Part shown: positions 1-64,000 of the stretch, in pieces
How the letters are laid out: the number at the start of each line of letters is the position of its first letter
Numbering within the stretch: position 1 is the stretch's first letter
From: Escherichia phage vB_EcoM_TU01
Length of the DNA stretch: 64,000 nt
Reading direction: 5' to 3' (one strand)
Sequence record: MZ560701
Program-made: the position numbers and the translations under genes
The notes under the pieces: model-generated
Database searches by the model: none
Seen by the model: only the letters and a program-made list of their open reading frames with translations
Told to the model about the DNA's origin: nothing

Positions 1-2214
1 ATGATTATTGAAACGGCTAAAGAAACGATTATTGGNTCAGGCGGTAAGAGCACAGCATTTACTATTCAAGGCAATAGCAAAGTTTATAAGATTTTGTCTA
101 ATGANCTTTATACAAACAAAGAATTGGCTTGTGTACGTGAATTAATCACAAACTGTATCGATGGNCAAATTCTTAATGGTTGCACTGATAAGTTTATTGT
201 TCAGGCTCCAGGTCGTTTAGACCCACGTTTTGTAGTTCGAGACTTTGGTCCTGGTATGAGTGATTTCACCATTCGAGGTAATGACGAAGAGCCAGGAATC
301 TATAACTCATATTTTGCTTCAACTAAAACATCGAGTAACGATTTCATTGGTGGATTCGGACTCGGCTCTAAAGCTCCATTAGCATATACTGATACGTTTA
401 ACCTTACGTCTTATCACAANGGNGAAGTTCGTGGTTATGTAATTTATCAAGATGACAGTGGTCCACAGATTAAGCCAACCTTCGTAGATAAGATGGGTCC
501 TGATGACCGGACCGGCGTTGAAGTAGTTGTGCCTGTTAACCCAGAAGATTTTGAAAAGTTCGCATCNGAAATTGCATATGTTATGCGTCCTCTAGGTGAN
601 ATTGCAGAAGTTCGTGGTGTTAAAGATATCAAATACTTTCCTGAATTTGACGATGTATATTTGGCCAAGGAAGCTCCATGGGGTGAACGTGGTAATATCA
701 TGGCTGTTTATGGTGGTATTGTNTATCCAATCGGAAGTGTTATTAAAGAACAAACATGGATGATGACGNGATGCACTACAGCTTATATTAAATTCCCTAT
801 GGGTGAACTAGATGTAGCCCCGTCTCGTGAAGCATTGTCATTTGATAAACGTACAGTAGCAAATATCCATAAACGCGTTGCAGAAATCGATGCTAAATTG
901 TTCGCTGAAGATTCTAAGAAATGGATTGATTGTGAATANCCACGTCATGTGTTCCGTGAAATTGATTCTCTTGGCTATACCGCTCGCAAATACATGGAAA
1001 AGGCTGGGTCTAATATTGAATCNCTGAAATATTCTAAAGAACAACTAACTTATTCTGAGTTGTACAAACGTTTTAAAATGGGTCCCGAATGGTGTAATCT
1101 CGGCGTCGTATACGATATCATTGAAGACCCTCGTCTTCGTCGTATTCGTGAAAGTGGTAGCTCATCTGCAACNATTTCAATTAACAGCCTGATAGGTATN
1201 NNNNNNNNNNNNATTGATATTGTTATTGACGANNNNNNNNNNNNNNNNNNNNNNNNNNNNNNNNNNNNNNNNNNNNNNNNNNNNNNNNNNNNNNNNNNNN
1301 NNNNNNNNNNNNNNNNNNNNNNNNNNNNNNNTAGCGTACTATTCGTTGACCCGGAAGACGAAGATGCAATGAAACTTCTGGAACGATTAAAGGNNNNNNN
1401 NNNNNNNNNNNNNNNNNNNNNNNNNNNNNNNNNNNNNNNNNNNNNNNNNNNNNNNNNNNNNNNNNNNNNNNNNNNNNNNNNNNNNNAGCCTCGTCCTAAA
1501 TCCCCNAGTGCTCATCGGTTCTTTAAGAATGAAAACGATGTTTGGGTATCAGAAGATCTCTTTATTCCGGCGAGTGAAGCTGATGAAATCCAAGGTTATG
1601 CTATAGTTCGTAATCGTTCTAATGCTGAATGTCTTGACGCAGATAAAGGTTGGTTGAACTATGACTCCAATTTCTTGACCCGTATTGCTGATTTGTCAGG
1701 TATTAAAGAGTTCACTGTAGTTCGTCCACAGATTGCTAAGAAAGTTCGTAAACTTGGTGAAGTAGAATGCTTGTTCGAAAAATCAATTAANGACTANATT
1801 ANGCTAATTGATAAAGTGGATTATGATGAGTATGTATCACCAAGTCGTAGAGCACAGCCTTATTTGAATCATATTACTCGTAATGAAGAGCTNAACTTCC
1901 TTAGTAAGTATTTTAGCTCTAAGAACAAAGAAATCAGTAAAGATTTTGCAAAACTTTCAACAGTAAATAATCGTTGGGGATGGAATCGATTCTCAGGTGC
2001 TACTAACANAGANCTGAATAAGAAGTTAGAATTGTGTGCTAAAATTTTCGATAAGCTTAAAGATAATGCTTACGATAATGATGATAAAATGGTTATTGAA
2101 TTTGAAACCAATTATCATATTGTGTCAGAATACATGGGACGACGTGGTACTCTTTCTAAAGAACAGGTCGCTCAAATCGTTAAATTCATGAAGGCCGTGG
2201 AAGCGGCCAAATAA
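1..2214 (+). CDS. rIIA: rIIA protein (GHKL-ATPase-like N-terminal domain)
   Basis: 737-aa ORF; N-terminus and motifs VRELITNxID, [17 protein letters not shown] match T4 rIIA; three N-runs read through in frame. Confidence 0.95.
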
Positions 2215-2223
2215 GGAAACATT

Positions 2224-3171
2224 ATGTACAATATCAAATGCTTGTCCCAAGAAGAACAGTTAGAAGCTTACGACCTGGTNAAATCAGGCAAATGGACCCG
2301 TAAAGAAATTGCCGATTACTTCGACATTTCAACAGATACTCTTCGTAAGATTGTTAAGAATTTTAAAGCTGAAGGNNNNNNNNNNNNNNNNNNNNNNNNN
2401 NNNNNNNNNNNCGAAGAAGTCCCAGAAAATGATGAACCTATTATCGGCGGACATCGTCCAGAAATCGTATGGAACGCGTCATCTAAATTTATTTCAATCA
2501 TTGAAGGACGCGTAGCATANAATGCGACCCCATCAAGTCATGCAAATTTTGAAGAAATTAAAGCTAATTTGGTCGCAGGAAACCTTAGTAAAGCTGTCGA
2601 ACTTATTAACATCAAGAAAGCTATTACTAAGTTTGTTGANGGTAATGTTACTATTGAAGGTGGTAGTTTATTTTATCAAGGTATAGAGATTCGTTCAGGA
2701 CTGGTTAATCGTATTATTGATTCNATGGAAAAAGGCGAAGACTTTAAATTCTATCTGCCATTCCTTGAAAACCTGTTAGAAAACCCAAGNGAAAAAGCTG
2801 TACAACGTTTATTCGACTTCTTGGTTGCAAACGATATTGAAATCACTGAAGATGGTCATTTCTATGCGTGGAAAGTAGTTCGTAAGGACTATTTAGACTG
2901 CTATAGTGGTACATTTGATAACTCCCCAGGTAAAGTTGTTTCAATGCCTCGTACTCGAGTTAACGACGATGATACACAAACCTGTTCNCGNGGTCTNCAN
3001 GTTTGTGCTAAATCTTATATTCGTTACTTTGGTTCTAGCTCAGATAAAGTTGTTAAGGTTAAAGTTCATCCACGTGATGTTGTATCCATCCCGGTTGACT
3101 ATGGTGATGCTAAGATGCGTACATGTCGTTATGAAGTAATTTCAGACGTTACTGAATTGTTTGCAGAATAA
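2224..3171 (+). CDS. rIIB: rIIB protein
   Basis: 315-aa ORF immediately downstream of rIIA; size and sequence match T4 rIIB (312 aa). Confidence 0.93.
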   Translation: MYNIKCLSQEEQLEAYDLXKSGKWTRKEIADYFDISTDTLRKIVKNFKAEXXXXXXXXXXXXXEEVPENDEPIIGGHRPEIVWNASSKFISIIEGRVAXNATPSSHANFEEIKANLVAGNLSKAVELINIKKAITKFVXGNVTIEGGSLFYQGIEIRSGLVNRIIDXMEKGEDFKFYLPFLENLLENPXEKAVQRLFDFLVANDIEITEDGHFYAWKVVRKDYLDCYSGTFDNSPGKVVSMPRTRVNDDDTQTCXXGXXVCAKSYIRYFGSSSDKVVKVKVHPRDVVSIPVDYGDAKMRTCRYEVISDVTELFAE

Positions 3172-3176
3172 TAATT

Positions 3177-3199
3177 GGGGACTTCGGTCCCCTTTTTTT
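3177..3199 (+). terminator. intrinsic terminator after rIIB
   Basis: GGGGAC-TTCG-GTCCCC hairpin followed by T7. Confidence 0.8.
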
Positions 3200-3213
3200 C
3201 TTTAGGGGTAATT

Positions 3214-3501
3214 ATGATTCATCCATTTGACGTATCAGAATCCAAAATTGCTAATCTTCGTGGTCATCATAAGTGTAAATCAGTTTATTGCGCTAAATTG
3301 GTAAAACATCCTGGNGATGCACACTACGGCTGGTTAGAATGNGACGAAGTTGTTATTGAAATCCCACCGGTAGATGCAGAATATCTTGAAGAAGGAGACC
3401 GCATTTATTTTGGCGAACTACACATCAGAGGTATCTATGGTAAAGACGAACTTGGGACTGTTGAGACTGAAGAATCTTCCGACATTTATCCTGTCGAATG
3501 A
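3214..3501 (+). CDS. hypothetical acidic protein
   Basis: ATG 9 nt after AGGGG RBS, just downstream of the rIIB terminator; 95 aa; no recognised domain. Confidence 0.5.
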   Translation: MIHPFDVSESKIANLRGHHKCKSVYCAKLVKHPXDAHYGWLEXDEVVIEIPPVDAEYLEEGDRIYFGELHIRGIYGKDELGTVETEESSDIYPVE

Positions 3502-3994
3502 GTTTTTGACTAGTGAAATGAAGGTGAAGATTGCTGACACTGCTCGGTATTCCCTGAGCCAAAATCCTGACCAAAACAAAGAAGANGTAGTTCGACGTTG
3601 TAAGGTTGCGGTCTTTGCAGAGTATGTAGTAGCAAATTGGNTAGACGGATATGTTAATAAAGGTATTGAAGACGTAGAAGACCCGTACACGTATGCATGG
3701 GACGTGTTAGCCCATCCCAAGTATTGTGGAATTCGNGTAGAAGTCAAGACACANCAGATAGATTCTAAATGGATTTCGGTTACCACAGGATACAGTGGTG
3801 ATTATCCGGGTGGTAATGGAATCAATATAGGNCCCTTCTTGAACCATCGAGTCGCAGATTGCATTATTATATTAGATGTCAAAGAAACCTCACCTGACGT
3901 CTTCTCTTATTCTATAAAGTTTGTGGGAGACCATGAAGACCTAAAGAAAATCGTCCGCAAGAGCAACTACAACGGGTGGTATCTTCAACTTTAA
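3437..3994 (+). CDS. putative nuclease at the denB (endonuclease IV) position
   Basis: ORF between rIIB and ndd; start at 3437 (AGAGG RBS) gives 185 aa, the T4 denB length; alternative start 3518; D..E.K-like motif; identity positional, sequence not recalled. Confidence 0.4.
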   Translation: MVKTNLGLLRLKNLPTFILSNEFLTSEMKVKIADTARYSLSQNPDQNKEXVVRRCKVAVFAEYVVANWXDGYVNKGIEDVEDPYTYAWDVLAHPKYCGIXVEVKTXQIDSKWISVTTGYSGDYPGGNGINIXPFLNHRVADCIIILDVKETSPDVFSYSIKFVGDHEDLKKIVRKSNYNGWYLQL

Positions 3995-4006
3995 TTTCAT
4001 AAAAGT

Positions 4007-4036
4007 GTTTACAACTAAGTAGGACTATGATATAGT
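4007..4036 (+). promoter_or_regulatory. T4-type early promoter
   Basis: GTTTAC, 18 bp, TGaTATAGT; -10 enclosed by inverted repeat AGGACTA/TAGTCCT. Confidence 0.65.
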
Positions 4037-4062
4037 AGTCCTATCTAAAAGAGGATAACATC

Positions 4063-4326
4063 ATGAAATTTAAATTTTTCTACGCAAAACATAAAGTAAC
4101 AGGCGAATTTGTTTCAATGTACAACACTGCAGATGACGAAGGGATGATTTATACCCATTTGGGTCTATCTCATTGGGACTCAGACGTGCCTTATATGTCA
4201 TCTGAAGCNGAAATAACTCGTCTGGTTAATGGACATATGAANGACCATTTTGGTGTTATTCTTTCTAAAGACCTTAAAGAGGTTATCAACAAAGGATATA
4301 TGGAACTCGCGGAAGTTGAGATATGA
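4063..4326 (+). CDS. hypothetical protein
   Basis: 87-aa ORF with GAGGA RBS, downstream of an early promoter. Confidence 0.6.
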   Translation: MKFKFFYAKHKVTGEFVSMYNTADDEGMIYTHLGLSHWDSDVPYMSSEXEITRLVNGHMXDHFGVILSKDLKEVINKGYMELAEVEI

Positions 4327-4518
4327 GCTCTAAAATGTGGATCGGAATATGGTTGCTTAGTATCCCAATGATTTGTATAATATTTTCAATTGTGTTGAGG
4401 TACTTATGAAAAATGCACTTNTTATTGTACTAAGAACAATTTGTGATACGGGTTTTTACATTGCATGTTCGTTCACTGGAACATGGTTGGCTTTAACATA
4501 TTTTAATGTAATTTAATT

Positions 4519-4548
4519 GTTTACANCAAGGTAGGATTATGGTATAGT
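4519..4548 (+). promoter_or_regulatory. T4-type early promoter
   Basis: GTTTAC, 18 bp, TGgTATAGT; flanking inverted repeat GTAGGA/TCCTAC. Confidence 0.65.
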
Positions 4549-4576
4549 AGTCCTACTGAAACACGAGGAACACAAA

Positions 4577-4777
4577 ATGGCTAAGCTTTTTAAAGATGTT
4601 GAAATTGGTGAAAAATTTGTTCTGAATAATGGTCAGCAGCTTATTCGTGTAGCTTCTATCGCCGGACAAACTCATAACTGTATCGCCCCAACGTGTTGGA
4701 CTCGATTCTTTATTGAAGATGACACTGAATGTTTAACTGTTGAAGAGCTTTTTGAACGTTCTGATATAGCCGAATAA
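4577..4777 (+). CDS. hypothetical protein
   Basis: 66-aa ORF with GAGGAA RBS, downstream of an early promoter. Confidence 0.6.
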   Translation: MAKLFKDVEIGEKFVLNNGQQLIRVASIAGQTHNCIAPTCWTRFFIEDDTECLTVEELFERSDIAE

Positions 4778-4779
4778 AA

Positions 4780-4809
4780 TTGTACAAACTCTTGAGAGCA
4801 GAGTATAAT
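4780..4809 (+). promoter_or_regulatory. early promoter upstream of ndd
   Basis: TTGTAC, 18 bp, TATAAT; -10 enclosed by GAGAGCA/TGCTCTC. Confidence 0.6.
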
Positions 4810-4853
4810 GCTCTCATGGATTACAAAAACATTAATCAATTGAGGAAATTAGC

Positions 4854-5300
4854 ATGTCCAAATATTTAACTCGTAAAGACCTTCTGGCAGTTGGNGGTGA
4901 AGTTGTTGCAGTAGTTCGTAATGGCGAATACGGTTCNGAAGTTTCTAAAGAGTTTCGTTCTCGTGAAGGTTTTTACTTCTTTGTTAAAGGTTCATCTGAT
5001 TGGCGACAAGTAGCAGCACGATTCTTTGTAGGACGTCAACGTTCTAAACAAGGGTTGGATGCAATTCTTTCTCACATTCGTCAAGGCCGTTCGCAACTAG
5101 CCCGTACCATGGGCACTAACAATATTGAATATGATGTAATCTTTGTTGCAGCTAAGAACATGAAACCCCTGACTACTGGTTATGGTAAAGGACAATTGGC
5201 TCTGGCATTCACTCGCAATCATACATCAGAATATCAAACACTCACTGAAATGAACCGTCTTCTGGCAGATAATTTCAAATTCATTCTGCAGAGTTACTAA
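4854..5300 (+). CDS. ndd: nucleoid disruption protein Ndd
   Basis: 148 aa; motifs [60 protein letters not shown] match T4 Ndd. Confidence 0.93.
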
Positions 5301-5352
5301 TTTATANGGGCCTATTAAGTTNNGCNTNTAATTTATTTGTGAGGTAATTAAA

Positions 5353-5499
5353 ATGGTAGCATGGATTATTGCATTACTGTGTTGGTCGTTTTTATTCGTT
5401 AACACTTTAGTTACAGGCGAAACAACAGTATTTCAACAGGCGGTGTCACAAGGTACCTTAGCGGTCTTAGCTCTTCTTAACGTGTTAAAAGGCGAGTAA
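5353..5499 (+). CDS. ac: small membrane protein, acridine-resistance (Ac)-like
   Basis: 48-aa hydrophobic ORF (MVAWIIALLCWSFLFV...) with GAGG RBS at the T4 ac position between ndd and 52. Confidence 0.5.
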   Translation: MVAWIIALLCWSFLFVNTLVTGETTVFQQAVSQGTLAVLALLNVLKGE

Positions 5500-5639
5500 T
5501 GATTAAGAAAATCTTAGCAGGAGCCTTCGGGCTCTTGTTGTTGCTTACGGTTCTGTACTATGGTGTGATGTTTGGACTAATCCAAGTAGTGCTTTTCATT
5601 TCAGATGTTATAATGGTTATTCGTTCATTAATATGGTGA
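5499..5639 (+). CDS. small two-helix membrane protein
   Basis: 46-aa hydrophobic ORF; start overlaps previous stop (TAATG); ends 4 nt before gene 52. Confidence 0.4.
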   Translation: MIKKILAGAFGLLLLLTVLYYGVMFGLIQVVLFISDVIMVIRSLIW

Positions 5640-5643
5640 AAAT

Positions 5644-6969
5644 ATGCAATTGAATTCTCGTAATCTAAAAAGTATTATTGATAACGAAGCCTTAGCATAT
5701 GCAATGTACACCGTTGAAAACCGTGCAATCCCAAACATGATTGATGGATTTAAGCCGGTTCAACGTTTTGTGGTTCATCGTGCATTAGATTTGGCTCGTG
5801 GTAATAAAGAAAAATTTCATAAACTTGCGTCAATTGCAGGCGGTGTTGCAGATTTAGGTTATCACCATGGTGAATCTTCTGCACAAGATGCAGGTGCATT
5901 GATGGCTAACACATGGAACAACAACTATCCACTGTTAGATGGCCAAGGCAACTTTGGTTCTNGAACAGTCCAAAAAGCTGCAGCATCTCGTTATATTTTT
6001 GCTCGTGTAAGTAAAAATTTCTATAACGTATATAAAGATACTGAATATGCTCCAGCTCATGAAGATAAAGAACACATTCCACCAAAATTCTATCTTCCTA
6101 TTATTCCGACAGTTCTTTTGAATGGCGTCTCTGGTATTGCAACCGGTTACGCAACAAATATTCTGCCTCATAGTTTTAAATCAGTCAAAAAGGCTGTATT
6201 ACAAGCTCTTCAAGGTAAAAATGTCACTAAGCCAAAAGTTGAATTCCCGGAATTCCGTGGTGAAGTNCATGAAGTTGATGGGCGTTATGAGATTCACGGA
6301 ACATATAAGTTCACATCTCGCACTCAAATGCAGATAACTGAAATCCCATATAAATTCGACCGTGAAACGTATGTGAGTAAGGTTCTTGACCCATTGGAAG
6401 ACAAAGGTCTAATCTCATGGGAAGATGATTGCGGTGAACACGGCTTTGGGTTTAAGGTGAAGTTCCGTAAAGAGTACTCGCTTCCTGATGATGAAGAGCT
6501 ACGTCATGAAAAAATCATGAAAGATTTTAGTCTCATCGAACGTCGTTCACAAAACATCACAGTGATTAATGAAAAGGGTAAATTAGCGGTCTATGATAAC
6601 GTAGTGGACTTAATCAAAGATTTTGTTGAAGTCCGTAAGACTTACGTTCAGAAACGTATTGACAACAAAATCCTTGAATCTGAAAAAGCATTTAAACTTG
6701 CTTTTGCTAAGGCACACTTCATCAAAAAAGTTATNACAGGTGAAATTGTGATTCAGGGCAAGACTCGTAAAGCTTTGACTGAAGAGCTAGCACAAATCGA
6801 AATGTATAAAGAACATGTCGATAAACTGGTAGGTCTTAACATCTTCCATATCACTTCCGACGAAGCACGTAAACTAGCAGAAGAAGCTAAAGCTAAGAAA
6901 GAAGAAAATGAGTATTGGAAGTCTACTGATGTTGTGACAGAGTACACTAAAGACTTGGAGGCACTTTGA
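5644..6969 (+). CDS. 52: DNA topoisomerase II medium subunit
   Basis: 441 aa; GyrA/ParC-like N-terminal region (NMIDGFKPVQRFVVH, GNFGS) matching T4 gp52 (442 aa). Confidence 0.95.
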   Translation: MQLNSRNLKSIIDNEALAYAMYTVENRAIPNMIDGFKPVQRFVVHRALDLARGNKEKFHKLASIAGGVADLGYHHGESSAQDAGALMANTWNNNYPLLDGQGNFGSXTVQKAAASRYIFARVSKNFYNVYKDTEYAPAHEDKEHIPPKFYLPIIPTVLLNGVSGIATGYATNILPHSFKSVKKAVLQALQGKNVTKPKVEFPEFRGEXHEVDGRYEIHGTYKFTSRTQMQITEIPYKFDRETYVSKVLDPLEDKGLISWEDDCGEHGFGFKVKFRKEYSLPDDEELRHEKIMKDFSLIERRSQNITVINEKGKLAVYDNVVDLIKDFVEVRKTYVQKRIDNKILESEKAFKLAFAKAHFIKKVXTGEIVIQGKTRKALTEELAQIEMYKEHVDKLVGLNIFHITSDEARKLAEEAKAKKEENEYWKSTDVVTEYTKDLEAL

Positions 6970-7045
6970 GTGCCCTGGCCTTAGGATTTCTCGGTGCAAT
7001 AGCTGCACTAGTGATTTGGCTGTATTGGTTGGACAAACATGATTA

Positions 7046-7066
7046 GGGAGCCGAAGCTCCCTTTGT
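7046..7066 (+). terminator. intrinsic terminator after gene 52
   Basis: GGGAGC-CGAA-GCTCCC hairpin then T-rich tract. Confidence 0.7.
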
Positions 7067-7087
7067 GCATTTTTTNCTCACAAAACA

Positions 7088-7116
7088 GTTTACATGTGCT
7101 TCAAACATGATAGTAT
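7088..7116 (+). promoter_or_regulatory. early/middle promoter (copy A of motA promoter cassette)
   Basis: GTTTAC plus MotA-box-like TGCTTCA then TAGTAT; part of a ~70-bp direct repeat. Confidence 0.6.
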
Positions 7117-7160
7117 AGACCTATCAAAACAAAACAACCAAATTGGAGAAATAAAATGTC
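7088..7160 (+). repeat. direct repeat copy A (promoter, leader, RBS, ATGTCTAAA)
   Basis: about 70 bp, over 90% identical to 7410..7480. Confidence 0.85.
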
Positions 7161-7371
7161 TAAANTGAAATTAACCCAAAACACAACTACTCGTTTCGGT
7201 AAAGTTAAACCTGGTATGAATGCTCCACGTAAAGCACTTGTTGAAGAATTAAATTTCTTAGAAGTTGAAATCAATTCTTTAGTGGTTCGCGGTTCAAATG
7301 GACATCATTTAGAAAAGCTTCGTTCTAAAAAGGCAAAACTTATTAGCCTTATTAAAGAAATGAGTTTGTAA
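7156..7371 (+). CDS. hypothetical basic protein
   Basis: 71-aa ORF preceded by a near-exact copy of the motA promoter, leader, RBS and ATGTCTAAA start. Confidence 0.6.
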   Translation: MSKXKLTQNTTTRFGKVKPGMNAPRKALVEELNFLEVEINSLVVRGSNGHHLEKLRSKKAKLISLIKEMSL

Positions 7372-7409
7372 ATTTTACCAGGGCTTTTGGAAAAAGAGCC
7401 CAAAATAAA

Positions 7410-7439
7410 GTTTACTTTTGCTTCAAACATGATAGTATA
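7410..7439 (+). promoter_or_regulatory. early/middle promoter of motA (copy B)
   Basis: GTTTAC plus TTGCTTCA then TAGTAT, 36 nt upstream of motA ATG. Confidence 0.65.
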
Positions 7440-7480
7440 GACCTATCAAAACAAATACNAATTTGGAGAAATAAAATGTC
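7410..7480 (+). repeat. direct repeat copy B (motA promoter, leader, start)
   Basis: about 70 bp, over 90% identical to 7088..7160. Confidence 0.85.
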
Positions 7481-8108
7481 TAAAGTTACTTACATCATCA
7501 AAGCTTCCGAAAACGCTCTGAATGAAAAAACTGCTGCAATAATGGTTTATATCATTAAGAACAACTTCACCACTGCTGCCAATGTCCGTGAAGCTCTGGA
7601 AGCGGAATACAATGCATCGGTTGTTAACTCTAACATTGGTGTATTGATTAAGAAAGGTTTAGTCGAAAAATCTGGTGACGGACTTATAGCAACAGGTGAA
7701 GCAATGGATATTATCCAAAAAGCTGCAGACCTATTTGCTCAAGAAAATGCTCCAGAACTTCTTCAGAAACGTAACACCAGAAAAGCACGTGGAGTTACTC
7801 CTGAAATGCATGAACTAGCAAACTTTGTTTTTGAAAATATTAAAGATAAAGTTGAAGTTAAAGAAATTGGTGAAAACCGTAGTAACTTGGAAGTTCGATT
7901 TGCAAAACGAGTTCTAGGTATTCGTCAGATCGAAATTCGTCGAGATGGCGCTCTTAGAATCTTTGCATACAACATGACAGAAACTGAATCAAAGCTGTTT
8001 ACTTCTCTTGAAAATGATGTTAAGATTAAGATCGGTGGTAAATATACCTACATTGACTTCCCTAATGTTTCCAAAGAAATCATTACCCTTGTAACTAACG
8101 TACTGTGA
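7476..8108 (+). CDS. motA: middle-transcription activator MotA
   Basis: 210 aa; MSKVTYIIKAS..., NIGVLIKKGLVEKSGDGLI, QENAPELL match T4 MotA (211 aa). Confidence 0.95.
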   Translation: MSKVTYIIKASENALNEKTAAIMVYIIKNNFTTAANVREALEAEYNASVVNSNIGVLIKKGLVEKSGDGLIATGEAMDIIQKAADLFAQENAPELLQKRNTRKARGVTPEMHELANFVFENIKDKVEVKEIGENRSNLEVRFAKRVLGIRQIEIRRDGALRIFAYNMTETESKLFTSLENDVKIKIGGKYTYIDFPNVSKEIITLVTNVL

Positions 8109-8118
8109 GGAATACATA

Positions 8119-8463
8119 ATGAATAAGCTGAATATTATTAACGAACTTCGTAAATGTGCAGAACCTACTCAGGAAGGATGGGATATTTGGTACCATGGAG
8201 CTTATCTTGGAACTATCGTTAAAGTTAGAGCTGGGTTATATTTAATTATTCGCGAAAATTCCGAATTCCCTAATGGAGTAGCTCCTGGTGGTATACGTAA
8301 AAACTTTATGGCAGCGATCAGTTCATTTGTTGATGCAGCTTGCGAAATCTATAAAGAAGATTATAAAGAATATCAGCAGTCACAACCGGTTATTCGTTCA
8401 ATTGGTGTTAACAAAGCTCAGCAGAAAACTTTGTGGCAACGTATTAAAGGATGGTTTAAATGA
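8119..8463 (+). CDS. hypothetical protein
   Basis: 114-aa ORF in the motA-asiA variable block. Confidence 0.65.
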
Positions 8464-8921
8464 AAACTTTTAAAGAACGTTTAGCTCTGTTAGATAAAGC
8501 TTTGTCGCGTGAGACTCCGGAAAGTCTGGCTGCTAAATTAGCTTCTTACGGTGGTGAATATACAGAACAAAATGTTTTAGATGAAGTTCCTGAAATCTGT
8601 TGGCAGACTCTGTATTGGGATGAAAACCAAAAGTATCAACGACGAATTGTCTGCGCAGCCAACCGTTTTAAATTAAAAGATGGACGAACTCTTATTATTC
8701 CAGGTGCTCGTCATTATTCTAAAGATATGGCAGAAGTTTTAGATGTAGTTAAACCTCAATTAGTTACTCAACAAGTTTGTGATGATGACCAAGGGTTTAT
8801 TGACCAATATAGTAATTATTGGACACGTGAAGAAGCAATGATTATTGCAACTTACGCTGGACAAGTACGTATTGAACGTGGTGGCAATGAAAAAGAACTT
8901 TACTCTGAGGACCTTTACTAA
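8460..8921 (+). CDS. hypothetical protein
   Basis: 153-aa ORF, overlapping start/stop with neighbours; no confident domain. Confidence 0.65.
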
Positions 8922-9202
8922 TGAATCTTAAACAACTCCAGATTGATGCTATTGAAGCCCACATTAATCATATCAAACGCCTGAATGCTATGATGGAAGA
9001 AAATTATGGTATGTATGCTAATCAGCCTGGTTGGGACGCTTTAGACCATCCTTATTTGGTCAATTTATGTAAAGGTGATACGTTAGCAATTATTCGTGAC
9101 GGGTTAAAACCTTTCTTGCGTGACATGTATATTAAAATGAACGAAGAAATTATTAGCTCGTTGCAATATCAATTAAGGAAATTAGACGATGAGAATAATT
9201 GA
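8921..9202 (+). CDS. hypothetical protein (T4 arn-region size class)
   Basis: 93-aa ORF, start overlaps previous stop. Confidence 0.6.
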   Translation: MNLKQLQIDAIEAHINHIKRLNAMMEENYGMYANQPGWDALDHPYLVNLCKGDTLAIIRDGLKPFLRDMYIKMNEEIISSLQYQLRKLDDENN

Positions 9203-9404
9203 TTCTAAAGCAGATTATTTTAATTCTGTTAATGATAAGAATAAAGCTTTAATTCGCCACTTTATTACTGAGATGGGATATACCGACTCTAAAGATTTGA
9301 AAGAGCATATTATCGAATGTTCTGTGGCTAAAAAGTTTTCTTTCACTGATAAATGTTTAAACGAGGTTATAAAGCATTATGAACAATCTTGTAGCAAAAC
9401 ATGA
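9189..9404 (+). CDS. hypothetical protein
   Basis: 71-aa ORF. Confidence 0.55.
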   Translation: MRIIDSKADYFNSVNDKNKALIRHFITEMGYTDSKDLKEHIIECSVAKKFSFTDKCLNEVIKHYEQSCSKT

Positions 9405-9487
9405 TTTCAATAAGGCTTCCGTCCATAAGGACAAGAAGAAATCAGAACTTCAATCTAAACGTAAACAAAAACATAAGGGTAAAGACT

Positions 9488-9787
9488 ATGCTTACTAAAA
9501 TCAAAGAAAATCCTGCCACTGAACTTGTTATTCGTTGTGAAGAACTTGCAGAGCTTTATCAGGTTAACCGAGAAGTATATCGTAGTGTTGTTGCAGATAT
9601 GGCAGATGAAGTATGTTCTCGTATTCCTTTTAGTGTTGATTTCAATCACATGAAGCCTGGTGAAATCACTATCGTCTTTGGTTCTGACTATACTGAAGAA
9701 CGGGCTCTTAATGCCCTAGAATATGAAATGTCGTTCTTCGACATACAGGACTATATTGATAGTTATAAGGAACGATATGAGTCATAA
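9488..9787 (+). CDS. hypothetical acidic protein
   Basis: about 99 aa from the internal ATG; alternative upstream start 9401 (ATGA overlap); acidic C-terminus. Confidence 0.5.
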   Translation: MLTKIKENPATELVIRCEELAELYQVNREVYRSVVADMADEVCSRIPFSVDFNHMKPGEITIVFGSDYTEERALNALEYEMSFFDIQDYIDSYKERYES

Positions 9788-9938
9788 TCTTCAGAACGTA
9801 GTAGAGGCCGAACGTGAGCGTGAGGCTTTAGTCTATAATGAATTATTAGTTCCGTTCTTGGCCTTACACTCGTACGAACAGGAAGACTATACCAATTACG
9901 TTAAAAGCGTAGAAAAAGCCGTTTACAATCAACACTGA
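9777..9938 (+). CDS. hypothetical small protein
   Basis: 53-aa ORF with AAGGAA RBS, start overlaps previous stop. Confidence 0.4.
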   Translation: MSHNLQNVVEAEREREALVYNELLVPFLALHSYEQEDYTNYVKSVEKAVYNQH

Positions 9939-9984
9939 TAATGGTACTATACTCCTATCAACTAAGTGGAATGAATAAAACGTT

Positions 9985-10257
9985 ATGAATAAAGACATTG
10001 AAATCGTACGTGAAATTATTACTATTGCTTCTATTTTGATTAAATTCTCTAGGGAAGATATTGTTGAAGACCGAGCAAGTTTCATCGGATTCTTGAATGA
10101 GATTGGAATTAAAAAAGATGGTCGGCANCTAAATCAGAATTCGTTCAGAAAACTAATTACAAATTTAACTGCCGAAGAAAAGAAAACACTGATTAGTGAA
10201 TTCAATGAAGGTTTTGAAAATATTTATCGTCATTTAGCGATGTATTCTAACAACTAA
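9985..10257 (+). CDS. asiA: anti-sigma70 factor AsiA
   Basis: 90 aa; MNKDIEIVREIITIASILIKFSREDIVE... nearly identical to T4 AsiA. Confidence 0.95.
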   Translation: MNKDIEIVREIITIASILIKFSREDIVEDRASFIGFLNEIGIKKDGRXLNQNSFRKLITNLTAEEKKTLISEFNEGFENIYRHLAMYSNN

Positions 10258-10917
10258 TTATTTAGCCCTTCCTAGTATTCGGACCGCTTGGTTGCATATA
10301 GCCGCTAAGCGATCCTCCTCAAGTATATTATTCCCCTTATACCAATACATCGTCACAGTTCCAGCATAGATGTTATCCAAATTAAAGTATGGACAACTAT
10401 ACATATAAGAAAGTTCGGCAGTCTTAGATTTTGTAGGCAAAAATGCAAATTCTGATTTAGACGAGAAATGACGGCCGCTTAAATGAATTATATATTCATC
10501 GGCCGTTTTATCCACTGGGAATCCGCCAAGGGACTTTTCAGAAATTGTGCTAGGTAGTTTGCCTTCATAAGCTATAAGGTCGACAAAATAATTTAAGTTT
10601 TTAGGTCTGAAAGAATACACAGCACTAAAATCTGCACCAGATGAGATATGAACTATTTGCAGTTGTTCTAGAGCCGCAGATTCAAAACGTAAAGCTCGTT
10701 CTTTTTGGATTATTTCAGTATAAGTATCATACTTAGCTCTTACGTAATAATCCAGCAAAATACTTCCTTTGTACCATATTAGTGCCATTAGGAACAAAAG
10801 AATAATTACCGCTACTCGAGACATTAAAACCTTTCCAGTAGCGTTATCTTTGAAAATACGATCTAGCAACCCAAATAGAATATCACTAGGCGAAAATGAT
10901 ACTTTTGGTGTTGCCAT
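10258..10917 (-). CDS. t: holin T
   Basis: 219 aa; SFSPSDILFG, NATGKVL, single N-terminal TM, C-terminus ARILGRAK match T4 holin (218 aa). Confidence 0.95.
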   Translation of the reverse strand: MATPKVSFSPSDILFGLLDRIFKDNATGKVLMSRVAVIILLFLMALIWYKGSILLDYYVRAKYDTYTEIIQKERALRFESAALEQLQIVHISSGADFSAVYSFRPKNLNYFVDLIAYEGKLPSTISEKSLGGFPVDKTADEYIIHLSGRHFSSKSEFAFLPTKSKTAELSYMYSCPYFNLDNIYAGTVTMYWYKGNNILEEDRLAAICNQAVRILGRAK

Positions 10918-10926
10918 AATACCTCC

Positions 10927-11478
10927 TTACTTAAAGATATTTATAATCGCTTTGACAATAGATTTGTTTTCAAGGTCAGGGAATTTAGGGAATTCACCGC
11001 CAAGATGTTCATGTTTTTCTAAAAGGGCAAAGAATTTTTTGAGCTCTTTAAATTTTCGTTTTTCTTCTCTATTAGCAACCTCTGCGTCAATAAGAGAACT
11101 TAAAACACTGAATAATTTATAGAGTTCATGAATTTTCTTATCACGTTGAACTACGCGTTTATATGCTTCATCTTCCTTCCACCCGTCACCGGTCCAAATG
11201 TCAAATTCACCAGGTTCTTCTGTAGTAACATTTTGAAGAGCACCTGGGGTGTCAATAACAATTTTTTGCTTATCATAAGTCCATACTGTTTTTCCACGAT
11301 GGTCTTCAACATATACCCATTCTTGCTCGCGTTCGTCAAATATAACAGCATAGCCTTCTTTAGGGTCTAAAGGTTTTTTTGGTGTTGAATGAGCCGGAAA
11401 TCCTACGCCTTTTAATGGTTTATAATTTTCTTCTTTGTAAAATTCTTTAGTGTCAAAATAATAGTGATAGAGTTTCAT
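10927..11478 (-). CDS. 38: gp38, T4-type tail-fibre assembly chaperone for gp37
   Basis: 183 aa; MKLYHYYFDTKEFYKEENYKP..., FALLEKHEHLGGEFP match T4 gp38 (183 aa). Confidence 0.93.
   Translation of the reverse strand: MKLYHYYFDTKEFYKEENYKPLKGVGFPAHSTPKKPLDPKEGYAVIFDEREQEWVYVEDHRGKTVWTYDKQKIVIDTPGALQNVTTEEPGEFDIWTGDGWKEDEAYKRVVQRDKKIHELYKLFSVLSSLIDAEVANREEKRKFKELKKFFALLEKHEHLGGEFPKFPDLENKSIVKAIINIFK
10938..10945 (-). promoter_or_regulatory. late promoter of holin t
   Basis: TATAAATA on the - strand inside the 3' end of gene 38, about 21 nt upstream of t. Confidence 0.7.
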
Positions 11479-11488
11479 ATTATAAAAA

Positions 11489-11508
11489 GGGACAGAAGTC
11501 CCTTCTCC
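11489..11508 (-). promoter_or_regulatory. gene 38 translation-initiation hairpin (split SD/AUG)
   Basis: - strand reads AAGGAG, GGGAC-UUCU-GUCCC hairpin, UUUUUAUAAU, AUG; the hairpin sits between SD and start codon. Confidence 0.6.
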
Positions 11509-14500
11509 TTATGCTAAACGAACGATATAGTTAAAAGCAACGTTTTTAACAGTGTTTTCTGTATTACCTGTACTATTTACAGTGATTGTATGTCCATGGG
11601 AACCAATTGCAACAGTATGAGAATGAGCACCAATACCTACCGTATGAGTATGAGCACCAATACCCACAGTATGGGCATGGTTACCCGTAGCGCTAGTAGT
11701 TCCTGACCAACTATGGGTGTGGGCACCATCTGAAGAAGTTTTGGCCATATTCGACGATGCAGTAGCACCGCTCACGGTTGCAGTGANTTTAGCGTTGCCG
11801 TTTGGACCCGCACTATTGTATCCATCATAGAATACGCTAGTGGGTATGCCGCCTTGTANCTGAGGACCTGAACGCGCGTGTTGGTGAGCTCCTGCGGAAC
11901 TAGTATTACCACTCACTGTATGGTTATGGTTGCCAGTGGTATTACTGGTCTTAGTACCATAATCAAAGCTTGAAGTCGTTTTGCTACCGTAATCAAAACT
12001 AGANGTGGTNTTAGTACCCAAATCTGTGCTTGATGCACTTGCACTATGGCTATGTGACTTAACACCGTCTGCTTCTGTACTTAATACAGCACGCCCAGAT
12101 GGTTTACCCTTGATAGTTTGACCACGCATATCAGGCAGTGCGCCGGAAGGATACACAGCAGCTAACTTAGGATACAAGCCAGCATCAAATGTTTGACCTT
12201 CCATTATGGCATAACCTTCAGGAGGTGTATCAGTAGGCCAAGGAATCGGAGCACCAATTGGATAACTCGACACAATATCCGTCTTAAGGTTATTTATTGT
12301 GGTATTCAAGTTAGCAAAATTACCAGAACCACCAGTAATATTACCATCAGTTCCAATACGAACATTACCAGCGCCTAATTTACCAGGAGAATAAAAATCA
12401 CCGTTTTTATTAAATTCCCATCCAAGATCCTTTATAACAGCACCAGTAGAAACGCCGTCACCACCTTCNTGATANTGAANTCTAAAGTTACCACCATTAA
12501 TTAAAGTACCAATAGAATAGCAACTATTATTTTGAACGTATCTTTGTTTCACAATAGGAACATAAGTGCTTGTATCNGTTCTATCAATATTCATATAGAA
12601 CGGTGCACGAACNTTTTCNTTATTNTGTGAAGCAAANGAACCGGCTCCAGCAGGTCGTGCAGTATCAGTACATTCTGCATCAATGTATGCCGACTGNCCT
12701 AANTGCATACGGTAATTAGGAGAAATNCGACTATGGCTAGTTATNACAACAAGTTTACTATCATTNTCAACAGTAACCATATTNCCGCCNGCNCCATCAT
12801 CACCTAANGTAACNGAATGNCGCATTTGNACCATACCNTTATTAANNNNNNNNNNNNNNNNACGAAGATTACCTATTTCGCCATTTTCTCCTTGGTCTTT
12901 AAGAGTAGGAATAATATGCAATGCCGTTTCNGAACGACGGAAAATAGCGCCATATTCGGCGTTCCAAATTCTCAANGCATCTGCNGTTCCNCCNAATTTA
13001 GCTTGNCCNTTTACAGANAATCCATTATTNGCAACTAAACTAGATTCAGTAACAATNGAACCGGCCGATATAATACCACCACCCACACGTAAAGCGCCGG
13101 AAATTCTGAATTGAAGAGTACCGACAGTTTCAGAACCNGTTGGAGCTAAACGTTGNGAATAAAAATGATAGCCCTGGCCGTCATACAATTCAAATACAGT
13201 TTCGCGGTCACCGGCAGTGGGGTCGAATGCATTACCCCAAGCTTTCATAGTCAGATAACTTTTATTTTGTCCAGCACGGGTCCCGGCGTTCCACTGGATA
13301 GTTCTCGAGCCATCAACTTTGCTAGGGGCNCCAANTTTAAGGCCTGCGNTATTATTAGNANTATTTAAAAATAATTCNTTGTCTAATTTAACNGGTTGGA
13401 TNGAAGAAATAGTNCCGTCAGCATAAAACTGTACGTTATCAGAGCCAGTTACTAGTTTCANAATACCCGGGTTAATTTCCATACCTTGTTGGGTATTAAT
13501 ATTAGTTTTGCCTTTNCCGCGGAAATAGTGGTTCATTTTACCGCCNGAGTTATAACCAATNTGNGTNTGACCNTCNCCNGCATTGTTTTCATCAGCTTGT
13601 GTTTGAACTGATAAAAATGCNGCGTTCGTTCCAGGCATAATCCANGTTGTGCCTTGGTCTTCTGAACGTCCAAATAATGCTTTACGAGTACTACGGAAAC
13701 TATCAGGAGTAATAGAAGCAACAGAATTCCAATTACCCACTAAATCATAAACACCCTGCTTAATGTATTTTAAACCAGTGGCAGCATCGCCCAAAGCAAT
13801 ATATCTTTCTCCCATTGGAGTAGGAGAGCCGTAGTTATTGGTATTTTCATCAGTGGTAATTGTGCCAATAGCAAGTGAACGACGTAATACCATTGCGCCA
13901 TCATTACGAAGACCCATTAATTTAGTAGTAAGTGTATTTCCGGTCCACCAAGAAATTTCATCATTCTTACCAGTTTGAGCTGAAGCGATTTCATGGTAAA
14001 TAGTTCCGCCTGATTTAGCGCGAACTTTACGAAGATAGTTTACACCATTTTCTTCGCCTGTTCCAGGATAAACATATTGAACTAATGATTGCGAATCATA
14101 TTGTCCGAATGCTTTTGTGTCTAAAACAATGGTTTTCGTATTAACTTGTGGAGCAGAAACTATACCATTAGCGGAGTTAATATTGCCTGACGCAGAAATA
14201 TTACCTGTGCGGACCTCAATATTGCCAGAATCTACAATAAAATTACCGTTACGGTTAAAGACCCAGTGTTTAGAATTGTCTGGAGCTGTAGAATCAATAT
14301 AATGAACTCTAAATGAGCCTTCGCTTACTAATGTACCTACTGAAAAAGTACCGTCTTTATAACGTTGCTTAATCAAAGGGTGGTATTCAGAAGTTGAAGT
14401 AGTTGAACTCAAATCTGTAAAGATAGGGGCTTTATTCAAATGTTGGTTAGCCCAAGCGCCATTTCCAGCGGTTTTTGGCAAGAATTCAATATACTTTCCT

Positions 14501-14751
14501 GCATAAACAAACTGGTTTCCATTAAGATTATATGAGCCGTTTTGTAAATAATCACCATTTTGAGTTACATTACCGTTAATATCCCCGCCCTTAGCAAAGC
14601 CTAGGCTAATAATATTACCGAGGTCATCTTTAGTAAAAAGAGTTCGATCTTTTAAGTTTATCGCTAATTCGCCTTCGGCTAATTGTGCTGCAGTAGGATT
14701 AACTCCTGCCACTTTGCTTCTTTTAAATTGTATCTGTTTTAATGTAGCCAT
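11509..14751 (-). CDS. 37: long tail fibre distal subunit gp37
   Basis: 1080 aa; conserved N-terminus [13 protein letters not shown]; C-terminal series of HxH motifs as in the T4 gp37 tip; many masked N positions. Confidence 0.95.
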
Positions 14752-14759
14752 AAGTCCTC

Positions 14760-15425
14760 TTAATAATAGCCGAAATCTTGAACAGAATCTTTAATTACAA
14801 TCTGGTCGAAACGAGGAACATGATTAGCCTCAGACGCCGGATTCTGTGAGAAAAAGTTTGGTGCTGTTAAAGTACCAGTCATGGTATCGCCAGAACGCAA
14901 TACACGAGAATTTGCGTTATCCGTAACAATATTTATTCGTCCATCAACATAATCTTTTCTTGTGAGATCATTTGCTGCAACCGGAGCAGTCATATCGCTT
15001 CTTACTTGTCCTGAAGCAGATACAACGCCTTTTGTACTAATATCACCATTACGTGTGTTAATTACAACAGTTCGAGCTGCTGAACCTTGCGATGATTTAA
15101 AACCAATACCATTCCACGAAACAATATCGATATTTGCTACAGCAAAAGTAGCATTATCACCGTTGCCTGGATAAACACCGCNTTGNTTTGTGTTATTTAC
15201 GGCATAAGGTACTTGNACGCCGCCGTTAAATGTTACCTTTGANGCATAAGTACCACCATTAGCTTTAGAAACGAAATCGTTATCAGCAGCTTGTGGTTTA
15301 TTATATTCTGAATAGAGTTTAAACGTTTTATACAGGACGTCATCACCTGCTGGCATTAAAGGGAAATTACCTTGATGCCATATAACGGCACCGCCAGTTG
15401 TACTACCAGCTTTTAAATCGGCCAT
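14760..15425 (-). CDS. 36: long tail fibre distal connector gp36
   Basis: 221 aa (T4 gp36 221 aa), position between 35 and 37. Confidence 0.9.
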   Translation of the reverse strand: MADLKAGSTTGGAVIWHQGNFPLMPAGDDVLYKTFKLYSEYNKPQAADNDFVSKANGGTYXSKVTFNGGXQVPYAVNNTXQXGVYPGNGDNATFAVANIDIVSWNGIGFKSSQGSAARTVVINTRNGDISTKGVVSASGQVRSDMTAPVAANDLTRKDYVDGRINIVTDNANSRVLRSGDTMTGTLTAPNFFSQNPASEANHVPRFDQIVIKDSVQDFGYY

Positions 15426-15449
15426 AGTTGTCTCCTTATATGTATACCG

Positions 15450-15457
15450 TATTTATA
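15450..15457 (-). promoter_or_regulatory. late promoter of gene 36
   Basis: TATAAATA on the - strand between the gene 35 terminator and gene 36 start. Confidence 0.75.
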
Positions 15458-15464
15458 CAAAAAT

Positions 15465-15482
15465 GGGAGACCGAAGTCTCCC
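15465..15482 (-). terminator. intrinsic terminator after gene 35
   Basis: GGGAGAC-UUCG-GUCUCCC on the - strand followed by a U-run; just upstream of the gene 36 late promoter. Confidence 0.75.
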
Positions 15483-15487
15483 TAAAT

Positions 15488-16615
15488 TTATTCTGATGCT
15501 TCTTTAAATTCTTGTCCAAATACCTTACCGGTATCAGTTGAAGATTGAGTAGGTAATGTCATTATGTCTGGGGCACTTAAAGATTCTGAAACATAATTTA
15601 CGCGAATACCATTTATACCAAACTCTGCAGGTTTTGAAACGCTTCCATTACATGATACTTCAGTGAATATAACGTTTCTTAATCCACCTTGCCCGACTGG
15701 AGCTGTACGATAACAATAAATCGTGAACCCGTCAGCACCAGCAGGAATTTCTATGTAGTCTTCATATATCTTCCATTCACCTGCNGCNCCATCAAAGTTT
15801 ATATCCTTAAATGAAATAGGTGAAGTAGAAGGAGATTTAAAGAACCGAATAGAAAGTCGTGTCGTCCCTTGTGCTAACAAATCAGCATCAGCCATTAGTT
15901 GGAATTTCATATAAAGGAAATCTCCAGGCTTCAATTTATACCCAGCGAGAGGTGTAATAAGGGATGTTGTAGGCATCCTTTTAATTTCATTATTAGTACC
16001 TCCAACAGCAGATAAAAATGTGTCTGACGATTCATACGTACGACTAGGGAAGCCGGTAGCACCAATATCATCAATCGTGTCGTACACAACATCAAGTGGT
16101 GTACTATAGTCGGTTGAAGTTTTCTTATTACTATACTTAATATGTTCTAGTGCTATAGCATTCTTACCAGAAATATAAAATGCCGAATAAGAAATGTCCA
16201 CTATATTTAAAACTTGTTGAGCTAATGGAATAACAGAACTCCCAGCTTTAGTAAACCATGCAAGAACTTCGGGCGGAAAGTTTGTTTTAGCGTTAGTAAC
16301 AAGAGCAAATATAAAATTAGAAGCATATGTGTCCATGAAAGTAACAAATGCACTTGACGTGGTGTCGTTTTCAGTAGAGAAATTATATGACTTAGATTCA
16401 ACTACTGCACCTGTTGTAGGATTTATTACACGAACGTTTAATCCAACGGAAAAAACCTGGGACCCAAGTGGATTATCTTGGAACTTAATATAAGCAGGAG
16501 ATGTTGATAGCGGGCAAGATCCCGCTATGCTTAATTTAAATCGTACTGAATTGCTTTCCGATAAAAATGGCGTTTGGACGTATCCTTGTCCAAACTTAGC
16601 CATAAATTTTTCCAT
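15488..16615 (-). CDS. 35: long tail fibre hinge gp35
   Basis: 375 aa, position between 34 and 36 (T4 gp35 372 aa). Confidence 0.9.
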   Translation of the reverse strand: MEKFMAKFGQGYVQTPFLSESNSVRFKLSIAGSCPLSTSPAYIKFQDNPLGSQVFSVGLNVRVINPTTGAVVESKSYNFSTENDTTSSAFVTFMDTYASNFIFALVTNAKTNFPPEVLAWFTKAGSSVIPLAQQVLNIVDISYSAFYISGKNAIALEHIKYSNKKTSTDYSTPLDVVYDTIDDIGATGFPSRTYESSDTFLSAVGGTNNEIKRMPTTSLITPLAGYKLKPGDFLYMKFQLMADADLLAQGTTRLSIRFFKSPSTSPISFKDINFDXXAGEWKIYEDYIEIPAGADGFTIYCYRTAPVGQGGLRNVIFTEVSCNGSVSKPAEFGINGIRVNYVSESLSAPDIMTLPTQSSTDTGKVFGQEFKEASE

Positions 16616-16623
16616 AATACCTC

Positions 16624-19600
16624 TTATTCAATCCACTCGAATTTAACAGATTTATTCACAGGGTCTGGAATAATGCGGACATTACCAATCCTTAAGAAAT
16701 CCCTTATTGTCAAGTTTCCGATTGTTGCATTATCAGAAGGTAAAGCGCCAATATCAGAAGGTTGAGGAGGGTTTCCACCATCAAATACCTGAACAAAACT
16801 TGACCAAGAATTTTTAGTTTTCTGCCATGTACGTGTCCAACGAGTGGTACGTGCTTCTGGAGTTGTTGGATAAGTAATCCAATCTTGGTAAAGTGAATCA
16901 AGTGTATTACCAAACTGAGTCAATGTACCAGGAGATTTAACTTCTTCGCCACGTTCTAAGTATGGAAGTCCAGTCACTTCATTAGTTTTTTCAACCATTT
17001 TAAAATAACCAGGNAANTGGTTATAAGTGGCTGAATCATTAATGTCAATTGACCAGAATCCTACTGTATCGGATGTTGGTGCNCGAGTNTATAAATCAGA
17101 TGTTTTAGTGCCCTGAGAACGAATTCTCGAGTTAACAGTCAAACCACCTGAATTTATAGTAGCACCTTTGGCGATGATTAAGCTTTCACCAATCGTTACT
17201 TGACCAGATGCGTTATTAATAGCTAAAGGACGTAATCCATTAAATCCGCCAGTCTGATCACCTGATGCAGTAAGCATAAAATAGGTGTTAGCAGCATCAT
17301 TACGAATAAAGAATCCATAATCGCCATTTATTGCTCTGAAAGCATTTGCAGACTTGCTGATGAATTCACCATTAGCAGTAACTGAACGTCCGAATGTTGC
17401 ANNGCCATTAACATTCATCAAACCGGAAGCATTAATGTTTATTGGCATTACAGTACCATTAATGCTAAACGCTATATTCCCATCTTTATTACGTTGAGAA
17501 TAAAAGTGATTAGATGTTTCATCACCAACTTCAAATACAGTAGAACGTGTTGTATCNGAACCGCCANCANANTGNTTNCCCCANACNCNGATAGTCATCG
17601 TCTGTGCTGGGTTAGTTCCAGTTTGAGGTCCTTTCTCAAAAATCAGACGAGTTGCNGTTCCAGTATTAGAAATAGTTAATGTACTATTTGCCGAAACTGA
17701 ACCACCAAACGTAGCAGTACTAGATGATACAAGAGGGGCTCTCAGATTCGTTTGTTGGGTTAAGGTTAGTGAACCATTAACCGTCTGTGCAATGTCCCTA
17801 CGAATGAACTGAGACGAATCTAGGCCATCTAATAAATTTGTGTCAGCAGCTTTTGCTTTTAATGGCAANTAATTTGCNANTACACGGTTTAATTCATATG
17901 GTGATACNGCATAGCTATTTTTCTCNTATGATTCTAAAGGTTGTGTAGAACCGACTGTATCATTACCAACGAATGTAATTGAACCGGATGAAGTTTTAAC
18001 AAAACCTCNNATCGCCGTAGTAGCAGCCCATGTTGGTTCGTTCTGGACAATCCATTTTAAATTCTTAGGAGATACAGCAGTATTAGCAGAAGTTCCTGTT
18101 ACAGTTTCAGCCTGAGTAGCAACCTTAATTACACCTTCAGACGTTTCAGTGGACTTAGTCCCTAAAAGCTTTTTAGGAGTAATAAGAACATCATCTAAAG
18201 TTCCTGCATTAGATTCTGCCTGGGTCGCTACGCGAAGTGTACCACGTTGTGTTTCATTTGCTTTAGAAATATCAAGAGTATAATGGTTCCACAAGGTTCC
18301 TTCTTCAATAAGTCCGGAATCAGAATTAACACTGGTACGGTCAGAAGAATCAAAATGAGTTTTAATTTTCAGTGGAGTCGAGATACGAGTATCATCAGTT
18401 CCAGTATCAAATTCAACTTGCGTAGCAATTTCGGCTATGCCGGATAATCCTTCCGTCGCTCTCCTATCATTTAACGTCTTAGGCGTTACTGCACGTGTAT
18501 AATCAGTCCCAGCATTAGTTTCTGCTTGCGTAGCAATTTCAATTAAACCAATACGTCCATCAGTAGAAGTTTTCTTATGTAGTGTTTCAGGAGTTACTAC
18601 AGCGTGAGAATAACCTGCTTGTGATTGACCAGCAATTACTTCACTATCAACAGCTAAAATTACTGCACCTTGTTGAGCATAAGTTGCTTTATATTGGTCA
18701 AGGGCTTTAGGAGAAATAGTTAACNTGGNTGTGTCTTTATTATAAACGTTAGTGCCTGCGGCCCCACGAGTTTCAGCAGGAGTAGCAGAAGTAGTTGATA
18801 CATATTTAACTATACCAGACAGCGTTTCNGANCCCTGACGTGCCTGCAATTTCTTAGGTGTAATAATCGTTGTGTCATCAAGACCAGCATCGGTTTCAGT
18901 CTGAGTAGCAATTTCAGCAAGACCTCGACGAGTTTCAGTTGCTGTACGCTCATTTAGTTTTTTAGGCGTAACAATAGTATCGTCCACAAATGATGCTGTG
19001 GAATTCTGGTTAACTTGCGCTGTTGTAGCAATTTTGGCGATACCACGTCGAGATTCAGTTGCTGTACGATTTGCCAACGTTTCAGGAGTAATAGCCACTT
19101 CTTTAGCTGGAGTATTCTCTAAATCAACATTTGCTTGTGCCTGAGTTGCAAGAGCAATAACACCTACACGAGCTCNNGTNGNATCGGATCCAGCATCAAC
19201 ACGTTCTACCGTAGGGACATTCTGTTGCACAACCCAATAACGNGTNNCAGCAACGGTGTCTTCGATATACGCTAATTCTAATACAGGAACATATGAAGTA
19301 GTGCCATTGAATTCTAGTTCAGTAACAGAGACCCATTGAGCATCAGGTGGATATTCAGAACGTTTAGGGAACTGAAGCAATGCAACAGAAGAAGCAATTG
19401 TATCACCTTCGGCAGCTTTAATTTTTACTGTTTGGCCTTTACGCATGTAGTTCATTGAAATTTTAACAGTGTCACCACTCAAAATTCCGGAAGGCAGCGT
19501 AAGATTAATAGTTCCGGCTGTAGCGTTATTTGTGCCAAAAATAAGAACTTCTTCATTTGGACGAATATTTGAATCCGCACGGATAATACGAAGACGCGAT

Positions 19601-20499
19601 TTCTGGTCGCCTTCCCATATACGCCATAAACTACTTGCAGCATCAAAAACAAAAAACGCGTCAGAGTCATTTCTGCCTTCGGCAATATGAGTCCCGACTT
19701 CGCCAATAGACGTTGTATCATCAAATGTTTTAACAATTGTATGATACAGTGGGTTTAATTNATCTAAATCGACTAGGCTGATTATATCACCATTGTTAGC
19801 ATTACGTGGAAGTGTAATGTTGATTGGTGCTGCACTAGTAAAACGACGAANGATAAAATCATTTGCTTGTGCTTGATATGGTGCCGCAGGTGTAACAGTG
19901 ATTGATTCTTTACCATAATCGGTAATATACATCTGCCACAAACGATTACTAAACACAAACAATAGTTGTGAACGTGGGCGCGTCATTAAAACTGTACGAA
20001 CTTGTTCACCTCTAAAGTTTAAAATACTCTGCACAGGCGCGTTAATCTGTACTTTAACTGTCCCGGTTCTTCCACCAATATCAGCCAAAACAACAGTATC
20101 ACCATCAACCGGCGTATTTGGCAATGTGAAAACCATATCATTACCGGCACCAGTGTTAACCGAAATCGATTCACCTGAAGAAAGTTGATAAGTCCCAGAA
20201 GCGACAGTTATCCATTGTGCATCGGTACGAACTGCACGCCATTGTAAAAGGTTAAATGCCCCGGAAGGAGACACGATATCATTTATTGCTTGATATAAAC
20301 GGTTGTCATAAAGAACAACAAATCCTTTGTTATATCCACGCGTAGAATCATATACTTGAACGGTGTTTTCTTGTACCAGGAAGTCAACGTTTACGCCATC
20401 AGTACCTACTGTACGGTCGGCTAATGCTACGTTAACAATCTTGTCGCCACCGGCGTCCAGACCGTCTTCGGCTCTGAACTTACGTTTGATGTCGGCCAT
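16624..20499 (-). CDS. 34: long tail fibre proximal subunit gp34
   Basis: 1291 aa (T4 gp34 1289 aa); repetitive ITPKKL/ATQAE motifs. Confidence 0.95.
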   Translation of the reverse strand: MADIKRKFRAEDGLDAGGDKIVNVALADRTVGTDGVNVDFLVQENTVQVYDSTRGYNKGFVVLYDNRLYQAINDIVSPSGAFNLLQWRAVRTDAQWITVASGTYQLSSGESISVNTGAGNDMVFTLPNTPVDGDTVVLADIGGRTGTVKVQINAPVQSILNFRGEQVRTVLMTRPRSQLLFVFSNRLWQMYITDYGKESITVTPAAPYQAQANDFIXRRFTSAAPINITLPRNANNGDIISLVDLDXLNPLYHTIVKTFDDTTSIGEVGTHIAEGRNDSDAFFVFDAASSLWRIWEGDQKSRLRIIRADSNIRPNEEVLIFGTNNATAGTINLTLPSGILSGDTVKISMNYMRKGQTVKIKAAEGDTIASSVALLQFPKRSEYPPDAQWVSVTELEFNGTTSYVPVLELAYIEDTVAXXRYWVVQQNVPTVERVDAGSDXXXARVGVIALATQAQANVDLENTPAKEVAITPETLANRTATESRRGIAKIATTAQVNQNSTASFVDDTIVTPKKLNERTATETRRGLAEIATQTETDAGLDDTTIITPKKLQARQXXETLSGIVKYVSTTSATPAETRGAAGTNVYNKDTXXLTISPKALDQYKATYAQQGAVILAVDSEVIAGQSQAGYSHAVVTPETLHKKTSTDGRIGLIEIATQAETNAGTDYTRAVTPKTLNDRRATEGLSGIAEIATQVEFDTGTDDTRISTPLKIKTHFDSSDRTSVNSDSGLIEEGTLWNHYTLDISKANETQRGTLRVATQAESNAGTLDDVLITPKKLLGTKSTETSEGVIKVATQAETVTGTSANTAVSPKNLKWIVQNEPTWAATTAXXGFVKTSSGSITFVGNDTVGSTQPLESXEKNSYXVSPYELNRVXANXLPLKAKAADTNLLDGLDSSQFIRRDIAQTVNGSLTLTQQTNLRAPLVSSSTATFGGSVSANSTLTISNTGXATRLIFEKGPQTGTNPAQTMTIXXWXXXXXGGXDTTRSTVFEVGDETSNHFYSQRNKDGNIAFSINGTVMPININASGLMNVNGXATFGRSVTANGEFISKSANAFRAINGDYGFFIRNDAANTYFMLTASGDQTGGFNGLRPLAINNASGQVTIGESLIIAKGATINSGGLTVNSRIRSQGTKTSDLXTXAPTSDTVGFWSIDINDSATYNXXPGYFKMVEKTNEVTGLPYLERGEEVKSPGTLTQFGNTLDSLYQDWITYPTTPEARTTRWTRTWQKTKNSWSSFVQVFDGGNPPQPSDIGALPSDNATIGNLTIRDFLRIGNVRIIPDPVNKSVKFEWIE

Positions 20500-20529
20500 T
20501 CGTTTTTCCTTTATTGTTTCAATAATACT

Positions 20530-20537
20530 TATTTATA
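20530..20537 (-). promoter_or_regulatory. late promoter of gene 34
   Basis: TATAAATA on the - strand about 30 nt upstream of gene 34. Confidence 0.75.
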
Positions 20538-20540
20538 CCA

Positions 20541-20570
20541 GTTTACGCTTTCAAATGAGTATGTTACTAT
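20541..20570 (+). promoter_or_regulatory. early promoter of rnh
   Basis: GTTTAC, 18 bp, TGtTACTAT. Confidence 0.65.
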
Positions 20571-20602
20571 AGACAAGTTGACTAACTGAACAAGAGGTTC
20601 AT

Positions 20603-21520
20603 ATGGATTTAGAAATGATGTTGGATGAAGATTACAAAGAAGGTATTGCACTTGCCGACTTTAGTAANATTGCATTGGCAGCTGCATTAAACAACTTTGA
20701 AGACGGTGATAAAATTACTGTTCCGATGGTTCGCCATGTAATCTTGAATTCAATTCGTAAAAACGTAGTGATGTTCCGTAAGCAAGGCTATACAAAATTT
20801 GTATTGTGTATGGATAATGCTACTTCAGGTTATTGGCGTCGTGACTTTGCTTACTATTACAAGAAAAATCGTAAAACCGATCGTGAAGCTTCAAAGTGGG
20901 ATTGGGAAGGATATTTTACTGCACTCCGTCAAGTTGTTGATGAGATTAAGAAATACATGCCATACGTTGTAATGGATATTGACAAGTATGAAGCGGATGA
21001 CCATATTGGTGTATTAACCAAATATTTGTCATTAGCTGGACATAAGGTATGTATTGTTGCATCAGATGGTGACTTTACACAATTACACAAATATCCTAAC
21101 GTTAAACAGTGGTCACCACCACAGAAAAAATGGGTTAAAATTAAGAACGGTTCTGCTGAAATTGATTGCATGACTAAAATTCTTAAAGGTGACCGTAAAG
21201 ACGGCGTTGCATCTGTTCGAGTTCGTGGCGACTTCTGGTTTACTAGAGTTGACGGTGAACGAACTCCGAGCATGAAAACATCGATTATTGAAGCAATTGC
21301 CAACGACCGTTCTCAAGCTGAAGTATTATTAAGTGCTGAAGAATATAAACGGTATCAAGAAAATTTGGTTCTCATTGATTTTGATTATATCCCTGATAAT
21401 ATTGCTTCAACCATTATAGAGTATTATAACTCATATAAACCACAACCTAAAGGCAAGATTTATTCATACTTTGTAAAATCTGGTCTTTCTAAATTAACAA
21501 GTGTAATTAATGAATTCTGA
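20603..21520 (+). CDS. rnh: RNase H (5'-3' exonuclease, FEN-1 family)
   Basis: 305 aa; MDLEMMLDEDYKEGI..., DIDKYEADDHI, SDGDFTQLHKYPNVKQW match T4 RNase H. Confidence 0.97.
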   Translation: MDLEMMLDEDYKEGIALADFSXIALAAALNNFEDGDKITVPMVRHVILNSIRKNVVMFRKQGYTKFVLCMDNATSGYWRRDFAYYYKKNRKTDREASKWDWEGYFTALRQVVDEIKKYMPYVVMDIDKYEADDHIGVLTKYLSLAGHKVCIVASDGDFTQLHKYPNVKQWSPPQKKWVKIKNGSAEIDCMTKILKGDRKDGVASVRVRGDFWFTRVDGERTPSMKTSIIEAIANDRSQAEVLLSAEEYKRYQENLVLIDFDYIPDNIASTIIEYYNSYKPQPKGKIYSYFVKSGLSKLTSVINEF

Positions 21521-21527
21521 GGTAAAC

Positions 21528-21797
21528 ATGGCTAAGAAAGAAGCAGTTGAATTTAATCAAGATGTGCATGGTGAAGAACTGGCTAAACTAGTCAAGGAAG
21601 CTTCCGATAACAAACTTAAAATTTCTGGTTATAATGAACTGATTAAAGACATTCGTACTCGTGCCAAAGAAGAGCTTGGCGTCGATGGAAAAATGTTTAA
21701 TCGTTTGTTAGCTCTTTATCATAAAGACGCTCGTGACCAATTTGAAGCTGAAAACGAAGAGGTAGTCGAGCTTTATGACACAGTTTTCACTAAGTGA
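21528..21797 (+). CDS. dsbA: dsDNA-binding protein DsbA
   Basis: 89 aa from MAKKE with GAGGT RBS; KLKISGYNELIKDIR, GKMFNRLLALYHKD match T4 DsbA. Confidence 0.9.
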   Translation: MAKKEAVEFNQDVHGEELAKLVKEASDNKLKISGYNELIKDIRTRAKEELGVDGKMFNRLLALYHKDARDQFEAENEEVVELYDTVFTK

Positions 21798-22113
21798 TAT
21801 TAAACCGGTTGATGAGGCCGGTTTATCTGAACAAGAATTAGCAGTAAAACACGATAAAGATGATATCGCTAAATTGCTTGACCGACAAGAAAATGGATTC
21901 ATTATCGAATCCATGGTTGAACAATTTGGTATGTCTTATTTAGAAGCAACAACTGCTTTCTTGGAAGAAAATTCTATTCCAGAAACACAATTTGCTAAAT
22001 TTATTCCTACAGGAATTGTTGAAAAAATTACAAGCGAAGCAATTGATGAAAACATGCTTCGCCCATCAGTTGCTCGTGGTGAAAAAACTAATACGTTAGA
22101 TTTCTTATTATGA
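21775..22113 (+). CDS. 33: late-transcription accessory protein gp33
   Basis: 112 aa; MTQFSLSDIKPVDE..., EENSIPETQFAKFIP, EKTNTLDFLL match T4 gp33. Confidence 0.95.
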   Translation: MTQFSLSDIKPVDEAGLSEQELAVKHDKDDIAKLLDRQENGFIIESMVEQFGMSYLEATTAFLEENSIPETQFAKFIPTGIVEKITSEAIDENMLRPSVARGEKTNTLDFLL

Positions 22114-22763
22114 TTAAAATACGCATGCCTCCTGATGGAGAACGTTATATTAACGGAAAATCGGTATACAAACTGTACTTGATGTGCAAACAACATTTTA
22201 ATGGTCGGTATGACGTAATCAAATATAACTGGTGCATGCGTGTTTCGGATAATGCGTATCAAAAACGCCGAGATAAATATTTCTTTGAAAAACTAGCAGA
22301 GAAATATAAATTGAAGGAACTCACCTTGATATTCATAAGCAACTTAGTTGCTAACCAAGACGCATGGATTGGTGAGATATCAGACGCTGATGCATTAGTT
22401 TTCTATAGGGAATATATTGGACGTCTCAAACAAGCCAAGGAGACGTTTGCTGAAGATGTACGTAACATCTACTATTTCAGTAAGAAAGTTGAAGTTAACG
22501 CGCTTCAAGAGATATTTGATTATAATAACAACGTTCAGTCGAGCTACATATTCAAATTGCTACAAAGCAATATAATTTCATTTGAGACTTTCTTATTGTT
22601 GGACTCATTTTTGAATATTATAGATAAGCACGACGAACTCACCGATAATTTAGTCTGGCAAAATTATTCTACCAAATTAAAGGCATATCGAAAAATACTT
22701 CAAATCGATGGAAATGCTGCTAAGAAATTGTTCATAGAAACAATCAAATCATGTAAGTATTAA
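22110..22763 (+). CDS. 59: helicase loader gp59
   Basis: 217 aa; MIKIRMP..., YNWCMRVSD, FISNLVANQDAWIG match T4 gp59. Confidence 0.95.
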   Translation: MIKIRMPPDGERYINGKSVYKLYLMCKQHFNGRYDVIKYNWCMRVSDNAYQKRRDKYFFEKLAEKYKLKELTLIFISNLVANQDAWIGEISDADALVFYREYIGRLKQAKETFAEDVRNIYYFSKKVEVNALQEIFDYNNNVQSSYIFKLLQSNIISFETFLLLDSFLNIIDKHDELTDNLVWQNYSTKLKAYRKILQIDGNAAKKLFIETIKSCKY

Positions 22764-22792
22764 GCTTTATTTCTTGTGTGTTAAAATTACTT

Positions 22793-22800
22793 TATAAATA
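22793..22800 (+). promoter_or_regulatory. late promoter of gene 32
   Basis: TATAAATA on the + strand in the gene 32 leader. Confidence 0.55.
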
Positions 22801-22810
22801 AATCATACCA

Positions 22811-22885
22811 GCTACGAGGTATAAGTGTCGTAGCAACCAACTGTAANTAAATAAATTAAATAATCTAAATAAAAGGTAATAATCC
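22811..22885 (+). promoter_or_regulatory. gene 32 autoregulatory translational operator (hairpin/pseudoknot plus A/U-rich leader)
   Basis: GCTACG...CGTAGC hairpin followed by about 45 nt of unstructured A/U-rich sequence up to the gene 32 ATG. Confidence 0.5.
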
Positions 22886-23785
22886 ATGTTTAAACGTAAA
22901 TCTACTGCTGACCTCGCTGCTCAAATGGCTAAACTGAATGGTAACAAAGGTTTCTCTTCAGAAGATAAAGGCGAATGGAAGCTGAAGCTAGATGCATCCG
23001 GTAATGGTCAAGCGGTAATTCGTTTCTTGCCAGCAAAAACTGATGATGCACTACCATTTGCAATTCTTGTTAACCACGGTTTCAAGAAAAATGGTAAATG
23101 GTATATTGAAAATTGCTCTTCTACACATGGTGATTATGACTCTTGTCCTGTATGTCAGTACATTAGTAAAAATGACCTGTACAATACCAACAAAGCTGAA
23201 TATTCTCAACTGAAACGTAAAACTTCTTATTGGGCTAATATTCTGGTTGTTAAAGACCCTCAAGCTCCAGATAACGAAGGTAAAGTATTTAAATATCGTT
23301 TCGGTAAAAAGATTTGGGACAAAATCAATGCAATGATTGCAGTTGATACCGAAATGGGTGAAACTCCAGTTGATGTTACTTGTCCGTTTGAAGGTGCTAA
23401 CTTTGTTCTGAAAGCTAAGCAGGTTTCAGGTTTTAGCAACTATGACGAATCTAAATTCTTGGGTCAATCTGAAATTCCTCGTATTAATGACGAAGCATTC
23501 CAGAAAGAACTATATGACCAGATGGTAGACCTTACTACTTTGACGGCTAAAGACCAGTTCAAATCCTTTGAAAAATTAAATGAATCTTTCGCTAAGGTTC
23601 TTGGTACTGCCGCTCTTGGTGGTGCAGCAGCCGCAGCAGCTTCTGTTGCAGATAAAGTTGCTTCTGACCTTGACGATTTTGATAAAGACATGGAAGCCTT
23701 TAGTTCTGCAAAAACTGAAGATGACTTCATGAGTACCTCGTCTTCTGACGATGGCGACCTCGATGACCTGTTAGCNGGTCTATAA
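22886..23785 (+). CDS. 32: ssDNA-binding protein gp32
   Basis: 299 aa; [36 protein letters not shown], zinc-site [13 protein letters not shown], acidic C-tail. Confidence 0.97.
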
Positions 23786-23791
23786 TAAATT

Positions 23792-23813
23792 GGGAGACTT
23801 CGGTCTCCCTTTT
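23792..23813 (+). terminator. intrinsic terminator after gene 32
   Basis: GGGAGAC-TTCG-GTCTCCC then TTTT. Confidence 0.85.
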
Positions 23814-23840
23814 GAGTATCTGTAAATTGCCGAAAAAGTT

Positions 23841-23870
23841 GTTTACTTCTTCCCTGGATGTATTAGTATA
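23841..23870 (+). promoter_or_regulatory. T4-type early promoter
   Basis: GTTTAC, 18 bp, TAGTAT. Confidence 0.55.
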
Positions 23871-23898
23871 GNCNTATCAACAACATGAGGAAATCAAA

Positions 23899-24303
23899 AT
23901 GGAAATCGGAAAATCTTATATCATTAACCCTTTATTTAAAGACGACTTTGTTCAAGAAGCACCACATAATAACGCTAAGATGTTAAAATTGATTGAACTC
24001 CATGGGCCTAGTTTTGTTGTAAACGGAATGGAACCTGATTATGATAGCGATACGCCAAACGTAGTAAGTGTAACTATGGAAGACGGTACTGTATGTTCTG
24101 CCGGTGGTGAAATTGAAACTTATTTTGAGATTTATCCTGACGAGTTCAAATACTTTATTGAGTACTTTACTGAGGTANNTTTAGTAAAGCCTCAACCTAC
24201 TAACGAAGGTATAACTTTAGGTGTAACAAAAATCCATTGTATCGTAGATGAAACCAACGTCGACGAAATCATCAAACTTTTGCAAAAAACTTTTAAAAAG
24301 TAG
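23899..24303 (+). CDS. hypothetical protein
   Basis: 134-aa ORF downstream of an early promoter. Confidence 0.7.
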   Translation: MEIGKSYIINPLFKDDFVQEAPHNNAKMLKLIELHGPSFVVNGMEPDYDSDTPNVVSVTMEDGTVCSAGGEIETYFEIYPDEFKYFIEYFTEVXLVKPQPTNEGITLGVTKIHCIVDETNVDEIIKLLQKTFKK

Positions 24304-24332
24304 TATACAATCAGATAGGGCTATGTTATAGT
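24303..24332 (+). promoter_or_regulatory. T4-type early promoter
   Basis: GTATAC, 18 bp, TGtTATAGT; perfect 10-bp inverted repeat GATAGGGCTA/TAGCCCTATC around the -10. Confidence 0.55.
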
Positions 24333-24367
24333 AGCCCTATCAAATCAAAAGTGAAGCGGAGAATAAA

Positions 24368-24616
24368 ATGAGATTGCAACGCCAGAGCATCAAAGATTCT
24401 GAAGTTAGAGGTAAATGGTACTTCAACATCGTTGGTAAAGACGCTGAACTCCTTGAACAAGCTGAAGAAGCTTTACGCGAAATGGGTTGGAACGAAGAAT
24501 GTGACGGATGTCCACTCTACGAAGATGGTGAAAGTGCAGGATTCTGGATTTATCATTCTGACGTCGATCAGTTTAAAGCTGATTGGAAAGTTGTTAAGAA
24601 AAATCTGAGGAAATAA
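24368..24616 (+). CDS. hypothetical protein
   Basis: 82-aa ORF downstream of an early promoter. Confidence 0.7.
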   Translation: MRLQRQSIKDSEVRGKWYFNIVGKDAELLEQAEEALREMGWNEECDGCPLYEDGESAGFWIYHSDVDQFKADWKVVKKNLRK

Positions 24617-24618
24617 TT

Positions 24619-24867
24619 ATGAATGTTGTTGTTGAATACTCTCAAGGCGCTGATGTAGGATATGAAGTTTACACTTCAGTTAATTTAGACCATCCGGATT
24701 TGGCCGAATTCATTGGTGACGCATTTGATTTGTCTGGGCGATACACAACAAAACCTCGTGTTTGTGTTACAACATTTGACCAAACCGATGGTTNTGAAAT
24801 TCAGACAGAANTAGTTTCATCTAAATCACAAATCCAAAAAGTTATTAAAGGACTTAAAAATGCTTAA
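24619..24867 (+). CDS. hypothetical protein
   Basis: 82-aa ORF immediately upstream of frd. Confidence 0.7.
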   Translation: MNVVVEYSQGADVGYEVYTSVNLDHPDLAEFIGDAFDLSGRYTTKPRVCVTTFDQTDGXEIQTEXVSSKSQIQKVIKGLKNA

Positions 24868-25447
24868 ATTAGTATTCGCATGCGCACCGTCTAAAACAGT
24901 TGATGATAAACTGGAATATGCTTTTGGATTAGGTGATGGACTTCCATGGAAGCATATCAAACAAGATATGAGTAACTTTGTTGCTCGCACTAAAAATACT
25001 GTAATGGTTATGGGTGCTAAGACATTTGCATCATTACCTCGTCTACTCCCGGATCGTACTCATGTGGTTGTCACTGATATGGCCAGAAAACTGCCTAGGA
25101 CTAAAACCAACGAACTTGCACATTTCTATATCACCCAAGCAGAATTTATTACCTTGGTAATGGGTAGTGAAATTAACTTGTTCAGCCCTTCAACCGACGT
25201 ACCGTTTAAACTTTCTACTGAACATGTTGATGTCTCGGTTATTGGTGGTCCTGCTTTATTAAAACAAGCACTGCCTTATGCCGATGAAATCGTGATGACT
25301 AAAATCATTAAGAAATGTCGTGTTAATTCTGATGTTCAACTTGATAAAGATTTCGTCCAAGATATTATGCTTCAACGTTCTATGGTAGAATCTCATTACT
25401 ACAGAATCGATGAACTCACCGAAATTACTGAGAGTGTTTATAAATGA
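24860..25447 (+). CDS. frd: dihydrofolate reductase
   Basis: 195 aa; AFGLGDGLPW, MVMGAKTF, VIGGPALL match T4 Frd. Confidence 0.95.
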   Translation: MLKLVFACAPSKTVDDKLEYAFGLGDGLPWKHIKQDMSNFVARTKNTVMVMGAKTFASLPRLLPDRTHVVVTDMARKLPRTKTNELAHFYITQAEFITLVMGSEINLFSPSTDVPFKLSTEHVDVSVIGGPALLKQALPYADEIVMTKIIKKCRVNSDVQLDKDFVQDIMLQRSMVESHYYRIDELTEITESVYK

Positions 25448-26304
25448 AACAATACCAATACCTGATTAAAGATATCTTAGAAAATGGCTACGAAACAGAC
25501 GACCGTACAGGTACCGGCACTATTGCTCTGTTCGGAACTAAATTACGTTGGGATCTAACTAAAGGATTCCCTGCAGTAACAACTAAGAAATTAGCATGGA
25601 AAGCTTGTATTGCCGAGCTATTATGGTTCATGTCTGGTTCTACCAATGTTAATGATTTGCGTATTCGTACTCATGGTAGTCTTATTCAAGGTAAAACTAT
25701 TTGGGACGACAACTATGAAAATCAGGCAAAAGACCTTGGTTATCATAGTGGTGAACTTGGTCCTATATATGGTAAACAATGGCGTGATTTCGGTGGTGTG
25801 GATCAATTAGTTGAAACAATCGACCGTATTAAAAAATTACCAACTGACCGTCGTCAAATTGTTTCTGCCTGGAATCCAGCCGAAATAAATCAAATGGCTC
25901 TTCCTCCTTGCCACATGTTCTATCAATTCAATGTGCGTAATGGCCATCTTGATTTACAATGGTATCAACGNAGTGTAGATGTTTTCTTGGGCCTGCCGTT
26001 CAACATTGCCTCGTACGCTGCCTTGACACATATTGTAGCGAAGATGTGTAACCTTATCCCAGGTGATTTAGTGTTCTCAGGCGGCAACACGCATATCTAC
26101 AGCAATCATGTAGAACAATGCAAAGAAGTTCTTCGTCGTGAACCTAAAGAGTTGTGTGAATTNNNNNNNNNNNNNNNNNNNNNNNNNNNNNNNNNNNNNN
26201 NNNNNNNNNNNNNNNNNNNNNNNNNNNNNNNNNNNNNNNNNNNNGACTTTATTCTTAAAAATTACGAATCACATCCGGCTATCAAAGCTAAAATGGCGGT
26301 ATAA
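25444..26304 (+). CDS. td: thymidylate synthase (continuous, no intron)
   Basis: 286 aa single ORF; DRTGTGT, catalytic [20 protein letters not shown]; the 82-nt N-run is in frame and far too short for a group I intron. Confidence 0.95.
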
Positions 26305-26305
26305 A

Positions 26306-26560
26306 ATGATTTTACGTTTTATTAATTCATATGGCACCACAATTTTTGAAATGAAAAATCCTACCGAACTGGATATCCCTTCGCCGAATAGTGAAATCAC
26401 AGTTAAAGGTGAACGATTCATTTGCTATTCACACGAACGAATTTATGAATATCGTGAATTTTGTGGTGGTTACGGTATGGAAAAAGAACCGTTGGTTTAT
26501 TTCGATATCACAGTCTTGACTCCTAAAGAATANGAAGAAATTATTGCTGAGGATAATTAA
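26306..26560 (+). CDS. hypothetical protein
   Basis: 84-aa ORF from the ATG 2 nt after the td stop. Confidence 0.6.
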   Translation: MILRFINSYGTTIFEMKNPTELDIPSPNSEITVKGERFICYSHERIYEYREFCGGYGMEKEPLVYFDITVLTPKEXEEIIAEDN

Positions 26561-26561
26561 C

Positions 26562-26584
26562 GCTTCAGTTTAAAAGTGTATAAT
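26562..26584 (+). promoter_or_regulatory. candidate MotA-dependent middle promoter of nrdA
   Basis: MotA-box-like GCTTCA about 11 bp upstream of TATAAT. Confidence 0.4.
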
Positions 26585-26647
26585 AAATTAACGGGATAAA
26601 TACTATCCCGTTTGGAGTAATGTCTATCAACCTATACTGAGGAATAT

Positions 26648-28903
26648 ATGCAAGTAACTAAGAGCAGTGGTGTATCCCAAAATTTTGATGCACAGAAAAT
26701 TATTCAAGTATTAACTTGGCAATGTGAAGGAACACAAATCGACCCGTATGAATTGTATGAAGAAATTAAGACCCATCTTGTCGATGGGATGAGCACCAAA
26801 GATATTCAGAAGATTTGTATTAAAGTTGCAGCTAACTCGATTTCTGTCGAAGAACCTGATTATCAATATGTTGCCGCTAAAGGATTAATGTTTGCACTTC
26901 GTAAAGATGTATATGGACAGTTTGAACCTCCTGCTTTTATCGACCATATTTCTTATTGTGTTAATGAAGGCAAATACGATCCCGAGTTGTTGTCTAGATA
27001 TTCTGCAGAAGAAATCATTTATCTTGATTCTCAGATTAAACATGAGCGAGATTTTGACCTGACTTATGCTGGTGCTATGCAGCTTAAAGAAAAATACCTG
27101 GTTAAAGATAAAACAACTGGGAAGATTTATGAAACTCCCCAGTTTGCTATCATGGCTATTGGTATGGCCTTACATCAAGACGAAACTCACGACCGTTTGA
27201 AACATATTATTCGTTTTTATGATGCCGTTTCTACTCATCAAGTTTCATTGCCTACTCCAATTATGGCAGGTGCTCGTACTCCGACTCGCCAGTTCTCTAG
27301 TTGTGTAGTTATTGAAGCTGGTGATTCGTTAAAATCTATTAACAAAACTTCAGCATCAATTATTGAATATATTTCTAAACGAGCTGGTATCGGTATCAAC
27401 GTTGGTATGCTTCGCGCAGAAGGTTCTAAGATCGGTATGGGTGAAGTTCGACATACGGGTGTTATTCCATTCTGGAAACATTTCCAAACTGCAGTAAAAT
27501 CTTGTTCTCAAGGTGGTATTCGTGGTGGTGCTGCTACAGCGTATTATCCGATGTGGCACTTAGAAGTAGAGAACCTATTAGTTCTGAAAAATAACAAAGG
27601 CGTGGATGAAAACCGTATTCGACATATGGACTACGGAATTCAGATTAATGACCTTATGATGGAACGCCTTGGTAAAAATGATTATATTACTTTATTTAGC
27701 CCTCACGAAATGTCAGGCGAACTATACTACTCGTTCTTTGAAGATCAAGATAAATTCCGTGAGCTTTATGAGAAAGCTGAAAAAGACCCAACAATCAGAA
27801 AGAAAAGAATCAAAGCACTAGAACTCTTTGAATTGTTCATGACTGAACGTTCTGGCACTGCTCGAATTTATCCGCAGTTTGTTGATAACACGAATAACTA
27901 CACTCCGTTTATTCGTGAAAAAGCTCCAATTCGTCAGAGTAACTTATGTTGTGAAATCGCTATTCCAACTAATGATGTGAATGGTCCTGATGCTGAAATT
28001 GGTTTATGCACGTTATCTGCTTTTGTATTAGATAAATTTGATTGGCAAGACCAAGATAAAATTAATGAACTTGCTGAAGTACAAGTACGTGCACTTGATA
28101 ACCTGTTAGACTATCAAGATTATCCGGTTCCAGAAGCTTTAAAAGCTAAAAAGCGTCGAAACCTTGGTGTCGGTGTGACGAACTATGCTGCATGGTTAGC
28201 TTCTAACTTTGCTTCATATGAAGACGCTAACGATTTGACTCATGAATTGTTTGAGAGATTGCAATATGGCCTTATCAAAGCTTCAATCAAACTCGCCAAA
28301 GAAAAAGGACCTTGTGAGTATTATTCAGACACTAAATGGTCTAGAGGCGAATTACCTATCGACTGGTACAATAAAAAGATTGACCAAATCGCAGCCCCGA
28401 ACTACGTCTGTGACTGGGAAGAACTTCGAGCTGAACTCAAAGAACATGGAATTCGTAACTCAACGTTGTCTGCACTCATGCCTTGTGAGTCAAGCAGTCA
28501 AGTATCGAACTCTACAAACGGGATTGAGCCACCGCGTGGTCCAGTAAGTATTAAAGAATCTAAAGAAGGCAACTTCCGACAGGTTGTTCCTAATATCGAA
28601 CATAACATGAGTCTTTACGACTATGCGTGGAAACTTGCTAAGAAAGGTAATAAACCTTATTTGACCCAAGTTGCTATCATGTTGAAATGGGTGTGCCAAT
28701 CTGCTTCTGCTAATACTTACTATGACCCTGCAGTATTTGAGAAAGGTAAAGTGCCAATGTCAGTAATGCTTGACGATCTGCTTTACTTCTGGTACTTTGG
28801 CGGAAAAAACCTCTACTATCATAACACTCGTGATGGGTCAGGTACAGATGACTATGAATTAGAAACACCTAAAGCTGAAGATTGTTCTGCTTGTAAGCTT
28901 TAA
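26648..28903 (+). CDS. nrdA: aerobic ribonucleotide reductase large subunit
   Basis: 751 aa; ATP-cone N-terminus, active-site NLCCEI, C-terminal CSACKL; matches T4 NrdA. Confidence 0.97.
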   Translation: MQVTKSSGVSQNFDAQKIIQVLTWQCEGTQIDPYELYEEIKTHLVDGMSTKDIQKICIKVAANSISVEEPDYQYVAAKGLMFALRKDVYGQFEPPAFIDHISYCVNEGKYDPELLSRYSAEEIIYLDSQIKHERDFDLTYAGAMQLKEKYLVKDKTTGKIYETPQFAIMAIGMALHQDETHDRLKHIIRFYDAVSTHQVSLPTPIMAGARTPTRQFSSCVVIEAGDSLKSINKTSASIIEYISKRAGIGINVGMLRAEGSKIGMGEVRHTGVIPFWKHFQTAVKSCSQGGIRGGAATAYYPMWHLEVENLLVLKNNKGVDENRIRHMDYGIQINDLMMERLGKNDYITLFSPHEMSGELYYSFFEDQDKFRELYEKAEKDPTIRKKRIKALELFELFMTERSGTARIYPQFVDNTNNYTPFIREKAPIRQSNLCCEIAIPTNDVNGPDAEIGLCTLSAFVLDKFDWQDQDKINELAEVQVRALDNLLDYQDYPVPEALKAKKRRNLGVGVTNYAAWLASNFASYEDANDLTHELFERLQYGLIKASIKLAKEKGPCEYYSDTKWSRGELPIDWYNKKIDQIAAPNYVCDWEELRAELKEHGIRNSTLSALMPCESSSQVSNSTNGIEPPRGPVSIKESKEGNFRQVVPNIEHNMSLYDYAWKLAKKGNKPYLTQVAIMLKWVCQSASANTYYDPAVFEKGKVPMSVMLDDLLYFWYFGGKNLYYHNTRDGSGTDDYELETPKAEDCSACKL

Positions 28904-28955
28904 GACTTTTGATTATAATTTACTCATGGATGAGTTAAACTAAGTGAGAAATATA

Positions 28956-30134
28956 ATGAGTACAGTTTTTAACACACAACAAGTCGATGTTTTGAACGAA
29001 CCTATGTTCTTTGGTTCTGGTCTTGGTATTGCGCGTTATGATATTCAACGCCATAAAGTTTTTGAAGATTTGACCGAAAAGCAATTGTCATTTTTCTGGC
29101 GCCCCGAAGAGGTAAACTTGATGTTGGACTCTGCGCAGTTCAATAAGCTTCCTCAGTTCCAACAGGACATCTTTACAAACAATCTTAAGTATCAATCATT
29201 ATTAGATTCTATCCAAGGCAGAGCCCCATCTGCGGTACTTATGGCACTGATTTCTGACCCTTCATTAGATACATGGGTTGCAACATGGACATTCAGTGAA
29301 ACTATTCACNNTCGTTCATATACTCATATCATGCGAAATCTTTATACAGACCCATCTAAGGTATTTGATGAGATTGTATTAGACGAAGCAATCATGAAAC
29401 GAGCTGAATCAATAGGTAAATATTACGATGATGTTCTNGTNAAGACCCGCNANTGGGAAAACNNNNNNNNNNNNNNNNNNNNNNNNNNNNNNNNNNNNNN
29501 NNNNNNNNNNNNNNNNNNNNNNNNNNNNNNNNNNNNNNNNNNNGCTAAGCGTGATTTAATGAAGTCTCTTTATCTCTGTTTGCATGTAATCAACGCATTG
29601 GAAGCTATTCGTTTTTACGTATCATTTGCATGTACCTTTAACTTCCATAAAAATATGGAAATTATGGAAGGTAATGCAAAGATTATGAAGTTCATTGCTC
29701 GTGACGAACAACTCCACCTCAAGGGTACTCAGTACATTATCCGACAACTTCAATCTGGTACTGATGGTGATGAGTGGGTTCAAATTGCTAAAGAATGNGA
29801 ACAAGAAGCAGTTGACATTTTTATGGAAGTAAATAGACAAGAGAAGGAATGGGCTGCACACCTCTTTAAAGACGGTACATGTCCAGGTATCAATACGCAG
29901 AGTATGTGTGCTTTTGTTGATTACTTGNCTGTGTCTCGTATGAAACAGTGTGGTTTGCCATGCCCAATCACTGATGCTCCGACCAAGCATCCGTATCCTT
30001 GGATTCGTGAATATCTGAACTCCGATTTAGTTCAAGCAGCTCCTCAGGAAGTTGAAATCAGTTCTTATCTTGTCGCACAAATTGATAATGATGTAGACCA
30101 AAATGTAATCAATTCATACAAAAAATATTTCTAA
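28956..30134 (+). CDS. nrdB: ribonucleotide reductase small subunit (continuous, no intron)
   Basis: 392 aa from MSTVFNT; ferritin-like di-iron fold; in-frame 80-nt N-run; no intron-sized interruption. Confidence 0.95.
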
Positions 30135-30163
30135 GGACGGGACTTCGGTCCCACTTTATTATG
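30133..30163 (+). promoter_or_regulatory. denA translation-initiation hairpin / nrdB terminator
   Basis: AAGGA overlapping nrdB stop, GGGAC-TTCG-GTCCC hairpin, then ACTTTATT-ATG. Confidence 0.5.
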
Positions 30164-30571
30164 AAAGATATTGCCGCCGAATATTCCTTTATTAAATATA
30201 CAGAATTGGAGCTATTAGAAGATGCAACAATTAAAACAGTTGATGTCCCTAATAAGAAAAATGTCATATACGCTATTGCTATAGATGACGAACTTGTGTA
30301 TATTGGTAAAACCAAGAATTTAAAGAAACGCATTAACTATTATCGAACAGCCATAAATCGAAAAGACCAGACTTCAGATTCAAGAAAATCACTTATGATT
30401 TTGGATGCCTTAATGCAAGGCAAAAAGGTTGAATTCTGGGCCCGCCAATGTTTTGACCTTTCAGTCACCAACGAACTTGGTTCAATGACCATCGCAACAA
30501 TGGACCTTGAAGAACCGCTTTTTATCAAAAAGTTCAACCCGCCTTGGAATATCCAACATAAGAAAAAGTAG
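30161..30571 (+). CDS. denA: endonuclease II (GIY-YIG-like)
   Basis: 136 aa; VIYAIAIDDELVYIGKTKNLKKRINYYRT and C-terminus FNPPWNIQHKKK match T4 DenA. Confidence 0.93.
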   Translation: MKDIAAEYSFIKYTELELLEDATIKTVDVPNKKNVIYAIAIDDELVYIGKTKNLKKRINYYRTAINRKDQTSDSRKSLMILDALMQGKKVEFWARQCFDLSVTNELGSMTIATMDLEEPLFIKKFNPPWNIQHKKK

Positions 30572-30600
30572 TTTACACACCACAAGGATTGTGGTACAAT
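30571..30600 (+). promoter_or_regulatory. early promoter of rnlA
   Basis: GTTTAC, 18 bp, TGgTACAAT; spacer carries hairpin CCACAA-gga-TTGTGG. Confidence 0.65.
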
Positions 30601-30616
30601 TTAAAAAACTAACTGA

Positions 30617-31750
<1,134 letters not shown>

Positions 31751-31752
31751 TG

Positions 31753-31782
31753 GTTTACAAACACCAAGGAAGGTGTTACTAT
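31753..31782 (+). promoter_or_regulatory. early promoter of alc
   Basis: GTTTAC, 18 bp, TGtTACTAT; spacer hairpin AACACC...GGTGTT. Confidence 0.65.
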
Positions 31783-31812
31783 GGCTTTTATCAACAACAC
31801 GAGGAGAAAATT

Positions 31813-32313
31813 ATGAATATGCAATTGATTACTAACGATATGGTTGTGGCAGCATTTGGTGATTCTACAGATGGAATCCGNGTCTTTAAGAAAGGACGTC
31901 CAGTTGGTTATCTTACTGACCTACGTGTTACACTGGCCAAAAATNNTAAAAAGAAGTTAAANCAAAAGGAATATTCCACTCGATACGCTGAAGAGAAACG
32001 CGAAGCGATGCCAGAAGCAGTTAATGCCATGGTAGAATTTCTTCAAAACAATTTGACTAAATATGACGCTAATGTGTTCGTTAATATTAGTCAACCAAAC
32101 GTACATATCGCAGGTATAAAATTCTACATTATTTGCGACCCTCTTACCGACAAATTCAACCGCCTCGGAATTTCAAGTCCATATCATACAGCAGAAGAGT
32201 TGTGTGTATTGTTTGAATCGTACAAAATCCAGTGTGATGGTNNGAAAACCGTTCTTATCAATGGATTATCCCGAGATGAAATCATTGAGATTATTAAAAC
32301 ATGCTTAAAGTAA
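31813..32313 (+). CDS. alc: Alc-like transcription terminator of dC-DNA templates
   Basis: 166 aa from the ATG 7 nt after GAGGAG RBS; at the T4 alc position between rnlA and the pseT block; identity positional. Confidence 0.65.
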   Translation: MNMQLITNDMVVAAFGDSTDGIXVFKKGRPVGYLTDLRVTLAKNXKKKLXQKEYSTRYAEEKREAMPEAVNAMVEFLQNNLTKYDANVFVNISQPNVHIAGIKFYIICDPLTDKFNRLGISSPYHTAEELCVLFESYKIQCDGXKTVLINGLSRDEIIEIIKTCLK

Positions 32314-32657
32314 ATCCGATTTATGCTATAGTAGCAGCTTTTGCTCTAGTTTCTACGATAACAATAGTTGTCTTAAACAACAAAGTTGATTCATTGAATA
32401 CTGAATTAGCTTCTGTCAAAGAGACTGCTAAAAACAATGCTAAAGTATTAGACGACTTCAAGGTTCAATATCAGTCAATCGAAGAAATGACTTATAAGAA
32501 CCGTGTTTTAGTTGACCAACTTAAGGCCGAAAATGAAAAGCTCCGTAAGGATTCGAAGAAGAAGAACGTGGTGGCAAGTAAACCAGGATTGGTCGAAAAA
32601 CAAATCAACAGGTCCTTCGATTCCTTTGCAGAAGACCTCAGGAAGCTCTCAGAATGA
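32301..32657 (+). CDS. i-spanin (inner-membrane spanin subunit, T4 pseT.3 type)
   Basis: 118 aa; N-terminal TM (IYAIVAAFALVSTITIVVL) then coiled-coil periplasmic domain; overlaps downstream lipoprotein gene. Confidence 0.75.
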   Translation: MLKVNPIYAIVAAFALVSTITIVVLNNKVDSLNTELASVKETAKNNAKVLDDFKVQYQSIEEMTYKNRVLVDQLKAENEKLRKDSKKKNVVASKPGLVEKQINRSFDSFAEDLRKLSE

Positions 32658-32944
32658 TTAAATTAACCGCAGTTGTATTATCTATTGGCATTTTGGCCGG
32701 ATGTGCCCAGGATGTGCCCTTAAGCCCTAAAGAAACTTTACATCCACCATGGCCTGAATCTATTGTTGAATATAACCAGAAATGGCAAGTAAAGGTTATT
32801 GATGGTAATCCATGGGTTGGAATGCCATTTGAAGACTCTCAAGAATTTCGTATCTGGTTAAACGACGTAAAAAGATATGTACATGACCAGAAGACTATGA
32901 TATGTTATTATCGTAGTGGTTTAAAAGAGGAAAAATGCCAATGA
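32654..32944 (+). CDS. o-spanin (outer-membrane lipoprotein, T4 pseT.2 type)
   Basis: 96 aa; signal peptide with lipobox ILAGC; Pro/Trp-rich mature region. Confidence 0.75.
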   Translation: MIKLTAVVLSIGILAGCAQDVPLSPKETLHPPWPESIVEYNQKWQVKVIDGNPWVGMPFEDSQEFRIWLNDVKRYVHDQKTMICYYRSGLKEEKCQ

Positions 32945-33159
32945 CTAAAGAACAGCATGAATACATTAAAGGGCTTATCTATGAATCTGAAATGGCGGCC
33001 ATGATTTACGGGCGTCAGATTCAACGATTAGAATCTTTGCCTCCGACTAATGACCGCTTGTTAGTTCAGTCTCGTGCTAATCTGAAAAACGAATATCAGA
33101 ATAAGTGGGCAGTAGCTACTAAAGCTCTTCATGAGTATATTGAATCTTTAGTAAAATAG
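32935..33159 (+). CDS. hypothetical protein
   Basis: 74-aa ORF. Confidence 0.65.
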   Translation: MPMTKEQHEYIKGLIYESEMAAMIYGRQIQRLESLPPTNDRLLVQSRANLKNEYQNKWAVATKALHEYIESLVK

Positions 33160-33189
33160 TTTACAAACTCTCGGGAGCAGAGTATAATG
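33159..33189 (+). promoter_or_regulatory. T4-type early promoter
   Basis: GTTTAC, 19 bp, TATAAT; -10 enclosed by GGGAGCA/TGCTCC; near-identical to the ndd promoter. Confidence 0.65.
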
Positions 33190-33216
33190 CTCCTATGGAT
33201 AATTGAGGAAATCTAA

Positions 33217-33515
33217 ATGAAAACATTACTAGAGAATTACATCAAACGGTCTGATGAGTATATTGATATCTGCCGTGGAATGTCACTTGCCAATTATGAC
33301 AAAGATGCAGCAAAGGCACTAGATGAAGCAGGTAAAGCTCTTCGTAAAGCTGCTAAAGAAAAAGGGTTGGATTTGCAACAACTCAAAAGTCATATGATTA
33401 AATTTATTTCTTCAAACGTTAGAAGTACGTCAATTAATAAAAACGTTGCTGAAATTAATAAAGACCGGCGTGAGCATAACATTCGTATTCTTGAAACTTT
33501 CTTAGGAATAAAATA

Positions 33516-33516
<1 letters not shown>
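33217..33516 (+). CDS. hypothetical protein
   Basis: 99-aa ORF downstream of an early promoter. Confidence 0.65.
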
Positions 33517-34602
<1,086 letters not shown>

Positions 34603-34603
<1 letters not shown>

Positions 34604-34794
34604 TGAAACGATTATATGAAGTGATTGAGGCCATCGAACAGCATAAAGAATATTTGTTTGTAGTATGGCCTTTAGTAAATGGACAGTTCGGTATTGATGT
34701 GCTGGACTATGAACATGAAGAATGGTTGGACGGCGGTATATTTGATAACGTCGACCAGGCAATTGAATGGTTAAATGAAAACTATGTACGATAA
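34603..34794 (+). CDS. hypothetical protein
   Basis: 63-aa ORF. Confidence 0.6.
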
Positions 34795-34999
34795 ACATCA
34801 TGAAATCGAAGATGAAGCATACAAAATGCTTCGTAAACTGGTGGGACTTAATATGAGTCCTACATTAATCAACAAACTCGCAGGAATTCGTAATGATCTG
34901 AATACTCGTTACAAAGGTGAATATCATGTAGAGTTTGTTCCTGTAGGTGAACCGACCGAGCGATTTGTTGTTCGAGTTAAAGTAAATACTGTACACTGA
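34775..34999 (+). CDS. hypothetical protein
   Basis: 74-aa ORF. Confidence 0.6.
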   Translation: MKTMYDKHHEIEDEAYKMLRKLVGLNMSPTLINKLAGIRNDLNTRYKGEYHVEFVPVGEPTERFVVRVKVNTVH

Positions 35000-35006
35000 G
35001 GTAATT

Positions 35007-35282
35007 ATGTTCCCAACNTATTCTGAAATTGTAAAGGTAGTCTTCAGTCAGATTATNGCNAATAATATGTTTGAAGTGCTTGATAATGCAGCCGAACTCA
35101 GAGTTCATGCTCAACTAACTCATGTACTCAATGCTTTGCTCCCAGACCAAGTAGATTCTATTGCTATTACTCTTCTCCCTGGGTCTGCACACGTCATAGT
35201 GGTATTTGATCTTGACGGCGATTTAGTTATCCAATGTGATATCAATTTCGGTACACAAAAAATTGAATGCAAAGCAATTTAA
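35007..35282 (+). CDS. hypothetical protein
   Basis: 91-aa ORF. Confidence 0.6.
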   Translation: MFPXYSEIVKVVFSQIXXNNMFEVLDNAAELRVHAQLTHVLNALLPDQVDSIAITLLPGSAHVIVVFDLDGDLVIQCDINFGTQKIECKAI

Positions 35283-35284
35283 TG

Positions 35285-35314
35285 GTTTACAACACGGTAG
35301 AGTTGTGATACTAT
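35285..35314 (+). promoter_or_regulatory. T4-type early promoter
   Basis: GTTTAC, 18 bp, TGtgaTACTAT; inverted repeat GGTAGAGTT/AACTCTACC. Confidence 0.65.
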
Positions 35315-35342
35315 AACTCTACCAACAAATGAGGAAATAGAA

Positions 35343-35579
35343 ATGCTAAGTGAAAACCCAATTACAGTACACGAATTTCAGATTAAAGTAAAAGAATTTG
35401 CTCAAGCACTCATCAATAAAGTGTCTGAACGTTTCCAAGATGCAACATTACGAGTTATTCAAGAATCTCCTCGTTCTTTTCTCATAATCGTTAATCCTAA
35501 AGATGGTGACCAAATTACTAATCTTAAATTAGGCAGTGATGGTCTTGTTGAAGCAACTCGAGTATATGGAACACTATAA
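35343..35579 (+). CDS. hypothetical protein
   Basis: 78-aa ORF downstream of an early promoter. Confidence 0.6.
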   Translation: MLSENPITVHEFQIKVKEFAQALINKVSERFQDATLRVIQESPRSFLIIVNPKDGDQITNLKLGSDGLVEATRVYGTL

Positions 35580-35699
35580 TGAGAGCTATCTCATTACTAT
35601 AGAGAATGGTCATAAATCTGAGCACTACCAACTTAGCCTGTCTAATCCGGTTAAAGGTATTGTTGAATCAGAATCTGTTTATATCTCCTAAGGATTGTT

Positions 35700-36692
35700 A
35701 TGTTACCTGTCGTCGGAAAACTTATTTCTCCAAAAGAACTGGCTGAGATTATTCCTTTGTCGGAAGCTTACGCATCACAAGTGGCTTCTCATCGCGAACA
35801 AGTTAATTCGATTATGAACGGTGAAGACCCACGCAAACTTATTGTTGTAGGTCCTTGTTCAATTCATGACCCTATTGCTGCTGTTGAATACGGCAAACGT
35901 CTGGCTGAACTTCAAACTCGTCTTCCTAATGTTCTGTTAGTGATGCGCGTTTATTTTGAAAAGCCTCGAACTACCGTAGGTTGGAAAGGTCTTGTAAATG
36001 ATCCATATCTTGACGGAAGTTTTGATATGAACCACGGTCTTATAGTTGCACGAACATTGTGTCGTAAACTTCTACGTATGGGACTTCCATTAGCAACTGA
36101 AGTATTAGACCCATTCACGATTAAGTATCTTTCTGGTATTTTCTCATGGGTTGCTATTGGCGCCCGTACGACTGAAAGTCAGACACATCGTGAAATTGCT
36201 TCAGGTCTACCGATGTGCGTAGGCTTCAAGAACGCAACCAATGGTTCTATTAAAGTAGCTACAGACGCGATGTATAGTGCCGCCTGGCCTCATCGGTATA
36301 TGGGTATGGACGTCGATGGTACTGTAGGCATTGTTGAAGCTGAAGGTAATCAGAATACGCATATCGTATTGCGTGGCGGGACCAACGGCCCGAACTATCA
36401 TTCTTCTGATATTCAAGAAGCTTCTAACAAAGCAAGGGCAGTAGGTCTGAATCATTATGTAATGGTTGACTGTAGCCATGCAAACGCTGATGGGCATTAT
36501 AGCAATCAAATTGGTATTGGTAAAAATTTAGCAGCTAATGATTTGGTTAAAGGAATTATGATAGAATCATTCCTACATGAAGGAAATCAAAAAATTTCTG
36601 ATAATATGTCCTATGGCGTTTCCATTACCGATGCGTGCATCAGTTGGGAACAAACTAAAGAGCTGTTAACTTATATTAATAAGGTTCAATAA
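35700..36692 (+). CDS. 3-deoxy-7-phosphoheptulonate (DAHP) synthase, class I AroG/AroF-like
   Basis: 330 aa; GPCSIHDP, VMRVYFEKPRTTVGWKGLVNDP, GARTTESQTHREIASGL, KNATNGSIKVA, DCSHAN, ESFLHEGNQ, SITDACI align with E. coli AroG including the metal ligands; AAGGA RBS; stop overlaps cd start. Confidence 0.92.
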   Translation: MLPVVGKLISPKELAEIIPLSEAYASQVASHREQVNSIMNGEDPRKLIVVGPCSIHDPIAAVEYGKRLAELQTRLPNVLLVMRVYFEKPRTTVGWKGLVNDPYLDGSFDMNHGLIVARTLCRKLLRMGLPLATEVLDPFTIKYLSGIFSWVAIGARTTESQTHREIASGLPMCVGFKNATNGSIKVATDAMYSAAWPHRYMGMDVDGTVGIVEAEGNQNTHIVLRGGTNGPNYHSSDIQEASNKARAVGLNHYVMVDCSHANADGHYSNQIGIGKNLAANDLVKGIMIESFLHEGNQKISDNMSYGVSITDACISWEQTKELLTYINKVQ

Positions 36693-37273
36693 TGAAAGCT
36701 AGCACATATCTTCAAATTGCTTATTTGATTTCTCAAGAATCAAAATGTTGTTCATGGAAAGTTGGTGCCGTCATTGAAAAAGATGGACGCATTATTTCTA
36801 CTGGGTATAATGGCTCACCAGCAGGTGGCGTTAACTGTTGTGAACATGCATCCGAAANCGGTTGGTTGAAGAATAAACCAAGCCCGGTCATCGTTGCTGG
36901 GCATAAAGAAGGCACTACAGCATTTGGACGGGTAGATAATTTTGTTTTGGCTAAAGAACATCGGGCCGCTCATAGTGCATGGTCTGCTAATAATGAAATC
37001 CATGCAGAATTGAATGCAATTTTGTTTGCAGCTCGTAAAGGTAATTCTATTGAAGGTGCTACGTTATATACGACGCTTTCTCCATGTCCTGATTGCACTA
37101 AAGCTATTACACAGTCAGGTATTAAAAAGGTTGTATACGCAGAATTATACGANCGATCTCCTGAAAATTGGGCAGACATTCTTAAACAAGCCGGTATTGA
37201 AGTAATTCAGTACTCTCGTAATAATCTTCGTTCTCTGAATTGGGAACAAATCCGAAACTTTTGTGGTGAATAA
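36692..37273 (+). CDS. cd: dCMP deaminase
   Basis: 193 aa; MKASTYLQIAYLISQESKCCSWKVGAV, zinc motifs HAELNA and SPCPDC; matches T4 Cd. Confidence 0.95.
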   Translation: MKASTYLQIAYLISQESKCCSWKVGAVIEKDGRIISTGYNGSPAGGVNCCEHASEXGWLKNKPSPVIVAGHKEGTTAFGRVDNFVLAKEHRAAHSAWSANNEIHAELNAILFAARKGNSIEGATLYTTLSPCPDCTKAITQSGIKKVVYAELYXRSPENWADILKQAGIEVIQYSRNNLRSLNWEQIRNFCGE

Positions 37274-37274
37274 T

Positions 37275-37571
37275 ATGATTTTAACTGAACAAGAAACTAT
37301 GGTTCTTCGTGAACGTATTAAAACTATTCTGTCTGTAGGCGTTCATTGTGTTGTATTTGAAAAGGCTAATGGCGAGGTACGCACTATGTTTGCTTCGCGC
37401 GATGAACTTGAAGTCAAATACGAAAATAACAATCCAGCAACAGAAGTTCGTTATGAACCTCGTGAATCAGTTCGAGCATTCGATACCAAGTTAGGTCAGT
37501 GGCGTTCTTTCCGCCTTGATAAAGTAATTTCGGTTGATGGTACTCCGGTAGAACGTTTGCTTCTTATGTAA
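37275..37571 (+). CDS. hypothetical protein
   Basis: about 98-aa ORF between cd and 31; ATG just after cd stop (GTG at 37263 alternative). Confidence 0.6.
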   Translation: MILTEQETMVLRERIKTILSVGVHCVVFEKANGEVRTMFASRDELEVKYENNNPATEVRYEPRESVRAFDTKLGQWRSFRLDKVISVDGTPVERLLLM

Positions 37572-37573
37572 TA

Positions 37574-37598
37574 TGCTTTACGAATAGTATGGTATTAT
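37574..37598 (+). promoter_or_regulatory. MotA-dependent middle promoter of gene 31
   Basis: MotA box TGCTTTA, 12 bp, TATTAT. Confidence 0.6.
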
Positions 37599-37628
37599 TA
37601 ATCTATCGTCAAACAACAAGGAAATAAG

Positions 37629-37961
37629 ATGTCTGAAGTACAACTCCCAATTCGTGCTGTTGGTGAATATGTCATTCTGGTTTCTGAACCCGCTCAAGCA
37701 GGTGATGAAGAAGTTACAGAATCAGGACTTGTGATTGGTAAACGTGTTCAAGGTGAAGTTCCTGAACTATGTGTAGTTCATTCTGTAGGTCCTGATGTTC
37801 CTGAAGGTTTTGTTGAAGTCGGTGATTTGACTCCACTACCAGTTGGACAAATTCGAAACGTTCCACATCCATTTGTGGCTTTAGGACTTAAACAACCTAA
37901 AGAAATTAAACAGAAATTCGTAACATGCCACTATAAAGCTATTCCATGTCTTTATAAGTGA
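37629..37961 (+). CDS. 31: co-chaperonin gp31 (GroES analogue)
   Basis: 110 aa; nearly identical to T4 gp31 ([29 protein letters not shown]...). Confidence 0.95.
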
Positions 37962-38085
37962 TATAAATAACTATATGAAGAGAACACTCTTCTAAGCAGT
38001 AGCCTACAACTGAGAGACTTGTCGAAAGAAGGTGAAATTCAGAAGAACGTGGCTACTAAATATTATCTCGAATTGAGAATTTAAA

Positions 38086-38334
38086 ATGACTAAACAATTA
38101 CAACACGCTCTTGAACTGCAACGCNANGCATGGAATAATGGTCACGANAANTANGGCGCATCTATTGATGTTGAAGCCGAAGCTCTTGAAATCNTGCGTT
38201 ATTTCAAACATCTGAATCCNGCTCAGGCTACTCTGGCTGCTGAACTGGAAGCNAAAGATGAATTGAAATATGCTAAGCCTCTGGCTTCTGCAGCACGTAA
38301 AGCAGTTCGTCATTTTGTTATTACCCTGAAGTAA
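38086..38334 (+). CDS. rIII: lysis inhibition accessory protein rIII
   Basis: 82 aa; MTKQLQHALELQR...RKAVRHFVITLK matches T4 rIII. Confidence 0.9.
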   Translation: MTKQLQHALELQRXAWNNGHXXXGASIDVEAEALEIXRYFKHLNXAQATLAAELEXKDELKYAKPLASAARKAVRHFVITLK

Positions 38335-38596
38335 GTTAAATCGAGGAGCCGTCGAANNGTCTGATTATCGATTTGCGAATCNGTATGTTTTAGAAGTACC
38401 GCCCCGACAATTTTACGGTGTACCTCTTGAATGTTACTATCATGCGTCAGAAAAGTGTTAGCTGTGTAAGTCATGGTGGTATGATGACGAGGTTTATGGT
38501 TATCCTGTCGTTAAATATCCAAAACCTATGTTCCCCTTGAGGGCTTGAGCAGGCAATGTCAATAAGTCCTGCATTTTCATTTAAAGAGAATTTATA

Positions 38597-38776
38597 ATGG
38601 CAAAACAAGCTAAAGCAAAGAAAGCAGTCGAAAAGAAAGTTGATGGTACCTCTAAACGCGCTGGATACAAGCGTGGGTCGAACTCTCGTATTAATCAAAC
38701 AGTTGAGAAGATCATGCGCAGAGCACGTGCAGTTCTTCGAGATGATGCTTCTCGTTTTGGAAAGGTTGCTGCATAA
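38597..38776 (+). CDS. small basic hypothetical protein
   Basis: 59-aa Lys/Arg-rich ORF (MAKQAKAKKAVEKK...) followed by a hairpin terminator; below the ORF-track threshold. Confidence 0.5.
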   Translation: MAKQAKAKKAVEKKVDGTSKRAGYKRGSNSRINQTVEKIMRRARAVLRDDASRFGKVAA

Positions 38777-38781
38777 TTTTA

Positions 38782-38803
38782 GGGAGACTTCGGTCTCCCT
38801 TTT
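38782..38803 (+). terminator. intrinsic terminator
   Basis: GGGAGAC-TTCG-GTCTCCC then TTTT after the small basic ORF. Confidence 0.8.
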
Positions 38804-38836
38804 GTGCGTTTAGGGCAGAAAAAGTTTAAAAAAGAT

Positions 38837-38865
38837 GTTTACTCTCCTGTAGGATGTGTTACTAT
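38837..38865 (+). promoter_or_regulatory. T4-type early promoter
   Basis: GTTTAC, 17 bp, TGtTACTAT. Confidence 0.65.
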
Positions 38866-38906
38866 AGACTTGTACCACCTAATCAATAAAACAACCGGAG
38901 AACAAA

Positions 38907-39275
38907 ATGAAAATCAATCTGAACTCATACATCAAATGTAAAGACCACGATGGTTATAAAGCTATCGAAATTAAAGAATTCCAGTGGATGTTATACAAAG
39001 AGCAATTTGAGTTCGTAGGTTGTATGACCCCTGAAGGTCCTTCTGATGATTTCTCTTGGAAAATTGTGTTAGCAAACTTTTTCACAGGTGACACATACGA
39101 ATTAAAAACTATTATTACCGGTAAAATTCGTTCAGAAACATATGTTGACGAAGAAACTGGTTACTCTGAAGATGTTACATGGTATCAAAATGGACGCATT
39201 ACAGCAGATAACCTGATAGAAAAAATGAAAGCCAAAGGTGTTTTAAATTTAGACAATTGGATTAAAGTTGCATAA
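38907..39275 (+). CDS. hypothetical protein
   Basis: 122-aa ORF downstream of an early promoter. Confidence 0.65.
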   Translation: MKINLNSYIKCKDHDGYKAIEIKEFQWMLYKEQFEFVGCMTPEGPSDDFSWKIVLANFFTGDTYELKTIITGKIRSETYVDEETGYSEDVTWYQNGRITADNLIEKMKAKGVLNLDNWIKVA

Positions 39276-39279
39276 AACA

Positions 39280-39308
39280 GTTTACTTTGGTACAGGTTAT
39301 GTTATTAT
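39280..39308 (+). promoter_or_regulatory. T4-type early promoter
   Basis: GTTTAC, 17 bp, TGtTATTAT; inverted repeat GGTACAGGT/ACCTGTACC. Confidence 0.65.
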
Positions 39309-39349
39309 AGACCTGTACCAACAAACAACTTAAACATCTGGAGAATAAA

Positions 39350-39715
39350 ATGAACTACACCAACTTCGAACGTAAATATGTTTCTAACGGTATTGCTGGT
39401 TCTATTGATACGATTTGCTTATGGAAGCATAAAAACGGTNCAGTATGTGAAATTGAACAGTGCATGACTCCTAATTACGTTTATATGCGATTTGAAAATG
39501 GTATCACGGTTTCAATCACGATGGAAGGTTCAAATTTTAAAATTGCATTAGATGATGATTTCCGTCAGCGTGATTTAGGTACTCATCCTTGTTGGAATGG
39601 TGTTAATCGTAAACTTCTGGTTAAAACTTGGATTCGTCATATCCTGAGTAACCGAGCTAAACCTGAACATCTCGAAGCAATCTTTGATGTAGTTCTTAAC
39701 GAATTTGATATCTAA
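39350..39715 (+). CDS. hypothetical protein
   Basis: 121-aa ORF downstream of an early promoter. Confidence 0.65.
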   Translation: MNYTNFERKYVSNGIAGSIDTICLWKHKNGXVCEIEQCMTPNYVYMRFENGITVSITMEGSNFKIALDDDFRQRDLGTHPCWNGVNRKLLVKTWIRHILSNRAKPEHLEAIFDVVLNEFDI

Positions 39716-39750
39716 NTTAATTGGGAGCTTCGGCTCCCACTGAGGAAATT

Positions 39751-40365
39751 ATGTTTAAAGTTAATACTTTTTATAAAATGAATTTTAAAAATGGGGATAT
39801 TACTCCACGCCTTAAAAACATGTTCTCATATGACCTTATTGAGCCTTTTGAAGTTTTAGAAGTTACTGATGCCGGCTCGGTTTGTGAAATTAGAACTTCT
39901 GAAGGTAAAATTTATCAGGCAGGTGTTGGTAAATTTAGTAATTGTTTTACTTTAATATTCTCGACCGATTTATATGAGCATTTTATTGAATGTCCTAACC
40001 CTAAGGTCCACGAAGTTCCACATCAAGAAACTAAGAAAAATGGCCCACACGAATATACGAAGGTTGAAACTCCTCACGGTGAGATGTGGCGACATAACTC
40101 TCCTTTTGGAAGTAAAGGAACATTTGCTCAACCGTCTAAACCGTATGATGATGAAAAATACATCGTCGCCTTTTTATCTGAACAGGGTACTCAAGACCGT
40201 GGATGCCAGCGAAGTGGTTTACTAAGTGAACTTGAAGCCCATAACCAAGCACGTGAATTCGTTGAGAAAAATCCTGGGTCTGAAGCTCTAGTCTTGAAAG
40301 CAATTACTCAATATATCACTGCTCAACCTGTTGTTCATCCGGTAGAAATTAATTTCGTTAAGTAG
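39751..40365 (+). CDS. hypothetical protein
   Basis: 204 aa from the ATG after GAGGA RBS (track ORF begins at an upstream TTG inside a hairpin). Confidence 0.6.
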   Translation: MFKVNTFYKMNFKNGDITPRLKNMFSYDLIEPFEVLEVTDAGSVCEIRTSEGKIYQAGVGKFSNCFTLIFSTDLYEHFIECPNPKVHEVPHQETKKNGPHEYTKVETPHGEMWRHNSPFGSKGTFAQPSKPYDDEKYIVAFLSEQGTQDRGCQRSGLLSELEAHNQAREFVEKNPGSEALVLKAITQYITAQPVVHPVEINFVK

Positions 40366-40366
40366 T

Positions 40367-40397
40367 TTACATCCAAGGACGGATTAGAGTATAATGA
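40367..40397 (+). promoter_or_regulatory. T4-type early promoter
   Basis: GTTTAC, 19 bp, TATAAT. Confidence 0.6.
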
Positions 40398-40419
40398 TTT
40401 CTTTAGTAAGTGGAAAAAT

Positions 40420-40617
40420 ATGAAATTTTTAATAGCACAAACAGTCCAATTAAAAGGTGTTGGAATTCCTGGGATGATTTTTAAAGTTCTCCATGAATTT
40501 AAAACCGCCGCTGGAATTATCAATGAAGCGTATGCTGTTCAATGGGTTGATGGGACTTCTGACATACGTATGGGTAAAGAGTTATCTCCTATTAAAGGGT
40601 TGAAACATGTTGAATAA
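40420..40617 (+). CDS. hypothetical protein
   Basis: 65-aa ORF downstream of an early promoter. Confidence 0.5.
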   Translation: MKFLIAQTVQLKGVGIPGMIFKVLHEFKTAAGIINEAYAVQWVDGTSDIRMGKELSPIKGLKHVE

Positions 40618-40819
40618 ATTAATCCAGAAATTGTTTGGTACGGAAATGATCGAAGTTACTTATCGTGTNACTGACNNNNNNNNNNNNNNNNNNNNNNNNN
40701 NNNNNNNTATCAAGNCAATTAAAATGCCTAAAAATGATGGCNNTTTATCTATCGAAGACCGTATACCTGGTTACGGCCATTGGGCTGATGTTGAAATTAT
40801 AAGTGTTAAAGATGTGTGA
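40607..40819 (+). CDS. hypothetical protein
   Basis: 70-aa ORF; contains a masked N-run. Confidence 0.45.
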   Translation: MLNKLIQKLFGTEMIEVTYRXTDXXXXXXXXXXXIKXIKMPKNDGXLSIEDRIPGYGHWADVEIISVKDV

Positions 40820-41270
40820 ATTAGAAATAAGAAGCAATTTCAAATGGCCGTCATGCGCATTAAGTAATTTCGCCCAATGGCCTTTTGTTATGGATGGTAT
40901 TCAATTCGGAGGACTTGAAGGATTTCTCCAAGGATGTAAGGTGAAAAATGTTGAACAACAAAAACGTATATTTGGGTTGTCTGGATTGGCGGCACAGCAA
41001 GCTGGAAGGTCTTATGCAAGAGCTCAGGACCGTGGGACTCTCTTCTGGTTAGGAGTTCCATTTTCAAGATACTCTGAAGCGTGGAAAGAATTATACACAA
41101 ATGCATATTTTGAAGCCGCGATCCAAAACAAGGGGTTTCGTGATGCCTTACAAGCCTCTAAAGGAAAAATTTTGAAGCACAGCATGGCTAGTGGTCTAAC
41201 AAAAGATGATACAATACTAACCGAAGCTGAATTTATTGATGTGTTAAACCTATTAAGAGACTCTTTATGA
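40803..41270 (+). CDS. NADAR/YbiA-like (DUF1768) putative ADP-ribose-processing hydrolase
   Basis: 155 aa; pattern LSNF..WPF..DG..F...E.FLQ..K and overall size resemble the NADAR fold; assignment by motif recall only. Confidence 0.5.
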   Translation: MLKMCELEIRSNFKWPSCALSNFAQWPFVMDGIQFGGLEGFLQGCKVKNVEQQKRIFGLSGLAAQQAGRSYARAQDRGTLFWLGVPFSRYSEAWKELYTNAYFEAAIQNKGFRDALQASKGKILKHSMASGLTKDDTILTEAEFIDVLNLLRDSL

Positions 41271-42082
41271 AGCCTACTATTTTGACCGATATTGATGGTG
41301 TATGTTTAAGTTGGCAATCTGGACTTCCTTATTTTGCCCAAAAATATAATCTTCCATTAGAACATATTTTAAAAATGATTCAGGACGAAAAATTTATTTC
41401 TCCTGGTAAACTATTCAATACCGATGATAACCTCGGTAAACAATTAATAGAAAAATATAATCGCTCTGATTTTATTCGTTACTTAGCGCCTTATTCGGAT
41501 GCTCTTCGAGTTATCAATAAACTAAAAGAAGACTATAATTTTGTAGCCGTGACGGCGCTAGGTGATTCAATTGATGCTCGATTGAATAGACAATTTAATT
41601 TGAATGCTTTGTTCCCAGGCGCTTTCTCTGAAGTAATGATGTGTGGACATGATTCTTCAAAGGAACAATTATTCGAACTAGCTAAAACAAAATATAACGT
41701 GATTTGTTACGTTGACGATTTAGCTCATCACTGTGACCATGCAGCAGAAATTCTTAATGTACCGATTTATTGGTTGGCTCGTGGTGAACGTGATGATATT
41801 CCTCGCACTGCACAACGTGTACACACGTGGGATGATATTGAATCTCGTTTGGTTCCACCAGAGCATAATTCAGATTCAGATCGTGAAGACCTTTTAAAAC
41901 GATTGGCGGATTTGCTTAAAGAATCCGGTACAACAAGTCCAGGTGCATGGCCTAATCAAATTGGCACTCCGTCGAATCCGTATACCTGGCGAACCCCAGG
42001 ACCAACCAATATGCAGCCATGGTGGACGATTCAAAACTTTCCTTTAGATTCGTCCAAATGGACTTGGTCTACAAATTGTTAA
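41267..42082 (+). CDS. HAD-superfamily phosphatase/nucleotidase-like protein
   Basis: 271 aa; N-terminal HAD motif I LTDIDGV, later VDDL; unusual Trp/Pro-rich C-terminal tail. Confidence 0.65.
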   Translation: MKPTILTDIDGVCLSWQSGLPYFAQKYNLPLEHILKMIQDEKFISPGKLFNTDDNLGKQLIEKYNRSDFIRYLAPYSDALRVINKLKEDYNFVAVTALGDSIDARLNRQFNLNALFPGAFSEVMMCGHDSSKEQLFELAKTKYNVICYVDDLAHHCDHAAEILNVPIYWLARGERDDIPRTAQRVHTWDDIESRLVPPEHNSDSDREDLLKRLADLLKESGTTSPGAWPNQIGTPSNPYTWRTPGPTNMQPWWTIQNFPLDSSKWTWSTNC

Positions 42083-42091
42083 GGGTTAATT

Positions 42092-42361
42092 ATGTTTGTA
42101 GTTCATGATATTACAGATGGCAAAAACACAACGCGTGACTACGGTCACGTTAACATGTTCTTTCGAGATTGGCCGGTGTTTCGTTCAGTAAAAGACGCAG
42201 AAATATTTAAAGAGTGTGTTGAACAAGGGTTCATCTACATTTCAGAATATTATGTTGAAGGTCTTGGTAAATGGATTACCACTTATCAGAAAACGCTGAA
42301 ATCGCTTCTAGATGAAGTGGCTTATAATAGAACCGTAACCAAAATCGAGGACATCAAATGA
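42092..42361 (+). CDS. hypothetical protein
   Basis: 89-aa ORF immediately upstream of ligase. Confidence 0.6.
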   Translation: MFVVHDITDGKNTTRDYGHVNMFFRDWPVFRSVKDAEIFKECVEQGFIYISEYYVEGLGKWITTYQKTLKSLLDEVAYNRTVTKIEDIK

Positions 42362-43851
42362 TTTTAGATATTTTAAACCAAATAGCTGCGATCGGTTCTA
42401 CTAAAACAAAACAAGAAATCCTTAAGAAAAATAAGGACAACAAATTACTTGAACGTGTGTATCGTTTAACATATGCACGTGGTATCCAGTATTATATTAA
42501 GAAATGGCCAGGACCTGGTGAAAGGTCTCAAGCGTATGGACTTATTGAATTAGATGACATGTTGGATTTTATTGAGTTCACATTAGCCACTCGTAAACTC
42601 ACTGGTAATGCTGCAATTAAAGAGCTCATGGGTTATATNGCNGACGGTAAACCTGATGATGTAGAAGTCCTTCGTCGTGTAATGATGCGCGACCTTGAAG
42701 TAGGTGCTTCAGTGTCTATCGCGAATAAGGTGTGGCCTGGACTTATTCAATTGCAGCCACAGATGTTAGCATCTGCATATGATGAGAAATTGATTACTAA
42801 AAATATTAAATGGCCTGCATTTGCCCAATTAAAAGCAGATGGTGCTCGTTGTTTCGCTGAAGTTCGCGATGATGGTGTTCAATTCTTTTCTCGTGCCGGT
42901 AACGAATACCATGGTCTTACTCTATTAGCGGATGAACTAATGGAAATGACTAAAGAAGCTCGTGAAAGACACCCTAATGGGGTTTTAATCGACGGTGAAT
43001 TAGTTTATCATTCATTCGATATTAAAAAGGTTGTGAGCTCAGGAAATGATCTGTCGTTCTTATTTGGTGATAATGAAGAATCTGAAGAAGTACAAGTTGC
43101 AGACCGTAGCACTTCAAATGGTTTAGCAAATAAATCTCTTCAAGGGACTATTTCTCCTAAAGAAGCGGAAGGTATGGTTCTTCAAGCCTGGGACTATGTT
43201 CCTTTAGATGAAGTCTATTCTGATGGCAAAATTAAAGGTCAGAAATACGATGTTCGTTTTGCTGCTCTTGAAAATATGGCTGAAGGCTTTAAGCGAATTG
43301 AGCCAATTGAAAATCAGTTAGTTCGTAATCTTGACGAAGCTAAAGTGGTTTATAAAAAATACGTTGACCAAGGTCTTGAAGGTATTATCCTTAAAAACCG
43401 TGATTCATATTGGGAAAACAAACGCTCTAAGAACCTAATTAAATTTAAAGAAGTTATTGATATCGCTTTAGAAGTTGTAGGATACTATGAACACTCTAAA
43501 GACCCTAACAAATTAGGTGGTGTCGAACTCGTATCACGTTGTCGTCGTATTACAACTGATTGTGGTTCAGGTTTTAAAGATACAACTCATAAAACAGTTG
43601 ACGGTGTAAAGGTTCTTATTCCTTTAGACGAGCGTCATGATTTAGACCGTGAACGATTAATGACAGAAGCTCGTGAAGGCAAATTAATTGGACGTATCGC
43701 TGATTGTGAATGTAATGGTTGGGTTCATTCTAAAGGCCGTGAAGGTACTGTAGGTATTTTCCTTCCAATTATTAAAGGGTTCCGTTTTGATAAAACAGAA
43801 GCGGATTCATTTGAAGACGTATTTGGACCTTGGTCCCAGACAGGTTTATAA
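42358..43851 (+). CDS. 30: ATP-dependent DNA ligase
   Basis: 497 aa; MILDILNQIAAIGSTKTKQEILKKNKDN, adenylation motif KADGAR, GLEGIILKN; matches T4 gp30. Confidence 0.97.
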   Translation: MILDILNQIAAIGSTKTKQEILKKNKDNKLLERVYRLTYARGIQYYIKKWPGPGERSQAYGLIELDDMLDFIEFTLATRKLTGNAAIKELMGYXXDGKPDDVEVLRRVMMRDLEVGASVSIANKVWPGLIQLQPQMLASAYDEKLITKNIKWPAFAQLKADGARCFAEVRDDGVQFFSRAGNEYHGLTLLADELMEMTKEARERHPNGVLIDGELVYHSFDIKKVVSSGNDLSFLFGDNEESEEVQVADRSTSNGLANKSLQGTISPKEAEGMVLQAWDYVPLDEVYSDGKIKGQKYDVRFAALENMAEGFKRIEPIENQLVRNLDEAKVVYKKYVDQGLEGIILKNRDSYWENKRSKNLIKFKEVIDIALEVVGYYEHSKDPNKLGGVELVSRCRRITTDCGSGFKDTTHKTVDGVKVLIPLDERHDLDRERLMTEAREGKLIGRIADCECNGWVHSKGREGTVGIFLPIIKGFRFDKTEADSFEDVFGPWSQTGL

Positions 43852-44039
43852 TGAAAGCTTATTTAGAAACAGTTNTTGTCGCTAATAAGGATGGTNGNGA
43901 TGTTTCCACCTCTTGTTCCCAAATTGTATTAGATTTTCCTAATGAAAATTCCTATCGGGTTTTCGTAGACAATGTTAATGGGTACGAAAAAGGCCCTAAT
44001 TTTGAAGTTTATCGTACTTTGCTCCCGATTGTAGATTAA
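43851..44039 (+). CDS. hypothetical protein
   Basis: 62-aa ORF starting TAATG-coupled to the ligase stop. Confidence 0.55.
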   Translation: MKAYLETVXVANKDGXDVSTSCSQIVLDFPNENSYRVFVDNVNGYEKGPNFEVYRTLLPIVD

Positions 44040-44058
44040 GAGCCTTCGGGCTCTTTTT
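44039..44058 (+). terminator. intrinsic terminator upstream of alt
   Basis: AGAGCC-TTCG-GGCTCT then TTTTT. Confidence 0.75.
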
Positions 44059-44094
44059 GGCATAAATATAAATTATTACTAAAAGGAAAACACT

Positions 44095-46182
44095 ATGTCC
44101 GAACAATTAAATGAAGTGTTTGAATCTGAAGGCAGTCTTCCTGTCGTCAATTTGAACCCTAAAGCTAAAGTTCCGCAAGTCTGGAAAATTGGNGATGTTG
44201 ATACAAACATCGTAGTTCGCTTATTCTCTTACCTTTCTGAAGGCGATGCTGTAAAACAAGTTAAACTTGGCGANAAATANGCTCATGTTGTTATTATGAG
44301 TCTGTCTGAAAAGGGTAATCTCGCTGAATTGAAAAATGGCCTTGGTCCTGCTCCTATTGATGCAATCAACACCATTTTCAATACAGTATATGAACAGGTT
44401 AAAGCTCTTCGTATGGATGCAGTTCTGTTCCGATTCCCTACCAAGAAATTGAAAGGACGTGGACAACANCTTCAAACTCTTCTTGCTCGTTTAGTTTCTA
44501 CTAAAACCGGTGGTCGTTTTAAAGTATTGTCGGCAATGTATCAATTCACAGGTAAACACACCTATGTGATGATGGTTCGTAAAAATGCCAACATTGAAGA
44601 TATTAAAGGCATCCCTAACATTAACACAGAGTTGTANACGAAAGTAGATTCTGATGTTGGCGAAGTTTATGTNAGTAAAAAGACTGGCGAAAAGGTCACC
44701 AAAGAAACGGCTATCGCTGGTTCTATTGCTGCTGTAGAAGAAAAACGTAAAGATAAGCCTGTTATTGCTCGNACTAAAATTTCTCGTCGTGCTATTGCAG
44801 CAAGTCAATCTTTAGAAGCTGACCGCCAAGAAGGTGAGTTATTCCAGAAATATGAAAATTCTGCTAAAGAAGTTAGTGGCCCAGCTACAGCCGAATTACT
44901 TCCTGAAGCATATGAAATTGTACTAGCTCAAGCATCGTCCACAGCAAAAGGCACTTTAGTTGCTGATATCGAAAATAAGATTTATAATCGTATTGATGAA
45001 TCCTTTAAATTTGCCGATGAAGTTTCTTATGGTAGTGTTATTAAGCCGACTTTAGAAAAGTTTGCTAAGAAAATTAAAACCGAAAAAACAACATCTGTTA
45101 AAGCATTAGCTGCTTTTGTTGAAGCTGCAAATGAAATTGCAGACTCTATTAAAGACGAATGGTTTGAAGATTTTAGACGTGATAATTTCCAACTGCCTGA
45201 CGACGTTTTAGCTGAAGTATCTGAAAGAACTTGGAAACAACGTAAATCAGCGTTCTTGTCTAATGTGATGTATACTTATGCNNGAGAATCGGCTAGAGGC
45301 ACCTTTAATATAACAATGAATCGGGACCCTAAACAATACTCTGTTGCTGAAAAACGAGCTATTCGTGAATATGCCTCTTCCGCGTATACCGATATCAATA
45401 ATATGTTGTTAGGTCGTTATAAACCAGATTTTTACGATGTTGCAGATGAAGATGAAGTTAAACGCGCTATTGATGGTCTTGATTCAGCGTTTTTAAATGG
45501 AGACCGTTTACCTGAAGGACTAACGTTATATAGAGCTCAGTCTATCAGAATGCCTATTTACGAAGCAATGGTTAAAAATAAGGTATTCTACTTCAGAAAC
45601 TATGTTTCCACTTCACTAGCTCCTATTATTTTCGGCGGGTTTAAAGAGAACGTTGCCCTTGGACTTGCTCCTGAAGAAGTTCGCAAAGAGCTTAACATTG
45701 ATAATAATGACGAAGGTGTTACTATTTCTCCTAGCCAAGTAAGAACAGCTATGCATGCACCAGAACAAATCCGTGTTAACGTTGGATGGGCCATTGATGG
45801 CGCCCATAAAGTTAACGTGATTTATCCAGGACAGTTGAGTAATCACCCTAATGAGCAAGAAATTATTTTGCCTAGAGGCATTCTCTTGCAGATAAATAAA
45901 ATTACAGATGCGTCATCTGACACTGGTGCAGGTTTAGAATCCAACCTTAAATTTATTCAAGCTGAAGTCATGTCCTCGGACCAGTTGGACGAAGCTGTCA
46001 TTTACGATGGTGATGTTCTCATGGAAACAGGCGAGGTGGTTGCTATGACGGGTGAAATCGAATCAGATGAGCCGGTATCGTTCTCCTCATTTGTAGAAAA
46101 AACTAGTGCACCTAAAGGTTTGAAATTGTTAGCATCTTTAATGGATTTAGAATCAGTTCCGTTTAAATTTGTCCAAGGATAG
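44095..46182 (+). CDS. alt: ADP-ribosyltransferase Alt (virion-packaged)
   Basis: 695 aa; C-terminal ART domain with YRAQS...STSL...E core; size and position match T4 Alt. Confidence 0.9.
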   Translation: MSEQLNEVFESEGSLPVVNLNPKAKVPQVWKIXDVDTNIVVRLFSYLSEGDAVKQVKLGXKXAHVVIMSLSEKGNLAELKNGLGPAPIDAINTIFNTVYEQVKALRMDAVLFRFPTKKLKGRGQXLQTLLARLVSTKTGGRFKVLSAMYQFTGKHTYVMMVRKNANIEDIKGIPNINTELXTKVDSDVGEVYXSKKTGEKVTKETAIAGSIAAVEEKRKDKPVIAXTKISRRAIAASQSLEADRQEGELFQKYENSAKEVSGPATAELLPEAYEIVLAQASSTAKGTLVADIENKIYNRIDESFKFADEVSYGSVIKPTLEKFAKKIKTEKTTSVKALAAFVEAANEIADSIKDEWFEDFRRDNFQLPDDVLAEVSERTWKQRKSAFLSNVMYTYXXESARGTFNITMNRDPKQYSVAEKRAIREYASSAYTDINNMLLGRYKPDFYDVADEDEVKRAIDGLDSAFLNGDRLPEGLTLYRAQSIRMPIYEAMVKNKVFYFRNYVSTSLAPIIFGGFKENVALGLAPEEVRKELNIDNNDEGVTISPSQVRTAMHAPEQIRVNVGWAIDGAHKVNVIYPGQLSNHPNEQEIILPRGILLQINKITDASSDTGAGLESNLKFIQAEVMSSDQLDEAVIYDGDVLMETGEVVAMTGEIESDEPVSFSSFVEKTSAPKGLKLLASLMDLESVPFKFVQG

Positions 46183-46211
46183 TTTACAAACACATGGATG
46201 TGTGATACTAT
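46182..46211 (+). promoter_or_regulatory. T4-type early promoter
   Basis: GTTTAC, 18 bp, TGtgaTACTAT; GGATG/CATCC dyad. Confidence 0.6.
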
Positions 46212-46240
46212 CATCCCATCAACAACATGAGGAAAACGTT

Positions 46241-46534
46241 ATGAAATCTATGCTTCGCTTTAATGGTCAAGAACTAGTAGTTGAAGATGCTATCCCAGCG
46301 GATGATGTTTTTAACGAAGCTGTGATTGACGAATTGAATCGAGTATTCCCGGGTGCATTCCATATTGCTATGGAACCTCTTAAAAACTTTCGTGACCCTG
46401 AACACACCGATCAAATTTTTATCGGTGTAGTGACAGGTCATTTAGAAACAGAGGTACCAATGGTCGTATTAGTTAAATACTCTAAAGATGATACTCCATT
46501 CCGAGCACCAGCATTCCTTTCATTCCGTAAATAA
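46241..46534 (+). CDS. hypothetical protein
   Basis: 97 aa from the ATG after GAGGAAAA RBS, downstream of an early promoter. Confidence 0.65.
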   Translation: MKSMLRFNGQELVVEDAIPADDVFNEAVIDELNRVFPGAFHIAMEPLKNFRDPEHTDQIFIGVVTGHLETEVPMVVLVKYSKDDTPFRAPAFLSFRK

Positions 46535-46543
46535 ACCCCTAAA

Positions 46544-46566
46544 GGGAGACNACGTCTCCCTTTTTC
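46544..46566. terminator. terminator between convergent alt-downstream ORF and gene 54
   Basis: GGGAGAC-loop-GTCTCCC then TTTTT. Confidence 0.7.
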
Positions 46567-47529
46567 TTATAGTCCTAAAACTCTTGACGCAGAATTCACC
46601 ACACCTGTCAATGTGTTTATATTAGACACACCTCCAGCAGTCCCACCTAATCTAGAAAGTCTTGATACTGCACTTCCTAGTCCAGAATCATTCTGATTAT
46701 TTCCAAACATTCCTGAAACACTACTAATAAGTCCTGATTCCAGCCATTCTAAAGCAGCCTGTCTATTTACAGCACCTGATTGCATAACGCGATAAGCAAA
46801 TGTTACATCAAAAACTGTTATCTGATTATCACCATCATACGTTAACTCAGGAGAAGAGACACTAACAGGAATACATCCGGTGAACATGACAGCGGTATGT
46901 GGTAAACCATTTCGTGCATGTAAATTAACCTGAATATCTGCTTCGACGTCTTGTGGTAAAGCACGAAGACCTGTTACAGGGTCTTGGACTGAGTTTACCC
47001 AGTCTTGCATTGCTCTAAAGTTAGATGCTTCAGAATCCATTCTAAAGCTTATTACTAACGGGTCCATTTCACGACCGGTAATTCGGATGTTCGGTGAGTT
47101 ATAGTTGAAATCCGTTTCATAAGATAATCGGTTCTCAGGCATTTTTACAGAATAAATCATTAAACCTGTATTATTATATGCCATATTGAAGAAGTCTATC
47201 AGATAAGCTCCTACTGTGAACTCACCTAACAAGCTTTGTACCGTACGTTGACTCATTGCTCCAATCAGATATTTACTTANACCTGATTTTCGAATTAATT
47301 TCTGTGTTCCTGCTGTAATCAGGGTTGTTACGCCCTGATTGATATCACCTTGAGTCAATCCTAACCAATCAGAATCCAACCCTAAGTTATTATAAGCAAA
47401 ACTACCAATTGACGAAATTAGTGAAGATGATTTAGTCGATGGTGTAGTAGCAAATACACAACTAAACATATTGTTTCGTTGGAAATCTGCATTTATAGCT
47501 TGGTTATTAAATTCTTCTAAAGAGTACAT
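46567..47529 (-). CDS. 54: baseplate tail-tube initiator gp54
   Basis: 320 aa (T4 gp54 320 aa), follows gp48 in the hub operon. Confidence 0.9.
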   Translation of the reverse strand: MYSLEEFNNQAINADFQRNNMFSCVFATTPSTKSSSLISSIGSFAYNNLGLDSDWLGLTQGDINQGVTTLITAGTQKLIRKSGXSKYLIGAMSQRTVQSLLGEFTVGAYLIDFFNMAYNNTGLMIYSVKMPENRLSYETDFNYNSPNIRITGREMDPLVISFRMDSEASNFRAMQDWVNSVQDPVTGLRALPQDVEADIQVNLHARNGLPHTAVMFTGCIPVSVSSPELTYDGDNQITVFDVTFAYRVMQSGAVNRQAALEWLESGLISSVSGMFGNNQNDSGLGSAVSRLSRLGGTAGGVSNINTLTGVVNSASRVLGL

Positions 47530-48638
47530 TAGAAAGTCCCCGCATAAAGTGAAGAACGGTTTAATGTAATAATTTCTCGCATTGTTATCTCTAANGTAAA
47601 TGTTGACGGTAAGTTAGGAGCAACAGCGAGACCATTAAATTGTCCATTTGGAGTTTTATCAAAACGTACGCTTTGAATTTGGCATGGGCCAAATACGTCA
47701 GTTAATCCATCAAATTTAGACGTATAACCAAAGTTTTTAACCATCCAAATTGTAGGGTTGCTTACAACTAATACATTTGTTAATGACGCAGTAATCTTTT
47801 CAAACAATGTCTTATTTTTTACTGCATCATCTGGTGTCATAGGCTCAATAAACGTTGAACGGTACCATTCGTCTAAATAACTTTTAATCTCTTGAGCGTA
47901 CTGTGATTTACCGGTCTCACCATATGAGAAATAGTTAAAATACTGGTAAATGTTTATAATAGCCATAAGGTCTTCAGTTGAACGNGGAGTTAAATCCCAT
48001 GTAAAGACTTTAGTACGGTTCTCAGCACCGCCATACATACTACGAGAAGTCGTATAAATCTGTTCGTTATTATCAGCCATAAGCCCTTGAGTAATAGAAT
48101 CTAATGCACCAAAAACTGCAGTAGAAGCAATGTTACTTAAAACACCCGTAGCAGTACCTCCACCTTTAGTAATAAGGCTATCNCCGATATCATTAAAACG
48201 ATGTGAAGTTGTATCAACGTCAGATTTGGAACGTGGCAAAAGTATATTAGCAACAGGAGTTTTATTTATAGTAGGTTTATTAGCTCCGGCAGGAAGCAAT
48301 CCGTTTGAGAATTTAGTCACTGCATCTTTCACATTATCAGTTAAATCTGATATGATACCATTAGATGAAGTGCCGGCGTATGCCGGACGTAAATTCCTGA
48401 GGGATCCTGAATCGCGTGCAGACATATTGTACGCGGTAAATAATAATCCATTCTTATAAAGGTCTGTTACCTGGAAGTCTCCTGTGGAGTCATTTCCGGC
48501 TGCTCTTCCTGTAGGAAATTGAGCAACATAAGTTTTAGTAGTTGTTTCGGTTTTAGTGCTTTGCCCAGCACTTTCTGAGACTGGGATTGCTTTATTTAAA
48601 TCCTTTGCATCTACTACTATTTCTTTTACACTAATCAT
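47529..48638 (-). CDS. 48: baseplate tail-tube cap gp48
   Basis: 369 aa, between 29 and 54. Confidence 0.9.
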   Translation of the reverse strand: MISVKEIVVDAKDLNKAIPVSESAGQSTKTETTTKTYVAQFPTGRAAGNDSTGDFQVTDLYKNGLLFTAYNMSARDSGSLRNLRPAYAGTSSNGIISDLTDNVKDAVTKFSNGLLPAGANKPTINKTPVANILLPRSKSDVDTTSHRFNDIXDSLITKGGGTATGVLSNIASTAVFGALDSITQGLMADNNEQIYTTSRSMYGGAENRTKVFTWDLTXRSTEDLMAIINIYQYFNYFSYGETGKSQYAQEIKSYLDEWYRSTFIEPMTPDDAVKNKTLFEKITASLTNVLVVSNPTIWMVKNFGYTSKFDGLTDVFGPCQIQSVRFDKTPNGQFNGLAVAPNLPSTFXLEITMREIITLNRSSLYAGTF

Positions 48639-48646
48639 AATAATCC

Positions 48647-50419
48647 TTAATTAACACCGGTGGCATGGAAAATTCCAGGAGCCGTTGTACTTGTTACAGG
48701 GGTCATATTCTGGACTACGGTATTCTTTTTGACGACATTATTTGTGTTACTAATCGCCGCTACCGGTTGCTGTTGTTTAGATTCAGAAGCACGTCCTTTC
48801 TCTATTGACTGAACTTGTTTTGCTTCCGGAGATTTAGTCGAAGATTCAGGCTTAACTGTTGTCTGAGCCTTTTTGGCTTCAGCCATTTTATTATTTAGCT
48901 TTTCAAATCTAGCATCTAATTCCTTTTTAACAACAGGAGTTTTATTAAGTTCAGGGTCTTTAATAAGTTTACTTAAATCAGCATAAGACTTCTCGACGTT
49001 TTTAGCATTTTCCGGATTAGTCATATCGATTTTATCGATATAATCCTCAAATCTAACCAGTGCCGCACGAGTTTCATTAGCTTTTATATACGCCTCTTTA
49101 CGCTCCTCTTCAGGCAACTCTTTTAATTTTGCTGATTCTGCAGAACGCTCATCGCTTGTACTAAACTCTTCTTTATTGTCATTACCACGAACCCAGTTAG
49201 TAACGAATGTTTTGCCGCGTTGTAACATATCAAGACCTTTAGAAACGGTTCCTAATTCCCCGTCGTCACGCTTCATTTGATATTTAGCGACTTTCTCTTG
49301 GTCTTCTTTCTTTAATTTGTTCCCAGTAGTTTCTTGGAATCCTTCCAAAGCACGTCCTTCTATTTCGTCCGCGGTATCACCAAAACCTATAGCACGCAAT
49401 ATAGACGCGGAGAGTTTAGCCATTCCTAATTGAATTAGTTCACCTAAGTTCATTAATGCTGTTCCTACACCTTTGACAATAGCAACGGTTAAACCACCCC
49501 AGTCTCCAGCTTCCCACAATTGTTTTATCGAGTCAATAGAAGTGAATATATCACTTAAGAATTTACCCCACTCTTTAGCTTCATCGGAGAATTTAGTAAA
49601 GTTTTCATCAAATAAATCCCAGGCAGAAGTGAACTTGTCTGTCCAATATTTGAAATGGACTATCAATAAATCAATACCGATAACAATACCAAGAATAAGT
49701 GCGGCCATTTTTGCTGCTTCAATAGCCGCCGTTATAGTGTATTTGAAAAGCATTCCAGCAATTCTGTCTGAAATTGATATTGATTTATTAAACCCGGTTT
49801 GAACTGTTTTGGTGAGCATTGCAATTTTATCGCTCAATTTAAAGCTAATTCCACCTTTAGAATCGGAAGTAGAATTAGCACTTTCTTGAACCGGGGCCGG
49901 GAAGAAATCTTCGTCTGGCTTATTATCAATCTTTTCAGGCGTAGGTAATGCTTTAAACAGCTCATCAGAAGTTTCATTCTCAACCACTTTAACAGGTATT
50001 GCGTTCTCAATTACTTCAAGAGAGGTGCCTCCTGTATTTTGAATAGCGGTAGATGTTTGTAATTTTTGCTCTAATAATGTAGCTAATCGGTCTAACTTGG
50101 AGCTTATTGCACTAGAAACTTCGTTTATACTTTTAGTGACTTCAGTTTGTTTTTCAATAACTTCTGCGATAAGCTCTGTGCCTTCAGCAGTATTATCTGA
50201 CGAATTCTTTAAGTCTCCAATTGATTCAATAATTCCATTGCCTTTATCTTCTACACTTTGTGATGTGAGTTCAGACGCGGCTTGGACATCGTCTAGTTTT
50301 GATGAAATGTTATTCAATGCTTCTAATGAATCAGTAGCTGCTGTTGCAGCTACTTTTTGTGGTTTATTATCGGCAATGACCTTATTTCTACGCATGGATT
50401 TCATTTCTTCAGGTTTCAT
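48647..50419 (-). CDS. 29: baseplate hub / tail length determinant gp29
   Basis: 590 aa (T4 gp29 590 aa); extended helical regions. Confidence 0.9.
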   Translation of the reverse strand: MKPEEMKSMRRNKVIADNKPQKVAATAATDSLEALNNISSKLDDVQAASELTSQSVEDKGNGIIESIGDLKNSSDNTAEGTELIAEVIEKQTEVTKSINEVSSAISSKLDRLATLLEQKLQTSTAIQNTGGTSLEVIENAIPVKVVENETSDELFKALPTPEKIDNKPDEDFFPAPVQESANSTSDSKGGISFKLSDKIAMLTKTVQTGFNKSISISDRIAGMLFKYTITAAIEAAKMAALILGIVIGIDLLIVHFKYWTDKFTSAWDLFDENFTKFSDEAKEWGKFLSDIFTSIDSIKQLWEAGDWGGLTVAIVKGVGTALMNLGELIQLGMAKLSASILRAIGFGDTADEIEGRALEGFQETTGNKLKKEDQEKVAKYQMKRDDGELGTVSKGLDMLQRGKTFVTNWVRGNDNKEEFSTSDERSAESAKLKELPEEERKEAYIKANETRAALVRFEDYIDKIDMTNPENAKNVEKSYADLSKLIKDPELNKTPVVKKELDARFEKLNNKMAEAKKAQTTVKPESSTKSPEAKQVQSIEKGRASESKQQQPVAAISNTNNVVKKNTVVQNMTPVTSTTAPGIFHATGVN

Positions 50420-50949
50420 TCAAGCAATCCAATAATTTCTGCTATACCCTTAATAGGGCCATTAGGGCCTGGAATAGCAATAGTTGTCGAAAGGTCTTCT
50501 GCCCATTTGATTACAAAAGCAGGCATCTCAAGGAAAGAAATTTCTTTCTCTTCGTCATTAACTTTTATTAAGCAATTTGATAGCATTTCGCTGATTGTAG
50601 CGAATTGTTCAAATTTGCCTGGGGGTCTAAAATAAAAAGTATTACCTTGAAATTGGAATTCTGTTCGTTGGCATACATAGACGTCATCTAGTTTATAAGT
50701 GAATCCATCTTTTTCAACTTCAGACTTAAGTTTGTTATTAAATTCCAATATGTGTAGACATGCAAAATCAAAATCTGCGGGACTCATATTTTTACAAATA
50801 GAATCAGCTAAGATTTTCATGTTTTCGTCAGGACCTTTAACGTCCTTTAAAAGATTATAATGTTTGAGCCCTAATTTAGGAATCATTACCTTTTTATTAG
50901 ACTGTGGTAGAATTATTTTCTTTAGAGGTAGAATCAGATTTAAGTTCAT
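50416..50949 (-). CDS. 28: baseplate hub distal subunit gp28
   Basis: 177 aa (T4 gp28 177 aa). Confidence 0.85.
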
Positions 50950-52069
50950 TTTTAACCTTAACTGGGTTAACAGGTTCTAACACCATTGAGTTGGTAAACA
51001 TGTACAGATGAGTTTGTGAGTTATTATTTGATAACTCATGAATAACTTCATCAACGTAAAATTCGGATTTGAATTGGTTCTTTTGGTCAACAAATATAAT
51101 TTTAGTAGCAGGCGTTATGTTAAAATTACCTGTAGTAGTGCATTTAGCATATCCATCATATTGAGCCATTGTCTGAAGACGACTTGCTTCTTCAAATCCA
51201 TTACGATAGGTCATTTCGGAATATCCACCAGATCTTGACACAAGAATAGCATTATCACCATCACCTGTAACAATAACCGGAATAGATGTATCTAAAAATG
51301 AATGAGCGAATATCGTGGCGTTTTTAATAGGGTCTCTTGTAAATTGGTTAGCTTTAGTCATCCAGGTGAAATCCCATACTAATGGATACTCAAGCTCTTG
51401 AATATACTGACCTACAGTATTTGGCTCACCTACAATCATCTTAATGCCTTCCTGACCAATAAGAGTATCATAGTCAATCATGTTTACGCCTAAAATATCT
51501 TGCCATACGAATACGAACTTATCACTCGCTGTAGCAAGTCCTAATTCTCTGACATATGCCAAATAATCATCAAATGTGCTTGTCCAAGGAATATCAGGAA
51601 CATAAGCGTTAATAGTGTTTATTGGCGGAGTAATTAACGTACGGTCTTTATATATGACACCTAACATTTCACGTATAGATTCTCCTGCGTCTGAGAAGAA
51701 TGGTCGCCCAAATTTAAGGTTCTCTATAGAATGTATTGTTCCAAGCTCAATTGCAATAATATTGTCACCTTTTGAGTCCACAGACACAGAATAATGTCTA
51801 CATCCGTAAATTCGAGTTCTAACTTGGAGAGGTGTGTTTGAATTTGAAACAGAGATTTGGACTATCTGTCTACCGTCCATTTTAGTGTGGATGTTTTTAG
51901 TGTCATAAAATTGAAGAATCCCTTCATTTCTTCCATATAGCGAATCTCGCATGGTTAAAGTTGTTATTGTTGCTGCGAGTTCAACGTATCTATTTTCTTG
52001 CCAAGCCGAATAATCTTGGTATAATTTAACGCTTAAGTTAGGATATCCTGGACGTTGGAATACTGTCAT
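50897..52069 (-). CDS. 27: baseplate hub subunit gp27
   Basis: 390 aa (T4 gp27 391 aa). Confidence 0.9.
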
Positions 52070-52818
52070 TTTTTATGGTCCTTTTCTACTAATGTTAAAG
52101 CAATACCACGTTCAACAGGAATCATTTGCATAATAGAATCCAATGTGTATTGACTCTTTACTAGTGAATGGTTTATCTGATAGAATGTAAAAATCTCATC
52201 AGGGTTAACTAACAATTTAAAAACCTCTAAGATATCAGTATATGTTTTAACATGACGTTCACAACAACCTAATCTAAGGGTCAAATTAATAGGGTTCATA
52301 GAAGCAATAACCTTCTCGAGCGAGTCAATGTCTATTGCTTCTATTACTTGGATTTGGTTCTCTTCAGTCAAATCGTTCCATGGGTACCATTCATCATTAT
52401 AATATATTTCTTTTATGTTTTCACTTATCATTAATGCTTTATTATCATAAAACTTTTCAGGGAAAGAAAAACGTATTTTTATACCAGCAACATCAAGTTC
52501 AGGTTCGACTAGTTCTTTTTGATATATCTCAAATGGTGCAGTTTTTTCTTTAGAGCATTTAGGGCAAGTGAAAATAACGGGAACTTTTGTTTTGCCTATA
52601 GAGCCTGCAAAAACTTGCAGGAATATAAATGGTTGCCATGTTTTAGGGTACTCGCCAAAATAATCATCAATCAGATCGGCAATTATTTCTTTTTGTTCTT
52701 GCGGCGAACGATGTTCGATATCATTTCTAACTAGTAAAAAGTCTCTATAATCCGCCACAGTGAACGGCTTAAAACGATGAACACCATCCGGTAATTTACA
52801 ACGAATTATATTAGCCAT
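52066..52818 (-). CDS. 51: baseplate hub assembly catalyst gp51
   Basis: 250 aa (T4 gp51 249 aa); divergent from 26 across shared late promoters. Confidence 0.85.
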
Positions 52819-52835
52819 AATTACTCCTTTTCTAT

Positions 52836-52843
52836 TATTTATA
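52836..52843 (-). promoter_or_regulatory. late promoter of gene 51
   Basis: TATAAATA on the - strand; part of palindrome TATTTATAAATA. Confidence 0.65.
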
Positions 52844-52847
52844 AATA
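52840..52847 (+). promoter_or_regulatory. late promoter of gene 26
   Basis: TATAAATA on the + strand overlapping the gene 51 promoter by 4 bp. Confidence 0.65.
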
Positions 52848-52865
52848 CACAATAAAGGAGTTAAC

Positions 52866-53492
52866 ATGTACAAATATACGTTTACCGTACGTTTAGGCGA
52901 TAAAGAAGTGAATTGTAGAGCCTTTACTTTAAAAGAATATTTAGGACTCATAGGTGCGCGGGCTACAGGTACTATTGAATCAGCAGTGAACAATATTATC
53001 ACTAATTGCTCTAACGCTAAAAACTTGACTAAACAAGAAGCCGAGTTATTGTTGGTAAATCTGTGGGCACATTCATTAGGTGAAGTGAATCAAGAACACA
53101 CCTGGAATTGTTCCTGTGGGCATTCATTTCAAGTCTATATGAATTTATTGCACACTCAATTAGATGAACAGGCCGATCCCTGGTATTCGTTCAGTGGTAT
53201 TAAAATTAAGTTCCGTCAACCTAAATTATTTGACGATAAAAATATCGCATTAATGATTGCTTCATGTATTGAGGCCGTTTTTGTCAATGGAGAGTCCATC
53301 CCTGTTGAAGATTTAACTGAAGCAGAAATAAACGACCTTTACGGCCTTATAACAGAAGATGACATGATCAATATTAAAAATCTTTTAGTATCGCCATCAA
53401 TTTATCTGGCAACCCCTATTAAATGTCCCAAATGTGGGGCGTCACACGTTCACACAATACGAGGCCTCAAAGAATTCTTTGAGTTACTATAA
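52866..53492 (+). CDS. 26: baseplate hub subunit gp26
   Basis: 208 aa (T4 gp26 208 aa); AAGGAG RBS. Confidence 0.85.
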   Translation: MYKYTFTVRLGDKEVNCRAFTLKEYLGLIGARATGTIESAVNNIITNCSNAKNLTKQEAELLLVNLWAHSLGEVNQEHTWNCSCGHSFQVYMNLLHTQLDEQADPWYSFSGIKIKFRQPKLFDDKNIALMIASCIEAVFVNGESIPVEDLTEAEINDLYGLITEDDMINIKNLLVSPSIYLATPIKCPKCGASHVHTIRGLKEFFELL

Positions 53493-53494
53493 TG
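53461..53494 (+). promoter_or_regulatory. gene 25 translation-initiation hairpin (split SD/AUG)
   Basis: GAGG then perfect 18-nt palindrome CTCAAAGAATTCTTTGAG then TTACTATA-ATG. Confidence 0.55.
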
Positions 53495-53890
53495 TCTAAT
53501 ATCAATAAACTTTATTCAGATATCGACCCAGAAATGCGTATGGATTGGAACAAGGACGTTGCTCGTTCTGTAGGACTTCGTTCTATTAAAAATAGTCTTC
53601 TTGGCATAGTGACAACTAGAAAAGGCTCACGCCCCTTCGACCCGGAATTTGGATGCGATTTGGTCGACGAACTTTTCGAGAACATGACACCACTTACAGC
53701 CGATACGATTGAGCGTAATATCCAGGCAGCTGTTCGTAACTATGAGCCACGCATCGACAAACTTTCTGTAAGTGTAACGCCAGTATATGATGACTATACG
53801 GTTATAGTAGAGATTAGATTTTCGGTCGTAGACAACCCTGACGATATTGAACAAATTAAACTTCAGCTAGCGTCAAGCAATAGAGTGTAA
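53492..53890 (+). CDS. 25: baseplate wedge subunit gp25
   Basis: 132 aa (T4 gp25 132 aa); MSNINKLYSDIDPEM... Confidence 0.9.
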   Translation: MSNINKLYSDIDPEMRMDWNKDVARSVGLRSIKNSLLGIVTTRKGSRPFDPEFGCDLVDELFENMTPLTADTIERNIQAAVRNYEPRIDKLSVSVTPVYDDYTVIVEIRFSVVDNPDDIEQIKLQLASSNRV

Positions 53891-53970
53891 TGCTTCAAGG
53901 CAACCTATGTATAATGGTTTTAGGTCCTTCCGATACAGCCGGGAGATTATTAGTTAAAAGAGAGAACATT

Positions 53971-54384
53971 ATGAAGCTGGAAGATTTACAGGAAGAGTTA
54001 GACGCAGACTTAGCTATTGATATGACAAAGTTGCAATATGAGACGGCGAATAATGTTAAGTTATACAGCAAATGGCTACGTAAGCACTCATTTATTCGTA
54101 AAGAAATGTTGCGTATAGAGACTCAGAAGAAAACTGCTCTAAAAGCAAGATTAGACTACTACTCGGGACGAGGTGACGGTGATGAATTCAGTATGGACCG
54201 ATACGAGAAATCTGAAATGAAAACTGTCCTGGCTGCAGATAAAGATGTGCTTAAAATAGAGACTACTTTACAATACTGGGGAATTTTACTTGAGTTCTGT
54301 AGTGGTGCACTTGACGCAGTTAAGTCTCGTAGTTTTGCACTTAAACATATCCAGGATATGCGAGAATTTGAAGCGGGGCAATAA
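53971..54384 (+). CDS. uvsY: recombination mediator UvsY
   Basis: 137 aa from MKLEDLQEELD with AAAAGAGAG RBS; matches T4 UvsY (137 aa). Confidence 0.93.
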   Translation: MKLEDLQEELDADLAIDMTKLQYETANNVKLYSKWLRKHSFIRKEMLRIETQKKTALKARLDYYSGRGDGDEFSMDRYEKSEMKTVLAADKDVLKIETTLQYWGILLEFCSGALDAVKSRSFALKHIQDMREFEAGQ

Positions 54385-54608
54385 TGCGTTATTCAATTGA
54401 AGATGCCTTTAATAATGATGAAGAATTTGAAACCGAAATTAAATTCTTAATGGAAAAGTATCGTCTACGTCGTCAGGATATTCGTATTCTGGCAGACCAC
54501 CCTTGTGGCGAAGACGTCCTTTATATTAAAGGGAAGTTTGCTGGATACATCGACGAGTATTTTTATACAAAAGATATGGGTATCGATATGTGCATGCGAG
54601 TGGTATAA
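54384..54608 (+). CDS. hypothetical protein (uvsY-downstream)
   Basis: 74-aa ORF coupled to the uvsY stop. Confidence 0.65.
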   Translation: MRYSIEDAFNNDEEFETEIKFLMEKYRLRRQDIRILADHPCGEDVLYIKGKFAGYIDEYFYTKDMGIDMCMRVV

Positions 54609-54640
54609 ATAGATATGTAATTTCAACTTAGGAGGCAATC

Positions 54641-54808
54641 ATGTCAGATAAGATTTGTGTTGTCTGTAAAACTCCAATCGATTCTGCATTGGTTGTTGAA
54701 ACAGACAAAGGTCCCGCACATCCTGGGCCTTGTTATAATTATGTCCAACAAATGCCGGTTTCAGAAAGTTCAGAAGAGCAATTGAACGAAACCCAACTTT
54801 TACTATAG
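54641..54808 (+). CDS. small Cys-containing hypothetical protein
   Basis: 55-aa ORF with AGGAGG RBS; CVVC...C spacing suggests a possible zinc ribbon; followed by a bidirectional terminator. Confidence 0.45.
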   Translation: MSDKICVVCKTPIDSALVVETDKGPAHPGPCYNYVQQMPVSESSEEQLNETQLLL

Positions 54809-54832
54809 TGTTACCTTTTTGCCTATGGTTTT

Positions 54833-54862
54833 GGCCCTTCCAAAAAGGTCGGGCCTTTTTTT
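54833..54862. terminator. bidirectional terminator between uvsY operon and uvsW.1
   Basis: GGCCC...GGGCC hairpin then T7, between convergent genes. Confidence 0.55.
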
Positions 54863-54864
54863 AA

Positions 54865-55098
54865 TTAGAAGTCTTCTTCCTCATCCTCATCATCGTCGCC
54901 TTCAAGTTCGGCACGCTTACCTGCTAAGGCATCCCTGACAGAAATATCATCTGTATCTTTTAATTCCGTTTCTTTTATACGTTTCTTATAATAAGCTTCC
55001 AATTCTTCAAGCCCTTCTAAGGTATGACAACTAGCAATTTTACCCATGAATTCGTCAATAGATGCTTCGTATAAAAATTGTTTAAATTCAAGTACCAT
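54865..55098 (-). CDS. uvsW.1: UvsW.1 (small acidic helicase-associated protein)
   Basis: 77 aa with acidic C-tail DDDEDEEEDF, immediately downstream of uvsW. Confidence 0.8.
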   Translation of the reverse strand: MVLEFKQFLYEASIDEFMGKIASCHTLEGLEELEAYYKKRIKETELKDTDDISVRDALAGKRAELEGDDDEDEEEDF

Positions 55099-55123
55099 TT
55101 TTATCTCCTAAGGGCCGAAGCCC

Positions 55124-56638
55124 TTATAAATTAATTGTTTTCATTACATAGTTAAATTTCTCATCAGCGTAACGTTGGATACGATCAATACCGTGTTTTA
55201 ACAAGTAATTAAGATGAGTATACTTCTTTTTAGTATTTAATGATTTAGGTTTTACACCTGCGTCATCGATGAGATCCCAAACTGTAGCAACAGCTTTAGA
55301 ACCGTGCTTACGAAGCACACGACCTACGGTTTGAAGTACGATAATTTTTGATTTAACACCATGGGCGAAAATAACATGATGAAGATTCTTGACTGAAATA
55401 CCAGTAGAGAATACTCCATATGATGCGACAATAATAATGCCTTTACCATTTTCTGCCATGACTTTAAGCGCGTTACGTGTTTCAGTATCAACTTCACCTG
55501 ATACGTAATAAACTTTTTCGTATCCAAGCTCTTTAATAGCTTCAAATATTTCTTTACCGTGTGTAACGTGTTTAAACATTACAAAGGCGTTCTCGTCTTT
55601 CTTAGCCAATTTGACTGAAAGTTGAGCAATCCACTTTGTACGTCGTTTTAGTCCGGTAATAATTTTAACTTCTTCTTGGTATGTTTTACCTTTTAATTTA
55701 ACGGTGAATTCGTCCGGATAACGAAGGAAAATACTATTAATCTTAAGCTCAGTTACCTGTCCGTCTTCCATTAATTTAGACGTACTAACAGGACGGAAGA
55801 TTTCGCCGAACATACCTACGTACTGCATTACGTTGGCTTTTCCGTCTCTTAATGAGCCAGATAAACCGAATTTAAACATGCAATTATTTAATCCAGAGAT
55901 GATTGAAGAAATACTTTTGCCTGTTGCTAAGTGGCATTCATCGTTCATCATCATACCGAACTGAGAGAACCATTCTTTAGGCTGCTTAACTACCGTTTGC
56001 CATGTGCCAACAATAATTGGAGCGTCGTTTTTAGCTCTGTCTGCTTTATCAGCACCACCGCCAATTTTCTTAATCATCGAATGACTAAACAAGCGATAAT
56101 CAACAAAATCATTAGCCATCTGGGTTGTCAATGCTGTTGTAGGGACGATAATGAGAATTTTACCTTCATAGTTCTCTAGATAATATCGAGCTAAAAGTGC
56201 TTGGATTAGTGATTTACCTGCTGATGTCGGAAGGTTTAAAATTCGACGACGATTAACTAGTCCTTCATATACTGCATCTTTTTGATACCAATGTGGTTCG
56301 ATTTTGGAGTTGCCTGAATAAATTTCTTGTTTAGAAAGCCATGCGTCAAAATCTTCCCTGGTAAGGTCTTCGGTCTCAAAGATTTTAGGGTCAATCCATA
56401 CAGAATAACTCATATTGTTACAGAACTTTTTTATTTGTCCTACAAGTCCATATGGTAACAAACGGTTGTAATCTAAAAGTCGAATTCTACCATCCCATTG
56501 CCCATAGCGATATTTTGGGTTAAATTTATACCCGTCAGCTTCAAAGCTAAAAAAGTCACGAAGTTCGTAAAACGTACTTTCGTCGCATTCAATGCGCACG
56601 TGACTAAAATCATAAAAATGTACTTTAATGTCAGTCAT
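55124..56638 (-). CDS. uvsW: UvsW SF2 DNA helicase
   Basis: 504 aa; Walker A TSAGKS, DECH box, motif VI; matches T4 UvsW. Confidence 0.95.
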   Translation of the reverse strand: MTDIKVHFYDFSHVRIECDESTFYELRDFFSFEADGYKFNPKYRYGQWDGRIRLLDYNRLLPYGLVGQIKKFCNNMSYSVWIDPKIFETEDLTREDFDAWLSKQEIYSGNSKIEPHWYQKDAVYEGLVNRRRILNLPTSAGKSLIQALLARYYLENYEGKILIIVPTTALTTQMANDFVDYRLFSHSMIKKIGGGADKADRAKNDAPIIVGTWQTVVKQPKEWFSQFGMMMNDECHLATGKSISSIISGLNNCMFKFGLSGSLRDGKANVMQYVGMFGEIFRPVSTSKLMEDGQVTELKINSIFLRYPDEFTVKLKGKTYQEEVKIITGLKRRTKWIAQLSVKLAKKDENAFVMFKHVTHGKEIFEAIKELGYEKVYYVSGEVDTETRNALKVMAENGKGIIIVASYGVFSTGISVKNLHHVIFAHGVKSKIIVLQTVGRVLRKHGSKAVATVWDLIDDAGVKPKSLNTKKKYTHLNYLLKHGIDRIQRYADEKFNYVMKTINL

Positions 56639-56667
56639 GTCAAATTACCATGTAATAAATATAATTA

Positions 56668-56675
56668 TATTTATA
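56668..56675 (-). promoter_or_regulatory. late promoter of uvsW
   Basis: TATAAATA on the - strand about 30 nt upstream of uvsW. Confidence 0.65.
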
Positions 56676-56688
56676 ATGAGGAAATACC

Positions 56689-57357
56689 ATGATCGATAAA
56701 GACTATATTGAAGAGTTACGTGCTCTTTCTGATAAAAAGGAAGCCAAAGCTAAACTGTTTGAATACGCGGCACAATTTGGCATTAGTGTTAAGAAAACAA
56801 AATCATTCGATAATATTGTTATTGATATCGAAGAAGCTCTTAACGCACTGGCTGATGAACCATTACCTGAAACTGATGGATTATCTATCACCGATTTAAT
56901 TACTGCCGCAGATGATGTGGACGGTGTTAATTTCACCAACGAAGAAGTTAAAGAAGAAGCTATTCTGTTGTTTGATTCTCCAACAGAACAAGTTGAAGTA
57001 TTAGAAGTTGTCGAACAAGAAAAAGAATTCGACCATGATAAATTCGAAGAAGCAATTACTCAGGTTGTTGAATCTGAAAAAGAGCCTGAGACAGAGGTAA
57101 ATAAAGAAGTAAAATTTGTTCTGCCTGAAAATTTTAGTCCTACACTCATTAAATTAGGCAAAGGCCCAGGATATGTTACTGTTCCTTGGTGGATTTATCA
57201 ATGGATAGCCGAAACCCCAGATTGGAAATCTCGCCCAACTAGTTTTGTGCATGCTTCTGCTCACCAAACATTATTTAGCTTAATTTATTATATTAATCGC
57301 GATGGATCAGTTCTAATTCGTGAAACTCGTAATTCTTCTTTCGTAACATTAAAATAA
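56689..57357 (+). CDS. inh: Inh, inhibitor of prohead protease gp21
   Basis: 222-aa acidic protein between uvsW and hoc (T4 Inh 226 aa). Confidence 0.8.
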   Translation: MIDKDYIEELRALSDKKEAKAKLFEYAAQFGISVKKTKSFDNIVIDIEEALNALADEPLPETDGLSITDLITAADDVDGVNFTNEEVKEEAILLFDSPTEQVEVLEVVEQEKEFDHDKFEEAITQVVESEKEPETEVNKEVKFVLPENFSPTLIKLGKGPGYVTVPWWIYQWIAETPDWKSRPTSFVHASAHQTLFSLIYYINRDGSVLIRETRNSSFVTLK

Positions 57358-57366
57358 GGATAACTT

Positions 57367-58497
57367 ATGGCTTTTACAGTTGATATAACTCCTAAAACAC
57401 CTACTGGAGTTATAGATGAGACTAAGCAGTTTACTGCTACTCCCAGTGGTGAAACTGGAGGTGGAACTATTACCTATGCTTGGAGTGTAGACGATGTTCC
57501 TCAAGATGGAGCTGAAGCAACTTTTAGTTATGTANTAAAAGGACCTGCTGGTCAAAAGACTATTAAAGTTGTTGCAACAAATACNNTTCCTGANTCTGAA
57601 GCTGAAACAGCTGAAGCTNCTACAACTATCACAGTTCAAAATAAGACACAGACAACTACCTTAGCAGTAACTCCCAATAGTCCTTCAGCTGGAGTAATTG
57701 GAACCCCAGTTCAATTTACTGCCGCCTTAGCTTCTCAACCGGTTGGNGCATCTGCTACGTATCAGTGGTATGTAGATGNTTCNCAGGTTNGTGGAGAAAC
57801 TAACTCTACATTTAGCTATACTCCTACTACAAGNGGAGTAAAAAGAATNAAATGTGTAGCTCAAGTAACAGCGACAGATTATGATGCAAAGGAAGTTACT
57901 TCTAATGAAGTATCATTAACAGTTAATAAGAAGACAATGAATCCACAGGTTACATTGACTCCTCCTTCTATTAACGTTCAACAAGATGCTTCGGCTACAT
58001 TTACTGCTAATGTTACTGGCGCNCCTGANGNAGCACAAATTACTTACTCATGGAAGAAAGATTCTTCTCCAGTAGAAGGGTCAACTAATGTATATACTGT
58101 TGATACCTCATCTATTGGAAGTCAAACTATTGAAGTTACTGCAACTATTACTGCAACTGATTACGATAGCAAAACTATTACAGCAGAAGGTCAAGTTCAG
58201 GTAACTGATAAAGTTGCTCCGGAACCAGAAGGTGAACTACCTTATGTTCATCCTCTTCCACATCGTACTTCAGCTTACATCTGGTGCGGTTGGTGGGTTA
58301 TGGATGAAATCCAAAAAATGGCTGAAGAAGGTAAAGATTGGAAAACTGAAGATCCAGATAGTAAGTACTACTTGCATCGTTACACACTTCAGAAGATGAT
58401 GAAAGATTATCCGGAAGTTGATGTTCAAGAATCACGTAATGGATACATCATCCATAAAACTGCTTTAGAAACTGGTATCATCTATACATATCCATAA
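57367..58497 (+). CDS. hoc: Hoc, highly immunogenic outer capsid protein
   Basis: 376 aa (T4 Hoc 376 aa); tandem Ig-like domains, conserved C-terminal capsid-binding region. Confidence 0.9.
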   Translation: MAFTVDITPKTPTGVIDETKQFTATPSGETGGGTITYAWSVDDVPQDGAEATFSYVXKGPAGQKTIKVVATNXXPXSEAETAEAXTTITVQNKTQTTTLAVTPNSPSAGVIGTPVQFTAALASQPVXASATYQWYVDXXQVXGETNSTFSYTPTTXGVKRXKCVAQVTATDYDAKEVTSNEVSLTVNKKTMNPQVTLTPPSINVQQDASATFTANVTGXPXXAQITYSWKKDSSPVEGSTNVYTVDTSSIGSQTIEVTATITATDYDSKTITAEGQVQVTDKVAPEPEGELPYVHPLPHRTSAYIWCGWWVMDEIQKMAEEGKDWKTEDPDSKYYLHRYTLQKMMKDYPEVDVQESRNGYIIHKTALETGIIYTYP

Positions 58498-58503
58498 TCG
58501 TAA

Positions 58504-58530
58504 GGGGCTTCGGCCCCTTTCTTCGTTTTT
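58504..58530 (+). terminator. intrinsic terminator after hoc
   Basis: GGGGC-TTCG-GCCCC then T-rich tract. Confidence 0.75.
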
Positions 58531-58592
58531 AAAGCATACAAAACACAACTTGAGATTGATGTATATAATGGCACAAACCAAATAATACGGGA

Positions 58593-58793
58593 TTGATTAT
58601 GAGAGCTGAAGTTGAAGTTTATACATTACATGAGGCGGGATTTTCATTCGTAGAAATTGCTCAAAAAATCGGTTTACAACCTAAAGAAGTTGGATTACTA
58701 TGGACTAAAGCCGAGACAGCTCGGTCAAAGTTTAAAGCAAAAGAAAAAGTTGTATACCGTAAACGTTTGATTAACAAAAAGGTGAAGAAATGA
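58593..58793 (+). CDS. small helix-turn-helix protein
   Basis: 66 aa; HTH-like FSFVEIAQKIGLQPKEV then a basic tail. Confidence 0.55.
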   Translation: MIMRAEVEVYTLHEAGFSFVEIAQKIGLQPKEVGLLWTKAETARSKFKAKEKVVYRKRLINKKVKK

Positions 58794-59041
58794 GTTTTGC
58801 ACAGGAATTAAGAGAAAGGGCCCTGGCCACTAAAGCCAATTTGTTGAAAGATTTTATTACTAACTTCTCTGTGATGGCAGAGAAAGCCGCTGACAAAGGT
58901 CAGACACAATTTACGTACTATCCGTCAAAGAATGATTTAACTATCACCGAGCAAATCGGGCAGTGGTTCCGTGATAACGGCTTTCAGTACAAAATTAATC
59001 ACGACCAGCGTGATGGGCACTGGATAGAAATCAAGTTCTAA
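58790..59041 (+). CDS. hypothetical protein
   Basis: 83-aa ORF, coupled start. Confidence 0.6.
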   Translation: MSFAQELRERALATKANLLKDFITNFSVMAEKAADKGQTQFTYYPSKNDLTITEQIGQWFRDNGFQYKINHDQRDGHWIEIKF

Positions 59042-59043
59042 TA

Positions 59044-59069
59044 TGCTTTACATTTTTTGATGGTATAAT
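59044..59069 (+). promoter_or_regulatory. MotA-dependent middle promoter of rnlB
   Basis: MotA box TGCTTTA, 13 bp, TATAAT. Confidence 0.6.
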
Positions 59070-59160
59070 GAATCTAGGTTCTATCCATTCAAATTAAACA
59101 TTGGGCCAGAGATAGAGTCTCTGCTAATTATTTTGATATTATTATTTATAATGGTGATTT

Positions 59161-59880
59161 ATGTTTAAGAAATACAGCAGTCTTGAAAACCACTACAACT
59201 CTAAGTTTATTGAAAAACTCTACACTAATGGTTTGACTACCGGTGTTTGGGTAGCACGTGAGAAAATCCATGGGACCAACTTCTCGTTAATAATTGAACG
59301 TGACAACGTCACATGCGCCAAGCGCACAGGCCCTATTCTTCCAGCAGAAGATTTTTATGGTTACGAAATCGTACTCAAGAAGTATGATAAAGCTATTAAA
59401 GCCGTTCAGGAATTCATGTACACAGCTCGAGCCGTATCATATCAAGTATTCGGTGAATTCGCTGGTGGTGGAATCCAGAAAGGTGTTGACTACGGTGAAA
59501 AAGATTTTTATGTGTTCGATATCCTTATCAATACAGAAAGTGGTGATAATACGTATTTGACCGATTACGAAATGCAAGATTTCTGTAATGAATTCGGTTT
59601 TAAAATGGCACCAATGCTTGGTCGTGGCACATTTGATGCTCTTATCATGATTCCAAATGACCTTGATTCTGTCTTAGCCGCTTATAATGCTACTGCGTCA
59701 GAAGACCTTGTAGAAGCAAATAATTGTGTATTTGATGCTAATGTTATTGGTGATAATACTGCAGAAGGTTATGTTCTGAAGCCCTGTTTCCCTAAATGGC
59801 TGCCAAACGGTACTCGTGTAGCTATTAAGTGCAAGAACTCTAAATTCAGTGAAAAGAAAAAGTCTGATAAAGCCTATTAA
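59161..59880 (+). CDS. rnlB: RNA ligase 2, N-terminal nucleotidyltransferase domain (gene split by frameshift)
   Basis: 239 aa; adenylation motif KIHGTN; ORF stops where the T4 Rnl2 C-terminal domain should continue. Confidence 0.85.
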
Positions 59881-60160
59881 AACTCAGGTTCCGTTAACCG
59901 AAATTGACAAAAACTTGCTTGATGTTCTAGCTTGTTATGTTACATTAAATCGTATTAATAATGTGATTTCTAAGATTGGGACTGTAACGCCAAAAGATTT
60001 TGGCAAAGTGATGGGATTGACTGTTCAAGATATTCTGGAAGAAACTTCTCGTGAAGGTATTGTATTAACATCATCTGATAATCCGAATCTTGTTAAGAAA
60101 GAATTAGTCCGAATGGTGCAAGATGTTCTGCGTCCTGCATGGATTGAATTAGTATCATAA
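59849..60160 (+). CDS. rnlB: RNA ligase 2, C-terminal domain fragment (+1 frame)
   Basis: overlapping +1-frame ORF continuing as an Rnl2-like C-terminal domain; no independent RBS. Confidence 0.7.
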
Positions 60161-60168
60161 CGAAAAAA

Positions 60169-60192
60169 GGGACCCTACGGTCCCTTTTTTTT
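60169..60192. terminator. bidirectional terminator between rnlB and gene 24
   Basis: A6-GGGACC-CTAC-GGTCCC-T8 between convergent genes. Confidence 0.85.
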
Positions 60193-61474
60193 ATTCATCA
60201 ATAATAATTTTNGGNANNTTAACACCGAGTAAAACAGACAAGTCTGAACGTCCTGCCATTTTATCCATGTCCCCACCATCAATTATTCTCGCTTCTTTTT
60301 CGTCTTTTGCTACTGTGTAAGGATTTGCTGATAAAGCATATCTAACCAATAATCCGATAGACGGTTGCAAGCTTTCTGGATCAACTACAACTTTAAAAGC
60401 ACCGACGTGTTCCGGGTCATCTAAATCTACTCCTTCAGTGTATGGAGCATAAAAGATGGACCCTACAATTTCTTTTTCGCCGATATTTTCTACAACACCC
60501 ACAATAACATAATCTAACGGACTGTTGGTATCGCAGTAAAGAGGTAATCCATTTGCCAAGAATCCATAAGCATTTTGTGAAAGATACTTGTCATCTTCTG
60601 GCTTATGTTTTAACCAACCGGAAGCAGCAAGAATAGCAGCTGCACGAGCTGAGGCTACACAAAACGTTGCAGTATAAGTTGTCTCTTTTTGAATGTGTGA
60701 TACCATTTCACACACCATTCGATATAATGAACGACCTGCTTCTGGAGCGGATGCATAGCTCAAGTCAATAAATCCGGTGTCAGTAATTCCAGTAACTTTA
60801 TAACGTTTCGATACAGTAATTAAAGACTGAAGGATATCTTTATTAATTTCATCAGCCATTTCAGTAGCAAGCAAATCTTCTAAGAAGTTAGGGGCATCAA
60901 ATCCATTCGCTTCCAAATCTTGCGCTAATTCAACCGTGAGACCAGTTTTAAGTTTACGAGATTTGACTGAAGTTTGCCATTTATTAATCTGGAATCTTGC
61001 ATCAGAAATTTCGCTATCAGAGCTTTCAAATTTGCTTGTTACCGCTGCATCTGAAAATAACCGTACCTTTAAATGAACGACTGCAATCTGAAGAGCTAAT
61101 TCTAGATCACTTTCTTGAATATCTGCAAATGGTGTATCTTCTAACACTTTATAGACGATATTATTATATTTGAAAAAATCGCCTTTATTTAGTGTGACTT
61201 TTGATTCTTCTGTGAGCTCAGTAATTTTTTCTCGGTCTACATATCCAACTTCGCCCGCATAAGTAGCACCAGTTTTAAATGTGAATTCGTTATCTGGGTT
61301 AAGATATTTGATACCATAAAAAGCAGCAACAGGTTGATTAGTTCTTTGTGTTGCTACAATGTCAGAATATATTAATTTAGTCGTAGCGCGAGTCAAAGCA
61401 ACGAGATTTGGGCGACCAACTGAGTTGCTAGTAGACGTTGTAGATTCACGCAATAATTTTTGGATTTTACTCAT
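60191..61474 (-). CDS. 24: capsid vertex protein gp24
   Basis: 427 aa (T4 gp24 427 aa); gp23-like fold. Confidence 0.95.
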   Translation of the reverse strand: MSKIQKLLRESTTSTSNSVGRPNLVALTRATTKLIYSDIVATQRTNQPVAAFYGIKYLNPDNEFTFKTGATYAGEVGYVDREKITELTEESKVTLNKGDFFKYNNIVYKVLEDTPFADIQESDLELALQIAVVHLKVRLFSDAAVTSKFESSDSEISDARFQINKWQTSVKSRKLKTGLTVELAQDLEANGFDAPNFLEDLLATEMADEINKDILQSLITVSKRYKVTGITDTGFIDLSYASAPEAGRSLYRMVCEMVSHIQKETTYTATFCVASARAAAILAASGWLKHKPEDDKYLSQNAYGFLANGLPLYCDTNSPLDYVIVGVVENIGEKEIVGSIFYAPYTEGVDLDDPEHVGAFKVVVDPESLQPSIGLLVRYALSANPYTVAKDEKEARIIDGGDMDKMAGRSDLSVLLGVXXXKIIIDE

Positions 61475-61501
61475 TGCATTTTTTCCTTATGTGATATAGA
61501 T

Positions 61502-61509
61502 TATTTATA
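61502..61509 (-). promoter_or_regulatory. late promoter of gene 24
   Basis: TATAAATA on the - strand about 28 nt upstream of gene 24. Confidence 0.75.
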
Positions 61510-61515
61510 AAGATT

Positions 61516-61545
61516 GTTTACAACGTATTTGGTATGTGATACTAT
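61516..61545 (+). promoter_or_regulatory. early promoter for the 24/23 intergenic ORF
   Basis: GTTTAC, 18 bp, TGtgaTACTAT. Confidence 0.6.
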
Positions 61546-61575
61546 AGACTTATCAACTACAGAGGAGTAAACAAA

Positions 61576-61845
61576 ATGACTAAAGCACGTTTCTTACGAG
61601 ATACTTTAAAAGTTCTGGAAGCTGAAGCAGTTAAGTTAGTAGAAAAATATGGTGCAAAAGTTAATGGTAATGCCTTCAACAAAGTATGGATGAAAGTTGA
61701 TTCCGAAGCTCGAGCTAAAGGTTATTGGGCCACTGATAAACTTGCGTCATTCAAAAACAAAGATGGTTCTCTGGCATATGTCCAAGAAGGTATGCCTAAT
61801 TGGCAAAATATTTTGAAAACTTACATTGAAATTGCACAGAAATAA
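61576..61845 (+). CDS. hypothetical protein (at the T4 segD position)
   Basis: 89-aa ORF between 24 and 23 with its own early promoter; no GIY-YIG or HNH motifs. Confidence 0.65.
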   Translation: MTKARFLRDTLKVLEAEAVKLVEKYGAKVNGNAFNKVWMKVDSEARAKGYWATDKLASFKNKDGSLAYVQEGMPNWQNILKTYIEIAQK

Positions 61846-61855
61846 AACCAAAAAT

Positions 61856-61873
61856 GGGAGACCGAAGTCTCCC
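61856..61873 (-). terminator. intrinsic terminator after gene 23
   Basis: GGGAGAC-UUCG-GUCUCCC on the - strand followed by a U-run. Confidence 0.8.
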
Positions 61874-61897
61874 AAAATAAGATTTAATCAATTAAGA

Positions 61898-63466
61898 TTA
61901 GATGCCTTTTACATATACACGGCGGAAGTAAGCGTTCTTACCAAGGCTGTTCAGGATAGACGGCATACCGGACTGGATGCGAGCACCTGGAGCCTGCAGG
62001 GAACTTTCAGCAAACGGGTTAACACCGATACCGTAACGAGTTTTAAAGCCCATTACCGGCTGGAAGTTCTTAGGATCGGAACCACGCAGTGGGGTAAGTG
62101 CAACGTAAGGAGCATAGTAAATACCTGCATCCATTTCGTTAGCGCCTTTGTAACCAACGGTGAAGTAATCCTGTTTAGCATACTGGTCGATGTATACGCG
62201 GTATTTACCACCAAGTACACCGGCAAATACAGACTTAGTAGTGTCGGTATTAAAACCAGAAGCCAGACCCTGTGCAGCGTAAGAAATACCAGTGTCAACT
62301 GAAGCCAGTACGTTAACTACGTTACGGGAAGCGATAATGAAGTTACCTTCACCACGACCGGTTTGACGAGCAATTTCAACTGCTTCTTTATCAATCTGGA
62401 ACAACAGAGATTTAAAGCTTTCACCGGCCCAACGAGCACCACGGATATCAATCGGGTCCTGGAAGTCAAATACGCCAGCTTTAGAACCCGGAGTCAGGGT
62501 CATACCAGATTTACCAACCTGTGCCGAGTAGTTAATCCAATCAACAACTTCACGGTTGATTTCTAGCATAATTTCAGTAGCCAGAATACCGCTCAGTTCA
62601 GCATCAGCATCCATACCGTGTACTGCACGGAGGTCTTGTGCTAATTCGATAGAGTAAGCAGCTTTCAGCTGGCGAGATTTAGCTTCGATAACTTGTTTAT
62701 CGATACGGAAGCCCATTTCATTCCATGGGTTATCGGTAGAACCGTTGAAACCTTCCTGGAGTTCAGCGATAGAAGTAGCCATACCTTCAGCGATTTCTAC
62801 CAGTGCACCAGCTTCCATTTGTTTCTTAACTTCTGCATCTAATTTAGCTGCATCAGTTGCACCAGAATCAAGTGTTACGACAGCAGAAGCTTGCAGATAT
62901 ACAGTACCAGTTTCTTGGAAGAAGTGAGTATAGATATCACCTACAACAGTAGTAGTGTCAGCAGCCAGAGCTGGGAATTTCTTAGCAGCACCCTGACCAG
63001 AGAACATCGCGTCTGGGGCATACATCGGATGGAAAGCTTCTTTAGCGCCAGCAGCGATAGGGTCTTTACCATATACTGCACGGAGAGCAAATACCTGACC
63101 GGTAGGGCTGTTCATAGGCTGAACACCACAAATATCAAAAGCGATCAGATTAGGAATAGCACGACGAACCATACCCATAACTGCTGGCCCAATTTGGGTT
63201 ACTGCACCAGAGGTTTGACCTGCTGCGATGTTCTGAGCATTATAACCGTGGTCACCACCAATTTCAGCTTCGGTCAAGAAAGAACCAAATGCCTGAGCGA
63301 TTTTCTCGTCTTTATATTCAGGGGATACTTCGAAATCTTTTTCCTGGTTTTCGAAGATTTTAGCGATAATAGCCTGCTTGCTATTAGCGATTTCCGGCAG
63401 GCCTTCACCTTCCAGCAGTTCTTTCCATTTGTCTACGAGCTGAGCTTTAGTTTTGATAGTAGTCAT
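61898..63466 (-). CDS. 23: major capsid protein gp23
   Basis: 522 aa (T4 gp23 521 aa); followed by a strong hairpin terminator. Confidence 0.97.
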   Translation of the reverse strand: MTTIKTKAQLVDKWKELLEGEGLPEIANSKQAIIAKIFENQEKDFEVSPEYKDEKIAQAFGSFLTEAEIGGDHGYNAQNIAAGQTSGAVTQIGPAVMGMVRRAIPNLIAFDICGVQPMNSPTGQVFALRAVYGKDPIAAGAKEAFHPMYAPDAMFSGQGAAKKFPALAADTTTVVGDIYTHFFQETGTVYLQASAVVTLDSGATDAAKLDAEVKKQMEAGALVEIAEGMATSIAELQEGFNGSTDNPWNEMGFRIDKQVIEAKSRQLKAAYSIELAQDLRAVHGMDADAELSGILATEIMLEINREVVDWINYSAQVGKSGMTLTPGSKAGVFDFQDPIDIRGARWAGESFKSLLFQIDKEAVEIARQTGRGEGNFIIASRNVVNVLASVDTGISYAAQGLASGFNTDTTKSVFAGVLGGKYRVYIDQYAKQDYFTVGYKGANEMDAGIYYAPYVALTPLRGSDPKNFQPVMGFKTRYGIGVNPFAESSLQAPGARIQSGMPSILNSLGKNAYFRRVYVKGI

Positions 63467-63483
63467 TTGTGTTAACCTTTAAA

Positions 63484-64000
63484 TTAGAAACGAGATGCGA
63501 CTTTCGCATATAAACTTACATTAGAATTCTGTTCTACCTGAGTTGTGGTAGTGTCAACTGCTTCGGCGACAAAATTAAGACCGGCAGCGTCATTGTCAAC
63601 TGTATTTATACTTTCGGTAATAGCGGCTTCTTCTTTAGTAGAACCTTTAACCATTTCTACAATAGCAGTTAACTTAGTACCAAATGCGTCAGAATAATCC
63701 ATACCTTCAACCAGGCCAATAACTTTTTCTTTCTGAGATTCAGTCAGGTCTTTTACGCTTTCATTAATAGCGGTTTCACGCTGAACGTAATTGATATATG
63801 CATCACGTTTGGTAACTTCTTCGAACAAACGAGCGGTTTCTTCTTTATGTTCGGCCAGCTCTTCTTCCATTTCTGCTACAACATCTACAGATTCTTCTGG
63901 AACAACAACGTTATGTTCAACAAACAGTTCTTTCAGACCACCAAGCATGGATTCGAACAAATCAGCTTTAATGCCTTTATCAACTGCGATTTGGTTTTCT
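63484..64000 (-). CDS. 22: prohead core scaffold protein gp22 (5' end beyond window)
   Basis: C-terminal part ...LFESMLGGLKELFVEHNVVVPEE...YAKVASRF matches T4 gp22; frame stays open to the window edge. Confidence 0.9.
   Translation of the reverse strand, partial: ENQIAVDKGIKADLFESMLGGLKELFVEHNVVVPEESVDVVAEMEEELAEHKEETARLFEEVTKRDAYINYVQRETAINESVKDLTESQKEKVIGLVEGMDYSDAFGTKLTAIVEMVKGSTKEEAAITESINTVDNDAAGLNFVAEAVDTTTTQVEQNSNVSLYAKVASRF
63603..63610 (-). promoter_or_regulatory. late promoter of gene 23 (inside gene 22)
   Basis: TATAAATA on the - strand about 137 nt upstream of gene 23. Confidence 0.6.

Follow-up and report, generated by a model that had tools for sequence, protein, structure and literature searches.

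The window analyzed here, a 64,000-nucleotide stretch of Escherichia phage vB_EcoM_TU01 (MZ560701), comprises the first 64 kb of a Mosigvirus (an RB69-like coliphage) and is colinear with JS09. At positions 4007–4043, upstream of a homologue of RB69ORF270c, lies an early promoter with a −35 GTTTAC at 4007–4012 and a −10 TATAGT at 4031–4036. The arms TAGGACTA (4020–4027) and TAGTCCTA (4036–4043) form an inverted repeat across this promoter, with a predicted RNA fold of −13.2 kcal/mol (z −3.3). An initial annotation had drawn the element as 4007–4040; the site is present, but that end cuts through the right arm, which occupies 4036–4043. The element (4007–4043) is identical in RB69 and in O157 typing phage 6. 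It is one of 18 intergenic GTTTAC-N17-19-TAnnnT sites on the early strand of the window (the + strand, to which all features below belong), with clusters in the denB-ndd, frd, pseT-cd and 30.x regions. These are sigma-70-type promoters, composed of a −35, a spacer of ~17–18 nt, a −10 and an AT-rich upstream region, mostly with a TGn and A-rich upstream sequence. With transcription start sites predicted from the conserved ATCAAC and the spacing that normally separates a −10 from +1, we found the Shine-Dalgarno sequence (SD) and ATG of the downstream gene 18–36 nt past the predicted start at 17 of the 17 promoters tested. A gathering-threshold Rfam scan of the whole window returned 0 matches.

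Seven of the 18 promoters (4007, 4519, 4782, 24303, 33159, 35285 and 39280) carry a stem around the −10 with an RNA fold z of −3 or below, and the fold energies of these seven strong cores range from −12 to −19 kcal/mol. Two of them lie close to the focal element. The ndd.1 early promoter (4519–4556; −10 TATAGT at 4543–4548) has arms GTAGGATTA (4531–4539) and TAGTCCTAC (4548–4556) that include one U·G pair, with a z of −4.8 as measured on the JS09 copy, and the ndd promoter 4782 (4781–4816; −35 TGTACA, −10 TATAAT at 4804–4809) has arms TGAGAGCA (4793–4800) and TGCTCTCA (4809–4816) that fold at −13.9 kcal/mol (z −3.6). The most stable fold, −18.7 kcal/mol (z −6.3), belongs to the frd.1 promoter (24303–24341), where −35 GTATAC and −10 TATAGT (24327–24332) are combined with arms GATAGGGCTA (24314–24323) and TAGCCCTATC (24332–24341). 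Further along, the promoter of the RB69ORF231c homologue (33159–33193; −10 TATAAT at 33183–33188) pairs GGAGCA (33174–33179) with TGCTCC (33188–33193; z −3.1), and the cd.2 promoter (35285–35323; −10 TACTAT at 35309–35314) pairs GGTAGAGTT (35296–35304) with AACTCTACC (35315–35323) at −16.3 kcal/mol (z −5.8). The last of the seven, the 30.7 promoter (39280–39321; −10 TATTAT at 39303–39308), has arms TTGGTACAGGT (39287–39297) and ACCTGTACCAA (39311–39321) and folds at −17.9 kcal/mol (z −5.2). At the strongest sites the loop holds the −10. The perfect arms are 8–13 nt apart.

No significant embedded stem was found at 9 of the 18 promoters, and others are weak. The rnlA promoter (30571–30600) has a stem in its spacer, ACCACAA (30579–30585) with TTGTGGT (30589–30595), whose right arm runs over the TGn into the −10 TACAAT; its z of −2.0 is marginal. 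The spacer stem of the alc promoter (31753–31782), AACACC (31760–31765) with GGTGTT (31772–31777), is likewise marginal and not significant alone (z −1.3). At the alt.-3 promoter (46182–46216), GGATG (46196–46200) and CATCC (46212–46216) are present at chance level (z +0.2). The initial annotation had quoted seven dyads as one class, and we located all of them within 1 nt of the positions given, each inside a GTTTAC-N17-19-TAnnnT promoter followed by an SD and ATG. They are not of equal weight: those at 4007, 24303, 35285 and 39280 are strong, but those at 30571 and 31753 are marginal and that at 46196 is no better than chance. The strong stems at 4519, 4782 and 33159 were outside its list.

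The likeness it drew to the promoter-early stem-loops (PeSLs) described in T4-type phages agrees with the published account, which Arbiol et al. (2010, PMC2839356) gave for RB49/phi1. Both kinds of element combine a strong early promoter preceded by AT-rich sequence, a stem most often placed over the −10 or between it and the −35, tolerance of G-T pairs, and an SD and ATG at the 3′ end, and both recur at many junctions, chiefly those of small, non-essential early genes, sometimes beside indels; PeSLs are repeats with conservation extending over ~100 bp. They differ in that RB49 PeSLs have a TTGACA −35 and Gn...Cn stems, whereas the window elements have a GTTTAC −35 and mixed-sequence, AT-richer arms (such as TAGGACTA, GATAGGGCTA and TTGGTACAGGT); the two sets share no sequence homology. 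The window elements belong instead with the T-even PeSL analogues, and not with the RB49/phi1 subtype. The analogues in PST/T4 (Comeau et al. 2014, PMC4122927) share the T4-type early promoter, TTTACW-N17-TAYWAT, and weaker, AT-richer, variable stems, and the denB-ndd region, home of the focal site, serves as a cassette-exchange example in that study (PMC4122927). IP loci are a further set of T-even PeSL analogues, as Repoila (1994) is cited in later work. The PST/T4 stems lie just upstream of the promoter and have the form AGNA-loop-TCNT, whereas the strong window stems enclose the −10. Our literature search found no paper combining "PeSLs" and "RB69", and the list of 57 RB69 early promoters in Nolan (2006) does not mention stems.

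We asked how often such symmetry arises in comparable sequence. Over the interval −24 to +20, the best perfect stems of 17 promoters measured 8, 6, 6, 6, 4, 4, 3, 10, 7, 6, 6, 9, 3, 11, 4, 5 and 5 bp. Stems of at least 6 bp were present in 10 of the 17, against a shuffle mean of 2.29, and stems of at least 8 bp in 4 of the 17, against a mean of 0.17; none of 2000 dinucleotide shuffles reached either count. Stems of at least 6 bp occur in 10.4% of 44-nt windows of the genome, and stems of at least 8 bp in 1.1%. The enrichment over shuffled sequence is therefore real. Chance symmetry in AT-rich intergenic DNA might account for the stems at 46196, 31753 and 30571, which are individually at or near chance, but for the class as a whole it is refuted by the shuffles together with the register and covariation described below, and we assign it a negligible probability.

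The dyads also share a register, their axis being the first base of the −10. A scan of IMG/VR with PseT yielded only 7 loci, and relatives were drawn from GenBank phage records; the ORF-filtered promoter finder missed some true promoters (T4 cd.2 and window 4782), so that its per-genome counts are lower bounds and T4 is under-sampled. Numbering from the first −10 base, the axis x+y=1 supported at least 6 consecutive pairs in 26 of 131 unique promoter regions, from 20 sources. Secondary axes in the same 131 regions were −5 (11), +2 (9) and −16 (6), and other axes mostly scored 0–1. This register test was an unselected, gapless axis scan, as alignment gaps (MAFFT, 118 unique cores) would break the register. 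Left arms fall at about −25 to −16, and right arms reach to between about +1 and +7, counted from the predicted start.

Across seven genera, the arms co-vary among paralogues and orthologues. In rows pre-selected for at least 5 pairs on the main axis (x+y=1), paired cells made up 83% of the total, versus 28–49% with slid partners, and both-sided change was seen at 9 of 12 pairs. The covariation score of these rows was 0.547 versus 0.270 in shuffles, and was reached by 0 of 500. Individual loci illustrate the pattern. At the frd.1 promoter the arms take at least 7 different sequences and 12 of 14 phages retain a stem, and the 33159 stem is longer in orthologues, where AGGAGCA or TGGGAGCA is met by matching right arms. 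The cd.2 stem has a G·U pair in RB69, reads GGTAGAG/CTCTACC in T4, and takes the forms TGGTAGGACT/AGTCCTACCA and CGGTAGGACT/AGTCCTACCG at Dhakavirus-like loci. The 30.7 stem is kept in T4, RB69, and Dhaka- and Gaprivervirus, with TTGGTGTAgGAGTA/TACTCtTACACCAA in its place in Marfa. At the focal locus, Tequatrovirus relatives have a different class of stem, the spacer type seen at rnlA. In an older T4 sequence, the arms at the cd.2 promoter enclose the loop in inverted orientation. Because symmetry is kept while sequence changes, the arms are better explained as a nucleic-acid stem than as one protein operator, and the initial annotation's reading of the compensatory variation holds up among paralogues and orthologues alike.

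Whether the stem is selected in RNA or in DNA can be addressed by comparing strands, as equal pairing potential on both would be expected of a DNA cruciform. This equality was not found; the + strand is the more stable. Of 49 strong cores, 45 fold better as this strand, as do 40 of 40 at −12 kcal/mol or below, while the corresponding split for weak cores is 32 versus 40. Orthologues are non-independent and make per-core p values optimistic; counted by cluster, the bias is 14 of 17 (p 0.013). Among arms of at least 10 nt with one mismatch, we counted 11 G·U, 0 A·C and 4 transversions, and among short, chance-level stems 7 G·U versus 6 A·C. The bias toward the + strand, with mismatches that are G·U and never A·C, makes a hairpin in sense-strand RNA more likely than a symmetric cruciform in DNA. 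The "hairpin or cruciform" originally proposed can thus be narrowed toward its first half, with the hairpin most likely in RNA.

An element acting in DNA, as a cruciform or a non-template-strand hairpin in supercoiled DNA, might hold the −10 in its loop and tune open-complex formation or promoter strength. This would suit the locking of the axis to the first −10 base, where the transcription bubble has its upstream boundary, as well as the placement of the −10 in the loop at the strongest sites and the finding that stems in RB49/phi1 blocked DNA sequencing reactions (PMC2839356). We nevertheless regard it as unlikely: a cruciform requires both strands, yet one is preferred, and the stems are spread over four or more registers, among them spacer-only and −10-in-stem arrangements, that should not be equally tolerable to RNA polymerase contacts. 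Loops of 8–13 nt with arms of 6–11 bp are also poor cruciform formers. Moreover, an upstream terminator should be irrelevant to such an element, yet stems are rare where one is present.

This last point emerged from the distribution of canonical terminators. Those flagged in the window lie at 3177, 7045, 23792 and 30139, with another, at 38781, identified by eye, and the window's true terminators have GC stems, 4-nt UUCG or CGAA loops, and T-runs. An embedded hairpin was found in 3 of the 29 promoters whose upstream 90 nt include a canonical terminator and in 56 of the 121 others (Fisher p 2.5e-4, a value made optimistic by the non-independence of orthologues). In the window, the promoters at 7088, 23841 and 38837 follow canonical terminators and all three lack an embedded stem. 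The first (7045–7116) consists of terminator AGGGAGCcgaaGCTCCCT with its T-run at 7045–7075, then the stemless promoter 7088 (core fold −4.6, z −1.2); the second (23792–23869) of the gene 32 terminator GGGAGACttcgGTCTCCC with its T-run at 23792–23815, then promoter 23841 (z +0.7); and the third (38781–38865) of terminator AGGGAGACttcgGTCTCCCT with its T-run at 38781–38806, then promoter 38837 (z +0.3). Promoter 7410 follows a GC hairpin without a T-run, 20541 starts a transcription unit, and neither has an embedded stem. Four window promoters have a hairpin just upstream instead of an embedded one. Those at 9921, 40365, 46182 and 61516 have neither a stem nor an upstream terminator, and the hairpin is therefore not obligatory.

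The embedded stems resemble Rho-independent terminators in being stem-loops in intercistronic gaps between co-directional genes, and the two are mutually exclusive at neighbouring junctions. If each stem were itself an efficient intrinsic terminator, stopping most upstream transcription and insulating the small genes, as proposed for PeSLs, this complementary distribution would follow, and one G/C-rich RB49 stem-loop, cloned alone, cut lacZ expression about as well as rrnB T1 (PMC2839356). Terminator activity and mini-circles have been demonstrated for RB49/phi1 only (PMC2839356), and the "effective terminator" activity seen there may not transfer to the window stems. Unlike the true terminators in the same window, the embedded stems have no T-run on the + strand, their tails being A/C-rich (ATCAACAAC), and none was flagged as terminator-like on that strand; they also have larger loops and fewer G-C pairs. 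T4-type delayed-early expression, furthermore, relies on read-through from upstream early promoters. Efficient termination consequently seems improbable to us. A literature search for maps of T4 3′ ends or transcript boundaries gave nothing usable.

A hairpin of this kind could alternatively govern translation, as at T4 e, soc, 49 and I-TevI (PMC3014915). In those genes, as predicted here, the 5′ arm lies upstream of the start of an internal promoter, and the structure exists solely in transcripts begun further upstream (PMC3014915). They differ from the window elements in having late promoters and a 3′ arm that masks the SD/AUG, whereas the window promoters are early and leave the SD unmasked. 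Translational gating, in which the spacer arm helps mask the ribosome-binding site in read-through RNA so that translation proceeds from the promoter's own transcript only, is thus an established principle for late promoters. At alc and alt.-3 (in T4 and L005) and at 30.7 (in Karam- and Gelderlandvirus) the spacer does pair with the SD, at about −22 to −29 kcal/mol; judged by their sequences, the T4 alc and alt.-3 and Karamvirus 30.7 promoters look like true early-promoter versions of e/soc/49/I-TevI control. For the window, gating is very improbable. Right arms end near +1, stopping 8–25 nt before the SD, and the computed probability that the SD/AUG is unpaired was not consistently lower in read-through than in own transcripts across 17 promoters.

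The initial annotation had further suggested that each element marks a gene-cassette boundary. Direct repeats at 7088–7164 and 7410–7486 do flank a cassette (7088–7486) whose ORF, at 7156–7371, is absent from RB69; the repeats comprise promoter, 5′UTR and the first 3 codons and are ~92% identical over ~78 nt. In AV109, 30.8 is missing and the 38837 leader is fused to 30.7. The 4519 promoter, in its JS09 copy, is ~90% identical over ~75 nt to 11600 of L010, an unrelated locus (L010/L013). In comparisons with RB69, AV109 and LF82-1, 5 of 9 indels other than homing endonucleases have a boundary in a promoter or 5′UTR, but ~28% of gene junctions have such a promoter anyway, giving a chance expectation of roughly 48% per indel event; with gene junctions as the null, promoters showed no clear enrichment at indel boundaries in these three genomes. 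The two clearest promoter-to-promoter events, 7088/7410 and 38837/39280, use homology in the promoter and 5′UTR, not in the stem. As a statement about every element, the cassette-boundary claim goes too far, being true only in part.

T4 is the textbook case of mutation templated by quasi-palindromes. That background, with the repetition and exchange of promoter cassettes between loci and the cd.2 loop inversion in the older T4 sequence, would be in keeping with stems that are neutral by-products of template switching at quasi-palindromes and gene conversion among cassettes, without selection for pairing. Template switching, however, generates palindromes that are perfect at the DNA level and predicts no strand bias, and the sense-strand G·U bias contradicts it as the sole cause. 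It also leaves unexplained the fixed register, the avoidance of terminator-preceded promoters, and the retention of a stem with unrelated arms at one locus across seven genera. We therefore give this explanation little credence.

Taken together, we interpret the window elements as PeSL-type composites whose hairpins most likely act in read-through RNA, a reading we hold with moderate confidence. The poorly constrained spacer (about −25 to −16) would have evolved complementarity to a constrained stretch immediately downstream of the −10 (about −7 to +3) or, in a minority of cases, to the TGn/−10 itself. The promoter's own transcript is predicted to begin where the right arm ends on its 3′ side and so to lack the hairpin, which means that the stem could form only in sense RNA that began at an early promoter further upstream and extends across this one. 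Lying in the untranslated gap between two cistrons of that RNA, the hairpin would most likely punctuate it, by attenuating transcription in part, by hindering 3′ exonucleases and the scanning of RNase E, or by both. It would replace the canonical terminator hairpin yet allow RNA polymerase to read through to delayed-early genes. REP elements are intercistronic stabilizer hairpins in polycistronic mRNAs. The window stems resemble such stabilizers in being stems without a U-tract between cistrons, and could similarly block 3′ exonucleases or RNase E scanning; REP elements have no sequence relation to them, and the likeness would be one of function. Separately, the ~75–100 nt of conserved promoter and 5′UTR may serve as a recombination homology patch for the occasional gain, loss or swap of small cassettes.

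These results extend PeSL-type cassettes to RB69-like phages, which serve widely as a replication model and are often isolated for therapy. To the original PeSL descriptions they add sequence evidence for selection on the sense-strand RNA and for alternation with canonical terminators. For annotation and engineering, they imply that altering a promoter spacer may alter the fate of upstream RNA. A broader and distinctly speculative proposal, which we consider doubtful but worth stating, is that, across Tevenvirinae, early-promoter spacers systematically supply the 5′ arm of RNA structures limited to transcripts begun further upstream. If so, each early mRNA would come in a version that carries the hairpin and one that lacks it, the two meeting different fates. 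Stability or attenuation would differ where the 3′ arm lies at the discriminator/+1, as in the window, and translation would differ where it is the SD, the arrangement at Karamvirus 30.7 and at T4 alc and alt.-3. The logic of e, soc, 49 and I-TevI would then be widened to a genome-wide "promoter-of-origin tag" for early genes, which would help explain the distinction between immediate-early and delayed-early expression. What had been a descriptive motif becomes a testable hypothesis on how long, overlapping early transcripts are punctuated in T4-type phages.

The 6-kb piece that we compared matched vB_EcoM_JS09 (Mosigvirus, RB69-like) at 98.1% identity and was colinear from coordinate 1. Compared with the JS09 record over 50 kb, the window has 1106 substitutions, 670 N and 0 indels, so the JS09 annotation transfers directly. 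The + strand carries the early genes (rIIA, denB, ndd, 52, motA, asiA, rnh through alt) and the - strand the late tail-fibre and baseplate genes. The whole window contains 688 scattered N, several of them inside promoters (e.g., 4526, 23872, 23874).

A permissive scan of the window identified 17 intergenic GTTTAC-N17-19-TAnnnT promoters on the early strand, named here by start coordinate. An 18th, 5′ of ndd, reads TGTACA...TATAAT with arms TGAGAGCA/TGCTCTCA (4793-4816). In the focal promoter, 4007, the -35 element GTTTAC (4007-4012) is followed by TAGGACTA (4020-4027), the -10 element TATAGT (4031-4036), TAGTCCTA (4036-4043), AGAGGA, and the ATG at 4063. The embedded dyads are real. All seven quoted in the initial annotation were found, displaced by at most 1 nt, and their predicted excess over shuffled sequence was confirmed: between -24 and +20, perfect stems of at least 6 bp occur in 10 of the 17 promoters and of at least 8 bp in 4, compared with shuffle means of 2.29 and 0.17, and neither count was reached in any of 2000 dinucleotide shuffles. 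Seven cores fold strongly as RNA (4007, 4519, 4782, 24303, 33159, 35285 and 39280; -12 to -19 kcal/mol, z -3.1 to -6.3), 30571 and 31753 are marginal (z -2.0 and -1.3), and one quoted dyad, GGATG/CATCC at 46196, does not rise above chance (z +0.2). A perfect 9-bp stem, AACGGGATA/TATCCCGTT, also lies immediately 5′ of nrdA (26590-26612), after TATAAT and before GGAG; it is flagged as terminator-like on the - strand only.

Two layouts predominate. Class A has its left arm in the spacer, ~13 to 4 nt 5′ of the -10 element, and a right arm that runs from the last -10 base for ~8-13 nt, leaving the -10 element in the loop. In class B (30571, 31753), both arms fall between the -35 element and the start of the -10 element. 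A third layout, seen in relatives, has the -10 hexamer within the right arm; the frd.1 promoter of Dhaka- and Gapriverviruses, AGGCTATgGTA-gtga-TACtATAGCCT, is an example. The position of the dyad axis was compared in 131 unique promoter regions (window, T4, RB69 and 16 other loci; seven genera). It has a sharp maximum at x+y=1, counted from the first -10 base: at least 6 consecutive pairs are present on this axis in 26 regions and at least 8 in 10. Other axes mostly hold 0-1 regions, with secondary peaks at +2, -5 and -16. The class A right arm is a variant of AGnCCTATCAAC, a conserved block 3′ of the -10 element, and the left arm tracks whichever variant is present. Judged by the usual -10 to +1 distance, the first transcribed base would be the A of ATCAAC; the right arm terminates at this position or a few bases beyond it (~+1 to +7 relative to the predicted start). 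The promoter's own RNA would thus be unable to form the stem. At their predicted 5′ ends, ~12-20 nt past the start of the -10 element, most early transcripts have in common a leader, ATCAACAACA..., that is rich in A/C and poor in G and precedes the Shine-Dalgarno (SD) sequence; it is conserved across genera.

The proposal that the arms co-vary was upheld in a gapless alignment of 22 class A elements, paralogues and orthologues, with rows chosen for at least 5 pairs on the axis. Paired cells amounted to 83%, a value inflated by the choice of rows, versus 28-49% with the partner slid by 1-3 columns. Two-sided changes, which this choice does not inflate, were present in 9 of 12 pairs, and the covariation score of 0.547 (0.270 in shuffles) was reached by 0 of 500. 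Orthologous sites tell the same story. The cd.2 promoter has arms GGTAGAGTT/AACTCTACC in the window, GGTgGAGTT (G.U) in RB69, GGTAGAG/CTCTACC in T4-like phages, and TGGTAGGACT/AGTCCTACCA and CGGTAGGACT/AGTCCTACCG at Dhakavirus-like loci. At the frd.1 promoter, 12 of 14 phages retain a stem, built from at least 7 different arm sequences, and at the 30.7 promoter TTGGTACAGGT/ACCTGTACCAA is kept from T4 to Gaprivervirus, with TTGGTGTAgGAGTA/TACTCtTACACCAA in its place in Klebsiella phage Marfa. The T4 record (NC_000866) annotates 14 nt at 133300-133313, orthologous to window 35305-35314, as 'inverted complement of previously reported sequence; corrects the early promoter'. These are exactly the cd.2 loop TTGTGATATTATAG between GGTAGAG and CTCTACC, implying that an older sequence or clone carried the loop in the opposite orientation between its arms.

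Covariation had been taken to indicate a hairpin or a cruciform. A cruciform uses both strands, and a G.T pair in one of its hairpins is an A.C mismatch in the other. In a search penalizing the two equally, arms of 10 nt or more that contained a single internal mismatch gave 11 distinct G.U on the sense strand, 0 A.C and 4 transversions; short, chance-level stems gave 7 G.U and 6 A.C, showing that the method is unbiased. With a cutoff of -9 kcal/mol on either strand, 49 cores qualified, and 45 of them folded more stably as the sense strand (mean -14.7 versus -11.3); with a cutoff of -12, 40 of 40 did. Weak cores had no strand bias (32 versus 40). By clusters of related sequences the bias was 14 of 17 (p 0.013), the 3 exceptions being class B spacer stems. 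The hairpin half of the earlier proposal is retained and the cruciform is disfavored: these patterns point to the single-stranded + strand as the pairing unit, most simply as sense RNA from upstream promoters. The occurrence of stems in several registers, which differ in their RNA polymerase contacts, argues in the same direction.

As sense RNA the stems could be terminators, but they lack a 3′ T-run, their tails being A/C-rich, and a consensus terminator scan of the + strand flagged none of them. The same scan flags the real terminators of the window (3177, 7045, 23792, 30139), which combine a G+C-rich stem with a 4-nt loop (UUCG or CGAA) and a T-run; terminator 38781 was recognized by eye. 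A canonical terminator reading is therefore unlikely. Read-through RNA showed no consistent drop in computed SD/AUG accessibility relative to the promoter's own RNA, making translational masking of the e/soc/49 type inapplicable in the window, and Rfam returned no match. Elsewhere, the T4 alc and alt.-3 promoters (~136336 and 123093) and those at L005 8271 and 20711, L017 20855 and L015 19197 in relatives have spacers, CCCTCGTGTTGTGT or CTCCGTTGTAT, that pair with the downstream SD, ACATAACATGAGG or ATACAACGGAG (~-22 to -29 kcal/mol). These resemble early-promoter counterparts of the e/soc/49/I-TevI arrangement: the ribosome-binding site would be masked in read-through RNA and free in the promoter's own RNA.

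The identification of these elements with promoter-early stem-loops (PeSLs) was essentially right. PeSLs of RB49/phi1 combine a strong early promoter and AT-rich upstream sequence with a stem-loop, mostly between -35 and -10 or over -10 and with G-T pairs permitted, and an SD and ATG at the 3′ end; they are repeated in hyperplastic regions, have a role in cassette shuffling, and one cloned stem resembled a strong terminator in action (Arbiol 2010, PMC2839356). The same study noted T-even 'analogues', whose stems are weaker and AT-richer and whose promoters are of the T4 early type. The window elements have the PeSL structure and group with these analogues, lacking only the RB49-specific TTGACA and Gn/Cn stems. 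In PST/T4 elements the stems are directly 5′ of the promoter, and the denB-ndd region is an example of exchange (Comeau 2014, PMC4122927). Nolan 2006 tabulated 57 RB69 early promoters without mentioning stems; we found no paper mentioning both PeSLs and RB69, and did not come across PeSL-type elements described for RB69-like phages.

The initial annotation also held that each element marks a likely cassette boundary, which is only partly true. Two cases are clear. Direct repeats at 7088-7164 and 7410-7486, ~92% identical and comprising promoter, 5′UTR and the first three codons (MSK), bracket a small ORF (7156-7371); in RB69 the repeat is single and the ORF absent. AV109 (19100-19210 versus window 38837-39350) lacks gene 30.8, and gene 30.7 there directly follows promoter 38837 and its leader, the outcome that recombination between two promoter/leader cassettes would give. 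As a general rule the claim goes too far. Relative to RB69, AV109 and LF82-1, with homing-endonuclease and intron insertions excluded, 5 of 9 indels have a boundary inside a promoter or its 5′UTR, an excess not demonstrable with 9 indels when ~28% of gene junctions carry a promoter; counter-examples are the insertions 24616-24856 and 35594-36689, ~300 nt from any promoter. A DAHP synthase (phospho-2-dehydro-3-deoxyheptonate aldolase) gene between cd.2 and cd (35700-36692), found in JS09, AV109, LF82-1 and Marfa and missing in RB69 and T4, looks like an auxiliary metabolic gene insertion whose boundaries have no promoter. Both clear promoter-to-promoter events involve promoters with weak or no stems, and the recombination substrate is likely to be promoter and 5′UTR homology, not the hairpin.

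Whole cassettes move or convert between loci, as two comparisons indicate. The JS09 ndd.1 cassette (4479-4593) shares ~90% identity over ~75 nt, covering promoter, hairpin and leader, with Dhakavirus-like loci (L010 11560-11675, L013 15813-15927) at which the gene (start MSKFFEERKFYK) and flanking coding sequence are unrelated. At the denB/ORF270c junction (window 3994-4063), Tequatrovirus relatives with the same flanking genes (CT01, ZN18, GEP001, fPS-65, AV119 and OES_C-1; L020-L024, L027) have a class B stem, TACCACA...TGTGGTA, replacing the -10-enclosing TAGGACTA/TAGTCCTA; it contains a U.G in OES_C-1 and has lost its innermost pair in ZN18-type copies.

The distribution of the stems bears on their role. 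Promoters 7088, 23841 and 38837, directly 3′ of canonical terminators, have no embedded stem, nor does 7410, directly 3′ of GGGCTTTT...AAGAGCCC, or 20541, which starts a transcription unit beside the divergent late gene 34. Embedded hairpins of -9 kcal/mol or better occur in 3 of 29 promoters with a canonical terminator within 90 nt upstream versus 56 of 121 without (Fisher p 2.5e-4 over 150 unique promoters, with real support weaker since orthologues are non-independent), and this complementarity holds across genera. It suggests a preference for upstream cistrons that end in a hairpin, which could be supplied either by a terminator or by a stem within the next promoter that would permit read-through. 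T4-type delayed-early expression depends on read-through from upstream, and the stem most likely acts as RNA in such sense transcripts, where its effect may be attenuation, a barrier to decay, or insulation.

Follow-up and report, generated by a model that had tools for sequence, protein, structure and literature searches.

The promoter, leader and start codon of motA, the activator of middle transcription, recur almost unchanged 322 nucleotides upstream, where they lead into a small open reading frame (ORF) of 71 codons. How did this pair of regulatory segments arise, and what does it mean for the gene that it encloses? The reading that we favour, with a probability of about 0.8, is that the locus is a PeSL-type (promoter-early stem-loop) cassette pair in a variable slot between gene 52 and motA, shuffled by recombination. 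The window (the whole stretch of 64,000 nucleotides that was analysed) matches Escherichia phage vB_EcoM_JS09 at 98.4% identity and at the same coordinates between positions 6400 and 8500, and over 7.1 kb it differs from that phage by 127 substitutions (mostly transitions), 18 Ns and no indels. It is therefore taken to come from a JS09-like Mosigvirus (Tevenvirinae) genome. The gene order is 52, the 71-aa gene, motA, and arn.4 onward, and the locus comprises the following features.

5644 to 6969, plus strand: gene 52, topoisomerase II medium subunit, from the ORF list and the JS09 annotation (NC_024124.2); the conserved left neighbour of the slot.
6966 to 7046, plus strand: unannotated hydrophobic ORF of 26 aa, its TTG start overlapping the gene 52 TGA; tentative, read from the sequence.
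7045 to 7062, plus strand: hairpin 1, AGGGAGC-CGAA-GCTCCCT, predicted fold -12.0 kcal/mol, z -2.45; stem-loop of cassette A.
7079 to 7164, plus strand: repeat copy A, with A-rich upstream stretch, promoter (-35 GTTTAC 7088-7093; TGCTTCA 7097-7103; TG 7108-7109; -10 TAGTAT 7111-7116), leader, GGAG (7145-7148) and ATG TCT AAA (7156-7164).
7156 to 7371, plus strand: accessory gene of 71 aa, phrog_6200, with a predicted basic disordered N-terminal tail and helical hairpin.
7381 to 7401, plus strand: hairpin 2, GGGCTTTT-GGAAA-AAGAGCCC, predicted fold -12.2 kcal/mol, z -3.0; stem-loop of cassette B.
7401 to 7484, plus strand: repeat copy B, with -35 GTTTAC 7410-7415, TGCTTCA 7419-7425, TG, -10 TAGTAT 7433-7438, a leader 2 nt shorter than that of copy A, GGAG 7465-7468 and ATG TCT AAA 7476-7484.
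7476 to 8108, plus strand: motA (Pfam MotA_activ 4e-40 and MotCF 2e-8; phrog_1345 6e-90; annotation).

The Pfam match to MotA_activ confirms that the gene behind copy B is motA, as had been supposed from the sequence. The 26-aa ORF occupies the position of T4 motA.1, and T4 motA.1 and the 34-aa ORFs of JS98 and pEK20 start at the same xTGA overlap; profile searches gave it no match of its own, which is why its call is tentative.

The repeat finder and MAFFT both recover copy A (86 nt) and copy B (84 nt) as near-identical blocks, whose start-to-start spacing of 322 nt falls to 320 nt past a 2-nt indel in the leader. A gapped alignment within the window gives 76 identical positions in 85 informative columns (89%), with that indel as the single gap; the corresponding alignment in the JS09 record gives 75 of 86 columns (87%), and copy identity across the two-copy phages ranges from 87 to 94%. 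Two tracts are perfect: one of 37 nt (7097-7133 and 7419-7455), running from the promoter spacer through the -10 to approximately +10, and one of 22 nt (7143-7164 and 7463-7484), TTGGAGAAATAAAATGTCTAAA. The first-pass annotation had reported two copies 322 bp apart, and all three methods bear this out, although its length of about 70 bp fell short of a block that extends over approximately 85 nt.

It could be argued that the likeness reflects nothing beyond the T4-type early-promoter and ribosome-binding-site consensus, so that two independent promoters have simply converged. T4-type early promoters do have a long consensus, and GTTTAC, TAnTATAGACCT and GGAGAAnnAAAATG are common to other early promoters in the window. 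We nevertheless find convergence scarcely credible, as the A/B pair is 89% identical over some 85 nt, including the perfect runs of 37 and 22 nt, whereas the five GTTTAC-N17-TAnnAT sites in the window, taken as a control, are pairwise 55-69% identical over 55 nt. Moreover, the spacer TGCTTCAAACATGA, which lies outside the consensus, is identical in both copies and found nowhere else in the window. The third-best match to the repeat block in the window, at position 39271, reaches 67%, and a 28-nt repeat core has two sites only in the 64 kb with three mismatches allowed, with none expected in shuffles. The alignment that had been proposed as a check on the duplication thus returns an extended near-identical block (89% against 55-69%), and not a similarity limited to generic promoter consensus.

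An artefact of assembly or consensus calling, for example a collapsed or duplicated read pile-up at a promoter, would also produce two similar blocks. The window contains 688 Ns and differs from the deposited JS09 sequence by 1.8% with no indels over 7.1 kb, and both the Ns and the indel-free divergence suggest a draft or reference-guided sequence. However, the same two-copy layout is present in approximately 75 independently deposited Mosigvirus records and in 17 Dhakavirus records, from many laboratories and sequencing platforms, as well as in metagenomic contigs, and this leaves the artefact a negligible chance and in effect rules it out.

Each copy of the repeat follows the same plan: an A-rich stretch, GTTTAC-N17-TAGTAT with TG at -15/-14, a leader of about 30 nt, GGAG placed 7 nt upstream of the ATG, and ATG TCT AAA; the base after GTTTAC is A or T. 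The -10 hexamer TAGTAT departs from the published TAYWAT, and JS09 and most relatives have TATTAT at this position. Judging by these elements, both promoters are probably of the immediate-early sigma-70 type. Since units A and B are alike, the 71-aa gene would be transcribed and translated with the same signals as motA, and the earlier observation that both frames begin MSK behind shared signals is supported by the GGAG and ATG TCT AAA in each copy. The two leaders fold no better than shuffles (z 0.2 and 0.6) and are predicted to be unstructured, and no Rfam family matches the region at E <= 1.

The two hairpins, which end 9-26 nt upstream of the -35 elements, differ in what follows them. Hairpin 1 has a T-rich tract directly 3' (7063-7075; following sequence TTTGTGCATTTTTT), is terminator-like for gene 52 and corresponds to an annotated terminator in PhAPEC2 and NBG1; a simple terminator scan called it on the minus strand only. 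Hairpin 2 has no U-tract (3' sequence AAAATAAAG) and is a doubtful terminator; should it fail to terminate, promoter A could transcribe motA as well. Between Mosigvirus and Dhakavirus it shows one compensatory pair (G-C to A-T) and one change of U.G to C-G, and it is kept at the 3' edge of the enclosed gene, or cargo, despite the different cargo of JS98, JS10 and Sf21.

Two further motifs bear on when these units might be active. MotA-dependent middle promoters carry a Mot box, (a/t)(a/t)(a/t)TGCTT(t/c)A, near -30 and approximately 12 bp upstream of a TAnnnT -10 element. The TGCTTCA in both spacers lies 7 nt from the -10, with no TAnnnT 11-13 nt downstream, and we rejected it as a standard MotA-dependent middle promoter because this spacing is wrong. 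The second motif concerns RegB, whose target with S1 is the 11-nt single-stranded GGAGRAYARAA (Durand et al. 2006; PMC1702504), and for which T4 motA RNA is described as a good substrate, cleaved within GGAG (PMC1702504). In both copies GGAGAAAUAAA agrees with this consensus at 9 of 11 positions, with mismatches at 7 and 8. From this match we infer possible RegB cleavage at the window copies, and the cargo may share the post-transcriptional shut-off of motA.

Copy A precedes a real and conserved gene. Its 71-aa product, described as basic in the first-pass annotation, has a pI of 10.35 (14 K+R against 6 D+E), begins MSK as motA does, and matches phrog_6200 (E 4e-40), a family of unknown function. 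A tblastn search returns 93 phage records with the gene; 76 are of Mosigvirus type and the other 17, at 72-78% identity, of Dhakavirus type, and the gene occurs once per genome in all 93. Between JS09 and JS98 the ORF has a dN/dS of 0.21 at a dS of 1.14, and the adjacent motA a dN/dS of 0.25 at a dS of 0.95; the low ratio argues for purifying selection, and the similarity of the two dS values suggests that the gene is approximately as old as the split between Mosigvirus and Dhakavirus. In both genera its length is exactly 71 codons, and 46 of the residues are invariant. A search of 5.8 billion proteins returned eight clusters, all at least 72% identical and unnamed. AlphaFold2, run on database proteins, predicts a disordered basic tail over residues 1-22 followed by a two-helix hairpin (pLDDT 77). 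Foldseek against PDB and BFVD gave nothing significant except the family's own Bp7 orthologue, and Pfam gave a sub-threshold match only (RACo_C_ter, E 0.015). We also considered a partial duplicate of motA and rejected it, as the two proteins have no similarity beyond MSK.

Nonsense mutations (Q8 to stop, L51 to stop) interrupt the ORF in two environmental variants, a finding consistent with the gene being dispensable in some lineages. Such variants could equally be expected if the ORF were not a gene and the region were instead a long structured leader of motA, served by a distal and a proximal promoter; approximately half of the relatives lack the ORF, and transcripts from promoter A probably run into motA given that hairpin 2 has no U-tract. 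We consider a long leader very improbable, however, in view of the dN/dS of 0.21 at a dS of 1.14, the 71 codons and 46 invariant residues maintained in both genera, the ORF's own GGAG ribosome-binding site at proper spacing and the lack of an Rfam match in the region. The PHROG assignment (4e-40) and the confident helical-hairpin model, as far as a prediction can, point the same way.

The distribution of this gene among close relatives, proposed earlier as a check, is almost evenly divided. A 901-bp probe matches approximately 156 records at the Mosigvirus level. Relatives for closer comparison were sampled from individual GenBank records, as IMG/VR gave 2 loci only. The whole probe is covered in 75 records, and about 80 match in two pieces spanning 580-585 bp; the former hold the ORF and the latter, which lack it, are shorter by exactly one repeat unit (901 minus 321 bp). 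The spacer between 52 and motA is 185 bp in RB69 as against 506 bp in the window, and the single promoter of RB69 has an A-like upstream flank and spacer with a B-like leader. The recombinational loss that had been predicted from the direct repeats is thus seen in RB69 and in some 80 Mosigvirus records, where one repeat unit and the ORF are missing and a single chimeric promoter is left; for amplification of the intervening gene, predicted alongside it, no evidence was found. Both states exist within one ICTV species, NBG1 having the gene and G2469, moskry and mar005P1 lacking it, and likewise JS09 has it and pEK20, within one species, does not.

The two copies can be told apart by how the spacer opens, with AYRT in A and TTTT in B, and by the leader (CAAAACAAAACAACCAAA in A, CAAAACAAATACTAAT in B), and these markers reveal mixed junctions in the single-copy genomes. 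RB69 and pEK20 combine an A spacer with a B leader; phiE142, L004, G2469 and p000v have an A spacer and an A leader; F2, moskry and mar005P1 have a B spacer and an A leader. Across the database, 56 records match the junction of an A leader with motA at 99% or better, and 59 match the B-type junction. Marfavirus, too, has a highly conserved motA promoter and leader, the latter reading CAAAACAAATGAATGAATTGGAG, and such outgroup sequences indicate that the B leader is the ancestral leader of motA; the A leader resembles the leader of the JS98 ORF. An A leader in front of motA implies either a crossover in the 22-nt ribosome-binding-site/start block or an earlier conversion of the copy B leader to A, and the converted state is seen in NHEP11 and EP02SG, which have an A-type leader in both copies. 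On neighbour-joining trees of the two flanks, ORF presence shows no signal: it takes 9 and 6 Fitch steps where random placement takes 7 on average, and a genome without the ORF often has one with it as its nearest neighbour. These trees are shallow (0.5-3% divergence) and poorly resolved, and therefore support repeated exchange without proving it. The mixed junction types could also go back to a single deletion and later homologous exchange of the ordinary kind during co-infection, instead of several independent deletions.

Within genomes, the two copies change together. At the third base of the -10 element the copies agree in each of the 11 two-copy genomes compared, with three alleles segregating (T/T in seven, G/G in the window and NHEP11, C/C in JS98 and JS10), and GCTTC versus GCTTT is likewise common to both copies within a genome. 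This co-variation, which we attribute to gene conversion, has persisted though the intervening ORF diverged to a dS of 1.14. Copy identity may be kept in part by selection on the promoter, given the strong conservation of the motA promoter and leader in Marfavirus. If the window is a reference-guided consensus, G/G at 7113 and 7435 could be read cross-mapping, but G/G is independently present in NHEP11.

The arrangement in JS98, a Dhakavirus, is informative about origin. There the repeat ends at approximately +10, and the ORF, which starts MNKMK, is preceded by a leader of its own. Every Mosigvirus ORF, by contrast, starts MSKMK behind a motA-type ribosome-binding site; motA itself starts MSK in T4, RB69 and JS98. 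The shared leader, ribosome-binding site and MSK of Mosigvirus would accordingly be a secondary conversion from motA, and the simplest reading of these sequences is that, in the Mosigvirus lineage, a motA conversion tract replaced the ribosome-binding site of the ORF together with its first three codons. The first-pass annotation had proposed a tandem duplication with promoter capture. Its duplicated promoter block stands, but the JS98 pattern favours insertion of a cassette over simple tandem duplication, and the origin of the pair is better described as PeSL-type cassette insertion or exchange followed by gene conversion.

A one-off local duplication of the motA 5' region that captured an ORF, with the ORF-less state ancestral and no ongoing exchange, does have points in its favour: T4 and RB69 have a single motA promoter, the copy A 5' flank and the copy B leader resemble single-copy outgroups, and the ORF is found at the 52-motA locus only. 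It becomes improbable when set against the age of the ORF (dS 1.14, close to the 0.95 of motA), since the copies are still 87-94% identical and have lineage-specific changes in common. Nor can an ancestral, never-inserted state explain the A leader before motA in ORF-less genomes, and genomes with and without the ORF are intermixed both on the flank trees and within species. Finally, other cargo lies within the same boundaries in JS10 and Sf21.

These two phages provide the most direct view of the exchanged unit. JS10, a Dhakavirus, has a 75-aa ORF (phrog_10955) between the same promoter repeats and the same 3' hairpin, and its product gives no BLASTP alignment with the 71-aa protein. The 75-aa ORF is 97-99% identical in more than 130 Tequatrovirus records, and in Sf21, the one Tequatrovirus examined, it lies between motA.1 and motA. 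JS10 and Sf21 are approximately 99% identical over a module that begins just past the copy A -10/+1, takes in the ORF, the hairpin and the promoter and leader of copy B, and ends at ATGTCTAAA of motA. Beyond it they show ordinary inter-genus divergence, and the left side of Sf21 is a T4-type motA promoter. The limits of this identity define the likely mobile unit: a leader, the cargo, a hairpin, and a new promoter and leader for motA. Its two ends map to the blocks that the window carries in duplicate, namely the promoter and the ribosome-binding site/start. Elsewhere the slot is empty of cargo (T4 and RB69) or holds two ORFs (CF1), three (Merlin) or a 215-aa ORF (PhiKpNIH-6), and in the last three phages the early promoters are again paired, at a lower identity of 65-78%.

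A more far-reaching proposal is that 52-motA is a dedicated, integron-like acquisition slot across Tevenvirinae genera, in which MotA also exerts feedback through the Mot-box-like motif of the spacer. Here the module would integrate at its left end through the motA promoter already in place and at its right end through ATGTCTAAA and the ribosome-binding site of motA, and any cargo would automatically become immediate-early and co-regulated with MotA. For the feedback part, MotA could act on its own promoter and on that of the cargo via TGCTT(C/T)A, which is kept in the promoter spacer in Mosigvirus, Dhakavirus, Moonvirus and Marfavirus; the position of this motif would clash with sigma-70, and a literature search on MotA autoregulation found nothing. 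Taken together, we regard this extended proposal as doubtful.

The cassette pair itself has clear precedents. PeSLs of T4 and PST, as Comeau 2014 describes them (PMC4122927), consist of a stem-loop, an AT-rich region, TTTACW-N17-TAYWAT, a ribosome-binding site and a start codon. In RB49 and phi1, recombination between neighbouring PeSLs deletes ORFs and forms mini-circles, shown by inverse PCR (Arbiol 2010, PMC2839356), the crossovers mapping to the interval from the -10 to the ribosome-binding site or ATG (PMC2839356). As far as can be read from the sequence, the locus has the same components (stem-loop, AT-rich region, N17 early promoter, ribosome-binding site and ATG), and the units likewise border small ORFs, of unknown function and variable among close relatives. 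Here too the inferred crossovers fall between the -35, -10, ribosome-binding site and ATG, and the outcomes are the same, the enclosed ORF being deleted, inserted or replaced while its neighbours stay expressed. Every sequence-level and comparative feature of a PeSL is thus found here, the promoters being read from the sequence. What differs is that the copies are 87-94% alike including the leader and first three codons, above the consensus similarity of the family; that concerted evolution is explicit; that the downstream partner is the essential regulator motA and not an ORFan; and that hairpin 2 is not a canonical terminator and is without the GGGG/CCCC stem noted for RB49. Circles are known from RB49 and phi1, whereas here the genomic products, that is the deletion junctions, are what is seen.

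Other comparisons place the locus more broadly. T4 motA has a homologous arrangement of hairpin terminator, CACAAAAC-GGTTTAC, -10, leader, GGAG and ATG TCT AAA GTA ACT, but in one copy and with no cargo apart from motA.1. Arbiol et al. 2010 (PMC2839356) drew an analogy to integron-like cassette arrays, with which this locus has in common a fixed slot next to a conserved gene, exchangeable small cargo and a resident promoter. In contrast to integrons there is no integrase and there are no attC/attI sites; exchange here appears to proceed via general homologous recombination over identical tracts of 20-40 nt, and with the module the downstream gene receives a new promoter as well. At the polymorphic IP locus of T-even phages, repeated promoters and stem-loops bound exchangeable small genes (Repoila et al. 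1994, as cited in PMC2839356); that is another locus with another class of cargo, compared here by citation alone. A term search of the main text of Arbiol 2010 (PMC2839356) found neither motA nor RB69, the available text of Comeau 2014 (PMC4122927) yielded no mention of this locus or of Mosigvirus/RB69, and limited literature searches returned no prior description of this polymorphism. The mechanism is already known and named, and the locus is a well-documented new example of it, not a new kind of element.

In our model, unit A would express the 71-aa gene as an immediate-early product and unit B would express motA, and the accessory gene would probably be shut off in the same way as motA. 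The phage's own homologous recombination, which is reported to need less than 50 bp of homology (Singer et al. 1982, as cited in PMC2839356), could keep the copies near-identical through gene conversion or unequal exchange. The same homology would permit the cargo to be deleted, re-inserted or replaced while motA is never left without a promoter. It is plausible that exchange within a genome, or between sister or co-infecting genomes, yields deletion, conversion or cargo replacement as alternative outcomes, with deletion perhaps passing through a circle of approximately 320 bp.

This has practical as well as biological implications. Therapeutic Mosigvirus stocks are expected to be heterogeneous at the 52-motA site, and annotators should be prepared for short reads that are mis-assembled, or variants that are cross-mapped, over the identical core of 37 nt. 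With motA as its downstream partner, the cargo would belong with the earliest genes to be expressed, a class typical of factors for host takeover or anti-defence. This placement makes it reasonable to include both the 71-aa protein and its 75-aa replacement in functional screens. At this one site, public data show the gene present in roughly half of the records, three or more classes of junction, conversion between the copies, alleles in decay and a near-identical module moved across genera. The mechanism will be familiar to specialists, and it is the population-level detail and the inter-genus transfer of a module at the motA promoter that make the locus a useful case study, and a clean natural case of T4-type phages gaining, losing and swapping small early genes by using regulatory sequences as portable homology.

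The slot between gene 52 and motA, which carries the 71-aa accessory gene, has a further small reading frame at its left edge, next to gene 52.

6966-7046, + strand: unannotated hydrophobic ORF of 26 aa, MSALALGFLGAIAALVIWLYWLDKHD, with a TTG start overlapping the gene 52 TGA

This ORF occupies the place that motA.1 (49 aa, phrog_3487) has in T4 and that 34-aa ORFs (phrog_16377) have in the Dhakavirus JS98 and in the Mosigvirus-type relative pEK20; a profile search with the 26-aa sequence returned no match. Hairpin 1 (7046-7061), which lies upstream of the promoter of the 71-aa gene, has its loop and closing pair flipped between genomes, with GGGAGC-CGAA-GCTCCC and GGGAGC-TTCG-GCTCCC as the two forms among the window and its relatives. 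pEK20 presents a Dhakavirus-type hairpin, AAGGAACCTTCGGGTTCCTT, instead, and its occurrence alongside the 34-aa ORF suggests that the left part of the slot underwent a separate exchange. The 52-motA region of Escherichia phage F2 (NC_054913.1), which is filed under Tequatrovirus (Tequatrovirus efftwo), shows 96% identity to that of Mosigvirus JS09, pointing either to a mosaic genome or to a taxonomy label in need of a check.

Compared over 7.1 kb, the window differs from deposited JS09 (NC_024124.2) by 1.8% substitutions and zero indels. At 7113 (before the 71-aa gene) and 7435 (before motA), which are equivalent -10 positions in the two promoter copies, the window has G where JS09 has T, a class of difference that is uncommon between the two (7 in 7.1 kb). 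The paired G/G could reflect conversion or the import of a G/G allele, as seen in the two-copy genome NHEP11, or it could be the product of cross-mapping during consensus assembly; over its full length the window contains 688 Ns.

Decaying alleles of the 71-aa gene were seen in two natural variants (loci L021, 1142-1165, and L022, 1345-1356). In SRR8893626 codon 8 is changed from CAA to TAA, besides a 2-nt deletion at +1 of the gene's promoter, and in a HALE18 metagenome contig codon 51 is changed from TTA to TGA.

Several other repeats are present in the window.

38837-38920 and 39280-39365: pair of early-promoter/leader blocks, 443 bp apart, 69-72% identity
4776-4821 and 33155-33200: dispersed regulatory repeat of 46 nt, 85% identity, containing TACAAACTCT..GAGCAGAGTATAATGCTC
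15458-15487 and 61849-61878: dispersed regulatory repeat, a 30-nt hairpin CAAAAATGGGAGACCGAAGTCTCCC, 97% identity, 46 kb apart
18079-19068: divergent direct-repeat families of 48 and 44 nt, 61-84% identity, spacings of about 108-375 nt

The block pair shares GTTTAC-N17-TAYTATAGAC..GGAGAAnAAAATGAA and is possibly a second pair of the promoter-early stem-loop (PeSL) type around a small ORF. The 46-nt repeat is promoter-like with an embedded palindrome, and the direct repeats are probably internal to a tail-fibre-type coding region.

Within the 17-nt spacer of both slot promoters lies a Mot-box-like heptamer, TGCTTCA (7097-7103 and 7419-7425), beginning 3 nt past the -35 element. The Dhakavirus promoter copies have TGCTTTA at the corresponding heptamer, and GTTTAC-N2-3-TGCTT also occurs in the slot promoters of Marfavirus and of the Moonvirus phages CF1 and Merlin. 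The window holds more TGCTTYA sites than expected (55 observed, 24.6 expected), and GTTTAC-NNN-TGCTT was found there only in the two promoter copies. A middle-promoter reading was rejected, as the 7-nt distance from heptamer to -10 is the wrong spacing; given this distance, TGCTTCA in the slot promoters might instead be a site for feedback by MotA.

What the first reader, a model, noticed from the sequence alone, without database searches (positions are those of the whole stretch)
40803..42082. NADAR-like hydrolase plus HAD phosphatase pair upstream of DNA ligase
ORF 40803..41270 has a YbiA/NADAR-like pattern (LSNF..WPF..DG..F...E.FLQ..K); NADAR domains are linked to ADP-ribose processing, including reversal of guanine ADP-ribosylation by DarT-type toxins. 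It is translationally coupled to a HAD-superfamily phosphatase (DxDGV motif) with an odd Trp/Pro-rich C-terminal tail. The same window encodes the Alt ADP-ribosyltransferase, so the phage carries both writer and possible eraser activities. The pair could be a counter-defence or nucleotide-salvage module. The NADAR assignment is from motif recall only.
Basis: inference. Interest (0 to 1): 0.55.

Follow-up and report, generated by a model that had tools for sequence, protein, structure and literature searches.

The report
Known anti-DarT NADAR plus HAD phosphatase
The first gene is this T4-like phage's copy of AdfN (gp30.3), an already published enzyme that strips ADP-ribose off phage DNA to defeat the bacterial DarTG1 defence; the overlapping second gene is a phosphatase of unknown substrate that published T4 data show is not needed for that defence.

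Summary
The window is a Mosigvirus (JS09/RB69-like T-even phage).

**ORF1 (gp30.3/AdfN).** Its true start is the ATG at 40812 and it runs to 41270 (152 aa). It matches Pfam PF08010 at E 6e-69 and is 96% identical to T4 AdfN. It keeps catalytic E36 and K43, the phage-type H123 and the C-terminal helix, and it lacks the frameshift that inactivates RB69's copy. My model's only meaningful PDB matches are the three NADAR structures. T4 AdfN is published as a guanine-ADP-ribose DNA glycohydrolase that neutralises DarTG1, so this part is already known.

**The pair.** Published T4 transposon data show 30.2 is dispensable against DarTG1. In related phages the phosphatase is linked to DNA ligase (74/78 loci) far more than to AdfN (37/78). 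Bacteroidales do encode fused gp30.3-type NADAR-NT5C proteins, some beside ADP-ribose enzymes, so a shared role remains possible but unproven. The Alt "writer/eraser" idea has no support.

The parts
40812..41270 (+). adfN (gene 30.3): gp30.3-type NADAR DNA ADP-ribosylglycohydrolase, 152 aa. Catalytic E36 at 40917-40919, K43 at 40938-40940, phage-type H123 at 41178-41180, C-terminal helix at residues 138-151.
   Evidence: - PF08010 E 6.8e-69.
- 96% identity over 152/152 aa to T4 gp30.3.
- E36, H123 invariant and K43 at least 90% conserved in 56 family representatives.
- AF2 model pLDDT 80; top three PDB hits are YbiA 2b3w, 8bat and 8bau.
- No RB69-type T insertion at nt 411.
- Function taken from PMC11825919.
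40803..40811 (+).
   Evidence: The annotated start in JS09, RB69 and T4 is the ATG at 40812. Homologue N-termini begin M-(S/C/P)-E-L-E-I-R-S. These bases lie within the gene 30.4 coding sequence.
41267..42082 (+). Gene 30.2: HAD-superfamily phosphatase with a helical C1 cap, 271 aa. Motif I D8/D10 at 41288-41296, motif II T96 at 41552-41554, motif III K132 at 41660-41662, motif IV D150/D151 at 41714-41719.
   Evidence: - D8, D10, K132 invariant; T96, D150, D151 at least 90% conserved in 48 homologues.
- AF2 pLDDT above 90 for residues 1-190.
- Foldseek: 89 PDB hits with E<=0.001; the 50 listed are almost all HAD-superfamily enzymes (plus a few designed or engineered proteins), including cdN/mdN deoxyribonucleotidases.
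- Pfam HAD_2 only E 0.019, below cut-off.
- hhalign to the NT5C domain of NADAR-NT5C fusions: E 1.8e-5, probability 78%.
41939..42079 (+). Trp/Pro-rich C-terminal tail of gp30.2 (residues 225-271); predicted disordered and lineage-variable.
   Evidence: 8 Pro, 7 Thr and 6 Trp in 47 residues. pLDDT 43-53. In homologues the tail ranges from 0 to 148 aa and is enriched in Pro (10.8% vs 4.3% in the core) and Trp (3.2% vs 1.3%).
41267..41270 (+). ATGA overlap: the start codon of 30.2 overlaps the stop codon of adfN (an arrangement typical of translational coupling).
   Evidence: Read directly from the sequence. T4 has the same 4-base overlap. RB69 has lost it through its frameshift.
40607..40819 (+). 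Gene 30.4 (70 aa, partly masked by N in the window). Its stop overlaps the adfN start (ATGTGTGA). It is the only other T4 gene depleted under DarTG1.
   Evidence: T4 HIDEN-SEQ DarTG1 sheet: log2FC -1.79, adjusted p 0.014; the sheet reports two significant genes in total.
40366..40395 (+). Best sigma-70-like promoter match upstream of 30.5-30.4-adfN-30.2-30.1-ligase (TTTACA-18-TATAAT, 11 of 12).
   Evidence: This is a consensus match only: the number of sites in the region is not above the shuffled control (29 vs 25 +/- 5). The only + strand terminator-like site downstream of it is at 46541.
42358..43851 (+). Gene 30, ATP-dependent DNA ligase; the gene most consistently linked to the gp30.2-type phosphatase across T4-like phages.
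   Evidence: PF01068 E 1.8e-26. A ligase lies downstream on the same strand, within 1.5 kb, in 74 of 78 viral loci that encode a gp30.2 relative.

Best explanation
The two overlapping early genes are the Mosigvirus orthologues of T4 30.3 and 30.2.

**Gene 30.3 is adfN.** It encodes a gp30.3-type NADAR enzyme. It hydrolyses the N-glycosidic bond between guanine in DNA and ADP-ribose. This removes the marks that the host DarT1 toxin places on phage DNA, so replication can proceed in DarTG1 hosts. Unlike RB69's frameshifted copy, this allele is intact and should be active. The function is shown for the T4 orthologue and inferred here from 96% identity and conserved catalytic residues.

**Gene 30.2 is a separate enzyme.** It is a Mg-dependent HAD phosphomonoesterase with a four/five-helix C1 cap. 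That architecture is typical of small-molecule substrates. It most resembles NT5C-type 5'(3')-(deoxy)nucleotidases. It probably dephosphorylates a nucleotide or sugar phosphate during early infection, but the substrate is not known.

**The overlap is organisational, not obligatory.** The ATGA overlap co-expresses the two proteins in T-even phages. AdfN does not need gp30.2 to defeat DarTG1, and gp30.2 is an older, more widely kept companion of the DNA ligase gene.
For: **AdfN identity**
- PF08010 at E 6.8e-69.
- 146/152 residues identical to T4 gp30.3, including E36 and K43.
- H123 invariant in the family.
- Intact relative to RB69's T insertion.

**NADAR fold**
- The three top PDB matches are the NADAR structures; everything below them is noise.
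- The family profile's best PDB sequence hit is YbiA (E 0.0035), aligned across LSNF..E..Q..K.
- 16 of 61 family members also touch Pfam NADAR.

**Function (published)**
- T4 AdfN is necessary against DarTG1.
- Ectopic T4 adfN restores plaquing of RB69, whose own copy is truncated, on DarTG1 hosts, though it gives only slight rescue to non-T-even phages.
- It removes ADP-ribose from DNA in vitro.
- E36A and K43A variants and the C-terminally truncated variant are impaired (PMC11825919).
- An independent study found in vitro activity on guanine-ADPr (PMC11125620).
- HIDEN-SEQ gives log2FC -7.25 for 30.3 under DarTG1.

**gp30.2 as a HAD enzyme**
- Motifs are conserved.
- The model is confident and shows a C1 cap.
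- Motif I (DIDGVCLSWQSGL) resembles mouse cdN (NMDGVLADFESGL, D12N variant).
- hhalign to an NT5C-domain family gives E 1.8e-5.

**Independence of the two genes**
- 30.2 is neutral under DarTG1 and non-essential.
- Ligase lies downstream in 74/78 gp30.2 loci, against AdfN upstream in 37/78.
- 16 of 30 gp30.3 loci have no gp30.2 within 4 kb. In the same phage genome the two genes can lie about 60-100 kb apart.
Against: - No experiment was done on this phage's proteins; function is by orthology.
- The window protein does not reach any Pfam NADAR, HAD or NT5C threshold by itself. The HAD call therefore rests on a predicted structure plus conserved motifs.
- Wherever both genes are near each other, 30.3 is always upstream on the same strand (37/37).
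- Bacteroidales have a large family of single proteins that fuse a gp30.3-type NADAR to an NT5C domain in that same order, some next to ADP-ribosyl glycohydrolase and SIR2 genes. This argues for some functional tie that the "merely organisational" reading underrates.
- Conserved order next to ligase may be plain vertical synteny and says little about function.
Confidence: 0.72

Rival explanations
1. gp30.2 and AdfN are a split form of a two-domain enzyme and work in sequence. AdfN (or another glycohydrolase) releases ADP-ribose or an ADP-ribosylated nucleotide. gp30.2 then removes a terminal phosphate from that product or its breakdown products (for example ADP-ribose-1''-phosphate, ribose-5-phosphate, AMP, ADP-ribosyl-dGMP). 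The benefit would show against ADP-ribosylating or NAD-based defences other than the one DarTG1 tested.
For: - ATGA overlap here and in T4.
- 30.3 is always upstream on the same strand when the genes are linked (37 loci).
- PF08010+NT5C fusions in the same N-to-C order form a large Bacteroidales family; all 120 listed hits have both domains, on contigs up to 2.6 Mb.
- In L112-L115 the fusion sits directly after an ADP_ribosyl_GH gene, with SIR2 and VWA genes nearby.
- The gp30.2 family aligns to the fusion's HAD domain over 137 columns, E 1.8e-5.
- PMC9503650 notes frequent coupling of ADP-ribose glycohydrolases with phosphatases, including a HAD 5'-nucleotidase.
Against: - 30.2 insertions are neutral under DarTG1 in T4.
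- The genes are unlinked or 30.3 is absent nearby in about half of gp30.2 loci.
- A second Bacteroidales context has no recognisable ADP-ribose genes.
- The gp30.2-to-fusion-HAD similarity is modest (probability 78%).
- Free ADP-ribose has no phosphomonoester, so a Nudix-type step would be needed first.
Confidence: 0.22
2. gp30.2 is the unidentified T-even factor that AdfN-T4 needs for full activity outside T-even infection.
For: - The AdfN paper infers that another T-even protein is required.
- gp30.2 is co-translated with AdfN.
- It is present in RB69, where ectopic AdfN works. That it is absent from E. coli and from T5/Bas25, where AdfN works poorly, is assumed, not checked.
Against: If gp30.2 were required, 30.2 insertions should be depleted under DarTG1. 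They are not: 71 sites, log2FC -0.12, p 0.61. Only 30.3 and 30.4 are significant.
Confidence: 0.03
3. gp30.2 is a DNA-end phosphatase (3'-phosphate removal) that prepares nicks for the adjacent DNA ligase, like the HAD domain of T4 PseT/PNKP.
For: HAD-ligase adjacency in 74 of 78 loci across diverse T4-like phages. Polynucleotide 3'-phosphatases are HAD enzymes (established knowledge of T4 Pnkp).
Against: - The model has a large helical C1 cap between motif I and the next core helix (H16-72). That is typical of small-molecule HADs; polynucleotide phosphatases are capless (established HAD classification).
- T4-like phages already encode PseT.
- 30.2 is non-essential.
- The best structural and sequence resemblance is to nucleotidases.
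Confidence: 0.05
4. AdfN is the eraser for the phage's own writers (Alt/ModA/ModB), tuning self-inflicted ADP-ribosylation.
For: Alt is encoded about 3 kb downstream in the same transcriptional direction. PMC9503650 notes that T4-like NADARs are early genes expressed along with ARTs.
Against: - Characterised activity is on guanine-ADP-ribose in DNA. It does not act on thymidine-ADPr.
- Alt modifies proteins (annotation).
- adfN is dispensable without DarTG1, and alt is neutral with it.
Confidence: 0.03

Closest known systems
T4 AdfN (gp30.3), anti-DarT factor NADAR (Johannesman et al. 2025, PMC11825919; in vitro activity in PMC11125620)
   Same: - Orthologue: same position between 30.4 and 30.2, same length (152 aa), 96% identity.
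- E36, K43 and H123 are conserved.
- The C-terminal helix is present.
- Same ATGA overlap with 30.2.
   Different: Six substitutions (S2C, R11K, R51K, P89E, V120I, I125M). The host phage is a Mosigvirus, the genus whose type phage RB69 carries a frameshifted, non-functional allele; this allele is intact. Not tested experimentally.
DarG1 / DarT1-associated NADAR (BC4488 family, e.g. Geobacter lovleyi 8BAT) and E. coli YbiA (2B3W)
   Same: Same alpha+beta NADAR fold (Foldseek TM 0.50-0.63). Same catalytic Glu/Lys region. DarG1 has the same chemistry on guanine-ADP-ribose.
   Different: - Sequence identity is only 16-18%.
- The last-strand catalytic Glu (YbiA) or Asp (DarG1) is His here.
- It lacks DarG1's N-terminal extension.
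- It is an orphan with no cognate toxin.
- The T4 protein does not rescue DarT1 toxicity in uninfected cells.
NT5C-family 5'(3')-deoxyribonucleotidases (cdN/mdN; Pfam PF06941; PDB 2JAO, 2I7D, 1Q92, 3BWV)
   Same: - HAD core plus C1 helical cap.
- DxDGV motif I followed by (F/W)(E/Q)SGL.
- DD motif IV.
- TM to target 0.62-0.69.
   Different: - No Pfam NT5C hit for gp30.2.
- The PDB profile search is not significant (E 0.78).
- gp30.2 has an extra helix and a 47-residue disordered Trp/Pro tail.
- The substrate is unknown.
Bacteroidales NADAR(gp30.3-type)-NT5C fusion proteins (e.g. P0188, P0367; unnamed in databases)
   Same: The same two domain types in the same order as the phage gene pair. The NADAR half is PF08010 type. 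The HAD half aligns with the gp30.2 family.
   Different: - They are one polypeptide of about 320-380 aa.
- They are encoded on bacterial chromosomes, in some genomes in an operon with ADP_ribosyl_GH, SIR2, RelA/SpoT and VWA genes.
- The HAD half is a bona fide Pfam NT5C member, whereas gp30.2 is not.

Membership tests
AdfN / gp30.3 family (Pfam PF08010, phage-type NADAR) | Full-length match to the PF08010 profile above the curated cut-off | tested here: met
   230.5 bits against a cut-off of 36; profile positions 1-138 of 138.
AdfN / gp30.3 family (Pfam PF08010, phage-type NADAR) | Catalytic E36 and K43, and His in the last strand in place of the Glu/Asp of other NADARs | tested here: met
   E36, K43 and H123 are present. 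E36 and H123 are invariant and K43 is at least 90% conserved in 56 representatives.
AdfN / gp30.3 family (Pfam PF08010, phage-type NADAR) | Intact C-terminal helix (lost in the inactive RB69 allele) | tested here: met
   No T insertion at nt 411. Helix 138-151 appears in the model.
AdfN / gp30.3 family (Pfam PF08010, phage-type NADAR) | Removes ADP-ribose from guanine in DNA and confers DarTG1 resistance | not testable with these tools
   Shown for the T4 orthologue only.
NADAR superfamily (Pfam PF08719; YbiA/DarG1) | Match to the Pfam NADAR profile | tested here: not met
   No PF08719 hit for the window protein at E<=1. 16 of 61 family members give hits at E<=0.01 (best 1.2e-6); the three individually checked (17.7-19.1 bits) fall below the 35.1-bit cut-off.
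NADAR superfamily (Pfam PF08719; YbiA/DarG1) | NADAR alpha+beta fold | tested here: met
   The top three PDB matches are 2b3w (E 6e-5, TM 0.63), 8bat and 8bau; the next hit has E 3.5. The model has pLDDT 80 from a shallow 7-sequence alignment.
NADAR superfamily (Pfam PF08719; YbiA/DarG1) | Sequence-profile link across the catalytic SNF...E..Q..K region | tested here: met
   The family profile's best PDB hit is YbiA, E 0.0035, aligning LSNF/EGfLQslK with FSNF/EHYFQAQK. The link is weak but specific.
HAD superfamily phosphatases | Four catalytic motifs: DxD, S/T, K/R, DD | tested here: met
   D8, D10 and K132 are invariant; T96, D150 and D151 are at least 90% conserved in 48 sequences.
HAD superfamily phosphatases | Rossmannoid HAD core fold with a cap | tested here: met
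HAD superfamily phosphatases | Pfam/NCBIfam HAD profile above the curated cut-off | tested here: not met
   HAD_2 scores 15.5 bits against a cut-off of 23.8 (E 0.019). TIGR01428 scores 12.8 against 125.4.
HAD superfamily phosphatases | Mg-dependent phosphomonoesterase activity | not testable with these tools
   No biochemical data on gp30.2 were found in the literature searches.
NT5C 5'(3')-deoxyribonucleotidase family (PF06941) | Match to the PF06941 profile | tested here: not met
   No hit at E<=1. The cdN PDB sequence scores E 0.78 in both the single-sequence and the profile search.
NT5C 5'(3')-deoxyribonucleotidase family (PF06941) | Family-typical motif I context DxDGV...(F/W)(E/Q)SGL and closest structural neighbours | tested here: inconclusive

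The most novel reading that the evidence does not exclude
gp30.2 is the second half of a split NADAR-phosphatase enzyme, of which Bacteroidales encode the fused form in ADP-ribose-processing operons. Together with AdfN it clears ADP-ribose-derived phosphorylated products or ADP-ribosylated nucleotides. This would protect T-even phages against ADP-ribosylating or NAD-based defences other than the single DarTG1 system tested so far. Its Trp/Pro tail would dock it to a partner.
Probability: 0.2. Interest if true: 0.5.

Novelty: already known. Interest (0 to 1): 0.22.

Why it matters
**Practical point.** This Mosigvirus carries an intact adfN, whereas the type phage of its genus (RB69) has a frameshifted copy. 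It is therefore predicted to resist DarTG1. That is useful for predicting host range and for choosing phages.

**What remains open.**
- The function of gp30.2. This conserved HAD phosphatase sits next to DNA ligase in most T4-like phages, is co-translated with AdfN in T-even phages, and mirrors a fused NADAR-NT5C protein in Bacteroidales.
- The identity of the T-even factor that AdfN needs. Published screen data point away from gp30.2. If anything they point to the small upstream gene 30.4, or to a polar effect of insertions there.

Tried and rejected
1. **Direct sequence route to NADAR or HAD.** Pfam NADAR, NT5C, NCBIfam, PADLOC and phmmer against PDB gave nothing significant for either protein. 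The assignments needed structure prediction and family profiles.
2. **gp30.2 as AdfN's missing T-even cofactor.** Rejected: T4 HIDEN-SEQ shows 30.2 is neutral under DarTG1.
3. **Obligate gene pair.** Rejected: only 37 of 78 gp30.2 loci have 30.3 nearby, and 16 of 30 gp30.3 loci lack gp30.2 within 4 kb.
4. **Direct homology between gp30.2 and the HAD half of the fusions.**
   - phmmer found nothing.
   - A gp30.2-family HMM search found only a motif I match in P0188 at E 0.018.
   - Single-sequence hhalign was weak.
   - Only the family-versus-family hhalign was informative.
5. **Profile of the gp30.2 family against PDB sequences.** Not significant.
6. **Looking up genomic context of the representative-library hits.** I used the last homologue search on P0188 instead.
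7. **Literature search for gp30.2 function.** Nothing relevant.
8. **Promoter/terminator scan.** Site counts do not exceed the shuffled control, so the promoter at 40366 is only a suggestion.
9. **Recent transfer as the reason for AdfN's high identity to T4.** Not supported: at the DNA level the window's adfN is closest to RB69's, so conservation rather than exchange explains it.
Full report
**Where the window comes from.** The 1.8 kb around the finding matches 686 phage records. The best matches are T-even phages of the genus Mosigvirus (SSE1, JS09 and others) at 97% identity. Gene coordinates in Escherichia phage JS09 (NC_024124) are identical to the window's. The region is the classical T4 early block: 30.9 ... 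30.4, 30.3, 30.2, 30.1, 30 (DNA ligase), alt.1, alt.

**Checking the observation.** Both ORFs are present.
- ORF1 contains the quoted motif (CALSNFAQWPFVMDGIQFGGLEGFLQGCK).
- Its stop overlaps the ORF2 start as ATGA.
- ORF2 begins MKPTILTDIDGVC.
- The last 47 residues of ORF2 contain 8 Pro and 6 Trp.
- One correction: the GTG at 40803 lies inside gene 30.4. The start used in JS09, RB69 and T4 is the ATG at 40812. It sits in an ATGTGTGA overlap with the 30.4 stop. With that start the protein is 152 aa and its residue numbers coincide with T4's.

**ORF1 is AdfN.**
- The protein matches Pfam PF08010 (Bacteriophage protein GP30.3) end to end at E 6.8e-69. It does not hit Pfam NADAR directly.
- It is 146/152 identical to T4 gp30.3.
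- Johannesman et al. (Nat Commun 2025, PMC11825919) renamed T4 30.3 as adfN, anti-DarT factor NADAR. They report the following:
  - It is necessary for T4 to resist DarTG1.
  - Ectopic T4 adfN restores plaquing of RB69 on DarTG1 hosts.
  - The purified protein removes ADP-ribose from DarT1-modified DNA.
  - E36A and K43A variants and a C-terminally truncated variant are impaired.
  - RB69 is DarTG1-sensitive because a T insertion at nt 411 truncates its copy.
- An independent study showed in vitro guanine-ADP-ribose hydrolysis by the phage gp30.3 protein. It also noted that phage NADARs carry His where YbiA has Glu and DarG1 has Asp (PMC11125620; PMC11543638).
- A T4 transposon screen found 30.3 insertions lost under DarTG1, with log2FC -7.25 (bioRxiv 10.1101/2025.11.20.689424).
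- The window protein keeps E36, K43 and H123. In 56 diverse family representatives, E36 and H123 are invariant and K43 is at least 90% conserved.
- A three-way DNA alignment shows the window lacks RB69's insertion, so the C-terminal helix (residues 138-151 in my model) is intact.

**Testing the NADAR assignment myself.**
- An AlphaFold2 model (pLDDT 80, from only 7 sequences) finds exactly three meaningful PDB matches. They are E. coli YbiA 2B3W (E 6e-5, TM 0.63), Geobacter lovleyi NADAR 8BAT and Phytophthora NADAR 8BAU. Everything below them is noise.
- An exhaustive profile search found 1378 family representatives.
- 16 of 61 sampled members also touch Pfam NADAR (E<=0.01); the ones checked individually fall below its cut-off.
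- A family profile's best PDB sequence hit is YbiA (E 0.0035), aligned over the catalytic SNF...E..Q..K stretch.
- So ORF1 is a member of the NADAR superfamily by fold and active site. Within it, it belongs to the gp30.3/AdfN branch.

**ORF2 is a HAD phosphatase.**
- Sequence profiles alone are weak: HAD_2 at E 0.019, below cut-off; PHROG 420 of unknown function; PDB cdN at E 0.78.
- 98 homologues exist, almost all labelled as T4-like phage proteins.
- In an alignment of 48 of them, the four HAD motifs stand out. D8, D10 and K132 are invariant; T96, D150 and D151 are at least 90% conserved.
- The AF2 model is confident (pLDDT above 90 for residues 1-190). It shows a helical insertion at residues 16-72, directly after motif I, which is a C1 cap.
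- Foldseek returns 89 PDB hits at E<=0.001. Those listed are almost all HAD-superfamily enzymes, plus a few designed or engineered proteins. The best TM scores go to 5'(3')-deoxyribonucleotidases (cdN, mdN, 3BWV).
- Motif I plus its continuation (DIDGVCLSWQSGL) resembles the NT5C pattern, as in mouse cdN NMDGVLADFESGL (D12N variant).
- My reading is a capped, small-molecule HAD phosphomonoesterase that is NT5C-like but not a Pfam NT5C member.
- The tail (residues 225-271) is predicted disordered. Across homologues it varies from 0 to 148 residues and is enriched in Pro and Trp. Many tails, including T4's, carry a G(T/G)GIEYLxxxPT motif that this allele lacks.

**Are the two genes a functional pair?**

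Evidence for a tie:
- The ATGA overlap is shared with T4.
- In 37 viral loci where both genes lie within 4 kb, 30.3 is always upstream on the same strand.
- A large Bacteroidales family fuses a PF08010 NADAR to a Pfam NT5C domain in that same order. All 120 listed hits have both domains; contigs reach 2.6 Mb; source names include Prevotella and Bacteroidaceae.
- In one conserved context the fusion follows an ADP_ribosyl_GH gene, with SIR2, RelA/SpoT and VWA genes nearby.
- The gp30.2 family aligns to the fusion's HAD half over 137 columns (hhalign E 1.8e-5, probability 78%).
- Iyer et al. (PMC9503650) describe frequent coupling of ADP-ribose glycohydrolases with phosphatases, including a HAD 5'-nucleotidase.

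Evidence against a required partnership:
- In the T4 DarTG1 screen, gene 30.2 is neutral (71 sites, log2FC -0.12, p 0.61). Only two genes are significant, 30.3 and 30.4.
- 30.2 is non-essential in T4.
- gp30.2 relatives are followed by DNA ligase in 74 of 78 loci but preceded by 30.3 in only 37.
- 16 of 30 gp30.3 loci lack gp30.2 within 4 kb. In three contigs found by both scans the two genes lie about 60-100 kb apart.
- A second Bacteroidales context has no ADP-ribose genes.

My conclusion is that AdfN acts on its own against DarTG1. gp30.2 has its own, still unknown, phosphatase role. A sequential role on ADP-ribose-derived products remains a minority possibility.

**The Alt idea.** Alt is indeed downstream. 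However, AdfN's characterised substrate is guanine-linked ADP-ribose on DNA, and it does not act on thymidine-ADPr. Alt modifies proteins. alt insertions are also neutral under DarTG1. Nothing supports a writer/eraser relationship.

**Expression.** The best sigma-70-like site is at 40366-40395, upstream of 30.5. The only + strand terminator-like site downstream of it is at 46541, which is consistent with one early transcript running through ligase and alt. The site counts do not exceed the shuffled control, so this is only suggestive.

**Verdict.**
- The main interpretation, a NADAR enzyme that reverses DarT-type guanine ADP-ribosylation plus a HAD phosphatase, is correct.
- The NADAR gene is an orthologue of a published, experimentally characterised counter-defence gene, so the finding is already known.
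- Small residual interest lies in three things: the intact allele in an RB69-like phage, the uncharacterised gp30.2 phosphatase with its bacterial fused counterpart, and the unexplained 30.4 signal in the T4 screen.

Noticed in passing
window 40607-40819 (gene 30.4; N-masked at 40669, 40676-40707, 40715, 40742-40743): In the published T4 DarTG1 transposon screen, the only significant gene besides adfN is the small upstream gene 30.4 (log2FC -1.79, adjusted p 0.014). Its stop overlaps the adfN start. This could be polarity on adfN. Alternatively, 30.4 could be the unidentified T-even factor that AdfN is reported to need.
   Followed up: partly
window 40948-41052 (+), inside adfN in another frame: T4 annotates an internal out-of-frame gene 30.3' (75 aa). 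The same frame is interrupted by a stop after 34 codons in both the window and RB69. So 30.3' is not conserved and is probably not a real gene.
   Followed up: yes
L112 2846-11835 (also L113-L115), Bacteroidales metagenome contigs: A conserved operon-like block: SIR2, three small unknown proteins, ADP_ribosyl_GH, a NADAR(PF08010)-NT5C fusion, a 223-aa unknown, a RelA/SpoT-HD protein, and a VWA protein. It looks like an ADP-ribose-centred conflict system and shows that the "phage-type" His NADAR is also bacterial.
   Followed up: partly
proteins P0257, P0134, P0180 and others: gp30.3-type NADAR domains are also fused to Tpt1/KptA RNA 2'-phosphotransferase (P0257), BspA-type leucine-rich repeats, ASCH, HD_4 and DUF6939 domains. 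The Tpt1 fusion links this NADAR branch to ADP-ribose-1'',2''-cyclic phosphate chemistry.
   Followed up: no
window 35700-36692 (by JS09 annotation): A phospho-2-dehydro-3-deoxyheptonate aldolase (DAHP synthase) gene lies between cd.2 and cd in JS09. In the T4 stretch I looked at, cd.1 occupies that position and no DAHP synthase is annotated there. It appears to be an auxiliary metabolic gene of this phage group.
   Followed up: no
window 41939-42079 versus T4 gp30.2 tail (L001 9475-9640, minus strand): Many gp30.2 tails, including T4's (GGIEYLYNRPT), end with a recurring G(T/G)GIEYLxxxPT motif. The window's tail instead ends ...WWTIQNFPLDSSKWTWSTNC. This suggests two alternative short linear motifs on a disordered tail.
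   Followed up: partly
window 40760-41836 versus 42311-43520: adfN and the first half of 30.2 are much better conserved with T4 (84% nt; AdfN 96% aa) than the flanking ligase region (68% nt) or the gp30.2 C-terminus. This is consistent with strong purifying selection on AdfN.
   Followed up: partly
window 38125-46551, scattered: Single N bases and one 32-base N run are scattered through the region. They produce X residues in several translated ORFs (30.4, 30.7, ligase, Alt), but none falls within adfN or 30.2.
   Followed up: yes

Follow-up and report, generated by a model that had tools for sequence, protein, structure and literature searches.

[quoted passage not shown]

RNA ligase 2 (Rnl2) of phage T4, the product of gene 24.1 (rnlB), is composed of an N-terminal domain (residues 1-243) and a C-terminal domain (residues 244-329) (PMC3149579). 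[quoted passage not shown] The biological role of Rnl2 in infection has been stated to be unknown (PMC3884662). A truncated form, Rnl2(1-249) (PDB 1S68), is used in the laboratory as an adapter-ligation enzyme. In T4, rnlB lies between 24.2 and gene 24, and it has the same location in the DNA analysed here, a stretch of 64,000 nucleotides from Escherichia phage vB_EcoM_TU01 (MZ560701; the window hereafter), where the gene is interrupted by one extra A. TU01 comes from Kathmandu and was sequenced with Illumina HiSeq and CLC Genomics Workbench (reads SRR5460626, BioProject PRJNA383466); the genome closest to it, according to its authors, is that of phage JS09, with 98.04% identity (PMC9117343).

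The gene order in this part of the window is uvsW, inh, hoc, 24.3, 24.2 and rnlB, followed by gene 24 and gene 23 on the opposite strand. The first part of rnlB (59161..59880, + strand) is an open reading frame (ORF) of 239 amino acids that encodes the adenylyltransferase domain (Pfam RNA_ligase PF09414, residues 30-223, E 2e-23) and ends at a premature TAA (59878-59880). It contains the motif I sequence KIHGTN (59263..59280, + strand, codons 35-40), which is identical in the alignment with T4 Rnl2 and whose lysine aligns with residue 35 of the T4 enzyme, which we take to be the adenylated lysine. The KCKNSKF segment is kept as well, upstream of the break, and the hallmarks that the Rnl2 family has in this adenylyltransferase domain, KxHGxN in motif I and the lysines of motif V, are present. 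The second part (59849..60160, + strand) is an ORF of 103 amino acids in the +1 frame, counted from a GTG at 59849 and with its stop codon at 60158-60160, which holds a complete Rnl2 C-terminal domain (Pfam T4_Rnl2_C PF18043, E 1.2e-23). Between 59837, or an even earlier position, and 60160 the +1 frame has no stop, and its translation includes RPAWIELVS; the two frames overlap without stops over at least 44 nt. The Pfam matches on both ORFs place the identification of a split rnlB far beyond chance. The two ORFs are identical to the TU01 proteins QYC95510.1 and QYC95511.1, respectively; TU01 is a Mosigvirus, and further exact matches to its proteins were found for Inh (QYC95506.1) and gp29 (QYC95495.1).

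The C-terminal domain is complete but out of frame, and it is fused to the N-terminal domain only after one A is removed. This repair gives a protein of 332 amino acids, a length found in RB69-like phages and in the relatives of the window, compared with 334 in T4. The repaired protein and T4 Rnl2 (PDB 2HVQ, with the related entries 2HVR and 2HVS; E 3e-170) can be aligned over their full lengths, with KIHGTN, KCKNSKF and the whole C-terminal domain conserved, and the former also matches Rnl2(1-249) (PDB 1S68; E 1.9e-120). A previous reading of the same DNA, made from the sequence only, had named the gene as that of RNA ligase 2, had placed the end of the KIHGTN-containing domain at 59880 and had located the C-terminal domain in the +1 frame from about 59849. 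These three assignments are confirmed by the comparisons above, and its estimate of about 334 amino acids for the restored ORF has to be replaced by 332.

Two putative regulatory elements flank the gene. A candidate T4-type middle promoter (59044..59069, + strand), recognized by eye and sitting just past the stop codon of 24.2, is composed of a MotA-box-like TGCTTTA (59044-59050), 13 nt and TATAAT (59064-59069), an arrangement resembling the T4 middle-promoter consensus. Downstream, between the convergent rnlB and gene 24, a hairpin (GGGACC-CTAC-GGTCCC; 60163..60192, no strand assigned) flanked by an A-run and a T-run is probably a bidirectional terminator. Relatives such as PhAPEC2 and ATK47 have a terminator annotated at this position, and a pattern scan of the window did not include the hairpin among its listed features.

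The lesion itself (59869..59871, + strand; GATAAGCC changed to GATAAAGCC) consists of AAA where the aligned relatives have AA. RB69, NHEP36, mar005p1, pEB20, HX01 and pEK20 all read GATAAGCCTATT at this place and the window reads GATAAAGCCTATT; in codons, the seven relatives aligned have GAT AAG CCT and the window has GAT AAA GCC. The extra A lies in the Lys codon directly before Pro-238, in the linker between the domains, and the break after Lys-237 corresponds approximately to Lys-239 of T4 Rnl2. The sequence-only reading had proposed the removal of one nucleotide near 59872. Either deletion restores the frame, but the surplus base is one A of 59869-59871 and not specifically the G at 59872. 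It had also pointed to an A-rich run preceding the junction, and such a run, GAAAAGAAAAAG, does exist at 59851-59862; as it is identical in the seven aligned relatives, the change is not located there.

The comparison with the rnlB genes of close relatives, which had been proposed as a check, showed that they have one base fewer and an intact gene spanning the junction. Among 171 phage records, a 100% match to the 61-nt junction was found only in KF582788.2 and NC_024124.2, both of them JS09; among the matches listed, the other phage records span 60 nt. Intact rnlB genes of 332 or 335 amino acids are present in all of at least 20 further genome or metagenome contigs (retrieved by exact matches to neighbouring or repaired proteins), and almost all relatives found among the roughly 5.8 billion protein clusters searched have 327-340 amino acids and both domains. 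The gene is also intact in pEK20, which is classified in the same species as JS09. Exact-pattern scans of IMG/VR gave no match for the junction with the extra A, nor for the junction without it, and therefore say nothing about the frequency of either form. The repaired ligase with an Ile to Val exchange is widespread, and the 10 places shown for it are all NCBI genomes; exact look-ups of TU01-specific proteins (the truncated ligase, Inh, gp29 and the repaired ligase) found none outside NCBI.

In JS09 the gene is likewise split and annotated as RNA ligase 2 (JS09_0267 and JS09_0268); its extra A, its coordinates (59161-59880) and its premature stop are those of the window. An ATG at 60011 is taken as the start of the second piece in JS09 (CDS 60011-60160), in contrast to the TU01 protein, which is counted from GTG 59849. 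The split of rnlB is already annotated in both public records and is no new biological feature. The identical coordinates had suggested that the window might be an older version of the JS09 record. This was rejected, since almost all JS09 proteins in KF582788.2, the split ligase included, are still at version.1 and the proteins of the window match TU01 accessions exactly.

The likeness between both genomes extends well beyond this gene. By megablast the window maps to JS09 (KF582788.2 and NC_024124.2) at identical coordinates, with no gaps over 1-50000 and 56100-63200 (about 57 kb) and with about 2% substitutions plus Ns. Against pEK20, 60 gaps were counted, and other relatives at 96-98% identity differ from the window by 2-17 gaps in a 4-kb comparison. 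In substitutions JS09 (98.3% identity) is no nearer to the window than several other Mosigvirus genomes (98.1-98.2%), which likewise counts against an independent origin of the extra A in the window. The window contains 688 Ns, of which 208 are single and others form eight runs of at least 10 nt (13-99 nt); all eight runs hold the exact register of JS09, a weaker point if these runs were introduced as later masks. When 58590-61480 was aligned with 20 relatives, seven substitutions proved to be private to JS09, and none of them is found in the window; the one indel column private to JS09, the extra A, is found there. The nearest private substitutions of JS09 that are absent from the window lie 108 nt upstream and 464 nt downstream of the extra A. 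Carry-over from a reference would be recognized by two features, and both are found here: gap-free collinearity with one genome where natural relatives differ by many indels, and the presence of a private indel of that genome together with the absence of its private substitutions.

Some local patterns of these alignments can be mentioned. Of the seven private substitutions of JS09 in these 2.9 kb, six are concentrated in a 210-nt stretch of the part of rnlB that encodes the N-terminal domain (59553-59763), and the six private codons that JS09 has in this part of the gene are all synonymous; JS09 may have acquired this small patch, located just upstream of the extra A, by recombination with a lineage that has not been sampled. 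The scattered single Ns of the window cluster in the Ig-like repeats of hoc (57535-58031) and at the 3' end of gene 24 (60212-60218), where relatives vary in sequence or in intergenic length. Reads aligned in conflicting ways when the TU01 consensus was made could account for these clusters. Elsewhere in the window (35700-36692), JS09 and pEK20 annotate a phospho-2-dehydro-3-deoxyheptonate aldolase (DAHP synthase) between cd.2-like ORFs and dCMP deaminase, an auxiliary metabolic gene that, to our knowledge, is absent from T4 itself.

Taken as a whole, rnlB is probably broken by a non-programmed single-base insertion that, in TU01, was carried over from a reference genome. The deposited TU01 genome looks like a reference-guided consensus, and its extra A, judging from the alignments, is probably not independent of that of JS09: the sharing of the only private indel but of none of the seven private substitutions, together with the gap-free alignment, suggests that the base was inherited from JS09. 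The TU01 consensus would have been built on a JS09 scaffold, with substitutions and Ns called and indels left as in the reference, and the extra A would have entered it by this route instead of being read from phage DNA. In JS09 itself, the base would be an error of base calling or else a null mutation, private and recent. Against carry-over counts that the TU01 paper names no assembly reference (PMC9117343). Indels of 1 nt are called by the usual consensus tools, so that it is the gap-free pattern, and nothing else, that points to indels left uncalled. An artefact was among the options of the sequence-only reading and is now the best supported of them, given that the only other genome with the extra base shares the coordinate system of the window.

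It is possible, though doubtful, that JS09 has undergone a genuine frameshift mutation in recent times, present in TU01 perhaps by way of a short recombined patch, in which case only the 239-amino-acid domain would be made and, rnlB being dispensable for growth, the loss would be tolerated. JS09 is viable, has been propagated and is much used in experiments, and sequencing errors that persist in a consensus do not typically affect a run as short as AA to AAA. In the comparison with pEK20 the extra A is also the only private frame-breaking indel in the 64 kb, and the other indel states of JS09 that were checked (at 3197, 9471 and 31789) are natural polymorphisms common to independent records, so that there is no sign of widespread homopolymer errors in the JS09 backbone.

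Moreover, rnlB has been broken independently in other T4-like genomes, and a knockout at this locus would therefore not be unusual. Citrobacter phage CF1 (MG250484.1; 2160-2230 of the compared locus) has lost 1 nt of the gene at codon 221. Two contigs are also affected, that of SRR7124656 (1301-2233 of its locus) by the absence of a segment of about 47 nt and an 11-nt deletion, and that of SRR2566028 (1301-2289 of its locus) by an 11-nt deletion at codon 157. In the three cases an N-terminal and a T4_Rnl2_C piece are present, as in the window, in phage genomes that are otherwise complete. The interruptions have no site, and hence no signal, in common.

Several observations weigh against a genuine mutation. 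The extra A is known from one independent genome only, and since the window has none of the seven private substitutions of JS09, its descent from JS09 would require a recombined patch of less than about 570 nt. The JS09 record has been revised once (its fibritin and gp12 proteins are at version.2), which indicates that the first assembly had errors. The C-terminal domain, finally, shows no decay, which fits an error equally well: that of JS09 is identical to that of RB69 over 95 of 95 residues, and that of the window is identical to those of relatives at 93-94 of 95, with two private changes, one of them synonymous and the other nonsynonymous. No further lesions or relaxed constraint were found downstream of the break, and the frame of the C-terminal domain is open over 103 codons. 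A decaying pseudogene was consequently rejected, and of the pseudogene option of the sequence-only reading, a recent truncating mutation could be genuine and an old pseudogene is excluded.

Other indels of JS09 were considered as possible signs of faulty assembly and discarded. At 9471 the window has an extra A relative to pEK20, and the intact 135-amino-acid ORF of the latter is split around the A-run ending at this position (window 9379-9787) into overlapping ORFs of 39 and 99 amino acids. The same state was found in 52 of 162 records, and on this distribution the split is taken as a natural two-state polymorphism in Mosigvirus. The intergenic homopolymer differences at 3197 and 31789 are likewise common to independent phages and were dropped as candidate errors.

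As written, rnlB would yield the adenylyltransferase domain of 239 amino acids alone. This product is nearly the same fragment as Rnl2(1-249), from which it differs in being about 10 residues shorter and in ending with two foreign residues, A-Y, that are translated out of frame; its origin would be a frameshift and not design. It is very unlikely that the extra A is real and that this lineage naturally makes an Rnl2(1-249)-like domain, with small amounts of the C-terminal domain perhaps arising through re-initiation or when ribosomes now and then slip by +1 at A-AAG. Such a phage would possess, in nature, an equivalent of the truncated ligase obtained by engineering, and its RNA-repair activity during infection would be altered.

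A functional split gene, in which two polypeptides would cooperate in trans, is highly improbable. The second polypeptide would begin at GTG 59849 or at ATG 60011, or would result from re-initiation beyond the TAA. The break lies exactly between both Pfam domains and leaves each of them complete, and two CDSs named RNA ligase are listed in both public annotations. It also speaks for this reading that, in the editing ligases of trypanosomes, a partner protein reportedly promotes RNA binding by the ligase. On the other hand, we know of no report of Rnl2 domains complementing each other in trans, and only one genome lineage has the split arrangement. Anti-Shine-Dalgarno pairing energies at the six in-frame starts of the C-terminal ORF, in addition, lie between -1.6 and +0.6 kcal/mol, none of them stronger than the local average (background mean, -1.3 kcal/mol), compared with -2.8 to -7.1 kcal/mol for 13 real gene starts in the window. 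As far as these pairing energies indicate, the C-terminal ORF would have no credible route to translation on its own.

A comparison can also be made with programmed +1 frameshifting of the prfB type, with which the window has in common an overlap in the +1 frame and a P-site codon able to re-pair. The A-AAG overlap would allow perfect re-pairing of the Lys tRNA and recreates ...SDKPIK... exactly. Unlike a prfB-type shift, the site in the window has no slow or stop codon (the next codon in the 0 frame is GCC, which is neither rare nor a stop in E. coli codon usage), and inspection of the sequence upstream of the shift site revealed no Shine-Dalgarno-like stimulator. No stable structure was found in the 100 nt downstream (fold z-score of 0.09 relative to shuffled sequence), and the conservation among homologues that would be expected of a programmed frameshift is, in the sequences compared, absent. 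The nearby AAAAAG would favour slipping by -1, which was rejected because it leads into the third frame, where there are stops, and transcriptional slippage would need longer A-runs than those of 3 to 5 bases present here. A programmed +1 ribosomal frameshift, in which the Lys tRNA on AAA (59869-59871) would re-pair with AAG (59870-59872) and translation would continue at CCT to give full-length Rnl2, is thus exceedingly improbable, considering that rnlB is a plain in-frame gene in 169 of the 171 records and in at least 20 other contigs, and the frameshift-dependent gene considered by the sequence-only reading is not supported either, for want of stimulatory signal, structure and ribosome-binding site alike.

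Whether the extra A was carried over or is genuine, no recoding mechanism is involved, and the reappearance of a JS09 frameshift in the later and supposedly independent TU01 genome is above all a lesson in data quality. Features of the TU01 genome that depend on indels, such as split genes and ORF lengths, may merely mirror JS09, and counts of independent split genes or recoding sites in phage databases need to be checked for inheritance from a reference.

The biological weight of the finding is small, since at best it represents another knockout allele of a dispensable phage gene. If the extra A were real, the product of 239 amino acids would be expected, by analogy with T4 Rnl2, to carry out steps 1 and 3 still but to be unable to seal nicks. 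The independent interruptions of rnlB at different positions suggest a recurrent loss of Rnl2, and these recurrent disruptions lend modest support to the dispensability of the ligase under common propagation conditions.
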